A stretch of DNA of 45,239 nt from Candidatus Hydrogenedentota bacterium (lineage in GTDB: Bacteria; Hydrogenedentota; Hydrogenedentia; Hydrogenedentales; SLHB01), in contig BTWA01000045.1 of assembly GCA_045863295.1 (NCBI GenBank), positions 1 to 45,239 of the forward strand, read 5' to 3'. Below the pieces are notes generated by a model that saw only the letters and a list, made by a program, of their open reading frames with translations, made no database searches and was not told where the DNA came from. The position numbers and the translations under genes are program-made. Shown piece by piece: positions 1 through 45,239 of the stretch; the stretch's first letter is position 1, and the number at the start of each line of letters is the position of its first letter.

Positions 1-2
1 AG

Positions 3-2315
3 TCACTAGTGCAATTGGCTCGCCAGTATCACTGCATCCCAGTAGCCGTCGTATTGGACATAGACGTGGACGTGTGCGTCGAGAGAAATCGAAGCCGCGA
101 GGATCGCCAGTTTGGCCCCCACGTGATTCGGCGCCAGCAGTCACAATTGCGTCGTTCTCTACGCGGCCTGCGCAAGGAAGGCCTGCGGCACGTATATATT
201 CTCAAAAATCCGGCCGAAGTGAACTCCGTGTCAATCGTACGGGAACCGCTATGGAACAATCGCAAGTTTGACTCCGGCCCGTTTGACATTATTGGAGATG
301 TGCACGGGTGTTTTGAAGAGTGCCGGGCTCTATTGAAGTCATTGGGGTACACAATAGGGGAGTCGGATCAAGAAACGTATGGCTATCGCGTGATTCCGCC
401 AGAAGGACGCAAGGCCGTATTCCTTGGGGATCTGGTAGATCGTGGTCCAGGCGTTGTCCCCGTGCTGCGTTTGGTGATGAGCATGGTTGAAAGCGGTACG
501 GCCCTGTGCGTCCCTGGCAATCATGACCTGAAGCTAGTCCGAAAATTGCGCGGCAAAAACGTAAAAGTGCAACACGGTCTCGCCGAATCCCTGGAGCAGT
601 TGGAAAGGGAAAGTCCCGAGTTTCGAGATCAAACGGTCTCATTTCTGGACGGACTTGTCAGTCATTACGTACTCGACGACGGGAAGCTCGTCGTCGCTCA
701 TGCAGGAATGAAGGAAGTCATGCAAGGCAGAGGTTCGGCCGCCGTACGCGATTTCGCCTTGTATGGCGAAACTACAGGCGAGACCGATGAATTCGGCTTG
801 CCTGTTCGTTATCCGTGGGCGCAAGACTACCGAGGACGTGCGACGGTCGTTTACGGCCATACCCCCGTGCCGGAAGCCGAGTGGCTCAATCGCACCATCA
901 ATATTGACACGGGTTGCGTATTTGGCGGAAAACTGACAGCACTTCGGTATCCTGAAATGGAATTGGTGACTATTCCCGCGGCGAAGGAGTATGCAGCGCC
1001 GGTACGTCCCTTGAGCAATACTATTAATAGAGAACTTGGCGAGGACCTGCTACGCATCTCTGACGTGAACGGTAAGCGAATCATCTCGACTCGGCTGCGC
1101 TCGAATATTACTTTACGCGAAGAAAACAGCGCCGCGGCATTGGAAGCTGTTAGCCGCTTCGCAGTCGATCCGCACTGGTTGATCTACCTTCCGCCCACGA
1201 TGTCGCCCACCCCTACCAGCGCACTAACCGATTACCTCGAATACCCAACAGAGGCTTTTTCGCACTATGCGAAGCACGGTGTAGGTCAAATCGTATGCCA
1301 GGAAAAGCACATGGGTTCGCGCGTAATTGCAATCGTCTGCCGGGAACCGGAAACTGCGCAGAAACGCTTTGGCGCGGCCGCGAGTTCACTAGGCGTTTGT
1401 TACACTCGCACCGGCCGCCCCTTCTTCAAGGACCCGGCATTGGAGCAAGCCTTGCTTGACCGAATTCGATGTGTGGCGAAGTTGTCTGGATTGTGGGACG
1501 AATTGGAAACGCGTTGGATGTGCTTGGACTGCGAACTAATGCCGTGGTCCGCGAAGGCACAGGACCTCATTAGAAGGCAGTATGCACCCGTGGGTGTTTC
1601 ATCTACAGTTGCATTGCACGCTGCTAAGGAGCAGTTGGCAAGAGCCCTTACAAGAGGCATCGTCATGGAAGAATCGCAGGCAAGCATTCCCGCCCGCATT
1701 TCCCAAAGCCTGTCGATGTGCGAAGCATACGGTGACGCATATCGGCGCTACTGTTGGCAGGTGAATAGTCTGCACGACCTCAAGTTGGCCCCATTTCACA
1801 TCATGGCTTCGGAAGGCCATGTGCACACGGATAAGGCGCACAGTTGGCATGTGGACATTGCACGGCGCATGGCAAATGCGGACTGTGATATGAATGGCCC
1901 GAAAGCTGTACTGAAAGAGACGCATTGCCGGTTTGTCGACATGACCAATCATGAACAGATCGCATCGGCTGTCGAGTGGTGGGAGACATTGACAGCGGCC
2001 GGTGGAGAGGGCATGGTCGTAAAGCCGGCCAACTTCGTAGTTACTGACGGTCGCGGATTGTTGCAACCTGCGCTAAAGTGTCGAGGCCGCGAATACCTGC
2101 GTATCATTTACGGACCAGAATACACTGCACCGGAAAATATGGAAAGGTTGCGCGCACGCTCTCTTGGAGCAAAACGTTCCCTGGCACTGCGCGAGTTCGC
2201 GCTCGGTGTCGAATCCCTGGAACGATTCGTGCAGTATGAACCGCTTTATAGGGTACACGAATGCGCATTTGCCGTTCTTGCCCTCGAAAGCGAGCCTGTG
2301 GACCCTCGCCTTTAG
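3..2315 (+). CDS. pnkp: Bacterial polynucleotide kinase-phosphatase-ligase (Pnkp), 5'-truncated by the window edge
   Basis: Tail of the kinase domain, then metallophosphoesterase motifs GDVHG, GDLVDRG, GNHD and HAG, then adenylyltransferase motifs EKHMGSR and EGMVVKP; C-terminus ALESEPVDPRL is typical of bacterial Pnkp. The frame is open to the window start. Confidence 0.93.
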   Translation, partial: SLVQLARQYHCIPVAVVLDIDVDVCVERNRSREDRQFGPHVIRRQQSQLRRSLRGLRKEGLRHVYILKNPAEVNSVSIVREPLWNNRKFDSGPFDIIGDVHGCFEECRALLKSLGYTIGESDQETYGYRVIPPEGRKAVFLGDLVDRGPGVVPVLRLVMSMVESGTALCVPGNHDLKLVRKLRGKNVKVQHGLAESLEQLERESPEFRDQTVSFLDGLVSHYVLDDGKLVVAHAGMKEVMQGRGSAAVRDFALYGETTGETDEFGLPVRYPWAQDYRGRATVVYGHTPVPEAEWLNRTINIDTGCVFGGKLTALRYPEMELVTIPAAKEYAAPVRPLSNTINRELGEDLLRISDVNGKRIISTRLRSNITLREENSAAALEAVSRFAVDPHWLIYLPPTMSPTPTSALTDYLEYPTEAFSHYAKHGVGQIVCQEKHMGSRVIAIVCREPETAQKRFGAAASSLGVCYTRTGRPFFKDPALEQALLDRIRCVAKLSGLWDELETRWMCLDCELMPWSAKAQDLIRRQYAPVGVSSTVALHAAKEQLARALTRGIVMEESQASIPARISQSLSMCEAYGDAYRRYCWQVNSLHDLKLAPFHIMASEGHVHTDKAHSWHVDIARRMANADCDMNGPKAVLKETHCRFVDMTNHEQIASAVEWWETLTAAGGEGMVVKPANFVVTDGRGLLQPALKCRGREYLRIIYGPEYTAPENMERLRARSLGAKRSLALREFALGVESLERFVQYEPLYRVHECAFAVLALESEPVDPRL

Positions 2316-4477
2316 GGCAATGCAAAGTCGAACGACTGGTCTTCACCTTCGGTAACTTTCAGCGTGTGAAACACCCGCGGCCGATCTTTCTCTCGCGCTT
2401 CGCCTTCCAGTTTCTCGTTGTTGTAGCAAAAACCCATTAACGTGTATTCGCCTGGTTCTAACCCTTTGAATTCATACACGCCTCTCTGGCGCATCCGTTC
2501 GGTCGAGGCAACCAGACGTTGCACATAGTCATGTAAAGGCAGCCCTTCTTCCACGGACGTAATTCGGCCAGGAAACAAGTGGACCCGGCCGCGGGCATAG
2601 TAATCAGGAAATGTAAACGTGCCGTGGATGCTTGCAGAGCCCGTCATCGAAATGGTCAATGACTGCATTTCACCGGCAGTCAAGGTTACCGTTCGGTTTG
2701 CGTGCCGGAAATAGGTCGTATCCGCCTGACCCGTCACGGCATTCACGTGAATTAAGTACTCGCCTGCACAGAGACCGGCCGCACGAAACCGCCCCGCTTC
2801 GTCTATGTCGGCGCTTTTGAGGATATCTTCTCGTCCATCGGGAAGAAGAACCGGCCGGCCATCCGTATGATAGAGATGAACGCTGCCGCCGGAAGGTGTT
2901 CCGTTTAGAGTGACCATTCCTTCAACTACCGCTTCGGGTGGCATCTGCAAATCGGCTTCGCGGGTTTGTCCGCTTGCCACGTTCTCGGTCAGAAGAGTCG
3001 CCGGATAGCCAGGCGCTGTCAGTTGAAGCGTTACCGTGCCCGGCGAGACATTTGCCAATTCGAACCGGCCATCCGCCGCCACCGTGACCTCCCCGTCTTC
3101 CGGGTTGGGTTCCGTAAGTGACTCAACGTTACGCACACGCATCTCGTAGCCACTGACGGCCGCGCCGGTTGCGCTGTTCAACACGCGCCCTACCAGCCTG
3201 CCTCGATCCAACTCCGATTCAACCACCACTTTAAGATTCGAGAGCGACTGCCCGGAAGCGACCTCGAATTCCGGATTACGTGATCGCTGATTTATCTTGC
3301 CCCACGGGTCATGAATGGAGAACGAGTACGTTCCAGGGGGAACGGCTTTGAACTGAAATCGTCCGTTGGTGTCCGTACGAGTCATACCCGGTACGATGGT
3401 TTCCACCGTAAAGGGCTTTGATTCAACTATATTCACGGCGTTAAGCGAAAAGTACCATTCGTGCATGGGTCGATCGCGTGTGTCCAGTACAATTCCCGAC
3501 AGCACCGCCTCTTTTTCCAACAGGAGATCGCCCACCGAAAAGACTTCGCCATCAAATTCGGCGGTCTGAACAACTTCCTGCAGACGAGGTGGCGCGTCGT
3601 CGATTCCCAATTCTGAAGAAATTCGCGCAAATTGCGTGTGGGCCGCTCGCGTTATCCCGACTAATTCCGGCGTAACCACCGGCAACGTCATGCGGCAACC
3701 CGCGTAGCCTTCCAACTCCGCTTTGATAACATAAGTCGACACGGGGAGTTGGCCGCCCAGATACTGCGCAGCGTCCCAAAACGACGCGGGACATAAGTCG
3801 TCAACGCGAAACCGGCCATTGTGATCCGTGACCGTCTTCACGGTTTCCAAGGACTGATTCCAATGCAATCCCGTCCCCGCAATGCCCCCGGAATCACCCG
3901 CAGGTACTTCCGCCGGATCGATGGAAATTGCCGCCCCAGGCAAACCGTTGTCGCTCGAATCCACAACGCGACCCGAAATGACAATCCCATCGAAGCGGAA
4001 TGTCAACGCAACATCGCCAGACTCTTTGCCGGGTCCCACTTCCACGCGCTTGCACTGCTCGTAAGCGTCTCGCTTCATCCGTACCGCGCCTTCGGGCGAC
4101 TGCGCGCGCACGGTGTACCATCCCGGAGGCAACCCCGCAAATTCATATCGGCCTCGGGCGTCACTAAGTGTCGTCATGGATACACCTGGACGGGCACTTT
4201 CCAGCGTCACGATAACGTCTTTCAACGCTCTTCCAGACTCCTGCATGAACTTGCGAAGAAGGCCTTGATAAAACGAATTCATCTCTTGTTCGGTCATCCC
4301 CATGGCCCCAACCACGTTCTCCAGTACGCCGGGCTGATAGGTCACCGTCGCGTCATATACGGTACCTTGAATAACGTCGTCGTGCTTATCCTCGCTCACG
4401 GCATATTTTGGTAATAACGTCAATATAGCTGCGAGCAGAATCCCCAGGACAACGGCCCTTGAACGTACACGTAACAT
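2312..4477 (-). CDS. Secreted protein with multiple carboxypeptidase-regulatory-like (transthyretin-like beta-sandwich) repeats
   Basis: Signal-like N-terminus (RSRAVVLGILLAAILTLLP). Repeated T/SDxxGRF/Y...L.PGxY units and I/LSGxVxD strands. ATG 4477 follows a GAAGGGGGA RBS-like sequence; the ORF track starts at 4540. Confidence 0.75.
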   Translation of the reverse strand: MLRVRSRAVVLGILLAAILTLLPKYAVSEDKHDDVIQGTVYDATVTYQPGVLENVVGAMGMTEQEMNSFYQGLLRKFMQESGRALKDVIVTLESARPGVSMTTLSDARGRYEFAGLPPGWYTVRAQSPEGAVRMKRDAYEQCKRVEVGPGKESGDVALTFRFDGIVISGRVVDSSDNGLPGAAISIDPAEVPAGDSGGIAGTGLHWNQSLETVKTVTDHNGRFRVDDLCPASFWDAAQYLGGQLPVSTYVIKAELEGYAGCRMTLPVVTPELVGITRAAHTQFARISSELGIDDAPPRLQEVVQTAEFDGEVFSVGDLLLEKEAVLSGIVLDTRDRPMHEWYFSLNAVNIVESKPFTVETIVPGMTRTDTNGRFQFKAVPPGTYSFSIHDPWGKINQRSRNPEFEVASGQSLSNLKVVVESELDRGRLVGRVLNSATGAAVSGYEMRVRNVESLTEPNPEDGEVTVAADGRFELANVSPGTVTLQLTAPGYPATLLTENVASGQTREADLQMPPEAVVEGMVTLNGTPSGGSVHLYHTDGRPVLLPDGREDILKSADIDEAGRFRAAGLCAGEYLIHVNAVTGQADTTYFRHANRTVTLTAGEMQSLTISMTGSASIHGTFTFPDYYARGRVHLFPGRITSVEEGLPLHDYVQRLVASTERMRQRGVYEFKGLEPGEYTLMGFCYNNEKLEGEAREKDRPRVFHTLKVTEGEDQSFDFALP

Positions 4478-4508
4478 ACTTCCCCCTTCGGCCGGATCGG
4501 CCTTTGAA

Positions 4509-6020
4509 TCAAGGCGTTTCGGGCGCTGATTCAATGCCATGCGCCTTCAGCGTGCGCACTGCGATGTGCCGCGCAATCCCCCAACTGCGCCAGTCTGTCA
4601 ACGAGTTTTTGCCCATCCAATGGGCAAACCAATCGGAGTATTCTCTGTCCTGAGCCAGCACCTCCGCGAGCACCGGAATGGAGTCCGCGCTCAATTGCAG
4701 ATTGTATTTGCTATCAAAAACCTTCCCGGCCTCCAGCCGCGCCAGATTATGCCGGACGATGAACGCGTCGGGGTTGGCTAGATTGAGCAAGAGGACAAAC
4801 ACAAATCCGGTCACTATCGATCCGGGAACAAACCGATCCCGCTTCTCCCGGTGCACCGTGGCGAAATACCAGACAAATAAGAGCGCCAGCCACACCATGA
4901 ATACCGTCGTATACAGACGCAGTTCCGTCAATCCATAGGCCTCGGTATAGAGAAACATGCGGTGCAATGCGCTGGCCATCAGCAAATAGATGAGCATGAT
5001 CCAGACAATCGACAGCCGCCGCTGTATGCGCCGCAGCGTGACACTTGCCTCGCGCATGAGCCAATCGGCCGTGAATAGCAGCGGCAGCGCCAAGGCAGAA
5101 GCCGCGACGAGTTGAAAGAATCCTTCCCGGGCGTATTCTGCGTAGGTCACCCCTGTCTTCGCCTGAATCAGCGCGTCGCCTCCGAGAAAGCGGGGGAGTT
5201 GTGTCAGTAGAAAAGAGGCAAACAGCAAGACGAGCGAGACCAGCGGTATCAATACGGTTGGCGCCTCGCTGCGAACGGCATCGGCGCGCCGGAGTTCTTC
5301 CTCCGGTATCACATGTCCGATCGCCACTGCGCGCAAATAGCCCCCAATCAACCACGTGCACAATGCAGTAACAAGTATGTGAGTAGCAAGGTCATGCCAG
5401 TCCAGGTCAAGCAGGTGCGTTACATAGTGGCTGAACAACGCGTCCGCCGTCATGAACAACCGGCCAAACACAAAAAGCAGCGGTACCGTAATGAGAAGTC
5501 CCAGACCGCTCGACCACCCCAGCCGGATCCACAGGTCCATGGACGGCCGGTTCTCGTGCTCGGTGATCCGGGAATACGATTCCGGGATATCTTTGGCCAA
5601 CAAAAGCGGCATTCCAGCGGCACCGCCTATCCCGGCTTCGACGGCTGCCACAAAGTGTTTGAGAAAGGAGGAGTCGCGCAAGCGTTGTGTGAAGGGCGAA
5701 ATAAGCAACTGGATGCAGGCAACCAAAATGGCGAGTACATTGAGTGCCTTCAAAACGTCCGAATCGCGCCATAGGATCAACAAGCCAAATCCGCCCACAG
5801 CCGCAACCCGGCTCCATCGATCCCACGCGATCGCGGGATGGCACTTCCCAAGCAGGAATACGAGGCAGCAGGCAAGCGTCAAGAACCAGATCGATGCATT
5901 GAGGCCCCATGGCCCCACACGCAACAACTGATCGGCCAGCGTGCCTAGCAGTAGCCCACAAGCAGCAACACGGATTGTGGCGGGCAAAGTCGGTTTCGAA
6001 GATGTGTCATGCTCGCTCAT
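4509..6020 (-). CDS. DUF4153/DUF4173-family polytopic membrane protein
   Basis: Many TM segments plus family motifs [13 protein letters not shown], RMxLYxxAYGLTx[20 protein letters not shown] and DWRSW. ATGA overlap with the upstream uppS-like gene. Confidence 0.82.
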
Positions 6021-6802
6021 GCCGGCTGCCCGCCCGCCTGAGCCAGTGTCACGCTGGAACCAGTCGTCAGTCCGCCGAATCGCCTCTGACGCCGGTGATA
6101 CGCTATCACCGCATCCGCAAGCGCAGCTTCGTCAAAGTCCGGCCACATCAGCGGCGTGAAGTACAACTCGGCGTACGCACATTCCCACAAAAGAAAGTCA
6201 CTCAGCCGCTGCTCGCCGCCGGTCCGTATCAGCAAGTCCACGTCATAACCGCGATGGGTGAGGGGTTCATCCTCGTACATCAAATCGGAAAACACACCCC
6301 GGGAGAGGGGCGGCGAGTCCGCGACGCGGCGAGCCGCCGCAAGAATCGCGTCTCGGGAGGAATAGTCCACCGCGATACGAAACGTAAGCCTTTGGCCATC
6401 TTGGGTAGCAGCTTCCGAACGCTCAATCGCGCGCAACAGTACCGGATTCAAGCGCGATCGTTTTCCAATCATTTGAAGTCGAACCCCTTGCTGAACACAG
6501 GTTCGAGTTTCTTTCTCAAGAAACAACTTCAATAATTTCATCAACGCGGATACTTCATCCTTGGGCCTCCGCCAGTTGTCGGAGGAAAAAGCGTAGACCG
6601 TCAGCATGGAGATGCCCAGTTCAGGGGCCGCTTCGACGATCGTGCGAACCGCTCGCACCCCCGCGCGATGCCCCTCGGTCCGGGGAAGCCCGCGCGCTTC
6701 GGCCCATCGTCCGTTACCGTCCATGATAATGGCGCAATGGAGGTCTCCAGCCATCTCAGGCCTTTCCAGAGAAGTACTTTGTAATGCAAAGTTGGCCGAC
6801 AT
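6017..6802 (-). CDS. uppS: cis-prenyltransferase (UppS/IspU-family paralog)
   Basis: [46 protein letters not shown] and C-terminal RRFGG. AAGGAG RBS 7 nt before ATG 6802. Confidence 0.92.
6772..6792. promoter_or_regulatory. Operator-like site, copy 2 (ACTTTG-N5-CAAAGT), inside the uppS 5' coding region
   Basis: AAGTACTTTGTAATGCAAAGT has perfect 6-bp dyad arms and is 17/21 identical to the site at 7817-7837. Confidence 0.7.
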
Positions 6803-6813
6803 AAAAAAACTCC

Positions 6814-7191
6814 TTACCCTTCGCGAACACGCTGTATTAACGACTCCATCTGGGACAAGTACCGCTCCAACGCCGACCGGCCCTTCGAGGTCAATTCGTA
6901 TTCGGTCTTGGGCGTCCGGTCTTCAAAGAACTTCTTGCACGCAATATACCCCGCGTCTTCCAACTTGCGCGCATGAGTGGACAAATTCCCGTCGCTCGTG
7001 CCCAATATCCGTTTCAGTTCGTTAAACGAAAGCGACGCGTTCACGGCCAACGCGCTGACAATCGCGAGCCGGTACTTCTCATAGATCACCCGATCAAAAT
7101 CAATGGTTTCCTGAACACCCGATGACACAACATCCAAGGGTGCGCCCTTGTCGGTCGGAGCAGGCTTTCGAGCAAAATTCTTATCCGCCAT
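6814..7191 (-). CDS. Winged helix-turn-helix transcriptional regulator (ArsR/MarR-like, HTH_34 type)
   Basis: RLAIVSALA...[46 protein letters not shown]. Start overlaps the stop of the upstream gene. Confidence 0.88.
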
Positions 7192-7783
7192 AACGCCTCG
7201 CAATGATCAACCCGAAGAGTATATGCAGGCCACCAAACCCAACCGCCATCCATAGGTCGTTCATCCACACGGGAGTGATAAACGCCACCACCCCCAGGCC
7301 CATGAAACAAAGGCCCATGACGGGCACAATCTTTATCGAATGGGCGCCGCCCGTTACAACCCCGGCACCGTACAATACAAGCCAAAGCCCGGGCAGCAAG
7401 TCGAAGTTCCCCAGCCGCCAAAGTACTAACGTCAGCAAAAATCCCGCAGCCAGTGTAGGCAACATGCCAAGGCCGAACCGGCGGCCTGGCCCGTCAAACA
7501 TGGACTCACTGGTACGCCGGCATTTCGCGAACATCGCACCGCCGCCCAGCGTCGCTGCTCCGCAGGCTGTGGCTAGCCAAATCGCCAGCCACGCGCCACG
7601 CGCTTCCACCAGCGAAGCACCCACGGTTCCCACCAACGCCACTACGCCCATAATGGCGGTGCCCCAACCAGGTACGGCGGTAAAGGCCTTGGACCGCTCC
7701 ATCGTTTGCCGAATGTACTGGAGATTGTCCATCGCCCGAAGATGGAGATGCACTGGCTCGTCGGTGTTGGGTGCCGGTTTCAT
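7181..7783 (-). CDS. Conserved hypothetical membrane protein (about 6 TM)
   Basis: N-terminal AMDNLQYIRQTMERS helix followed by hydrophobic segments, ending GFGGLHILFG. Translationally coupled to the wHTH gene. Confidence 0.8.
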   Translation of the reverse strand: MKPAPNTDEPVHLHLRAMDNLQYIRQTMERSKAFTAVPGWGTAIMGVVALVGTVGASLVEARGAWLAIWLATACGAATLGGGAMFAKCRRTSESMFDGPGRRFGLGMLPTLAAGFLLTLVLWRLGNFDLLPGLWLVLYGAGVVTGGAHSIKIVPVMGLCFMGLGVVAFITPVWMNDLWMAVGFGGLHILFGLIIARRYGG

Positions 7784-7789
7784 ACATCC

Positions 7790-7818
7790 ATCGTAACGAT
7801 TGGTCTTGATTGTGTCAA
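7790..7818 (-). promoter_or_regulatory. Sigma70-type promoter, probably producing a leaderless transcript
   Basis: Minus strand TTGACA (7818-7813), 17 nt, TACGAT (7795-7790), then only 6 nt to ATG 7783. Confidence 0.75.
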
Positions 7819-7837
7819 GTACTTTTCAATACAAAGC
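7817..7837. promoter_or_regulatory. Operator-like site, copy 1, overlapping the -35 element
   Basis: AAGTACTTTTCAATACAAAGC; imperfect dyad ACTTT-N7-AAAGC; 17/21 identical to 6772-6792. Confidence 0.7.
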
Positions 7838-7890
7838 GCATCGGGCTCCCCCAACCCCAACGTTCTTGGCGGAATATTTTTCCTAGCCCA

Positions 7891-7919
7891 TTGATTCAAG
7901 GGACTTTGCGTGATACACT
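7891..7919 (+). promoter_or_regulatory. Sigma70-type promoter for the TPR/flagellar regulatory operon
   Basis: TTGATT, 17 nt, TACACT with an extended-10 TG; divergent from the uppS cassette promoter. Confidence 0.5.
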
Positions 7920-8046
7920 ACCACCTATTGTATCGAGGCGATCTCGGTTTGCACATTATCTTGTAGGTGGGACGCGGCCACCCATAAGCGTTTGGGGTGG
8001 GCTCACCCCATACGAAGGCATGAAATAAATCGGAGAAGCCCGGTCT

Positions 8047-10920
8047 GTGACCCCCGAGGACCAAACCAAAAACTCAGACGCCGCAAGCGATGCCGAAGGT
8101 GTCTGGCCGATCGACGATTACGCTTCGCTCGGGCACGGTGATCTGGATGCCCTTCTGTCAAATCCGGAAGCGGAATCCGAGACGCCGGGCTCGGAACAGT
8201 TACTGCAAGACGACATCGATCGGCTGCTCGCCGCGCAAATGGGCCTCGAACATGCGGAAGCCGAAGCGGAAGCCGAAGTTCCAATCGTCGACCGCGGCGA
8301 ATTGGATGACACCCTCTCGCGTGCCCCTGACGACGAAACGCTGGCGGCGCACGGAATGGACGACACCCTCGTAACACCGCAACTGGGGTCCGCTCCATTC
8401 GATGACTCCGACGAAGCCAGCGAACTTGCCAAAATTGAGTCCCTCCTGCAAAACATCGACAAGGAAGACGCTACTGAAACCACGGCCGCTTCGGACGAGG
8501 CAGACATTGGCCTCGATCAATCCATGGTCGATGAACTGCTACGCCAAGCGCAGCATACCGATACCGCGCCGCCGGAACCCGACATCGATGAGATAGCGCT
8601 GACCGAATCGGTCGCACCCACACAACCCGTGCAGGCAGTCAAACCTCCGCCCGAGGTAATGGAAGTACCTTCATTTCCCCCGCAAATCGACGAAGCGTTG
8701 TTGGAGGATCTCGATAAGCCGCAAGAAGGATCGGAGGCGAAGCCCCCGCGCAAACGCTTGAATTTGCCGGTCGCATGGATTCAACGCAACGGAAATCGGG
8801 CCATAACGTCCTTGGCCGCTGGCCTCGTTGCAGCACTGGCCACCTACTCGCTGCTACGGGGGTTCTCTCCCGCAACCACTGTAGATACCGCGCCGCTGGC
8901 ACAGTCGGAAGATGTACTGGTCGCGGCTACAGTACAAACGGCCCGCGACCTGATGGAACAAGGCAGACCGAACGACGCCGCAACGGCGCTGTCTGATTTG
9001 ATCAGCGCGAACCCGGGTCCGCCTGCGCCCGACGCAGCCTATTGGCTTGCACGCGCACGCTACGAGGCGTTGCCGCAAAGTCCCGACTCAATTGCCGCTT
9101 CAGCCGCACAGAATGCAATCGACGATTTCACGTCGGTGGCGCCGGGCGATCCGAGGATTCCCGAATCGCTGCAATGGAAAGCGGACATTTACGAACGTAC
9201 CAACATCCCGCTCGCCGCACTGGATGTCTACAAAGGTCTGATTGCGAACTTTGCCAACCTGCCGGCACTGGATGAAATACTCCTGAAAGCGTCGAAGACC
9301 GCCTTGGCGGTTGACCGGACCCCCGAAGCATTCGATTTTCTTAGACGACTCATCGACGAATTCCCCGGCTCCAGTAGATTGCTCGAAGCGCGTCTCCTTC
9401 TGGGCGACGCCTATGCGAAAGCAGGGCATCCGGAGGAATCAACCACACTCTATAAGGAAATTGCCGCCAGCATCCCAAGAGACCGAACCAATCCTGATAC
9501 CGTTGCTTTACACAACCGGACTGTAGCCACCGCATACACCCGGCTTGCCCAACTGGCGTTCGACGCGGGAGACTTCGAGTCTGCAATTCAATTGCTCGAA
9601 AACCGGCTGCAAACGGCAACCACTGCGGACGGAAATGAACAAATCTATTTGTTACTCGCGAATTCCTACAAAATGGCCGGTAAACCCGCAGAAGCGGAAA
9701 TGAAATTGCGCGAGCTGCTGGACTTCTTTCCGGAAAATGATTTGACGCCCCAGGCCTATGCGATGCTTGCCGAAATACTCGCCTCTCAGGGCAAGCAGGA
9801 AGAGGCCATGCGCATCGCCAGCGAAGGTACGAACCGGTTTCCGAAACAAGGGAGTGTCCTGAAAACCAAAGCCACTTTGATGGAACAAACCGGTGACTTG
9901 CGCGGGGCGGCCAAGGCGCTCATTGCAGCCGACGAGTCGGGACAAAGCCGCTCGGCCTCGTTGCTCGCCGCGGGCAGATTGTATCGAAAAATGGGTGAAC
10001 TGACAGACGCTCAATACGTGTTGGAAGACTTGCTTGAAAACTATCCCAGCGCGCCCGAGTCGTTTGACGCCGCCGTCGAACTGGCAGGCGTGCTGCATGA
10101 GCGGGGCAAAGTCGGCTCGGCCATCGAAAGAATGACCGTACTCTTGGAATCGGCAGCGGGCACCCCGCGCGAGTTGCCTGTTGTGCTGGCCATGGCGCGT
10201 ACCTACGCTGATTTGCACATCACTGACAAGGCGGCGGAATTGTACAAGCAGGCTGCCGCGCTGACTTCGGAACCCGATATTCTGGCCGAATCCGCAATCG
10301 CACTGTTTCGCGCCAAGGTATGGAATGAAGGCATGGCGGTCGCCGAACGGGTAGACACGTCCGCGCTGGCTGCGGGACGCGCATACACATTCGAGATGGC
10401 GTACGGTCAGGCGCTCTTGCGGCTCGACGCCGATCGAGGGGTGCAATTGATGGAACTCGCCTATAACGGGTATCCGGATATGCGCGCGGAACCGGATGAA
10501 TTGACTCTGTTCCGTACGTACCTATCGTTGGACCGGACTGAAAGCGCGCAGAACTTGTTGGAGGGCGTAAAGACATTTGTTGAAAAGAATCCAATTGCGC
10601 TGCCTCGCCTTCACACCCTGTGCGCACTACTCGGCGATTACCATTACCGGAAAGGCAACTACAAAGAAGCGGCGGAGACGTTTGCCCTGGCGCAGGGTTC
10701 GGACGTTTACGCCAGCGAAACCACGTATTGGGCGCAATTTCAACGCGCGAACGCCCTGAACAAACTTGGCCAATGGGAAGAATGCCTCGCCTTGTATGAC
10801 AAAGTCGCCGCTGCCCAAACAGAATGGTCGGACGATGCCAAAGTGCGCGCCGATGTGGTTCGACTGGAACAACGCCTAAAGGCCGGCGGCCGTACGCCCG
10901 CGGCCAACGCAGTAGGATAA
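8047..10920 (+). CDS. Membrane-anchored tetratricopeptide-repeat protein with an acidic disordered N-terminus, probably flagellum-associated
   Basis: About 240 aa D/E/P-rich N-terminus, one TM (ITSLAAGLVAALATYSLL, about 8803-8856), then many TPR-like helical pairs (e.g. LIDEFPGS..LLEARLLLGDAYAKAG). GTG start follows GGAG. Confidence 0.8.
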   Translation: MTPEDQTKNSDAASDAEGVWPIDDYASLGHGDLDALLSNPEAESETPGSEQLLQDDIDRLLAAQMGLEHAEAEAEAEVPIVDRGELDDTLSRAPDDETLAAHGMDDTLVTPQLGSAPFDDSDEASELAKIESLLQNIDKEDATETTAASDEADIGLDQSMVDELLRQAQHTDTAPPEPDIDEIALTESVAPTQPVQAVKPPPEVMEVPSFPPQIDEALLEDLDKPQEGSEAKPPRKRLNLPVAWIQRNGNRAITSLAAGLVAALATYSLLRGFSPATTVDTAPLAQSEDVLVAATVQTARDLMEQGRPNDAATALSDLISANPGPPAPDAAYWLARARYEALPQSPDSIAASAAQNAIDDFTSVAPGDPRIPESLQWKADIYERTNIPLAALDVYKGLIANFANLPALDEILLKASKTALAVDRTPEAFDFLRRLIDEFPGSSRLLEARLLLGDAYAKAGHPEESTTLYKEIAASIPRDRTNPDTVALHNRTVATAYTRLAQLAFDAGDFESAIQLLENRLQTATTADGNEQIYLLLANSYKMAGKPAEAEMKLRELLDFFPENDLTPQAYAMLAEILASQGKQEEAMRIASEGTNRFPKQGSVLKTKATLMEQTGDLRGAAKALIAADESGQSRSASLLAAGRLYRKMGELTDAQYVLEDLLENYPSAPESFDAAVELAGVLHERGKVGSAIERMTVLLESAAGTPRELPVVLAMARTYADLHITDKAAELYKQAAALTSEPDILAESAIALFRAKVWNEGMAVAERVDTSALAAGRAYTFEMAYGQALLRLDADRGVQLMELAYNGYPDMRAEPDELTLFRTYLSLDRTESAQNLLEGVKTFVEKNPIALPRLHTLCALLGDYHYRKGNYKEAAETFALAQGSDVYASETTYWAQFQRANALNKLGQWEECLALYDKVAAAQTEWSDDAKVRADVVRLEQRLKAGGRTPAANAVG

Positions 10921-10926
10921 TCAAGT

Positions 10927-11364
10927 ATGGGCGCGCAAACGTTAGTGGACAGACTGTCGAACCTGTTCGACCGGCAGATCGCTTTCTATGATGAACTACT
11001 GCGCGATCAGCAAACGCTGAATCAAAGACTGGACGCAGACGATCTCACCAATATGACCGTGCTGGAGCAACACCGGGCTTCGGAAATGAACGCACTGCAG
11101 CAAGAGCAGGCACTACTCATGCGCGAATGGGCGGAAGCCAAACCAACAACCGGCGAGAGGGAAGCGGTGAGAAAGAAAATGGCCGATGCCATGGTGCGTG
11201 CGGAAAAACTCATGGAGTGCTATGAAACGGCCATTCTAGAGGTAGAGCGGCGAAAATCCGCCGTCGCGGCACAACAAGCCGACCTGCAAAGAGGACGCAC
11301 GCTACTCGATAGATATCGCCCCACCGACACTTCGGCGCCCGATTCGTTGGACAGCCAGGCATGA
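10927..11364 (+). CDS. FlgN/FliT-like flagellar export chaperone
   Basis: Small all-helical coiled protein (LxxLFDRQIAFYDELL...Q..L...DL) ending in a Y...S.DSQA tail; flagellar context. Confidence 0.55.
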   Translation: MGAQTLVDRLSNLFDRQIAFYDELLRDQQTLNQRLDADDLTNMTVLEQHRASEMNALQQEQALLMREWAEAKPTTGEREAVRKKMADAMVRAEKLMECYETAILEVERRKSAVAAQQADLQRGRTLLDRYRPTDTSAPDSLDSQA

Positions 11365-11400
11365 ACTGCGCGCCAATGCGTACCATCGTGAGTACTCAAC

Positions 11401-12552
11401 ATGGTCAATGACGCGAAAATTGACCTTCAAACCCTCCAGTCCGCGTTCGAAATGTTTACGCAGACCACCCAGACCATGGAGGAATCCTACCGCAGGCTCG
11501 AACAACGATTGGCGGACATGGATCGAGAGCTTGCAGACAAGAATCGCGAATTGGCCATTACAAGTGACTACCTGAACTCCATATTGGAAAGTATTTCGGA
11601 TGGCGTCATTGCCATTGATACCGATGGCCGGATTACGGCATTCAACAAGGCCGCGTCCGCAATTCTGGGGTACGCCGCGTGCGACGTGCGTGAGAAAGCG
11701 TTCGCCGATCTGTTCGGCAGAGACTTCGCCGCACCCAAGACAAGCCAATTTCTGGAATTGCGCTCGGAACAGGGTCTGTATGTCCCCGTCAGCGAACGCG
11801 ATGCACCGCTCTCCGACCGGGCTGGAAATCAAATTGGCCGGGTTAAAGTATTTCAAGACCTGACAGAGATTGAAGCCCTAAGAAACAGGCTCGCCCAACA
11901 GGACCGCCTCGCGGCCGTGGGACAACTCGCGGCCACGGTCGCACACGAAATCAGAAATCCGCTCGGTGGAATTCGCGGTTTTGCCGCACTTTTGTCGCGC
12001 GATATCGCCGCCGATGATCCGCGGCATCGTTTGGTGGAAAAAATCGAGCGCGGTGCCAAAGACCTCGAACGAGTTGTAACGGAGTTGCTCGAATATACGC
12101 GCCCCATGCCCTTGCAAATGCGTCCGGCCAACGTACACGATTTGACGGACGCCGCCTTGAATTACCTCGAGATCGGAGATAAGTCGATCGAAATCCGAAA
12201 CAGTGCGCGAAGTGACATACGTGTTCTCGCCGACCCCGATCGAATGCGGCAGGTATTGCTCAACCTTTTTATGAACGCCGTCCAAAGTATGGAGAGTCCA
12301 GGGGTCTTGACCATTGAATCGTCCCTTGATGGAGACAGTGTCGTGCTCAATGTAACAGATACCGGATGCGGCATGACCCATGAACAGCGCAAACAAATCT
12401 TCACCCCGTTCTTCACCACCAAGGAAAAAGGCACGGGGCTCGGATTGGCCCTTGCGGAAAAAATCGTTACCGCACATGGGGGAGTGATTGAAGTCAATAG
12501 CGAACCGGGTGCAGGTTCGACCTTCAAGGTCTGCCTCCCCCGGATGGAGTGA
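11401..12552 (+). CDS. Soluble PAS histidine kinase, FleS/FlrB-like
   Basis: N-terminal coiled coil AFEMF...EESYRRLE, PAS (DGVIAID.DG.I..FN.AA), H-box AHEIRNPL, N-box NLFMNA, G-boxes DTGCG and FFTTK..GTGLGL. No TM segment. Confidence 0.88.
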   Translation: MVNDAKIDLQTLQSAFEMFTQTTQTMEESYRRLEQRLADMDRELADKNRELAITSDYLNSILESISDGVIAIDTDGRITAFNKAASAILGYAACDVREKAFADLFGRDFAAPKTSQFLELRSEQGLYVPVSERDAPLSDRAGNQIGRVKVFQDLTEIEALRNRLAQQDRLAAVGQLAATVAHEIRNPLGGIRGFAALLSRDIAADDPRHRLVEKIERGAKDLERVVTELLEYTRPMPLQMRPANVHDLTDAALNYLEIGDKSIEIRNSARSDIRVLADPDRMRQVLLNLFMNAVQSMESPGVLTIESSLDGDSVVLNVTDTGCGMTHEQRKQIFTPFFTTKEKGTGLGLALAEKIVTAHGGVIEVNSEPGAGSTFKVCLPRME

Positions 12553-12554
12553 CC

Positions 12555-13907
12555 ATGGCGACAGCACGAGTTCTGGTTATCGATGACGAAGCGCTCATGC
12601 GCGAGTATGTGGTGGAGGCGCTTGAACGGGCTGGATACGCCGTTCAAGCCGCGGAAACCGGACAAGCAGGCATCCTTGCCGCCACCAGGGAGTCGTTTGA
12701 TGTCGTAGTCAGCGACCTAAAGATGACCCCCGTCGATGGCCTTGAAGTAGTGCGGTCGATTCGTTCTGAATCCCCCGACACTCAGGTCATCATCATGACC
12801 GCATACGGCACCGTGGAAACGGCCATTGCTGCGTTGAAAGCCGGCGCGTGCGACTACATCATGAAACCGTTTTCACCCGACGAGCTTGAGCTGGTCGTCG
12901 ATCGGGCCATCGAGAATCAACGGCTCAAACAAGAAAACCGCTACCTGCGCGCGGAATTGGATCAACGCTTCGGCTTTGGGGCCATGGTTGGCGACTCCAT
13001 GCCCATGGGGAAAATCTATGATCAGATTCGCCTCGTCGCCGCAAGCCGCGCAACCGTGCTGATTCGCGGCGAAAGCGGTACCGGAAAGGAACTCGTCGCT
13101 CGCGCCATACACTCTGCGGGCCCGCGCAAGGAAAAGCCATTCATCAAAGTGAACTGCGCCGCCTTGTCCGCTGGACTCCTGGAGAGCGAACTCTTTGGCC
13201 ATGAAAAAGGCTCGTTTACGGGGGCACACGAACGCAAAATCGGACGATTCGAACTCGCCGACCAAGGCACCCTGCTCCTCGACGAAATCAGCGAAATGAG
13301 CCTCGAACTGCAGCCTAAATTGCTTCGGGCGCTCCAGGAACGCGAGTTTGAGCGGGTGGGAGGGGCCAAACCCATCCAGGCTGACGTTCGGATCGTGTGT
13401 ACCTCCAATCGAAATCTCGAGGAAGCCGTCGAGAAGGGTCAATTTCGTGAAGACCTGTTCTATCGTATCAACGTCATTCCCATTCACCTGCCTCCCCTGA
13501 GGGAACGGGCGGAAGACGTGCCCGCGTTGCTCGAATACTTCCTCAATCGATACACATCGGAAAATGGAAGAGACATTAGCGGGTTCTCCGAAGACGCAAT
13601 ACAGATGTTGAAGGAATACCCATGGCCCGGCAACGTAAGGGAACTTCAAAATTCCGTGGAGCGGGCAGTAGTGCTGTCAACCGATCGCATACTCGACTCC
13701 CGGCACTTTCCGCTTGGCGTGGCCCCCGCGCCAAAGCCCCAGGCGAATGGCCTTGTCCTGAAAGTGGGTACAAAAGTCGCCGAAATGGAGCGCCAATTGA
13801 TTATGGCTACCCTGGAACAGTGCCAGGATAACCGGACCCACGCCGCAAAGATTCTGGGTATCAGCGTACGTACGCTACGCAACAAATTGAAAGAGTATTT
13901 CGGCTAA
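12555..13907 (+). CDS. Sigma54-dependent response regulator (NtrC family), FleR/FlrC-like
   Basis: Receiver (VIDDE, SDLKM, TAYG, KPF), AAA+ Walker A GESGTGKE, GSFTGA loop, LLDEISE, FREDLFYR, WPGNVREL, and a Fis-type HTH. Confidence 0.92.
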   Translation: MATARVLVIDDEALMREYVVEALERAGYAVQAAETGQAGILAATRESFDVVVSDLKMTPVDGLEVVRSIRSESPDTQVIIMTAYGTVETAIAALKAGACDYIMKPFSPDELELVVDRAIENQRLKQENRYLRAELDQRFGFGAMVGDSMPMGKIYDQIRLVAASRATVLIRGESGTGKELVARAIHSAGPRKEKPFIKVNCAALSAGLLESELFGHEKGSFTGAHERKIGRFELADQGTLLLDEISEMSLELQPKLLRALQEREFERVGGAKPIQADVRIVCTSNRNLEEAVEKGQFREDLFYRINVIPIHLPPLRERAEDVPALLEYFLNRYTSENGRDISGFSEDAIQMLKEYPWPGNVRELQNSVERAVVLSTDRILDSRHFPLGVAPAPKPQANGLVLKVGTKVAEMERQLIMATLEQCQDNRTHAAKILGISVRTLRNKLKEYFG

Positions 13908-14038
13908 TTCACCGAAATAGACAATTTCGGACACAATTCAGGTAAAATAAGAAAAAGGGTGCAGAGACGTGCGTCAATAGGGTCAAAACCGCTGGAAATC
14001 GCCACGCTCAAAGACATAGGGCGATTCTCGCATCCTTT

Positions 14039-14047
14039 TGCTATAAT
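14039..14047 (+). promoter_or_regulatory. Extended -10 promoter element for pilC
   Basis: TGcTATAAT about 40 nt upstream of the AAGGAG RBS and ATG 14086. No clear -35. Confidence 0.45.
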
Positions 14048-14085
14048 TCCGGTTGTAAACTGTAAACGGCAAGGAGCACCTACTT

Positions 14086-15306
14086 ATGCCCACGTATGCC
14101 TATGTTGCTCGGACGCGGGAAGGTAAGCAGGAACGGGGAACGCTCTCGGCAGACAACAGGCAAGCGCTCGCTCGTTCACTGCAAACCCGCGGTCTGACCT
14201 TGGACACTGCACGCGAGCAGGGGGCAGGCCGTACGCGCCCCGCCGGAATCCGAGGCGGGGGGCCGCGCATCAAATCGACGGAACTGCTGGTATTCACACG
14301 CCAGTTGTCCACCATCGTCAATGCGGGGCTGCCATTGCTGCAGGGGCTCGACATCCTTGGCGAACAAACGGATGACCCGCGTTTCGCGAACGTGATGCAG
14401 GAAATCGGCCAGGACGTCGAAGGCGGCGAATCCTTTTCCGAAGCGCTAAGGAAACACCCGCGCATATTCAGCGATCTCTATGTCAGCATGGTTCGCGCCG
14501 GCGAGGCAAGCGGTAATCTGGATGAAGTATTGCTCCAACTCGCTGACTACCTGGAGTCGATGGAAGATCTGAAGCGCCGAATCAAAGGAGCCATGACCTA
14601 TCCCGTCGTGGCCTTGGCGTTGATCCTGCTCATCGCGTCCGGCTTGTTAATATTCGTTGTGCCACAGTTTGCCACCATTTTCGAGGAAATGGGCGCCAAA
14701 CTTCCGCTACCAACCCTCATATTGATTCAGGTAAGCCAAATCATGCGCAGTTGGCAGGCCCTGATTGTTGTCGCCGTGTTCATTGGAATTGTCATCGCCG
14801 TGCGCATGTACGGTCAAACTGAAACCGGACGCCTCAACCTTGATCGGCTAAAATTACGGCTGCCCGTATTTGGAAAACTATTTCGAAAAGTCGCTATCAG
14901 CCGGTTTTCCCGCACCCTCAGTACACTGACCCGAAGTGGCGTCGCAATTCTCGGCGCGTTGGAGATCGTTGAGCGCACCGCCGGAAACGAAGTGTTCGCG
15001 CGCGTTGTGCGGGCCGCCGGCGATGCCGTGCGAAACGGTGAAACCCTGGCGGAACCCCTGGCCCGAAGCAACGAATTTCCGGCCATGGTTACCCGCATGA
15101 TCGGCGTGGGGGAGAAGACCGGTGCCTTGGAGCAGATGCTTGGTAAGATATCCGATTTCTACGATTCAGAAGTGAAGGCCTTGGTAGACAGCTTGACCAA
15201 ACTCATCGAACCCATTCTTATCGTAATAATGGGTATTGTGGTCGGCGGCATGGTGATCGCCCTCTTCATGCCCATGCTTAAACTGGGTCAACTCGTACAA
15301 CAATAA
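14086..15306 (+). CDS. pilC: Type IV pilus / T2SS inner-membrane platform protein (PilC/GspF family)
   Basis: FTRQLSTIVNAGLPL, MVRAGEASGNL, AMTYP, MIGVGEKTGAL, LIEP...GGMVIALFMP. Confidence 0.9.
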   Translation: MPTYAYVARTREGKQERGTLSADNRQALARSLQTRGLTLDTAREQGAGRTRPAGIRGGGPRIKSTELLVFTRQLSTIVNAGLPLLQGLDILGEQTDDPRFANVMQEIGQDVEGGESFSEALRKHPRIFSDLYVSMVRAGEASGNLDEVLLQLADYLESMEDLKRRIKGAMTYPVVALALILLIASGLLIFVVPQFATIFEEMGAKLPLPTLILIQVSQIMRSWQALIVVAVFIGIVIAVRMYGQTETGRLNLDRLKLRLPVFGKLFRKVAISRFSRTLSTLTRSGVAILGALEIVERTAGNEVFARVVRAAGDAVRNGETLAEPLARSNEFPAMVTRMIGVGEKTGALEQMLGKISDFYDSEVKALVDSLTKLIEPILIVIMGIVVGGMVIALFMPMLKLGQLVQQ

Positions 15307-15326
15307 CTCTACAAAAGAGGCTCGTT

Positions 15327-15365
15327 CGAGAGGAACCGCCCTTGGCGGTTCCTCTCGTGTTTTTC
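15327..15365 (+). terminator. Rho-independent terminator after pilC
   Basis: 14-bp stem CGAGAGGAACCGCC-CTT-GGCGGTTCCTCTCG followed by TGTTTTT. Confidence 0.85.
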
Positions 15366-15469
15366 GGGATTTTCTGGTTTATATAGTCGATTCTAACGTG
15401 TGTCTGACCAATAGTTTAGGCATCCAACTCTGCTTCCCACGGATTCCTAATGTATACTGAGGCGCACAC

Positions 15470-15496
15470 TAAAGTTTTGACGCGAAAAGCCGATAA
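15470..15496 (+). promoter_or_regulatory. Sigma28 (FliA) promoter of fliD-fliS
   Basis: Exact consensus TAAAGTTT-N11-GCCGATAA, 44 nt upstream of the fliD ATG. Confidence 0.9.
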
Positions 15497-15540
15497 ACTG
15501 TACATACGGCGCGACAAGCGCGCCCACGGCGGGTAATGAT

Positions 15541-17253
15541 ATGTCAGGTTCATTCAGCATCGGGGGCTTGGTCTCCGGACTCAACAGCAACGAAATCATC
15601 ACCCAGCTTATCCAACTCGAACGCCAGCCCATTAATCGGCTGGAAGACCGCATCTTGGCTTTCCGCACTCAACAGGAAGCCATCTCTGGACTCCGGACGC
15701 AACTCCTTACCCTGCGTAACCGCGTCCAGGACTTCCGGCTCTCCGACGCCGTATTCAACCAATTCACAGCCACTTCCAGTACGGAAAGCGTATTGCGCGC
15801 GGAAGTGGCCTCCGAAAATCCAGTCTCCGGCTCGTTCACCATCAATGTGCAGACGCTGGCTAGCGCATCGGTCGCCACCAGCAGCACATCGATTGGCGCG
15901 GCCATCAACCCTGCCGCCGCCCTTAACAGCAGCGGCATTGCTACGACCATTAACGCAGGCACCTTCACTATTAACGGCGTGCAGTTCAATGTGGACCCCA
16001 CGACGAATTCTCTGAACAACATCCTGTCCACCATAAACGGCAGCGCAGCCGGCGTGACCGCCACCTACAACGCCGCCACGGACAAGGTTACTTTTGCAAA
16101 TACGACACCGGGCGACACGAGCATCATCAACTTCGGCGCATCCGGAGATACAAGCAATCTTCTAAACGTGCTGAATGTCGTCGGAGCCACACAGAGTACA
16201 GTGGCCGGTGTAACGCAAGTCACTAGTACGCGAAATCTCGGCGCCGTCGACCCCGCGGATACGCTCAATACAATCAGCTTCGCGGGAGGAGCGGTCACAT
16301 CCGGTAGCTTCCAGATTAACGGAACCACCATCACGGTAGACAACGCCAATGACTCGCTAAGCGCCGTGATTGCGCGCATTAATGCAAGCGATGCGGGTGT
16401 CAGCGCAAGTTATGACACCGCAACCGACACCATCCGCGTCGTCTCCAACACACTGGGCAGCCGAACCATCCGGTTTACCGCGGGCACCAGCAACTTCTTG
16501 AATGTAACCAACCTCACCACAGCCACGCAGACCGCGGGCACGGATTCAACCTTCACGGTGAACGGAGGTCCCGTCCAAACGCGCAACAGCAATCAGGTTA
16601 CTGATGCCATCGGCGGCGTAACACTCAATTTCCTCAGCGTTGGCACAAGTACAGTGACCGTGGAGACCGACAACGACGCCATCGTAGAAGATGTTCAGGC
16701 GTTCGTTACCGCATACAACGAGTCGATTACAAGCATTCGCGCATTGGTCGGCCAGGGCGGACGGCTCGAAAACGATGCCACTATCCGCCAGATCGATACA
16801 TTCCTGAAGTCCACGGTGTTCAATACCGTTACCGGACTCGGCGGAAGCTTGCAAACGCTGCTGGATATCGGTATCTCGACAGGCAGCACGTTCACCCAGG
16901 AGAATGCCGGACTGCTGGAACTCGATGAGGAAGCATTCCTTGAAGCGCTCCAGGAGGATCCGGGCAGTGTGCAGTCGCTCTTCTCGAACAGCAACGGAAA
17001 CGGCATTGCCGATCAGTTGTTCACCTATCTCGACGAAACGACTGGACTGAACGGGTTCCTGAATCAACGTTCCAGGTCGAACGGCATTATCGAACAGCAA
17101 ATCGATGCCTTGAATGATCGCATTGAGCGATTGGAACAGCGCGTAGAGTTTAAGGAACAGCGCCTCCGCGCTCAGTTCGCACGGCTGGAAACCTTATCGT
17201 CGTCCCTTCAATCGCAAAGCTCGTCACTCGCGGCGATTGCGTCCCAGTTCTAA
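15541..17253 (+). CDS. fliD: Flagellar filament cap protein FliD
   Basis: FliD_N (GLVSGLNSNEIITQLIQLERQP), T/N/S-rich middle, and FliD_C (SNQVTDAIGGVTL, FVTAYN, C-terminal RLRAQFARLE..S.L.SQ). Confidence 0.93.
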   Translation: MSGSFSIGGLVSGLNSNEIITQLIQLERQPINRLEDRILAFRTQQEAISGLRTQLLTLRNRVQDFRLSDAVFNQFTATSSTESVLRAEVASENPVSGSFTINVQTLASASVATSSTSIGAAINPAAALNSSGIATTINAGTFTINGVQFNVDPTTNSLNNILSTINGSAAGVTATYNAATDKVTFANTTPGDTSIINFGASGDTSNLLNVLNVVGATQSTVAGVTQVTSTRNLGAVDPADTLNTISFAGGAVTSGSFQINGTTITVDNANDSLSAVIARINASDAGVSASYDTATDTIRVVSNTLGSRTIRFTAGTSNFLNVTNLTTATQTAGTDSTFTVNGGPVQTRNSNQVTDAIGGVTLNFLSVGTSTVTVETDNDAIVEDVQAFVTAYNESITSIRALVGQGGRLENDATIRQIDTFLKSTVFNTVTGLGGSLQTLLDIGISTGSTFTQENAGLLELDEEAFLEALQEDPGSVQSLFSNSNGNGIADQLFTYLDETTGLNGFLNQRSRSNGIIEQQIDALNDRIERLEQRVEFKEQRLRAQFARLETLSSSLQSQSSSLAAIASQF

Positions 17254-17279
17254 GCGGAAATTACAAGGAGAGTTTGCCC

Positions 17280-17729
17280 ATGGCCTACACAGCTTCAACG
17301 GTCGGGACGTACAAACGTATCGGCGTGGAAACCGCATCGCAAGGCAAACTGATTGTGATGATGTTCAACGGCGCGATGCAGCGTGCGGAAGAAGCCCGCC
17401 GTTTGCTGGAGGCGGGTAAGCGCGATGGCGTGCACAACAATCTCATCCGCGCACAGGAAATCCTCGGCGAGTTGAGGGGCGCCCTGAACATGGATATGGG
17501 CGAAATCGCACGCAACCTCGATCGCATCTACGAATACATTCAGCACCTGCTTATCCAGGCGAACATTCGCAAAGACTCAAAACCCATTCTCGAAGCGGTC
17601 GAGCACATGGGAGCCATGCGGGATACCTGGATTGAGACCTTTGAAAAAGTCGCGCGCGAAGATGCCGCGTTGCCAACAGGAATGCCAACAGGACGCCCAA
17701 GCGATGGGCTTATTAATATGAAGGGCTGA
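17280..17729 (+). CDS. fliS: Flagellin chaperone FliS
   Basis: Y....VETASQGKLIVMMFNGA, RAQEILGELRGALN, IARNLDRIYEY, LIQANI.KD, MRDTW. AAGGAG RBS. Confidence 0.93.
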   Translation: MAYTASTVGTYKRIGVETASQGKLIVMMFNGAMQRAEEARRLLEAGKRDGVHNNLIRAQEILGELRGALNMDMGEIARNLDRIYEYIQHLLIQANIRKDSKPILEAVEHMGAMRDTWIETFEKVAREDAALPTGMPTGRPSDGLINMKG

Positions 17730-17756
17730 CAGCAGCCGACACAGCACCGCAATTCT

Positions 17757-17795
17757 TCCCCCCGGGAGTACCCGCTGCCGGGGGATTCCTATTTT
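17757..17795. terminator. Probable hairpin terminator between convergent fliS and hemH
   Basis: CCCCCGG...CCGGGGG stem followed by a T-rich stretch. Confidence 0.4.
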
Positions 17796-17798
17796 CCC

Positions 17799-18824
17799 TC
17801 AGATCTGCTGAAGCATGTTTGCCAACGCATTGACCCATTTCGGGTGGTCGTTCAGACAGGGAACCAATTGAAACGCTTCACCGCCCGCGCCAAGAAAATC
17901 CTCCTTCGCACGGATCCCAATCTCCTCCAACGTCTCCAGACAGTCCACAGTGAACGCCGGGCACAAAACCGCCAGCCGCTTTACCCCTTGCTTCGGCAAC
18001 GCAGGCACGACCTCATCGGTCGGCGGCTTCAACCACGGATCCCGGCCCAACCGCGATTGAAAACTCACTTGCCACTGTTCATTAGCCAATCCCAACTTGG
18101 CCGCCAGTGCACGGCTGGTCTCCATGCAGTGATGCCGGTAGCAATAGGCATTTTCGGGAACAGCGCGATCGCAACACCCGCTCTTAACCAGACAGTGCCT
18201 ACCACCCGGATCACTTTTCTTAACCTGACGTTCGGGTAAACCATGATAACTCATCAACACAAGGTCAGCCTCGAAATCGTCGAGAATTGGCTTGGAGACC
18301 GCCACCCACGAGTCAATGAACCCTTCGTCCAGGTAAAACGCAGGAAGCGTCGAAATCGGCGGCACATTCCACTTCTCGGCCGCCAGCCGATGCACCATCT
18401 CCAGAACCGACCCATTTGCGGCCGACGCATATTGCGGAAACAGCGGCACCGCAAGAATGCGATCCACATCCTGCGCAATGAGCTTGTCGAAAGCCTCTGT
18501 AATCGAAGGCTTGCCATACCGCATTCCAATTTCAATAGCCGCCTCCGGCATCCGCTGTCTTAAACGCTCCAAGAGCTTCTCACTCAACGCAAGCAGGGGA
18601 GAACCCGTCTCGGTCCAAACCGCCTCATACGCTTCCGCGGATTTGGCAGGGCGAAAGGGTAGTATGAAAAGGTTCAATATCAGCCAACGAGATATGGGGT
18701 TGATATCCAGTACTCGCGGATCGGACAAGAATTCGCGCAAATAGGTCCGTGTCTCCGCTGCCCTGGGCGCAGCCGTGGTGCCGGTATTCATCAAGAGTAT
18801 GCCAACGCGCTCAATTGAATTCAT
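17799..18824 (-). CDS. hemH: Ferrochelatase
   Basis: GILLMNTGT, YLREFLSD.RV, SPL, MRYG.P, PLFPQY, SYHGLP, FQSRLG..PWL.P, PAFTVDCLETLEE, PCLN. Confidence 0.95.
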   Translation of the reverse strand: MNSIERVGILLMNTGTTAAPRAAETRTYLREFLSDPRVLDINPISRWLILNLFILPFRPAKSAEAYEAVWTETGSPLLALSEKLLERLRQRMPEAAIEIGMRYGKPSITEAFDKLIAQDVDRILAVPLFPQYASAANGSVLEMVHRLAAEKWNVPPISTLPAFYLDEGFIDSWVAVSKPILDDFEADLVLMSYHGLPERQVKKSDPGGRHCLVKSGCCDRAVPENAYCYRHHCMETSRALAAKLGLANEQWQVSFQSRLGRDPWLKPPTDEVVPALPKQGVKRLAVLCPAFTVDCLETLEEIGIRAKEDFLGAGGEAFQLVPCLNDHPKWVNALANMLQQI

Positions 18825-18839
18825 GATTCCCCGTTCATA

Positions 18840-19565
18840 TTAAGTCCGCGGGCTGCGCCATCGAGCGAGACCGGGAAACGCTCCGTACAGCCGCATCAAA
18901 AAACCACTGGATCGGTATAGAAACACCTCGTGTTCCCGCCGGTCCATGGCGCGCTCCAAGCGAAGGGCGAGCGCATCCAGCGAGTACTGTCCCGGTCCGT
19001 CGCCAATGCCCATCAACGCCACGTTGATAGTATGAATCCCATACGCCCGAAGATCAGCACCCAATCCGGAAGAAACGCTGTTCAATCCGCCCTTCGAAAT
19101 ACTATACACCGTCTGCATGGGATTCGGTTTGTACCCCGCCAGCGATGAAAGATACACCATGATACCATTTCCGGCATGCGCCATGTGCGGCGCGGCTTGC
19201 CGGGACAGCAGCAACACGCCCGTAATATTGGTCTGAACAATGGATTCTATCTCGTCGAGCGATGTCTCGAGAAATGGCTTTGACGTTGTGTCGGCAGCGT
19301 TATGAATGATCACATCAGGAGGGAACCCTTGGTCCACTGCCGCGGATACGAACGAAACCACATCTTCCTTCACACGAAGATCCGCTTGCGCATGAAAGCA
19401 TCGTGCGCCAAGCGAGGTGGCTAAGGCCGCAGTCTCCGTCAGTCCCTCGAGGTTGCGCGCCAGGATCGCCAGCTTCGCGCCTCGTTTCGCAAAGTGCAAC
19501 GCCAGACCGCGTCCAATGCCTTGAGACGCGCCCGTAATCCACACAGTTTTGCCAACGAATTCCAT
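18840..19565 (-). CDS. Short-chain dehydrogenase/reductase
   Basis: TGASQGIG Rossmann motif, HNAA, catalytic S and YSISK (YxxxK). Confidence 0.88.
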   Translation of the reverse strand: MEFVGKTVWITGASQGIGRGLALHFAKRGAKLAILARNLEGLTETAALATSLGARCFHAQADLRVKEDVVSFVSAAVDQGFPPDVIIHNAADTTSKPFLETSLDEIESIVQTNITGVLLLSRQAAPHMAHAGNGIMVYLSSLAGYKPNPMQTVYSISKGGLNSVSSGLGADLRAYGIHTINVALMGIGDGPGQYSLDALALRLERAMDRREHEVFLYRSSGFLMRLYGAFPGLARWRSPRT

Positions 19566-19574
19566 ACGATGCCG

Positions 19575-20267
19575 CTATGAGTAAACAGTGGGTTTGCGCG
19601 CCACAATTGCAAACTTGTTGGGCCTGTTACGATTCCAGAAAGCCAGAGTCAGTGTAAATGGCGCCTTAAGCAACCGCTGCCAAAGCGGAAACACATCGCG
19701 CACAACTTGTTCTCCCTCTATGTGGATGGGTTGGCACTGCGGCGTGTACCCCATGCGGCCCAAAGGCGCAAGAATCTCTTCAGGAAAGATGGCCGCCTCG
19801 TTATTAAAAGGCGCCAGACGTATCGGCGATCCCGGCTGCTGTGTCCATCGCACGAACGGATTGCGCGCATCCGGCTCCACGATAACGAGCGTGCCGCCCG
19901 GTTTGGTCACCCGATCCAATTCCGACACGATCCCGGTCCAATCCCGGTTCAAATGATGCAACACATCCACGCAAAACGCGGTGTCAAACGCTGCGTCGCG
20001 GAATGGAAGAGACGCGGAACCGTCTGCAACAAGCGCGGGAATCCCCTTGCGCAACGACAAACCCGCACAGCGCGGGCTGATGTCGAATCCAATTACCGTC
20101 GCTTGCGATAGTGCCCGCCCAATCGTTCCATCCCCGCAGCCCACGTCCAGTGTTAGGCCCTTCCGTGCCAGCAGCGAGTCAATCCGCGCCAGCGATATTT
20201 CCGGATAAGCGTATAACTGCTCGCCCGCGGCCAGACGATCGAACAAACGCGCTTGAGCGTTTTTCAT
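19575..20267 (-). CDS. Class I SAM-dependent methyltransferase
   Basis: LDVGCGDG, GFDIS, LPF.DAAFD, VLHHL, RVTKPGG. Confidence 0.88.
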   Translation of the reverse strand: MKNAQARLFDRLAAGEQLYAYPEISLARIDSLLARKGLTLDVGCGDGTIGRALSQATVIGFDISPRCAGLSLRKGIPALVADGSASLPFRDAAFDTAFCVDVLHHLNRDWTGIVSELDRVTKPGGTLVIVEPDARNPFVRWTQQPGSPIRLAPFNNEAAIFPEEILAPLGRMGYTPQCQPIHIEGEQVVRDVFPLWQRLLKAPFTLTLAFWNRNRPNKFAIVARKPTVYS

Positions 20268-20953
20268 GGCCGGCGGCCAATGTAAAGCAAAGCATCCCCT
20301 CGAAAACGCATCATACGGCGATGGATGGCCTTGGGAAAAAGATTGCCCGCCACGAAAAGGTTGTGGTTATACGAACACAATTCGATCGTCTCGAAACCAT
20401 GTGTTTCAAACAAGAATCGGAGCGATTTGTCCGTGAAGGGCCGCTTGTGAGTGATGTCGTTCCAAAAATCAAACTTGTACTTTTTGATGTCAGGCACCGT
20501 AATGAATACGATTCCGCCGGGTCGCAGCACCCGCGAAATCTCCCGTGCAATATGCTCTGGGCAGTTCAAATGCTCAAGTGTGCTGGTCATCGCGACCAGA
20601 TCCATGCAGCCACTGCGAATGGGAAAGCACCCTTTTTCCATGTCGGCCAGTGCAAACCCAATTCCAGCCTCATGCAATTCGCGCGCGTAATACGAATCGA
20701 AGTCCAGCGCAACGCGCTGCGCAATCACCGGCGTGCGGTAACTCAAAAACCAACCATTCCACGCGCCGCAATCCAATACCCGAAGTCCGCTCCGGCCCTG
20801 AAAATACTCGTCCACCAAATACTTCAGCGACCAGATCTTGTGGCCGCTTTGACCCAATGCCGCCGCCTTGCGCGCGAGCACTCCCATGAACAAGCGCTGA
20901 AAAGCGTTCGTCTTTTCAAGGCAGCATCGCTCATAGTTCTTGGCGTAGTCCAA
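20264..20953 (-). CDS. Class I SAM-dependent methyltransferase
   Basis: VLDCGAWNG, LEHL..P, EI.RVLRPGG..FITVP, FWND.TH. 4-nt overlap with the next gene. Confidence 0.85.
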   Translation of the reverse strand: MDYAKNYERCCLEKTNAFQRLFMGVLARKAAALGQSGHKIWSLKYLVDEYFQGRSGLRVLDCGAWNGWFLSYRTPVIAQRVALDFDSYYARELHEAGIGFALADMEKGCFPIRSGCMDLVAMTSTLEHLNCPEHIAREISRVLRPGGIVFITVPDIKKYKFDFWNDITHKRPFTDKSLRFLFETHGFETIELCSYNHNLFVAGNLFPKAIHRRMMRFRGDALLYIGRRP

Positions 20954-20966
20954 AACAATTCCACCT

Positions 20967-22337
20967 TCACTCGTCGTCGCACACCGGAATACGCTTCAAG
21001 GTGTCGCGCCAGGCCACACCGGCCTGTGTCATACGGCGCGTGCGAACCAAGTAGTAGCCAATGGATGCCGCCGCAACGGCGCCGTAAGCCATCAACAGCC
21101 CCGGCTTCTCCATGGCCACAACTCCCACAAATCCCACCGAAGCCAGCAGCGTGAATCCTGCGCATCCCCACAGCAACGGCCTGGGGAACCGTATGTAGGC
21201 TGTAGCATATTCGTCCGGGAACAACCGCCTCAAGCGTAATGAGGCGATGGCTACAATCGCGGTTGAACTCTGGATACCCAACGCGGCGCCCAACCCATAG
21301 GTCTCCAAATCTACGCGCAACAACAGGACGGCCAGAGATGCGGCAAAGAAGGCAAGCACGGCATTCATTGGAGAGTGCGTGCGACGGTCAATTCGCTGAA
21401 ACCAATCCGGCAACATCCCGTCACGCGCCGCCGAAAAGAACTCCCGGGGCAAGGCTACGGCCGCCGCATTGAGTGAAGTGACCCCCGCTGCGATGGCGCC
21501 AATGCCCACAAAAGTCGCGAGCGGTGAGGAAAGAAACATCCGCGAGGTGTAATCCAGCGGCGCCGTAAGCGATTCATAAAGCGAAGCGTCATAAGGGACC
21601 AGGCTGACAAAGGTCACCGCGACAAGAATGTACAGGCCACCGACGATTGCCCCGCCAAGCAGCAGCGCCAGGGGTATGGTACGCTTCGCATGATGAACTT
21701 CTTCGCCCAGCTCAGCCAGAACTTGAAACCCGAGGCACGTGTTGTAACAGAGTAAAACGGCCATCGCGAAGGCGCCCCATCCCCGCGGCGGACTCAGCGA
21801 AATCGCCACATCGGCGTGAAGAAACCCCACGACTCCATACAACAACAGTGCCCCAATCAATTGAAGCGCCATGATGGCCTGCAGCCCAATCGCGAACCGC
21901 ATGCCAAGATGATAAAGCCCAAAGAAGATGATCAAGATAACGCCGCCCGTCAGATGTACACCAAGTGGCAGCGAAATATAGTTTAGCGTGTATTCAGCAA
22001 GCCCTAAAGCCACAACGCACGTTGCAAGGACTCCCGCAAGGACGAACAGCGCCGAAGTCACTACACCTGCCATGGGTCCCAGCAAACGGCTCGCAAAGAA
22101 GAAGCCAGCACCGGCGCGAGGAATGGCCCCCGCCAATTGAATAATCGGAATAGTCCCAGCAAGAGACACGAACATGGCTATCAAGAAGGCCAGCCAGATG
22201 GCGGCTCCCGCTCCTTCGGCAATCGGGGCAATCAACACGAATATGCCGGCGCCAATGACCGCGCCCACCACAAACGCAAGCGCCCCCCAAAGGGTAATCG
22301 TGCGTCGGAGCCGCGGATTCCCGTTGCCTTCACTCAT
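20967..22337 (-). CDS. APC-superfamily amino acid/polyamine permease
   Basis: LRRTITLWGA, G.VIGAGIF TM1 motif, PRAGA, GFQ.LAELGEEV....RTIP, ARDG.LP; about 12 TM. Confidence 0.88.
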   Translation of the reverse strand: MSEGNGNPRLRRTITLWGALAFVVGAVIGAGIFVLIAPIAEGAGAAIWLAFLIAMFVSLAGTIPIIQLAGAIPRAGAGFFFASRLLGPMAGVVTSALFVLAGVLATCVVALGLAEYTLNYISLPLGVHLTGGVILIIFFGLYHLGMRFAIGLQAIMALQLIGALLLYGVVGFLHADVAISLSPPRGWGAFAMAVLLCYNTCLGFQVLAELGEEVHHAKRTIPLALLLGGAIVGGLYILVAVTFVSLVPYDASLYESLTAPLDYTSRMFLSSPLATFVGIGAIAAGVTSLNAAAVALPREFFSAARDGMLPDWFQRIDRRTHSPMNAVLAFFAASLAVLLLRVDLETYGLGAALGIQSSTAIVAIASLRLRRLFPDEYATAYIRFPRPLLWGCAGFTLLASVGFVGVVAMEKPGLLMAYGAVAAASIGYYLVRTRRMTQAGVAWRDTLKRIPVCDDE

Positions 22338-22373
22338 GCTTCGCTGGGTCCCTTTAATCCGCGTGGTGTTGAT

Positions 22374-23843
22374 TCAATCCAGCGCCGCGGACAGACCGTC
22401 CACCACCGCTTGGAGGGTATGTATGCGTGCATACCGCTTGTCATTCCCTTCAAGTATCGTCCAAGGCGCCGACGGCGTGCTCGTAAATTCGATCATGTCG
22501 GATACGGCATCATAATAATCGTTCCATCGGTTCCGGTTCCGCCAGTCTTCGTCGGTTATTTTCCAGCGTTTGAAAGGGTTTTCTTCGCGTGCCTTGAATC
22601 GCTCCAGCTGAACCTCTTGCGAAATGTGCACCCAAAACTTAAACAAGAGTGCTCCGGATTCATGCAACTGGCTCTCAAACTCATTAATCTCCCCGTACGC
22701 ACGCGCCCACTCGGTTTCCGTCGCAAACCCCTCAACTCGTTCCACAAGCACACGCCCATACCAGCTTCGGTCAAATACGCAAAAGTGCCCCGCCTTGGGT
22801 ACGTCCCGCCAAAAGCGCCAGAGATAGTGGTGATTCCGCTCATCGCCAGCCGGCGCCGCAACGGTCATCACGTCGTATCCGCGGGGATCCAACCGCTGGG
22901 TCAAGCGCCGGATCGCGCCGCCTTTGCCCGCCGCATCCCAACCCTCGAACACCATAATCACCGGACGGCGCTTCTGATAAATGATGTGCTGCAAACGCCG
23001 GAGTTCCGCCTGCAACCCGGGAAGCTTCTCCGAATACGGTTCCAGCGCCAGCGTCTTGCCCAAGTCCACGGCGTCCAACGGTTGAGTCGTCCGGGCAGGC
23101 AATACTGACCTCACGGAACCGAATGGTGAACTGTGCCTCGCAAGGGCGGTCTCCATCGCCGCCACAAGAGTTCGGGCCACCGTGATCACAGCGTGGCGTT
23201 CGTCCTGCGTCGCGACAACCGTCCACGGAGCGTTTTCAGTGTGGGTCTCCTGCAACGATGCATCCATCACAGAGTAATACGTACCGTAGTTTCGGTGCCG
23301 CTGCCTTTCCGCTTTCCCTACCTTCCACGCATACGCGGGATCCTTCTGCAGCTCCTCAAATCGTTTGGCTTGTTCTTTCTTGTCAATGTGCAGGAACAAC
23401 TTCACCAGCACCATGCCGTCGTCCGTCAATTGCCGTTCAAAATCCCGAATGCGGCCCTCGGCCGCACGAATCGCCTTTGCCCCAAGGTCGCCTTCGGCCC
23501 GGCCGTTCCATATCTCCGTGTACCAGCTATGATTGAATAGGGCAATCTGGCCGCGCCCAGGGATCAATCGCCAGAATCGCCAAAGCGGCGGATACATCAA
23601 CTCCAGTTTGGTTGGCGGATGAATGTGTCGCACGCGAAAGCCGCGCGGATCCAGAGGCATCAACAGGTGGCTCAACACCGCCCCCTTGCCCGAGGCGTCC
23701 CAACCTTCGAACACCACCAGCATTGGGATGTTTGCAGCCCGCAATTCGCGCTGTAACTCGGCGATGCGCTTGTCCAGCTCTTTGCGGATTGCCGCAAAGT
23801 CCTTCTTGGAAAAATTTACCGTCGGCGACGCGGTCTCAATCAT
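22374..23843 (-). CDS. pap: Two-domain PPK2, polyphosphate:AMP phosphotransferase
   Basis: Duplicated PPK2 domains with FEGWDASGKG and FEGWDAAGKGG, LDPRG, LWRFW, FDRSWYGRVLVERVEG. Start chosen at MIETA. Confidence 0.88.
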   Translation of the reverse strand: MIETASPTVNFSKKDFAAIRKELDKRIAELQRELRAANIPMLVVFEGWDASGKGAVLSHLLMPLDPRGFRVRHIHPPTKLELMYPPLWRFWRLIPGRGQIALFNHSWYTEIWNGRAEGDLGAKAIRAAEGRIRDFERQLTDDGMVLVKLFLHIDKKEQAKRFEELQKDPAYAWKVGKAERQRHRNYGTYYSVMDASLQETHTENAPWTVVATQDERHAVITVARTLVAAMETALARHSSPFGSVRSVLPARTTQPLDAVDLGKTLALEPYSEKLPGLQAELRRLQHIIYQKRRPVIMVFEGWDAAGKGGAIRRLTQRLDPRGYDVMTVAAPAGDERNHHYLWRFWRDVPKAGHFCVFDRSWYGRVLVERVEGFATETEWARAYGEINEFESQLHESGALLFKFWVHISQEVQLERFKAREENPFKRWKITDEDWRNRNRWNDYYDAVSDMIEFTSTPSAPWTILEGNDKRYARIHTLQAVVDGLSAALD

Positions 23844-23874
23844 GATTCCGAAACTACCCCCATAGTGGCACTCA

Positions 23875-25167
23875 TCAACGGCTGACGAACACCGTACCAA
23901 AATTCACCCAGCCCATATATACACCGACGTAGACGCTCAAGGAAATCGCAAACAGATCCAGACCCGCCAGCAACCACCCTCCGGGCGTTCCAAACGACCA
24001 TCGGAAATAGCCCATATCCTTTCGAGTTATCCGGTACAACAGCGTCAATCCAATCACCGGGAACACCAGCGTCAGAAACGCGGAAAAGATGAGCATCTGA
24101 TACACGGGATCGATGCGCAAAGCGATAAGCAGGGTGGAGGGAACGAAAAACAACACCAACAACACACGCATGGGTCCCGATTCCAGCTTCACCGGAAGGT
24201 TGTAGATGTCCAGCAACGCATAGGCCCCGCAAATCCACCAGCCAACACCCGCGGTCCACGCCGCCAGAAACAACCCGCCAAGAAAAAGCGTCGTACTCCA
24301 CGGGCCCGCCAACGGCTCCAGCAGAATCGCAAAATCCATATAACCCCGCGGCACAATCCCATACGGACGCGCCACCGCCGAGGCCGACGCCATCAAGGGC
24401 AGCGCCACCACCGCCGCCGCCACAATGCCCCAGGCGTAATCCCAACGGGCCCGGTGCAGTATATTCACCTTGCCCTGGAGTGTCGTCGAATACCAACCCC
24501 GCTCAATCATCGTGTACGGATAGATCAAAATTAGCCAGGCGTTGATCATGCTGCCGGCATTGGAGGAAAACAGCGCCTCCCAGCCCGGCCCGGGAATCTG
24601 CGGCACCAGACCTCTCGCCGCCTCGCGCCAATGAAACCCCGCCAGAACCGCCGCACCGAATACGCACACAATCAACGCTACCAACCCAAATACAAACGCG
24701 CGCTCCAAACGACGGTACGCGCCCGCCACCAAAAAAACCAGCGCCGCCCCTGCGGACAGCAGCCCCCCCGCTTCAATCGGAACCGAAGGGAAGAGCCCGG
24801 TAATCACCATCGCACAGGCGGCCCACTGGTTGTACGCGCCAAACGTCGCGCAGACCACCACCGCCACAAACACATAGGCCGTGCAAACCGGATGCACGTC
24901 TTTGAAAATGCACATCGGCGTCTTGCCGAACTGAAGAAAGTACCGGACCGACATGTCTATCAACGCCCAACCCGCCAGTCCTAGAACGAAGTAGCTCCAC
25001 CACAGCCCGAACCCGAACTTCGCACCCATATTCGTCGCGACGCTGATGTCCCCAGTGCCAATATAGAAAGACGCAATCAGCGATCCCCCGCCAAGCAGCA
25101 ACCCCTCACGCAGCCGGAGACGCCGCGGTCGTACGTCTCCAAAAGCAGAAGTATTGGAAAGATTCAT
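23875..25167 (-). CDS. Nramp/SLC11-like membrane transporter with non-canonical motifs
   Basis: About 11 TM; TM1 ASFYIGTGD...G.KFG..L.W, GLVPQIP and L.PLAG segments typical of Nramp-like proteins. Confidence 0.65.
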   Translation of the reverse strand: MNLSNTSAFGDVRPRRLRLREGLLLGGGSLIASFYIGTGDISVATNMGAKFGFGLWWSYFVLGLAGWALIDMSVRYFLQFGKTPMCIFKDVHPVCTAYVFVAVVVCATFGAYNQWAACAMVITGLFPSVPIEAGGLLSAGAALVFLVAGAYRRLERAFVFGLVALIVCVFGAAVLAGFHWREAARGLVPQIPGPGWEALFSSNAGSMINAWLILIYPYTMIERGWYSTTLQGKVNILHRARWDYAWGIVAAAVVALPLMASASAVARPYGIVPRGYMDFAILLEPLAGPWSTTLFLGGLFLAAWTAGVGWWICGAYALLDIYNLPVKLESGPMRVLLVLFFVPSTLLIALRIDPVYQMLIFSAFLTLVFPVIGLTLLYRITRKDMGYFRWSFGTPGGWLLAGLDLFAISLSVYVGVYMGWVNFGTVFVSR

Positions 25168-25760
25168 GGCGTCTGCTCAATCCACGGATCTTTCTCCCGC
25201 GGTTCGTCAATAGGATGCGGTATCCGAAGCCACGCCAGAAACCCGGCCCGTCGCCCCAAATACCAGGCAAACGCCACACACCAGACAAGTCCCACGCCCG
25301 CCGGAACGCCAAGCGCCATCCAGCGCCCCCCGCTGAATATTTCCCCACGAATAATTCGAACAGGGTAGGGGAGTTCGATTCGAACCCCCGCATGATTCAA
25401 TTCCAGCCCGAACGCGTATACGTCCCCTGGCGCCGATTTCAATGCCGTGATCCCCGCATAGGCAATTCGCAGGGTCCCGCCGGGTGGAATTTCGACCGTC
25501 CGTCGAAGAAAATCCTCAGGGAAGTCCCCGGCATTGCCCCCTATTCCAAAGTCGCCCTCGTCGCCCTTCGGCAAGTGCAACCGGGACTCAACCGGCAAGG
25601 ACTCATCAGCCCCGGTATTTCGCAACACAATCAGTAAGTTGATATCGCGCTTCTGCCACGTCCATTCGGGAGCATAAATTGAGTAGGCCAAATCGCCCGA
25701 TTGCCCAGACTCAGACAGAGCGAACGCCAACGGCCCACCAAAGATGAACACCGATATCAT
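25164..25760 (-). CDS. Hypothetical exported protein with a C-terminal TM anchor
   Basis: Hydrophobic N-terminus, beta-rich Ig-like middle, C-terminal TM. 4-nt overlap with the transporter. Start uncertain: the ORF-track extension to 25877 runs through a terminator. Confidence 0.6.
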   Translation of the reverse strand: MISVFIFGGPLAFALSESGQSGDLAYSIYAPEWTWQKRDINLLIVLRNTGADESLPVESRLHLPKGDEGDFGIGGNAGDFPEDFLRRTVEIPPGGTLRIAYAGITALKSAPGDVYAFGLELNHAGVRIELPYPVRIIRGEIFSGGRWMALGVPAGVGLVWCVAFAWYLGRRAGFLAWLRIPHPIDEPREKDPWIEQTP

Positions 25761-25781
25761 AAACAACGGTAAGGACTTGCC

Positions 25782-25820
25782 AAAAAAGAAGCGTCCCCTC
25801 CGAAAAAACGAAGAGGACGC
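25782..25820 (-). terminator. Rho-independent terminator after the 34-aa micro-ORF
   Basis: Minus strand GCGTCCTCTTCG-TTTTTT-CGGAGGGGACGC followed by TTCTTTTTT. Confidence 0.8.
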
Positions 25821-25861
25821 GAAACTCATCCCGAAACCGGCGTCAAACAACAACCCGGAAA

Positions 25862-25966
25862 TCAGCCGAAGAACCAAACCGACCGCAGCAGGTTGATGCC
25901 CGGCAGCGAAAAAATAAACTTGATAATGAAGTCATTCAGACTCGTAACCCAATCAAGAAAATTCAC
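25862..25966 (-). CDS. Unannotated 34-aa amphipathic peptide MNFLDWVTSLNDFIIKFIFSLPGINLLRSVWFFG
   Basis: GAGGAGAG RBS 6 nt before a GTG start; consensus promoter upstream and terminator downstream. Confidence 0.7.
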   Translation of the reverse strand: MNFLDWVTSLNDFIIKFIFSLPGINLLRSVWFFG

Positions 25967-26010
25967 GTCCAACTCTCCTCTGTGCTGAGGCCCACCAAAA
26001 GAACCCCCGT

Positions 26011-26039
26011 ATCATAGTGGCCCCCCGCGGAATTGTCAA
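26011..26039 (-). promoter_or_regulatory. Sigma70 promoter of the 34-aa micro-ORF
   Basis: Minus strand TTGACA (26039-26034), 17 nt, TATGAT (26016-26011). Confidence 0.8.
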
Positions 26040-26107
26040 TATTTTCCCAAAAAAGAAACAGCGGAGACCCCCACAACGTTGGACTCCACAACAGCCCCCA
26101 GCGCGGA

Positions 26108-26950
26108 CTATATCCGGCTCACCGCGATATTTGAAAGCGCGATCCGCAATTGGTCGCAGCTTTCAAATCGCTGCTTTGGATCCTTGTTCAGCATCTTCAT
26201 GATGATGTTGCCAAGCTGCTCCGGGCAACGCCGGTTCACCGTCGAGGGGTGATTGGGAACAATTCGAAGGTGACACGCATACAGCGCCGTGAGGTTGTCC
26301 ACTTCAAACGGCATTTTTCCCGTGAACATGAAGTACAACGTGATTCCCAGCGAATACATGTCACTCTGAGGAGAGGCGGGTTCCTTCCGGATGATTTCCG
26401 GTGCAACATACATGGGTGTGATTTGCTCCGCTATACTGCCCCCTACATCCAGAAACGCAAACAAACTCTGGCGGGATAGCGAATAGTCCGACATTTTCAC
26501 GACTCCCTTCCGCGTGAAAAGGACGTTCGCAGGTTTCAAATCGTGGTGAGTAAAACCCTGGTCGTGAATGTATTGCAAACCATTGCACACCTGGGAAATG
26601 ATGCCAAGACGCTGCTGCAAATCAAAAGGCTGGTTGTCCAAATACCACTTCAGGTCCGGGCCGTCCACGTATTCCATCACCTGGCAAGGCCCTTCCTCGC
26701 CATCCAGAAATTCGTGTACAAGCACAACGTTCGGATGATTCCACTTGCTGAAACGGGCTACACTGCGGGCGTAATCTTTGATATGAAGCTTGTTGCGGAA
26801 GAAATTCTTGTGGAACAGCTTTATGGCGACTACGTCGCCCTTCTCTGTGTCGATGCCGCGATAGACTACGCCGGTGCCGCCGCGACCGAGAATTCGGTCG
26901 AGTTTGAACCGGTACACGCGCAGCTTGTCGGGCAGTTCATGCTTGAGCAT
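26108..26950 (-). CDS. Stand-alone Hanks-type Ser/Thr protein kinase
   Basis: LGRGGTGVVY, VAIK, HPNVV, MEYVDG, HHDLKPAN, TPMYVAPE, SDMYSLG, K.L.KDP.QR. GGAGG RBS. Confidence 0.9.
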   Translation of the reverse strand: MLKHELPDKLRVYRFKLDRILGRGGTGVVYRGIDTEKGDVVAIKLFHKNFFRNKLHIKDYARSVARFSKWNHPNVVLVHEFLDGEEGPCQVMEYVDGPDLKWYLDNQPFDLQQRLGIISQVCNGLQYIHDQGFTHHDLKPANVLFTRKGVVKMSDYSLSRQSLFAFLDVGGSIAEQITPMYVAPEIIRKEPASPQSDMYSLGITLYFMFTGKMPFEVDNLTALYACHLRIVPNHPSTVNRRCPEQLGNIIMKMLNKDPKQRFESCDQLRIALSNIAVSRI

Positions 26951-26980
26951 AACGCCTCCCGAATACTACAACCAGCCCGC

Positions 26981-27376
26981 CTAGTCCAAATCCAAGTCAA
27001 TGGAAGGCGCATCGCCCCAAAGACCATCGAGATCGTAAAACGTCCGCGCTTCCTTACGGAAAAGGTGAAGTATCACCGTGCCGAAATCAACCACGATCCA
27101 GCCCGCCGCCTGCGTGCCCTCTACATGAAGCGGTTTATTGCCCACTTCGCGCATGCCGTCTACCACCGCATTGTACATCGCGCGCATCTGCGGCTCGCTA
27201 CCAGCGCTGCATATAACAAAACTGTCCGCGATCAACGTCAGCTCACGGACATCGTACGCCCGCACATCAAGCGCCTTGTGATCGGAAAGCAATGACGCAA
27301 TACGCAGCGTCGACGGAAGAAAATCCTGAACGTCCGCGGGGGCTTTCTTAACCAATTTCACCAAGTTCGACTGCAT
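26981..27376 (-). CDS. rsfS: Ribosome silencing factor RsfS (Iojap)
   Basis: KALDV...DV.....IAD.FVI.S, EG....GWIVVDFG.VILHLF..EAR.FYDLDGLWGDA. Confidence 0.93.
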   Translation of the reverse strand: MQSNLVKLVKKAPADVQDFLPSTLRIASLLSDHKALDVRAYDVRELTLIADSFVICSAGSEPQMRAMYNAVVDGMREVGNKPLHVEGTQAAGWIVVDFGTVILHLFRKEARTFYDLDGLWGDAPSIDLDLD

Positions 27377-27428
27377 GCCTCGTTTTCTTCCAATGCGGTA
27401 CGGACCAAGCCGCCGCCTTCACACAAAA

Positions 27429-28868
27429 TCAGGAACCGCCCTTGGACAGTTCGCTTCGCAGTATCTCGTTCGCCAGCTTCGGGTTGACCTTGCCTTGTGT
27501 GGCCTTCATCAACTGGCCCACCAAAAAGCCAAATGCCCGTTCTTTGCCACTGCGAAAATCCGACACCGGCCCGGGATTCGCCTCAATCACTTCGCGCACG
27601 GCCGCTTCGATGGCCCCATGGTCACTGATCTGAACCAACCCTTTTTCTAAAACCAGGGACTTCGCATCCTTGCCCGAAGAGTACATCTCCGGCAGGATCT
27701 CTTTGGCCATCTTACCGCTAATTGTACCATCCTCGATCAACAGAATCATGCCCGCAAGACGCTCAGGGGTCACCGGACTGTCCGGCAAGGCCGTTTTCGA
27801 GGCCGCCAGAATTCCCTGCAATTCCACTGTAAGCCAATTGCTTGCAGCTTTCGCGGGAGCACCGCATTGGACCATCGTCTCGAAGAAATCCGCCATCCCG
27901 CGCGAACCGGTCAGCACGCCCGCATCGTATCCAGACAAACCATAGCTCGACTCGAACCGCGCCTTGCGCGCCTTGGGAAGTTCCGGCAACGATTCGCGAA
28001 TCCGTTGTTCCCATGCCTCATCCACAACAATAGGCGCCAAATCGGGATCTGGAAAATACCGGTAATCGTGGGCGGATTCTTTGGCCCGCTGCGAAAACGT
28101 GATCCCCTTGTCCGCATCCCAACCACGGGTCTCTTGCACAATCGTGCCGCCTTCGCTCAACACCTGCTGCTGACGCGCAATTTCAAAATCAATCGCCTTG
28201 TGCGTGCCGCTGAACGACGCCACATTCTTCACTTCGGTCTTGGTGCCGAATTCCGTTGCTCCCATCGGACGAATGCTGATATTCGCCTCAGCCCGAAGGG
28301 ACCCCTCTTCCATGTTGCAGTCGCTGACCCCAAGATACCCAAGTATCTGCTTCAACGAGGTCAAATACGCATAAGCCTCGTCGGCGCTCGAAATGTCCGG
28401 CTCGGTCACGATTTCCAGCAAGGGAATGCCGCAACGGTTGAAGTCGATTCCGCTCACGCCGCCGCCCAGCGTGTGTGTATTGCTCGCCGTGTCTTCTTCG
28501 ATATGCGCGCGGCGAATGCCAATACGCTTGGTCTTCCCGTCCACTTCGATCTCAAGATAGCCATCGTGGCAAAGCGGCAGATCGTACTGGCTTATCTGAT
28601 AGTTCTTCGCAAGATCGGGATAAAAATAGTTCTTGCGATCCATCTTCGACCAGCGCGAGATCGTGCAATTCAAGGCAAGCCCTACCGCAATCGCATACTC
28701 CACCGCCTTCTTGTTGATCACCGGCAACGTGCCCGGCAAGCCCAATGATACCGGGCTGATATTCGTATTCGGCGCGGCATGAAAATTCGTGCTCGACGAA
28801 CAGAACATCTTCGATTCCGTCGCCAACTGTACGTGGACTTCCATCCCAATCACGGCTTCGTAGTGCAT
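27429..28868 (-). CDS. gatB: Asp/Glu-tRNA amidotransferase subunit B
   Basis: [55 protein letters not shown]-terminal YqeY-like tail. Confidence 0.97.
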
Positions 28869-28908
28869 CGGTCTTACTTCACCTGTTCATTCAACCCCGC
28901 CGCGGCGC

Positions 28909-30378
28909 TCAAGCCACCGGCGCAGGTTCCATCGTAAAATCCCGGTTCTTCTCGTACGCGTAACCCGTGCGAATCAATGTCTCTTCGTCAAAAGGCTTGC
29001 CCAACAATTGCAAACCCACCGGCAGCTTCGTATCCGTGAATCCACACGGAATCGACATCCCGGGGCCGCCGTAAAGATTCAGCGAAATCGTGTAGATGTC
29101 GCTCAGGTACATTTCCAAGGGGTCGGACGTCTTCGCTCCCAGTTCGAAAGCAGGCGTGGGGGAGGTGGGCGTCGCAATGACGTCGCACACCTTGTACGCC
29201 TCGTCAAAGTCCCGCTTGATCAAGGCTCGTGCCTTTTGGGCCTTCAAATAATAGGCATCGTAATAACCGCTGGAAAGAACATATGTCCCCAACAGTATGC
29301 GACGCTTTACCTCCGGACCGAATCCCTCGGACTTGGTCCGGGTATACAGTTCCAGTGGACTCTTCACGCCCTCCGCGCGATACCCATAACGTACACCGTC
29401 AAACCGCGCAAGGTTCGCGCTCGCTTCGGCCGTGCAGATAATGTAATACACCGCAATCGCATACTCGGCATGGGGGAGATCGACCTCCACCAATTGCGCG
29501 CCCTGCTTCTCCAGCACCGACAATGCCGATTCAATCTTGGCCCGCATCTCCGCGCCAAGACCCTCCGCGAAATACTGCCTCGGAAGCCCGATGCGCACGC
29601 CCTTCACATCCTCCCGGAGTGCCTGGGTAAAATCTGGCACCGGCAAGTCCGCCGATGTCGAATCCTTGGCGTCATGTCCGCAGATCGTGTTCAGCGTCAA
29701 CGCCATGTCTTCCATGTCCTTGGCGAACGGTCCCACTTGATCCAAAGAAGACGCAAACGCCACCAATCCCCACCGGGACACCCGCCCGTACGTCGGCTTC
29801 AAACCCACGCACCCGCACAGAGCCGCCGGTTGTCGGATCGATCCGCCCGTGTCGCTGCCAAGTGCCACGCTACACATATCCGCCGATACCGCCGCCGCCG
29901 ACCCGCCGCTGGATCCCCCAGGCACGCATTTCAAGTTCCACGGGTTACGCGTCGTCTGCACCGACGAATTCTCCGTGGAAGAACCCATCGCGAACTCGTC
30001 CATGTTCAACTTGCCGACGAAAACCGCCCCCTGGGCTGCCAGACGCTCCACGCAGGTCGCGTCAAAAGGACTGCGATACCCCTTCAATATCTTGGAACAG
30101 CAGGTCGTATACCCCTGCTTGGTGCACAACACATCTTTCAGCCCAATAGGCACCCCGGCAAGCGCACCAGGCGACTGCCCGGCCTTCACCCGCGCATCTA
30201 CTGCCTCGGCCTGCGTCAACGCGCTCTCCCGCCAGACCTCCGTAAACGCCTTGACCTTGTCTTCCACCGACGCAATGCGCCCCAAAAAAGACTCGGCAAC
30301 CTCCACGGCGGACACCCGGCCGGACGTCACCGCGTCCCGGATGGCATGTCCAGTCAATCGATACCACTCGGTGCTCAT
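28909..30378 (-). CDS. gatA: Asp/Glu-tRNA amidotransferase subunit A
   Basis: Amidase signature GKLNMDEFAMGSSTENS, PGGSSGGSAAAV, GSDTGGSIRQPA; EVKRRILLGTYVLSSGYYDAYY. Confidence 0.97.
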   Translation of the reverse strand: MSTEWYRLTGHAIRDAVTSGRVSAVEVAESFLGRIASVEDKVKAFTEVWRESALTQAEAVDARVKAGQSPGALAGVPIGLKDVLCTKQGYTTCCSKILKGYRSPFDATCVERLAAQGAVFVGKLNMDEFAMGSSTENSSVQTTRNPWNLKCVPGGSSGGSAAAVSADMCSVALGSDTGGSIRQPAALCGCVGLKPTYGRVSRWGLVAFASSLDQVGPFAKDMEDMALTLNTICGHDAKDSTSADLPVPDFTQALREDVKGVRIGLPRQYFAEGLGAEMRAKIESALSVLEKQGAQLVEVDLPHAEYAIAVYYIICTAEASANLARFDGVRYGYRAEGVKSPLELYTRTKSEGFGPEVKRRILLGTYVLSSGYYDAYYLKAQKARALIKRDFDEAYKVCDVIATPTSPTPAFELGAKTSDPLEMYLSDIYTISLNLYGGPGMSIPCGFTDTKLPVGLQLLGKPFDEETLIRTGYAYEKNRDFTMEPAPVA

Positions 30379-30381
30379 GGG

Positions 30382-30678
30382 TTACTCCACATCCAGAATT
30401 CGAGGAACCAGAAAATACTCGCCATCCGTCGCCGGCGCATTCGCCAGGGCCGTCTCCCGATCCAACGTCGGAATCGCCTTGTCCTCGCGAAAAACGTTCG
30501 TGATGGGAAGCGTATGCATCATCGGCTCGATCGCGCTCGTATCCAGCTCGTTCAACTTGTCGATATAGCCCAATATGGCGCCCAATTCGTCCACAAGCCG
30601 CTCTTTTTCGGCCTCGTCCATATTCAGTTGCGCCAACGCCGCAACATACTCCACGTCTCTCTTGGTAATGACACTCAT
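30382..30678 (-). CDS. gatC: Asp/Glu-tRNA amidotransferase subunit C (98 aa)
   Basis: C-terminal part of ORF 30382..31281: MSVITKRDVEYVAALAQL...ILGYIDKLNELDT..IEP...NVFRED...ALANAP....YFLVPRIL. Confidence 0.95.
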   Translation of the reverse strand: MSVITKRDVEYVAALAQLNMDEAEKERLVDELGAILGYIDKLNELDTSAIEPMMHTLPITNVFREDKAIPTLDRETALANAPATDGEYFLVPRILDVE

Positions 30679-30823
30679 GGCATTCCCCGCGAATTTTAGG
30701 TACTCTGAGTCGGAATGGACCCGAATCGTATCATATTGGCAAAAACCTTTTCCATGTGCGGCATATACTAAGGCCCCTTTTTGCATGGTTTTACCCGAAC
30801 ACAATGTGGTGAAAACACCAAGC

Positions 30824-31570
30824 ATGGCCGCATTCAAAACCGTCACACACGGCCGCGCCACCTTGCTCGTGCCGGCCAAAGGCGGCGAAGCCGTCGAATA
30901 CGCGCTCGCACACCCCGATGAATGTACACCCGTCGAATCATTGGGAAGGGGAAACCTCCTGAAGTTCAACATGCCCGGTGGTCCCGGATTAATCCGGCCA
31001 TACCGCCGAGGGGGAGCCATGCGCCTGCTCCTCCGGGATCGCTTCTGGCTCGTAAACCGGCCACTGCGTGAATTTCTGGTCCACGTGGCCGCATCGCAAA
31101 GCGGACTCTCCGTTACCGAACCGCTCGGGGTCCGGTTTGAAGTAACCTGGTTAGGACTCGTTTCAGGGGCCATCGCCACCCGTGCGCTTGACGCAATCAC
31201 CCTGCAGGAATGGCTGACCAATAAACCGTCCGAAGCAAGAACCGGCATGCTGCGCCAATGCGGTGCCCAAATCCGGGCCATGCATGACGCCGGAATCTAC
31301 CATGCCGACCTCCAGATTCGTAATATATTGATTACCTCGGAGGGGCCGGTCATCATCGATTTTGACAACGCACGAAAGGTAAAGCAGATAGCCGCATGGA
31401 ACCGCTCGCGCAACCTGCTCCGCCTCCGGCGCTCGTTCACCAAGAACGGATTCTTCACGGAATGCTTCGAAACCGTGCTGGAAGGGTACGGACCACATGC
31501 CATACCACCGTGGTTGGATGCAACATACAAGGCCAAAGGTCGGATTTCAGATTGGATATCGATGCGGTGA
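30824..31570 (+). CDS. LPS kinase family protein (Kdo/WaaP/InaA; KdkA-like)
   Basis: GRG, R.YRRGG, R.LREF, MHDAGIYHADL..RNIL, IIDFD, NLLRLRRS. Start uncertain (30785 or 30824). Confidence 0.82.
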   Translation: MAAFKTVTHGRATLLVPAKGGEAVEYALAHPDECTPVESLGRGNLLKFNMPGGPGLIRPYRRGGAMRLLLRDRFWLVNRPLREFLVHVAASQSGLSVTEPLGVRFEVTWLGLVSGAIATRALDAITLQEWLTNKPSEARTGMLRQCGAQIRAMHDAGIYHADLQIRNILITSEGPVIIDFDNARKVKQIAAWNRSRNLLRLRRSFTKNGFFTECFETVLEGYGPHAIPPWLDATYKAKGRISDWISMR

Positions 31571-31622
31571 ATTCAGTTGGTGTACATTTTAATTTACCTA
31601 AACAGGTATTGGTCCTTCCCTA

Positions 31623-32396
31623 ATGGCTATGAATGTGCTGAAACAAAGCCGACCACTAATGAGACTCGAGTATCTCCAAGAATACTCAATAAACGAGATT
31701 GAATCGGCTATTAATGGCAGCTGGAACATATTGAAGCGTTCTAAAAAGGCGCTTATCGGGCGACATGGCAAATTTGTGCTCAAAAAAAGACCAGGAAGAA
31801 ACGGTATTGAAACAGTAAAGCACATTGCCGAAAACAACCGCAACTCCTGGGATGTAGCTCTCAAATTGATTACATCAGATGTAAGTATTGCATTACCTGT
31901 GGCGTTCGCCGTTTACGGACTAGGACCACTGCACTGGGCCTCCATTACGGTCACGCGTTTCATCGAAGGAGCCATGGACATCGAAGCCTTCGCTGACCAA
32001 ATGGTTGCAAGGGAAGCATCGGAAGTTGAAATCGCGAGTTACCTGGCCAAGATAGCCGCGGCCGTCAACAAATTGAATGCCTCGGGGGTCTACCACAATG
32101 ACTTGGCGGGAAAGAACATCCTGACAACCGACGGTTCCAAGTTCTATTTCATTGACCTGGACGGAATCGAAATGGATCGGCCATACGATCGTGAACATCG
32201 GATGCGAAACCACGTCCAACTCTATGATTCCCTCAATGACCGGTGGGGCGACAGCCAGTTGGTTCCGTTTATCGAACAAATGATGGGACCGGAATCCAAC
32301 ACAAACGCCTGGCTGGATGAGCTCAAGCGACGCCAGCAGACCCGCCGCCAGCGGACCGAAGCCATTTGGCGAAAACAGGGCCGGTTACAAGCCTAA
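31623..32396 (+). CDS. Second LPS kinase family protein (Kdo/WaaP/InaA)
   Basis: P.AF, T.FIEG, LN.SGVYHNDLAGKNIL, FIDLD, R.RN..QL. Confidence 0.75.
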   Translation: MAMNVLKQSRPLMRLEYLQEYSINEIESAINGSWNILKRSKKALIGRHGKFVLKKRPGRNGIETVKHIAENNRNSWDVALKLITSDVSIALPVAFAVYGLGPLHWASITVTRFIEGAMDIEAFADQMVAREASEVEIASYLAKIAAAVNKLNASGVYHNDLAGKNILTTDGSKFYFIDLDGIEMDRPYDREHRMRNHVQLYDSLNDRWGDSQLVPFIEQMMGPESNTNAWLDELKRRQQTRRQRTEAIWRKQGRLQA

Positions 32397-32698
32397 TCCC
32401 GCTTTAACAGCGCACTGGTTTCGCCTTGTTGTACAGTCCAACCCCCGCCCTGGGCCGGCACATAGATCCAGTGCTCGCCGTCCATCCCCGCGAGCTGGCT
32501 TTCCACCTGTATCCACGCGCCATGAACCGCTTTGACCTTCACAGGCCCAACCGGACCGACCAATTCCATTTCCGGCTCGAAAATAGGGGGGAGCAAGGGC
32601 GGTTGCGCCTGCACCTGCGCGCCAGCCAAGCTCAGTACGCCGATGCCGCCAAGCGCGACACCAAAACCGACAAGGCAGGCGGATCGTAGATGAGACAT
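32393..32698 (-). CDS. Small exported hypothetical protein (101 aa)
   Basis: CAGGAG RBS, signal peptide ending AQVQA, short SH3-like beta domain (V.AVHGAWIQV...WI). Confidence 0.6.
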   Translation of the reverse strand: MSHLRSACLVGFGVALGGIGVLSLAGAQVQAQPPLLPPIFEPEMELVGPVGPVKVKAVHGAWIQVESQLAGMDGEHWIYVPAQGGGWTVQQGETSALLKRD

Positions 32699-32823
32699 GG
32701 GTAATTCTCCTGTTCCGTGTGGATTATGAAACACCGGCGGCAGTCGAAACGGCTGTGAGGAAACGCGTCGCCTCAACACAAGTTGACCGGACACCGCAAT
32801 CCCGCACGCGTTGCCTGGCCCGG

Positions 32824-33738
32824 TCAAGAAGGATTCGGAGTAGTCGGTGAACCTGCCGGACCCTTGGTCGAAACGGGACCAAACCCGGCATCCAATTGCG
32901 CCAGCAAGTCTTCCGATGAAATCTGAAAACCTTGGAGGCTCTTCTCTGACAAATGGCCAAATTCGGATTTCGGAGACCGCTGATAAATGGCCATCAACAT
33001 GTCTCGCGCTTCTTTTTCTTTCCCAGGCTGCGTTTCCAGTAGTTTCGCCAGCCGGTACGAAGCCTCTGGCCAGCTCTTGCTGGCCGGACCGAACATTTCC
33101 ACCATGTCACGGTAATGTTCCACGGCGTCAATCATCAGACCTTCGGCTTCCAGCATCTTCCCGGCTTCCATCCAGGCCCCTTGGCGGTTTTGCGGATACG
33201 ACCGGTACACGCGCAACGCACCCCGGATATCGCCCTTCTCACGCAAGCCCTTGGCAACCTTGAACTCCACTTCGGCGTGCAAATTGACAGACTCGTCCGT
33301 AAAAGGAATGGCCCGAACAGCTTGTGTCGCAAGCGAATTCAAAAACAAACGAACGAAAAAGACCGCCGGCGGAATCCAGAAAAGCAACGTCCACGCCAAT
33401 AACGTCACCAAACGGACCCGCGACGTACTGTCTTGGGCGATGACGTCCTCCTCCGACTGCACTGGCGCCGTGTCACGCTGTGCCCCGGGATTCAACTCCA
33501 GCACGTCCCGCACATGCCCAAGACTTTGTTCCGACGTCGCCTGGTGGCGTTCGATCATCGACACAGTCGCGAGCGAATAAATGGCCAATCCCGCAAAACC
33601 TACTATCAACGTGTACCAAACCGGCAGCGACTCACGTGGCCGCCATCTGGGCAACGTGGCCACATACCCCAACCCGCATACCAGCAGACACGAACACACC
33701 AGCCACAAAAACTGGCCAAATGTCGGGAAAAAAACCAT
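32824..33738 (-). CDS. Membrane protein (3 TM) with a C-terminal TPR-like domain
   Basis: Three hydrophobic segments followed by helical repeats (EASYRLAKLLE, PKSEFG). GAGGTG RBS. Confidence 0.65.
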   Translation of the reverse strand: MVFFPTFGQFLWLVCSCLLVCGLGYVATLPRWRPRESLPVWYTLIVGFAGLAIYSLATVSMIERHQATSEQSLGHVRDVLELNPGAQRDTAPVQSEEDVIAQDSTSRVRLVTLLAWTLLFWIPPAVFFVRLFLNSLATQAVRAIPFTDESVNLHAEVEFKVAKGLREKGDIRGALRVYRSYPQNRQGAWMEAGKMLEAEGLMIDAVEHYRDMVEMFGPASKSWPEASYRLAKLLETQPGKEKEARDMLMAIYQRSPKSEFGHLSEKSLQGFQISSEDLLAQLDAGFGPVSTKGPAGSPTTPNPS

Positions 33739-33826
33739 GCCACCTCGTTCGCGCGCGCTCGTTATCCCGTAAACAGGCCATAACGCCCGTCACACACGCT
33801 CGCCTTCATCCTTTTGTCGCACACTA

Positions 33827-33855
33827 AGTATAGAACCGAAAAGCAATGGGGTCAA
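33827..33855 (-). promoter_or_regulatory. Sigma70 promoter for gene 33738..32824
   Basis: Minus strand TTGACC, 17 nt, TATACT. Confidence 0.6.
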
Positions 33856-34048
33856 TTGACACTTGACGGCCTCGCCAATCCCGAACCTTCCCGCGGGAAC
33901 ATGTTCACGTTGCTGATGAGTCCGCTTGCTGGATACCGTCGAAACCAAATCGAATGCGGCTTCCCAAAACGGCAATCGTACGTTCGCTTTGGGCCCTTCG
34001 AGGGGATGGCGTGTCCCCGAATGACAAGCAACCAGCGAGGGGGCGTCT

Positions 34049-34080
34049 CCCTGCATTTTTATTGACGATACAAGGGGGGT
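34049..34080. repeat. Dispersed intergenic motif, copy 1
   Basis: CCCTGCA-N7-TGACGATACAAGGGGGG; the 17-nt core is identical to 43977-43993. Confidence 0.6.
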
Positions 34081-34448
34081 AGAGGCGGCACGCGCGGCGG
34101 TAGTGGAAAGCAGGCTGGGCTTTCGCATTCCTACTCACTGGATGCACGGTCTCTGTGTCCCTCGTTGACTCGCCGTTGCCCCACATTTCGGGGGCGGGTT
34201 CCCGAGCAGCTTGCGCCGGGGAACGAGGGTGAAGATGGCCCCTATAGTTTGGGGCTTTTGTTGCATTTTCTTAGCGGATTGAAACAAGGGTATATGATGG
34301 ATTTACGCGGTTTGCGCATTTGTGGGATGGGGCGGAATTGACTGGGGCGGCGGGGGAAGAGATTACTATTTGATAGGCAGGCCCGGCCGAGCCGGGGGGT
34401 GTTTACTTTGCATTCAAGACGAAGAGGAGACCATACTGGTCATCTGGC

Positions 34449-34473
34449 GTGGCAGGGTCAGAAACCCTGCCAC
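34449..34473. repeat. REP-like palindrome
   Basis: Perfect 10-bp stem GTGGCAGGGT-CAGAA-ACCCTGCCAC with no U-tract. Confidence 0.5.
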
Positions 34474-34709
34474 AACGAGTGCATTCTGTAAAAATGATTG
34501 CGTTTACTGAAAAACTACACTAGTATCGACACGCTGTTGTTTCACGCGTTTCCTTTCTTGTCCCTCGCAACATCCCGAATACGTCGAATATCCATGTGTG
34601 TCGGATCTTGAATTTGTTCCCTGCAAGCTGGTCTCGTCTCCGCACGATTGTCGTGCGGGAGTCCGTAACGAATTGCGATTTTCCTCCTACAAAGAAAGGC
34701 TCCCCTCGC

Positions 34710-35264
34710 ATGTTTCAATCGCGCGCAACCCATCTCTTCTCCCTCTTTCTAATCACTGCAGTATTCGTTGGGGCCTTGCTCGTCCTGAATCGGCCAACGT
34801 TTAGCGCGACGGAAAGCATTGGCAAGCTGGACAAGGCCGACGAAGACGCGGCCCGCGCCGTTGTCATGGGGATCGAGCAGACGTGGAATTCCCACGACAT
34901 GGACGCGATGGGGAAATTGTTTCGGGAGGATGCCGAGTGGATCAATATCGTGGGGATGCATTGGGTGGGAAGAGACGCAATCATGGTAGCGCACACCGCG
35001 TTTCACAAGACGAGTTTTAAGAATTGCAACATGAAGACGGACTCGATTGAATTGCGTTCCATTGCCGACGGCTGTGCTGTCGCCGTGGTAACGACGACGA
35101 TGGACAGCTTCATCACTCCCGCCGGCAATGTGATTCCCAAGGGACAGGATCGACTAACCTATGTCCTTACGAAGCGCTCGGACGGCTGGAGAATTTCACA
35201 CGGGCACAATGTGCAGGTAAATGCTGAGGCCGCCCAACATAACCCCGTCAATGCTCCCAAGTAG
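34710..35264 (+). CDS. Exported SnoaL/NTF2-fold protein (SgcJ/EcaC, DUF4440-like), copy 1
   Basis: Signal/TM N-terminus; WNSHDMDA...LF.EDA.WIN.VG....GR.AI...H; GWRI.HGHN. AGAAAGG RBS. Confidence 0.85.
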   Translation: MFQSRATHLFSLFLITAVFVGALLVLNRPTFSATESIGKLDKADEDAARAVVMGIEQTWNSHDMDAMGKLFREDAEWINIVGMHWVGRDAIMVAHTAFHKTSFKNCNMKTDSIELRSIADGCAVAVVTTTMDSFITPAGNVIPKGQDRLTYVLTKRSDGWRISHGHNVQVNAEAAQHNPVNAPK

Positions 35265-35368
35265 AGCCTCACTCGTTTCCTCAAAAGTAGTTCAGTCTCC
35301 GCACAATTGTCGTGCGGGAGGCCGTAGCGAATTGCCGTTTTCCTCCTACAAAGAAAGGCTCCCCTCGC

Positions 35369-35923
35369 ATGATTCAATCGCGCGCAACCCATCTCTTCTC
35401 CCTCCTTCTAATTACTGCAATATTCGTTGGGGCCTTGCTCGTCCTGAATCGGCCAACGTTTGGCGCGACGGAAAGCATCGGCAAGCTGGACAAGGCCGAC
35501 GAAGACGCGGTTCGAGCCGTTGTCATGTGGATCGAGCAGACTTGGAATTCCCACGACATGGACGCGATGGGAAAGCTCTTTCGAGATGATGCCGAATTCA
35601 TAAACGTCGTCGGAATGCATTGGCACGGCAGAGATGCCGTAATGGCAGCGCACACCGCGTATCATAAGACGATGTTCAAGAACCACAGCATCAAGACGGA
35701 CTCCAGCGAAATACGTTCCATCTCGGATGGCTGCGCCATCGCCGTCGTAACCACGACGAATGACAGCTTCACAACGCCCGCCGGAAACGTTGTTCCCCAA
35801 AGGCAAAATCGCCAAACCTACGTGCTAACAAAGCGCTCCGACGGCTGGAAAATAGCACACGGACATAACGTGCCCGTTGATCCAGAAGCCGCCCAGCATG
35901 ACCCCGTGAACGCTCCAAAATAA
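35369..35923 (+). CDS. Exported SnoaL/NTF2-fold protein (SgcJ/EcaC, DUF4440-like), copy 2
   Basis: Same motifs and length as copy 1. Confidence 0.85.
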   Translation: MIQSRATHLFSLLLITAIFVGALLVLNRPTFGATESIGKLDKADEDAVRAVVMWIEQTWNSHDMDAMGKLFRDDAEFINVVGMHWHGRDAVMAAHTAYHKTMFKNHSIKTDSSEIRSISDGCAIAVVTTTNDSFTTPAGNVVPQRQNRQTYVLTKRSDGWKIAHGHNVPVDPEAAQHDPVNAPK

Positions 35924-36044
35924 ACCTGATCTAAGAACAAAGCGAAGCGTTTCCAGCGCGCGTCTGCAAGCAATGCTTGGGAACTAGTTGGAACGGATTT
36001 GGAAGGAAGAAGGGTTGCAACGCAAGCAGAAAAGCGTTAAGAAA

Positions 36045-37149
36045 CAGGCTTGCGGGCAGGGATTCATTTGGGCCTATGACCATTTGCCTGTTCGTCGGGT
36101 GCGCGACTTCCCGGTGTGGGGCCGTCGTTGCTGGATAGCCTTTGCGCCTGCCCGTGTGGCTTGTCCGGATTGCGGCGTGCATGTGGAGAGGCTGGATTGG
36201 ATCGAACCGCGGGAGCGGCAGACCTTGCGCTACGAGCGGTACGTGTCGGTCCTGTGCGGATTGATGCCTGCCTTGGATGTGGCCGAACTCGAAGAACTGG
36301 ACAAGAGCACGGTATACCGGATTGACCGCAAGCGGTTGGAGCGCCGGGAGGCTTTGCGCGTGAGCCATCCCGTGCGCTACTTGGGGATTGACGAGATTGC
36401 TGTTCGCAAAGGCCACCGCTATGCGACCCTATTCTACGACCTCCATCGCCGCGAAGTTATTGGCGGCGTATTGGGCAGGGAGCAGAAGGCCGTCAATCGC
36501 TTCTTTCGCCGGTTCGGCAAAGACGCCTGCGCCCGTTGTCGAGGCGGTATGCACAGACCTGTGGAGCGCCTATCACAACAGCGTTAAACGCTATATGAAA
36601 CAGGCCACGATGGTCTTCGGCAAGTTTCACGTCTTCGGGTATCTCAGCGAGGCCATCGACCAAGTGCGCCGCGACGAGCAAAACCGCACCTTGAAGGAAG
36701 GCGGATACGAGCTCATCAAAGGTTCGCGCTGGCTCTGGCTCAAGAGCTGCGGCAAACCCAAACGCAAGGAACAACAAAGCCTCGACGAGATCATGGCGCA
36801 AAACAGAAGCCTGCAAAAGGCCTATCTCTTGAAGGAGGATTTCGCGGATTTCTACGCATGCCAATCCCACGAAGAGGCCCGAATCTTCCTGAAAGACTGG
36901 ACGCACCGATGCGAACGAAGCGGCCTGCTTCCATTCAAAGAACTCGCCAAAAGGCTCAGCCGCTGGAAGAAAGGTATCCTTGCCCACTTCGAACACCGAA
37001 TCACAAACGCCGTGTCCGAAGGCATCAACAACAATATCAAAGTCCTCAAGCGAAGAAGCTACGGATTCCACGACTTCAAGTATTTTCTGCTCAAAATCAT
37101 GGATGCAACGGGGACATTGCCTACACTAAAACCTTTACCCCACACTTAA
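36045..37149 (+). pseudogene. ISL3-family transposase, frameshifted and 5'-truncated
   Basis: Partial zinc finger (CG...RV.CPDCG), LGIDE...KGHRY in one frame; AVCTDLW..Y, KFHV, R.LWLK, AY.LKE, ITNAVSEGINN.IK.LKRRSYGF in another. One extra base at about 36531-36537. Left boundary approximate. Confidence 0.88.
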
Positions 37150-37161
37150 ACGGAAAGAACC
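36045..37161 (+). mobile_element. Decayed ISL3 insertion sequence; right end only
   Basis: CCACACTTAAACGGAAAGAACC directly after the transposase (reverse complement GGTTCTTT...) matches ISL3-type termini. No matching left IR was seen. Confidence 0.7.
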
Positions 37162-37838
37162 ATTTTTGAGGACCAGTGTATGAGTCAGGAGTTCTGGGCT
37201 GTTTGTGGTTCATTTTATCTGTTGCCTTTGATTTCTGGTAGTGTTTTGATTGCCTGCCCGGAGGATAGGGCTCCGCTGGAGAGCGCCCCGAGCGCCGGTG
37301 CAGGCGGCTATACGAGTAGGCAGGGCTTGCGCTCTGCCGCATTTTTGTCCTGGCTAGTTGGTAGCTCGGAAAGCGCAAAACTCCGGGGGTGCGGGGGCAG
37401 CGCCCCCACGGGTGTCGCGTCGTTGTTCTGCCACTTTGCATAGAACTCTTCGGGCGTGAGGGGGCCGCGCTGTCCTTGTCAAGATTCCTCTTGACACCTG
37501 CGCGGGGCCGTGTTAGAACTGTACTAGCTACATGAATACTCGTGCGAAGATTTGTTGCGCGACTCGGGTGGGGATCCCGGTTGAGCGTCGCGCAACGGGG
37601 GAGGTTCGGCGTGGGAAGGCCCAGGTATTTCCGAGCGCATGGTGACGCCCGAGGAGGATGTATGCGGGGGATTCTTCGGTTGCCCATTCCCGGTGGCAGA
37701 CGGTAAGACTGTTTGCGCCACATCGCCAACGGCGGTCACCTTTCCGCCAAACCCATTCCTTTGACCAGATCGGCGAAGTATCCTCCAGATTTTGGGGCGC
37801 TTCGCCCTGTGGGAGCCAATCCAAGGGAGGATGACGAC

Positions 37839-37928
37839 ATGTACAACCCCTATGCGCTCTTTGCCTACTTCTATCAAATCGTGGTGTGGATTCTGAATCT
37901 CATCTTCGGCTTTTTCCCATTCGGCTAA
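37839..37928 (+). CDS. Unannotated 29-aa hydrophobic peptide MYNPYALFAYFYQIVVWILNLIFGFFPFG
   Basis: AAGGGAGG RBS 8 nt before ATG. Entirely uncharged, single-TM-like sequence in an otherwise empty intergenic region. Confidence 0.65.
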   Translation: MYNPYALFAYFYQIVVWILNLIFGFFPFG

Positions 37929-37993
37929 GGTTCAGCCTGACTGACGTGTACTGACTGTGAGCACCGTACTCCCTCTGATCCCGGGGGGGCGGT

Positions 37994-38683
37994 TTAGTGT
38001 CGGGGTACGTTTGCCTGCTCGACAGCGCGCCAGAATGTGTCCAAGCAGGCGTAGCTTTCGAGCGTGGCGGTGACGCCGTGTTGCTGAAAGCGTTCGGGGC
38101 CGGTTTCGTGGGTGATGCCGATGAAGCGCATGTCGAGGGTGGCGGCGGTGTACATGTCCCAGAGGCCGTCGCCGATGTAGACGGCGTCGTCCCAGGGGCC
38201 GCCGGATCGGGCGATGGCGGTGCGGACGATGTCGGCGCGGGAAATGGCATCGTCGGCGAAGGCGGCGGGGTAGGCGAGTCCGTCGATGCCGATGTTGCGC
38301 AATTTGAAGAGGGCGGTGAGACGAAAGCCGCCGGTGGCGATGCCGGGTTGGAAATCGTTACTTATTGCGAGGTGTTCCATCAGCTTTCGCGCGCCGGGCA
38401 CTTCGGCGAATTGGTGTGGCGTGGCCTCTGCGGCCAACCGTAGTTGTTCCGCGTAGTGGGTGCGGAAGGATTCGATCTCGTCGCTGTGCAGTTCGGTACC
38501 GCGTTGGGTCCGGCTGATTTCACCGAGGATTCCGATGTCGGTCACGTGTGTATAGGCGTGCCAGTCGGTGGTGGGGATGGGCTGGCCGAATGTTTGTTCG
38601 AAGGCTTTTGCGAAGCAGCGGTTGTCGGCCTCGCTTGTGGCCGCGAGGGTTCCATCGATGTCAAAGAGAATCAGCGTGGCCAT
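37994..38683 (-). CDS. HAD-superfamily hydrolase
   Basis: MATLILFDIDGTL (motif I), IATG (motif II), VYIGDGLWD (motif IV). The true start lies inside the longer ORF-track call. Confidence 0.88.
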   Translation of the reverse strand: MATLILFDIDGTLAATSEADNRCFAKAFEQTFGQPIPTTDWHAYTHVTDIGILGEISRTQRGTELHSDEIESFRTHYAEQLRLAAEATPHQFAEVPGARKLMEHLAISNDFQPGIATGGFRLTALFKLRNIGIDGLAYPAAFADDAISRADIVRTAIARSGGPWDDAVYIGDGLWDMYTAATLDMRFIGITHETGPERFQQHGVTATLESYACLDTFWRAVEQANVPRH

Positions 38684-38691
38684 ATTGGCGG

Positions 38692-39042
38692 TCAGTTCCG
38701 GGAGCCGTTGGTCGAGGCGGGCTTTTTCTTCATGGCCTTCTTTTGCGCGGCCTTGAGCGATTCGCGGAACTCGGGATCGCCGAGGGTTTCGTTGAAGATA
38801 TCGCGGCGCTCCAGGGCGAACGAGGCGCGGATGTAGCGGATATCGAGCAGGACGCAATAGAACGTGACCAGCAGCGCGAGCAGAAACCCGAGCCAGTAGA
38901 GTGTGAACCACAGCAGGGATTCGCGCAGAAACGGCCATTCCGTGGCGGTGAATGCCATCAGCGCGCATACGCCCAGCGAGGCGAGGCCGGTGATGCGCCA
39001 GTGTTTTTGTTTGACGGGCGATTGGTGAAGCGGATCGGACAT
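38692..39042 (-). CDS. Small membrane protein (2 TM plus basic tail)
   Basis: Two hydrophobic segments, LLDIRYIR, charged C-terminus; 8 nt upstream of the HAD start. Confidence 0.65.
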   Translation of the reverse strand: MSDPLHQSPVKQKHWRITGLASLGVCALMAFTATEWPFLRESLLWFTLYWLGFLLALLVTFYCVLLDIRYIRASFALERRDIFNETLGDPEFRESLKAAQKKAMKKKPASTNGSRN

Positions 39043-39095
39043 GGGTCAAATGCACTCTACGATAGTCGGACCCAGCGCCTGGGGCTTGATGTGAG

Positions 39096-40097
39096 TCATA
39101 GTTGCGACGCCGGATCCAATACATTGTACGGCGCAAATTTGCTTCGCCATGCCCACGCCTCCGGAGTCAGCGGTTGGCCGCTTGCGGTGACCGTGGCGGC
39201 TGCTGTTGGATTCGATACGACCTTGCCGCCGTCTATCAGGCTTTGCCATTGCGTCGAGCCGGTCTTCACGCTGGATGTGGCGGTCGCCGCCGGGACGGAA
39301 GCGATTCGAAGGCTATGGCCGAGGTCGTCACTCTGCACGGTGGGACACCAGAATTTCTCGACGTATTCCACCACCAACTCGGTGCCTTCCTGAGGATTTA
39401 CATAGGGCGGCCGCAGCGGGTCGTTCATGACATTCGTCAGATCACGCACGAGCGCCACATCGTATCCCCAGCGGACCCACTGCTTCACGGTATTGCGCAC
39501 GAGACTCGTGTGCATGCCCGCGATGAGCACGTGGCGGATGCCACGTTCCACAAAAATGTTGTGCATTTCCCGCGCATTGTCGGTGATGTAGTCACCGGCG
39601 GCGATTTCCATGGCCGGGTGTTGTTGCGTCCACACGCGTTCCGCGACGGCTTCCTGCATGCCGGAATCGTCGATGGGGAAGGGCGGGTCCTTGTGGTCCG
39701 CCGCGGCGGGCATGGGGGCTTCGGGCGTGGCGATGGCCGCGAGCCGCGCGGGATGATCGCGATAGAAGTCCATTGTGCCGGTGGGCGCGTGTATCACGGC
39801 GATGCCCAGGGTCCGGGCCGCAGCCGCCGCCTCGTTGATGCGGTCCGCCAAATTGGCGATGTTATCCGGGGCGACGTTGCCGGGATGCTTGTCCCAGACG
39901 TCGCACAGGACGAGCGCGGTCCGGCTGGCCGGCCAGCTTAGCCCTTGTTCCCGGGCCTGCCAGACAGTACCGCCTGACGTGTCCTGCACGGCACTTTGGT
40001 TTCGGGCGGTCAGCGTAACCGTGGTATCTGCGACGACCGACGAGGCCGCGACCCCACCCACAATGAAAGCCACAGCAAGCACGCGAAAACCAAACAT
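39096..40097 (-). CDS. Exported isochorismatase-family (cysteine hydrolase fold) protein
   Basis: Signal peptide, RTALVLCDVWD.H, R..G..VIHAP, IAGMHT, LVRDLT, YVEKFWCPT. AGGAG RBS upstream. Confidence 0.75.
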   Translation of the reverse strand: MFGFRVLAVAFIVGGVAASSVVADTTVTLTARNQSAVQDTSGGTVWQAREQGLSWPASRTALVLCDVWDKHPGNVAPDNIANLADRINEAAAAARTLGIAVIHAPTGTMDFYRDHPARLAAIATPEAPMPAAADHKDPPFPIDDSGMQEAVAERVWTQQHPAMEIAAGDYITDNAREMHNIFVERGIRHVLIAGMHTSLVRNTVKQWVRWGYDVALVRDLTNVMNDPLRPPYVNPQEGTELVVEYVEKFWCPTVQSDDLGHSLRIASVPAATATSSVKTGSTQWQSLIDGGKVVSNPTAAATVTASGQPLTPEAWAWRSKFAPYNVLDPASQL

Positions 40098-40208
40098 CCA
40101 CCTAACTCCTCACAGACCCCGAATTGCGATCGAATTACCCTAACTATACTACGAAACCGGCATTCCCGTTCTTGGGTGTGCCAAGTGATTGGGCTTCATG
40201 GACTTGCG

Positions 40209-40889
40209 CTACTCAAACCGGATCGGTGCAAAGTACTGCGGCACGTGGAAATTCACCTCCGGCCCCAAGGGAGCCCACGATGCCCAATGGGGTTGCGAGT
40301 TGTGTTCCGCGCATTTGTAGAGGTTTCCCCGCCATTCCTGTCCGGAGAGATCGCCCACGGAACCCACGTAGTGCTCCATCAAGGCCAACGGCAATGCATA
40401 CTCGACCACCCAGGTAACGGGCGAGGGGTTTTCCGGTTCGACCGTTTTCGGGAGACTGTGGTAGACCGCGATGTCCTTGGCCAGGTCCCACGGGACTTTC
40501 GTGTATTTGGCGAAGCCCTGGGGGAGGCGTGTGGGATCTTCAATGTAACTGATGAGCATGGCGCCGCCGCTGTTCATCTCGAAGTTAAAATACCCCTTGC
40601 CGGGTTTGGGCTGGATGAACAGTTCGACGCAGGCATCTTTGTAGACCGGGCCCATGTAATCCGTGGTGATGGTGCGGACGAACCGGTCATCCACGCGGAA
40701 GAGGACATGCAGATGCCTATCGGCGTGCAGCATCTTCGCCTGCACCACGGGACGGAATCCTACGCTTACAGGCAGGAAGCGGTCGATAGGCAGCGCGGCG
40801 GCATGAGACCAGGCGGCGCCGTTCCAGAGGCCCTGCAGTTCGGGCGCGTGGAGCGCTTTGCGAACTGTGTAGGTCAGCGAGTAAGACAT
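40209..40889 (-). CDS. Carbohydrate-binding family 9-like protein
   Basis: LHVLFRV.D, PVYKDACVELFIQP, YFNFEMN..G, W.VE..LP, WRGNLYKC, PHW.SW.P, NFH.P.YF. Confidence 0.8.
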   Translation of the reverse strand: MSYSLTYTVRKALHAPELQGLWNGAAWSHAAALPIDRFLPVSVGFRPVVQAKMLHADRHLHVLFRVDDRFVRTITTDYMGPVYKDACVELFIQPKPGKGYFNFEMNSGGAMLISYIEDPTRLPQGFAKYTKVPWDLAKDIAVYHSLPKTVEPENPSPVTWVVEYALPLALMEHYVGSVGDLSGQEWRGNLYKCAEHNSQPHWASWAPLGPEVNFHVPQYFAPIRFE

Positions 40890-40986
40890 AGCCGCGGCTT
40901 TTCCTTTATCCGGTAAATTGCAGTACTCCCTACCAGGTCATCATACCGTGGCAACGAATCAACCGGCAAAACCGGCTGCCGCCAGT

Positions 40987-43872
40987 TCACTCCCCAAGTA
41001 TGCGATCCAGCAACTGTCCCTGTTCGTATTCCTCGTCGGTGTTGTGAAGCACCATGTCGAACGCGATGGGCACGTTAGGGGCGAGCGCGAGTAGTTGTTT
41101 CAGATCGGGAAGCACATCGCTATTCAGCGGACCGGACATTGACGTGATTGCGTTGTTGTGATCATAGGTGGACGCGCCAAGGAGCCACAGTCCGATTTTT
41201 CCTTCGAACAGGTTGGTCAGCGCAGTGGGATCGAGGTTGCTCGTTAGCGTGCCGCCGGTGACGATCGCGAGCTTTAGATTGGGAGCCTTCAATTCATCCA
41301 ATAGGCGCGCGGCCTCCTGGAGGGAGTATGGCTGCTTTAATCCCTGGCGTAGATGCAGGGTAATGCTGTGCGCGTGGGCGAGTGCGCACACGTCCGCTAA
41401 CACCTTACGGAAGGAAGATTCCGCCTGTTCCCGGGTGAAATTGTTTTCGGGGTGCCGGTGCAGGGACACAATCATGTTATTGGATCCGAGCAGCGTCATC
41501 TTGGCCAGCACGTCCTTGATCGTGTCCATGCTTTCCGCGAATCGTTCCGCGTCGTTTTCCAGCAGGCGCAGATTGGGATACAGGTTTAATCCGGAGGTCA
41601 GGTCCACGTACACCACGACGTTGCGCAGGGCCAACCATTGGCCTTCGTCGCGTAGCGTGTCTTCATCGGTCCGGTTTAAATAGCGCCAATCCACGACTAC
41701 GCCGTCGTACATTTGAAAGAATGTAGGTCGCAGCAAAATGGCTTCTTCAATGCTCGTTGGCGCGCGTAGCGGCAACAACCGCTGTTGCGCGCGCGCCGGC
41801 GGCGTTTGCTTGGGAATCTCCATTACCCCGGTTTCCGCCACGCGCACGCGAAAGATGCGGACATCGCCGCCCGCGATCATCGAATCGCTGTTGATACCGA
41901 TATCCGTTTTTTCCATGTTCTCCGGCAAATGACCTACCGCGCCTCGTTCGGAGGTGTCAATTTTCAGTTCCTCGATGGATTCTATGGGGCCCACATGCGA
42001 CGTCAACTTCATTTCGGCGGCTGTCCACAGAGCATTGGTAATGCCGATGGTATATACGCCCGCTTCTTTTCGGCAGGTGATCACGCTGAGACCGTCGTTG
42101 GCCGTGAACAGGGCGGCATCGCGCAAGACCTGGTCGAGCACAAGCCGTACGTGTTTGAGCAGAGGGCGCGGTGTCTCGAAGGCTACGTTCTCCTCGCTTT
42201 TCATGGGAGCCTGATTCACATCGGCAACCGGCAGTCCGTACTCCGAGGCGAGCACCGTGACCTGTCCGTTGCCGAGGTTCGTTTGCACTGCGATGGGGAT
42301 TCCCCCAACGTGGGCAAGCACGCGGACGCCGTCGACGATTTGCAGGGATCGTCGAATCCAGGGCGTGGCCTCGACCATCGATTCTCCGAGGAGATTCACT
42401 TCCAGATTGGGTTGCATTTGGATCGGTTCGCCGATAGTGACACCGGTCACGGTCATTCCTGCGTTCGCCAGGTTTTCACTCGTGAGGACGAGATGTCCCC
42501 CGTCTTGCGCGTAACGGTTCAGCTTGTGGCGCAACTCCTCGCTGCCCTCCAGATGTCCCGCCACGATAACGACGGGATACTGCTGCAATACCCATCCTTC
42601 GACGTCGGTCAGCAAACAATCGACAATATCGCCGTACGGCGTGGGGGAGATGAACCCGGTTTCGTCGCGAAAATACGACGCATCGCGGTACGTGGGATAG
42701 GCCATGGCCAGGATGTTGTCCGCGAGAAAGTCGCCGTCGTCGTATGGCAGATTGCCCCACACGCGCCATGTGTGGTCGCTGTAGAGGTGCCGCGGAAATG
42801 TCCAGCCGGAGTAAAAGTCCTGGAGAATGGCGACCGGCGTCTGCATGATACCCGGCGAGCCGTGGGTCTTTACCCATTCCACGGCCGACTGTTGTATCCG
42901 CCCGATGGGACTCAACGCTTCGCCGTCAAACCAACTGCTCTCGAAACCCGCGAATACGCAATTGTAGAGAATGTGGTTGTACATCAGCCGCTTCAACAGC
43001 GACAGGCTCGTGCCTTTGGTCGGCCCGTTCTGTTCGCCGGTTGCTCCGTATGTTTTCCAACCCCATCGGTTGAACACGGACGCATTGCCAAACCATGGCA
43101 CGCCGTACTGTTTGCCCGCGCCGCGAATGAATGAGTAGTAGACCTGTCCGCTTGGCAATCCCTGCGCCGTTTCCGCGCCGATGGTTGTGTAGGTGCCATC
43201 CTTGATCAGGTAGTGTCCGTAATTCAGCGAGATCAACGTGGACAGCCTGTTGCCCAGCGCGTCGCCCATGTGCTCGAAATGGCGATAGAAATTCAGGTAT
43301 TGATCGCGCCGGCCGGGCGAAATGGGAAACATCTGGTTGGCGTAGCCGCCGATGTAGCGGCCGTCCTGTTCGCCAATATCCATTCCCAGCCACTTCGGGC
43401 CCAGCTCGCGCTCGAACAATGCCAACGCCTCCGCGGGCGGGTCATACTCGATCCAGTCTCCCGTTTTTCCGCTGCCCGGCACATAGCCCCACACATCGAA
43501 CAAGAATAGGTTTCGCCGCTTCATCTCCGCCATGAGTTCATCGAGGTTCGTTGCCCATAGAAAGGGGTAGTGCGGCCAGATCACCGTGCCCAAGTTGTGA
43601 GTGACTGTGTACTTCTCCAATTCCTCGGAAATGTTCACCAACTTGCCGTCCGCCATCGGAAACCCGCGCATCGTGGCGAACTGGGTGACGCCGCCAAAAT
43701 CGTCCCACGTGGGCGGATGTACTGGCCGCCGCGCATCGTCGGGGTATTCCCTGGGATTGGGCAGGTGCATATAGACATGGCGCGTGGGAGCGGGCGTTTC
43801 CTCGGCCGTGGCAAAAAAGGCGAAGCATACGGGTATCAGGAGAAACAGGGCCGGGAAGCTGTGTGGTTTCAT
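40987..43872 (-). CDS. Large secreted hypothetical protein; possible glycoside-hydrolase-like N-terminal region and C-terminal TIM-barrel-like domain
   Basis: Signal peptide MKPHSFPALFLLIPVCFAFFATA; aromatic-rich N-terminal domain; trimerisation-like middle (LQQYPVVIVAG...YAQDGG.LV); C-terminal region resembling the xylose-isomerase/AP-endonuclease-2 fold. Domain calls are impressions only. Confidence 0.6.
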   Translation of the reverse strand: MKPHSFPALFLLIPVCFAFFATAEETPAPTRHVYMHLPNPREYPDDARRPVHPPTWDDFGGVTQFATMRGFPMADGKLVNISEELEKYTVTHNLGTVIWPHYPFLWATNLDELMAEMKRRNLFLFDVWGYVPGSGKTGDWIEYDPPAEALALFERELGPKWLGMDIGEQDGRYIGGYANQMFPISPGRRDQYLNFYRHFEHMGDALGNRLSTLISLNYGHYLIKDGTYTTIGAETAQGLPSGQVYYSFIRGAGKQYGVPWFGNASVFNRWGWKTYGATGEQNGPTKGTSLSLLKRLMYNHILYNCVFAGFESSWFDGEALSPIGRIQQSAVEWVKTHGSPGIMQTPVAILQDFYSGWTFPRHLYSDHTWRVWGNLPYDDGDFLADNILAMAYPTYRDASYFRDETGFISPTPYGDIVDCLLTDVEGWVLQQYPVVIVAGHLEGSEELRHKLNRYAQDGGHLVLTSENLANAGMTVTGVTIGEPIQMQPNLEVNLLGESMVEATPWIRRSLQIVDGVRVLAHVGGIPIAVQTNLGNGQVTVLASEYGLPVADVNQAPMKSEENVAFETPRPLLKHVRLVLDQVLRDAALFTANDGLSVITCRKEAGVYTIGITNALWTAAEMKLTSHVGPIESIEELKIDTSERGAVGHLPENMEKTDIGINSDSMIAGGDVRIFRVRVAETGVMEIPKQTPPARAQQRLLPLRAPTSIEEAILLRPTFFQMYDGVVVDWRYLNRTDEDTLRDEGQWLALRNVVVYVDLTSGLNLYPNLRLLENDAERFAESMDTIKDVLAKMTLLGSNNMIVSLHRHPENNFTREQAESSFRKVLADVCALAHAHSITLHLRQGLKQPYSLQEAARLLDELKAPNLKLAIVTGGTLTSNLDPTALTNLFEGKIGLWLLGASTYDHNNAITSMSGPLNSDVLPDLKQLLALAPNVPIAFDMVLHNTDEEYEQGQLLDRILGE

Positions 43873-43957
43873 CGTAATACTGCCTTTGACGGTTACGAGG
43901 GGCGCGCTGATTCTAGCGGCTGGGAACTTGGCACACAATCCACAGCGGCCCGCGAAG

Positions 43958-43996
43958 CACCCCCCCTGCAAAAAAATGACGATACAAGGGGGGGTG
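43958..43996. repeat. Dispersed intergenic motif, copy 2 (hairpin)
   Basis: CACCCCCCCT-GCAAAAAAATGACGATACA-AGGGGGGGTG; shares its core with 34049-34080. Confidence 0.6.
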
Positions 43997-44314
43997 AATT
44001 TTGGCGCACTAACGGTCGATCAAGAATCGCAAGGGTTTACGAAGCATCGCCTCCTCCGGAACTGGAATTCAAGGGGTACACCGCCCTGGGCATGGCGCTG
44101 CCAGGCGTTTGTCTTTGCGCACGAATGGGTATAGTGCGCCTTATCTATTTCGCACGTGCTGTTGCATTCTCCACGTTTGGGTACGAGGGCAGATCCAACT
44201 TGGGCCGATGCCCCATGATTCGTTATACTCCCCGGAAATTATTCTATTTGCTGGCCGTTTTGTGGTTTGGCAGGGTGTTGGCGCTGGTTCTCAACGAGAG
44301 TGAAGGAGGACGCA

Positions 44315-45239
44315 ATGTCCGTCGGGAAGCGATTCAAGATTGCATGTATTGGCGCGGGAAACGTGGGGGCGTCGGCCGCCCAGTATTGCTTGGAAATGGG
44401 GTTGGGCGATGTGGTGCTGACGGATATCCTGGAAGGGTTTCCACAGGGCAAGGCCCTCGATTTGACCGAGGCGGGCCCGGTGCGCGGGTATAGCTGCATG
44501 GCCACGGGGTCCAACGATTACAAGGACATCGAAGGCGCGGATGTGTGCATCGTGACGGCCGGGCTGGCGCGCAAACCCGGCATGACCCGGCTCGACCTGT
44601 TGGAAAAGAACGGCAACATCATTTCCGGTATCTGCGAGAACATCAAGAAGCACGCGCCGAACAGCGTCGTTATCATCGTGACGAACCCGCTGGACGTGAT
44701 GGCCTATCTGGCCTTCAAAAAGCTTGGTTTCCCGAAGGAGCGCGTTATTGGCATGGCCGGCATTCTCGACAGCGCCCGCATGCGATCCTTCGTTGCCATG
44801 GAATTGAACGTGAGCATGGAGAACGTGGATACGATGGTCCTCGGTTCCCACGGGGACGATATGGTGCCCTTGCCCGAGTATACCGTAGTTTCCGGCATCC
44901 CGATCACGAAGCTCATGCCCGCCGACCGCATTGAGGCCATCAACGAACGCACCCGCAAGGGCGGCGGCGAGATTGTGGCCCTGCTCAAGACCGGCAGCGC
45001 GTTTTACGCCCCCGGCGCCGGCGCGGCCCGCATGGCCGAGGCCATTTTGCGCGATAAGAAACAGTTGCTGCCGTGCGCCGCATATCTCACCGGCGAATAC
45101 GGCATGAACGACGTTTTCACCGGCGTGCCCGTGGTGTTGGGCAAAGAGGGAATCGAAAAGATTGTGCAACTCGATCTCACCTCGGATCAGCAAGCCGCCC
45201 TCGAAAAGGCCACTGAAGAAGTCCGCACGGGAATCCAAG
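44315..45239 (+). CDS. mdh: NAD-dependent malate dehydrogenase (LDH-like), 3'-truncated by the window edge
   Basis: AAGGAGG RBS; MSVGKRFKIACIGAGNVGA, PQGKALDL, TAGLARKPGMTRLDLL (Arg specificity residue indicates MDH, not LDH), VTNPLD, LDSAR, LGSHGD, TRKGGGEIV.LLKTGSAFYAP. Confidence 0.95.
   Translation, partial: MSVGKRFKIACIGAGNVGASAAQYCLEMGLGDVVLTDILEGFPQGKALDLTEAGPVRGYSCMATGSNDYKDIEGADVCIVTAGLARKPGMTRLDLLEKNGNIISGICENIKKHAPNSVVIIVTNPLDVMAYLAFKKLGFPKERVIGMAGILDSARMRSFVAMELNVSMENVDTMVLGSHGDDMVPLPEYTVVSGIPITKLMPADRIEAINERTRKGGGEIVALLKTGSAFYAPGAGAARMAEAILRDKKQLLPCAAYLTGEYGMNDVFTGVPVVLGKEGIEKIVQLDLTSDQQAALEKATEEVRTGIQ

Follow-up and report, generated by a model that had tools for sequence, protein, structure and literature searches.

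A membrane protein and winged-helix gene pair with interchangeable cargo, including an accessory cis-prenyltransferase, in Hydrogenedentota and four other phyla

In a Candidatus Hydrogenedentota bacterium, a gene for a cis-prenyltransferase (UppS2) follows those of a small membrane protein (TM200) and a winged-helix protein (wHTH) and precedes that of a DUF4153 protein. What unites these genes, and what might control them? Within the window (i.e., the whole 45,239-nt stretch of DNA that was analyzed), the ORF list and the sequence place the four-gene operon at 4509-7783 on the minus strand, with a candidate fifth gene behind it:

TM200: 7181-7783, minus strand; 200-aa six-helix membrane protein, first gene
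wHTH: 6814-7191 (ATG at 7191), minus strand; 125-aa HTH_34 winged-helix protein
UppS2: 6017-6802, minus strand; 261-aa cis-prenyltransferase of the NF011412 clade
DUF4153: 4509-6020, minus strand; 503-aa polytopic membrane protein
Candidate fifth gene: 2312..4477, minus strand; secreted protein with CarboxypepD_reg repeats, start probably M22 (4477)

The four genes are as tightly coupled as originally predicted: the wHTH start lies over the TM200 stop in an 11-nt overlap (7181-7191), an 11-nt gap separates wHTH from UppS2 (6803-6813), and UppS2 and DUF4153 share an ATGA overlap (6017-6020). The start of the fifth gene is 31 nt past the DUF4153 stop, and a terminator scan of this interval returned no terminator-like site. 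The CarboxypepD_reg gene is therefore a possible fifth member of the transcription unit; none of the other loci examined has a counterpart following the cassette.

A comparison of 80 loci from Hydrogenedentota, Acidobacteriota, Gemmatimonadota, Chloroflexota, and Planctomycetota revealed which of these genes stay together. The wHTH gene came directly after TM200 in all 80, with a start-stop overlap of 8 nt in 73 of them, and the two were likewise adjacent in all five family-level relatives that carry UppS2. UppS2 was found as cargo in 43 of the 80 loci and DUF4153 in 22, and DUF4153 followed UppS2 in only one of five other carriers from the organism's own family. Further cargo comprised DUF4352, a geranylgeranyl-reductase-like protein, CreD, MacB-like permeases, a B12 radical-SAM protein (HpnJ/HpnR-like), and UPF0047. 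The conservation of gene order on which the original prediction depended thus holds for the TM200-wHTH pair but not for the full four-gene unit. The pair is the invariant core, and UppS2 and DUF4153 are interchangeable cargo. The cargo (i.e., the geranylgeranyl-reductase family, the HpnJ/HpnR-like radical SAM, CreD, and the MacB-like permeases) points to isoprenoid lipids and the envelope, from which we infer that the signal would be envelope or lipid-carrier stress. A published description of the TM200-wHTH-cargo arrangement was not found, in agreement with the earlier statement that no functional characterization was known.

The reading that we favor, and to which we give an even chance, is that of a self-contained, horizontally spread cassette in which the wHTH would repress through two operators (O1 and O2), TM200 would provide the input, and the cargo would be the output. 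In TM200, six transmembrane helices follow a conserved cytoplasmic helix at the N-terminus; its predicted model (pLDDT 85.8) has a helix at residues 11-33 plus six more. It matched no Pfam or NCBIfam family (no Pfam match at E<=0.01), and the cluster entries of eight relatives all read "hypothetical protein". The family is nevertheless large, with 7510 relatives among 8000 scored candidates and 2819 representatives after clustering at 50% identity. Mean column identity is 67% in our TM200 alignment (A1), and identity across phyla is 50-60%, with many invariant polar residues. The matches from wide fold searches with VIA-align (best Z 8.8 for a designed six-helix barrel, 7.9 for TMEM45A) all stayed within the range of generic helical bundles. 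In the ESM Atlas, TM200 had no matches other than its own clusters, which are unnamed; among named models a TMEM175-like one came nearest (TM 0.52). Kinship with CoA_binding_3, to which 7 of 20 relatives had weak matches (best E 0.0058, Pfam at E<=10), was rejected, and these matches were taken as similarity between transmembrane segments. The proposal that TM200 may sense a signal and act on the wHTH as its input, as SdpI does on SdpR, draws solely on the invariable adjacency and the translational coupling of the two genes. Prediction of a TM200 and wHTH complex (score 0.02, mark 0.32) counts neither for nor against binding.

The wHTH matched HTH_34 (PF13601; 1.3e-26, 93 bits versus a cut-off of 27) over residues 45-123 of its 129-aa ORF, and its alignment (A2) has a mean identity of 64%. 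A conserved Met-Ala-Lys at its N-terminus was considered as a docking motif and rejected, since the 8-nt overlap with the Gly-Gly-stop conserved in TM200 dictates these residues. The role of the wHTH as an autorepressor is well supported, and it would bind the dyad described below and thereby repress.

The conservation of TM200 is strong enough that an enzyme or transporter would fit it just as well. In the strongest alternative, which we hold to be possible but clearly less probable than the favored reading, TM200 would be a constant effector (a membrane-lipid enzyme or transporter), the wHTH an ordinary one-component repressor that itself senses a soluble, redox, or metal signal, and the variable genes accessories to the activity of TM200. 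Such a role would suit the invariant polar and charged residues of TM200 (D19, N20, R25, E29, K87, H187, and R197) and the rarity of its longer forms, among which we found three singleton proteins but no recurrent fusion and none to a signaling domain. The wHTH might also sense a signal by itself, since it has a nearly invariant Cys85 and two conserved histidines (His73 and His114); its nearest NCBIfam matches, all far below their cut-offs, are the redox MarR-type RrpA/RrpB and ArsR metalloregulators. Against an effector, TM200 matches no enzyme or transporter family and no informative fold, and its conservation peaks in the cytoplasmic N-terminal helix rather than in a membrane-embedded site. 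Moreover, the closest named relative (L039) keeps TM200 and the wHTH even though no cargo follows, as expected of a sensor and its regulator, although an effector with its regulator would fit too. With its degenerate O1 and missing cargo, this relative also counts against the favored reading.

Returning to the cassette as a switch with cargo as its output, we examined the identity of UppS2. It matched Prenyltransf (PF01255) at 1.9e-75 (253.7 bits versus a cut-off of 27, profile positions 1-219), TIGR00055 at 245.7 bits (cut-off 109.55), and NF011412 (PRK14839) at 353 bits, above the equivalog cut-off of 334. NF011412 was the best family for all 22 cassette copies tested, 12 of which exceed the cut-off, whereas none of the six housekeeping copies tested matched it within E<=1e-75. 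In the tree, a single branch (SH-aLRT 100) split 44 cassette UppS2 from 31 other UppS sequences. The genome holds two Prenyltransf genes; the other lies in the context rpsB-tsf-pyrH-frr-uppS-cdsA-prfB-lysS-lolCE-lolD and shares 39% identity with UppS2. Two such genes were also present in each of four cassette-UppS2 genomes tested, and one in a genome with a UppS2-less cassette. The original prediction, which took this uppS for an accessory copy from its position outside the frr/cdsA context and asked for a separate housekeeping gene, is thereby borne out: UppS2 is an accessory copy in a clade of its own.

UppS2 appears equipped for catalysis. Its alignment to E. coli UPPS (1jp3) scored 208 bits, versus 93 bits for the short-chain Z-prenyl synthase 2vg1, and had no gaps over the first ~145 residues. 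Residue by residue, all catalytic motifs are intact (DGNGRW, the His of GHxAG, FSSxNWxRP, RTGGExRxSxFLLW, and RFGG), which in E. coli numbering we take to correspond to the Asp of DGNGRW, His43, Ser71/Asn74/Trp75/Arg77, Arg194/Glu198/Arg200/Ser202, and the C-terminal RxG. Helix 3 has no gap when compared with E. coli UPPS, and residues equivalent to A69 and L137 (E. coli names) are retained; these features bear on whether the product would be of medium or long rather than short chain length. Four invariant changes specific to the clade (Asn to Asp at positions 144 and 203, Gly to Ser at 146, and Gln to Glu at 208, E. coli numbering) adjoin the substrate-binding motifs.

The DUF4153 protein matched PF13687 nearly end to end (5.9e-78, 263 bits versus a cut-off of 27, profile positions 2-372 of 373). 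Its predicted model (pLDDT 76.8 over the whole chain) had no Foldseek match in the PDB (best E 0.2), and the best hits of a wide VIA-align search were rhodopsins (Z 9.0) over part of the model, so no fold was assigned. Its likely role is to handle a membrane lipid, whether polyprenyl-linked or of another kind.

Raised carrier synthesis protects against carrier-trapping drugs, and the cassette could be a mobile module that confers self-protection or resistance when compounds of the bacitracin-like or lipid II-binding kind trap the lipid carrier, with the drug or the carrier shortage as signal and UppS2 restoring the carrier pool. We rate this as rather improbable. It would account for the patchy spread of UppS2 (5 of 40 relatives), for a UppS2 tree that departs from the phyla (e.g., a Hydrogenedentota copy pairs with a Chloroflexota copy, SH-aLRT 91), for flanking genes that differ in every carrier, and for the MacB-type permeases among the alternative cargo. 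It fits less well with the geranylgeranyl-reductase-like, radical SAM, UPF0047, and DUF4352 cargo, which is unlinked to such drugs; moreover, we saw no antibiotic gene cluster beside the loci examined, and the ORFs and Pfam matches showed no mobile-element genes directly flanking the cassette of the window. This scenario is a special case of the favored reading in which the signal is defined.

The regulatory side of the favored cassette reading depends on the following sites:

Promoter P1: 7790..7818, minus strand; -35 TTGACA (7818-7813), 17-nt spacer, -10 TACGAT (7795-7790)
Operator O1: 7816..7837, minus strand; GCTTTGTATTGAAAAGTACTTG, dyad CTTTG-N5-(C)AAAG then TACTT
Operator O2: 6771..6792, minus strand; ACTTTGCATTACAAAGTACTTC, perfect dyad ACTTTG-N5-CAAAGT plus ACTT
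Shine-Dalgarno AAGGAG: 6815-6810, minus strand; directly before the T7 run
T7 run: 6803..6809, minus strand; between the wHTH stop (6816-6814) and the UppS2 ATG

P1 is a strong, sigma-70-like promoter (10 of 12 positions match) and ranked best among five promoter-like sites in 2000-8300, where shuffles averaged 2.8. The TM200 mRNA is probably leaderless because the ATG sits only 6 nt past the -10; in 51 of 60 related regions with a placeable -10, the start codon is 5-8 nt past it. The 3' end of O1 overlaps the -35 box. O1 fits 18 of the 19 specified bases of the operator consensus (CTTTG-N5-CAAAGTACTT), which is common, at 17 or more of 19, to 65 of 85 related upstream regions; all but two of the 80 loci (78) have this element ahead of TM200. 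With a 26-column weight matrix, O1 was the top site of the genome (38 bits) and O2, inside UppS2 codons 4-11, the second and last strong one (27 bits); no others exceeded 14 bits in the entire 6.3 Mb. The original prediction of one promoter with a dyad operator therefore stands as to the promoter and the dyad, whose match is far beyond chance, but not as to the number of operators, of which there are two.

Of the 78 loci that could be evaluated, 57 have an equivalent of O2, located 21-128 nt past the wHTH stop irrespective of the cargo gene; in the other 21, it went undetected at the threshold used. Inspection of the sequences by eye found no sigma-70 or sigma-54 promoter around O2. In five other genomes, matches to the strict operator pattern fell on the cassette contig (at the cassette where coordinates could be checked), with a single remote match beyond these contigs; the reversed control pattern gave one match. 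The remote match, a perfect palindrome in genome G043, directly precedes a radical-SAM gene (Pfam Radical_SAM), which is of the same Pfam kind as the B12 radical-SAM cargo of the cassettes. An ordinary constitutive operon, whose common motif would be a conserved promoter element devoid of repressor function, is very improbable: the operator both abuts and overlaps the -35 hexamer, and the promoter could account for part of its conservation, but the dyad recurs at O2 where no promoter is readable, before the remote gene in G043, and on the opposite side of the -35 in a few loci (L065, L092, L101, and L106).

Under the favored reading, O2 might also be linked to termination. Of the 57 O2 sites, 50 have a T5-T9 run ahead of them, and in 47 of these 50 the distance from the end of the run to O2 is exactly 8 nt; in the window, the gap between the T7 run and O2 is 10 nt. 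We know of no description of this fixed 8-nt spacing as a regular design. A hairpin of -8 kcal/mol or stronger precedes the T-run in 28 of the 50 related loci. The window has no G+C-rich hairpin, the 36 nt before the T7 run fold at -6.0 kcal/mol (z -0.5), and the terminator scan found no site between wHTH and UppS2. The presence of the hairpin in only about half of the loci and its absence from the window count against a part of the T-run and O2 in termination, which would be a tentative idea.

Taken together, the cassette may operate as follows. The leaderless sigma-70-type promoter would drive TM200 and, by translational coupling, the wHTH, a dimer of which would bind the dyad CTTTG-N5-CAAAG(TACTT) at O1 and O2. 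At O1, over the -35 box, binding would cause autorepression; at O2, 8-10 nt behind the T-run, it would block polymerases that escape O1 or help to terminate them. TM200, most likely a membrane-embedded input, would respond to a membrane or lipid signal by taking the wHTH off the DNA, as SdpI sequesters SdpR, and the derepressed operon would be read through into the cargo. UppS2 would then serve as an extra, putatively medium- or long-chain cis-prenyltransferase that increases or changes the supply of polyprenyl diphosphate, and DUF4153 would probably act on a polyprenyl-linked or other membrane lipid.

The supply of polyprenyl-phosphate carrier limits the synthesis of cell wall, outer-membrane glycans, and capsule. 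To our knowledge, how bacteria sense and adjust this supply is largely unknown. A bolder and unlikely extension is that the pair is an unrecognized cross-phyla lipid-homeostasis switch, in which TM200 would read the polyprenyl-phosphate pool or a membrane property and the repressor would gate isoprenoid-lipid genes at the promoter and at a roadblock-coupled terminator (U-tract 8 nt before O2). The genes so gated would be those of the UppS2 clade, DUF4153, the polyprenyl-reductase-like enzyme, the radical SAM enzyme, and CreD. The cassette offers a compact test system that combines a distinct regulated UppS clade with an operator of defined sequence and a candidate membrane sensor, the latter from a large family that has no Pfam or NCBIfam model. 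DUF4153, CreD-like proteins, and the geranylgeranyl-reductase-like enzyme gain a common regulatory context, so that their functions can be sought within narrower bounds. Likewise, the operator enables regulon prediction in soil phyla that resist study (e.g., Acidobacteriota and Gemmatimonadota), and the fixed geometry of T-run and operator may indicate an undescribed coupling of repressor and termination.

Several known systems resemble the cassette in part. Repressor roadblocks inside operons, on which a literature search yielded only general reviews, are known for the CodY, CcpA, and PurR types. O2 likewise lies inside a transcription unit, downstream of the promoter, where it could stop an elongating polymerase, but the cassettes differ in the fixed 8-nt spacing of T-run and operator, which may have a role in termination. 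UppS2 shares the fold family and catalytic motifs of housekeeping UppS (E. coli UPPS, 1jp3), whereas it stands outside frr-uppS-cdsA, in a separate clade, and would be under a dedicated repressor. The PSII locus of Clostridioides difficile reportedly contains uppS2, an extra uppS copy tied to a polymer pathway. UppS2 is also an extra copy beside the housekeeping one, but no glycosyltransferase or polymer genes accompany it, its constant neighbors being the membrane protein and the repressor. Unlike the membrane sensor-protease that partners the wHTH repressor in the BlaR1/MecR1-BlaI/MecI type, TM200 has 200 aa in seven predicted helices, no soluble domain, and no Pfam match.

The closest parallel is SdpR-SdpI of Bacillus subtilis, an ArsR-type autorepressor and a six-helix membrane immunity and signal protein in one autoregulated operon, SdpI sequestering SdpR at the membrane on meeting its signal (PMC2910880). 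The cassette is similar in combining a small wHTH and a six-helix membrane protein of ~200 aa in one operon, with overlapping genes and a dyad, presumably bound by the wHTH, over the -35 of its only promoter. On the other hand, TM200 matches no SdpI model: at E<=10, the 20 family members compared had only weak matches to unrelated Pfam families and none to SdpI, a comparison in which HMMER filters drop many weak matches, so that very distant kinship could escape. The cassette also has no known toxin partner, its regulator is HTH_34 and not a typical ArsR, its two genes stand in the opposite order, that of the membrane protein leading, and it carries enzyme cargo behind a second operator.

The four-gene unit at 4509-7783 of the window lies on the minus strand behind the only good sigma-70-type promoter in the region, and its parts are as follows.

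7818..7790, minus strand: promoter P1, sigma-70-type, TTGACA-17-TACGAT
7181-7783, minus strand: TM200, a 200-aa membrane protein without a Pfam or NCBIfam family
6814-7191, minus strand: wHTH, a winged-helix protein of 125 aa from the ATG at 7191 (HTH_34, 1.3e-26)
6017-6802, minus strand: UppS2, an UppS paralog (Prenyltransf, 1.9e-75; NF011412/PRK14839, 353 bits, curated cut-off 334 bits)
4509-6020, minus strand: DUF4153 protein (DUF4153, 5.9e-78)

The junctions of the original prediction (an 11-nt overlap, an 11-nt gap and an ATGA overlap) were found in the sequence as described, and its observation of a four-gene unit is confirmed and extended here with respect to genes, junctions, promoter and operators. 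The predicted structure of TM200 (pLDDT 85.8) consists of an N-terminal helix (11-33) followed by six long helices. Seven of 20 members of the TM200 family weakly match CoA_binding_3 (best E 0.0058), the membrane portion found at the N terminus of polyprenyl-phosphate sugar-phosphate transferases; the resemblance is probably one of membrane segments only. On the plus strand, 263 bp away from the TM200 start, a divergent gene (8047-10920) encodes a protein of 957 aa. Its N-terminal third is acidic and of low complexity, and it has a single predicted membrane segment and numerous TPR repeats, with matches of the YbgF/BamD type.

The order TM200, wHTH, UppS2 was the same in all five relatives that have an extra UppS copy, with DUF4153 next after UppS2 in one of them and different flanking genes in each. 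The TM200 family was matched by 7510 of 8000 scored candidates (E<=0.001) and comprised 2819 representatives after clustering at 50% identity, all members seen being annotated as hypothetical. Scanning one genome per species yielded at least 587 loci, and the best 80 of these, from Hydrogenedentota, Acidobacteriota, Gemmatimonadota, Chloroflexota, and Planctomycetota, were examined; cassette here means the TM200-wHTH pair plus any genes behind it (cargo). wHTH was directly behind TM200 in 80/80 of them, in 73 with an 8-nt overlap between its start and the stop of TM200. UppS2 was found behind the pair in 43 of the 80 loci (two of these cut by contig ends) and DUF4153 in 22, in 15 of them together with UppS2 and in 7 on its own. 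The cargo found instead, in Pyrinomonadaceae among others, comprised DUF4352, UPF0047, a CreD-like protein, MacB-type permeases, a geranylgeranyl-reductase-family flavoprotein (108 bits, under its cut-off), and a B12 radical-SAM protein (closest to HpnJ/HpnR; 78 bits, far under the cut-off). Since the cargo varies while the pair is constant, the pair is the conserved unit and the four genes are one cargo version among several. Gene order is kept for the pair in every examined locus, but not for the four-gene set.

Several neighborhoods of the pair were recurrent or unusual. In the closest named relative (Hydrogenedentota AMX-MBFR-4, L039), the pair is preceded by a degenerate operator O1 (10/19 bases) and the cargo is absent, a convergent redoxin/cytochrome c gene following instead. 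In six Gemmatimonadales loci (L047, L051, L052, L055, L066, L095), the same-strand neighbor immediately upstream of TM200 is the mechanosensitive channel gene mscL, which may bear on a membrane-tension signal. In Pyrinomonadaceae and other Acidobacteriota (L045, L050, L057, L062, L084, L097, L099), the pair stands directly behind the lipoprotein maturation genes ileS-lspA-lgt. Seven acidobacterial loci (L041, L045, L049, L050, L070, L091, L093) have a tyrosine recombinase gene (XerC/D-like, Phage_integrase) downstream, at a distance of a few kb from the cassette.

Almost all loci carry the motif CTTTG-N5-CAAAGTACTTGACA upstream of TM200. This operator, O1, is a dyad whose 3' flank extends into the -35 hexamer, and a second operator, O2, is found at the first cargo gene. 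Their positions in the window are as follows.

7812-7837 (matrix span), minus strand: O1, 38 bits
6792..6771, minus strand: O2, perfect dyad ACTTTGCATTACAAAGTACTTC, at codons 4-11 of UppS2, 27 bits

At least 17 of the 19 specified bases of the O1 consensus were matched in 65 of 85 regions (18 in the window), and a weight matrix derived from the other loci recovered O1 in 78/80 loci. An O2-type site was present 21-128 nt past the wHTH stop, before whatever cargo gene is first, in 57 of 78 evaluable loci (median O1-O2 spacing, 1078 bp). In L044 and L056, which have an inserted UPF0047 gene, the second operator precedes DUF4153, and in L081 a third site is found at UppS2. Loci with UppS2 often have the start codon within the spacer of the dyad (ACTTTATGA..CAAAGT) and the Shine-Dalgarno immediately ahead. 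The weight-matrix scan of the window's entire genome returned only two sites above 14 bits, O1 and O2. In five other genomes, matches to a strict operator pattern fell on the cassette's contig, and at the cassette wherever coordinates were checkable; the reversed control pattern gave 1 match. The only remote match was one perfect extended palindrome, AAGTACTTTATAATACAAAGTACTT (L128 4994-5018; G043:C10:103993-104017), 2 nt ahead of the start of a radical-SAM/DUF4070 gene (513 aa). This palindrome lies behind a thioredoxin-like gene, far from the cassette of that genome. This near confinement to the cassette suggests that the operator defines a small local regulon.

The TM200 start codon was located 5-8 nt past the -10 in 51 of 60 regions (those with a placeable -10 among 71 with a good O1), and 6 nt past that of P1 in the window. 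From this spacing, the TM200 mRNA is probably leaderless in most lineages, the window included. A run of 5-9 T stood ahead of O2 in 50/57 sites; in 47 of these 50, exactly 8 nt separate its end from the first operator column. The run was preceded by a hairpin of -8 kcal/mol or stronger in 28 of the 50, so that some loci (e.g., L083, L087, L096) have a textbook intrinsic terminator there. The window has T7 at 6809-6803 and a 10-nt gap to O2, with no hairpin before the run. As no promoter was readable by eye in the O2-region sequences, cargo would most simply be expressed by read-through from P1. We infer that a repressor on O2 might stall polymerase at the U-tract; of all parts of the model, this one is the least secure. 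A literature search on a roadblock combined with a terminator gave general reviews.

The window's genome, from a member of Hydrogenedentota, is 6.3 Mb in 88 contigs (96% complete) and contains two Prenyltransf genes, the second in the context rpsB-tsf-pyrH-frr-uppS-cdsA-prfB-lysS-lolCE-lolD. UppS2, 39% identical to this housekeeping copy, is therefore an accessory copy; the original interpretation is partly supported, in that this part stood, while the four genes as the conserved unit gave way to the pair. Of 40 relatives from the same family or order, all but one had a housekeeping-type uppS and only five an extra copy above 300 bits on NF011412, the NCBIfam of the cassette clade. Two Prenyltransf genes were present in each of four cassette-UppS2 genomes tested, and one in a genome whose cassette lacks UppS2. 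UppS2 aligned to E. coli UPPS (1jp3) at 208 bits with every catalytic motif present and the equivalents of A69 and L137, residues that limit chain length, unchanged; the short-chain enzyme 2vg1 scored 93 bits. These features make UppS2 most likely an active cis-prenyltransferase with a medium- or long-chain product. In a tree of 75 sequences (quick IQ-TREE search, truncated L071 left out), one branch with SH-aLRT 100 divided 44 cassette copies, among which phyla were intermingled, from 31 others. NF011412 was the top NCBIfam in 22/22 cassette copies tested (12 above the cut-off) and was absent within E<=1e-75 for 6/6 housekeeping copies from the same phyla. Four positions flanking the NYGG and RxSNFLLWQ motifs split the clades almost perfectly: Asp144/Ser146/Asp203/Glu208 (E. 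coli numbering) in UppS2 versus Asn/Gly/Asn/Gln in the others. Two acidobacterial loci have a further UppS gene upstream of the cassette and in the opposite orientation: L098 (Bryobacteraceae; 4331-5191, minus strand), which groups with the housekeeping clade, and L080 (Acidobacteria gp3; 1318-2120, minus strand). Searches for second uppS genes returned a single precedent, C. difficile uppS2, reportedly such a gene, and those combining UppS, paralog and the named phyla returned nothing relevant.

An alignment of 21 DUF4153 family sequences, on average 37% identical, shows Asp, His, Arg, and Tyr residues that are invariant. The predicted structure is all-helical and polytopic (pLDDT 76.8), with no convincing match among solved structures. 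DUF4153 is the sole cargo in seven loci and thus does not strictly need UppS2; from context, our guess is that it handles a polyprenyl-linked or other membrane lipid. Judging by titles, neither of the two papers found for DUF4153 concerned the TM200-wHTH-UppS2-DUF4153 arrangement. Behind the DUF4153 gene on the same strand, 2312-4477 encodes a secreted protein of 721-742 aa with CarboxypepD_reg/SdrD-B-like repeats, starting 31 nt beyond the DUF4153 stop if M22 is the start. It weakly matches the anammox Kustd1514 S-layer family (30 bits), and no counterpart was found behind the cassette in other genomes.

Taken as a whole, the cassette is an uncharacterised, widely distributed regulatory unit whose operator is sharply defined and which has an UppS clade of its own. 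On sequence grounds, a role of wHTH as an autorepressor that would act at O1 and O2, with UppS2 and DUF4153 as its targets, is well supported; literature searches on HTH_34/PF13601 found only unrelated work. The main rival to the membrane protein as sensor, as originally predicted, is that TM200 is a constant effector and wHTH itself senses the signal, for which its nearly invariant Cys and His residues are perhaps a sensing site. A drug-protection role would be a special case of the main model, and a purely constitutive operon is unlikely given O2 and the remote palindrome in G043. For repression by wHTH with TM200 as its membrane partner, the closest known logic is that of SdpR-SdpI, in which a wHTH autorepressor is sequestered by a six-helix membrane protein (PMC2910880). 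By sequence, TM200 does not belong to the SdpI family, and the gene order is reversed relative to SdpRI. By analogy, the cassette may therefore work like SdpRI while standing outside the SdpRI family.
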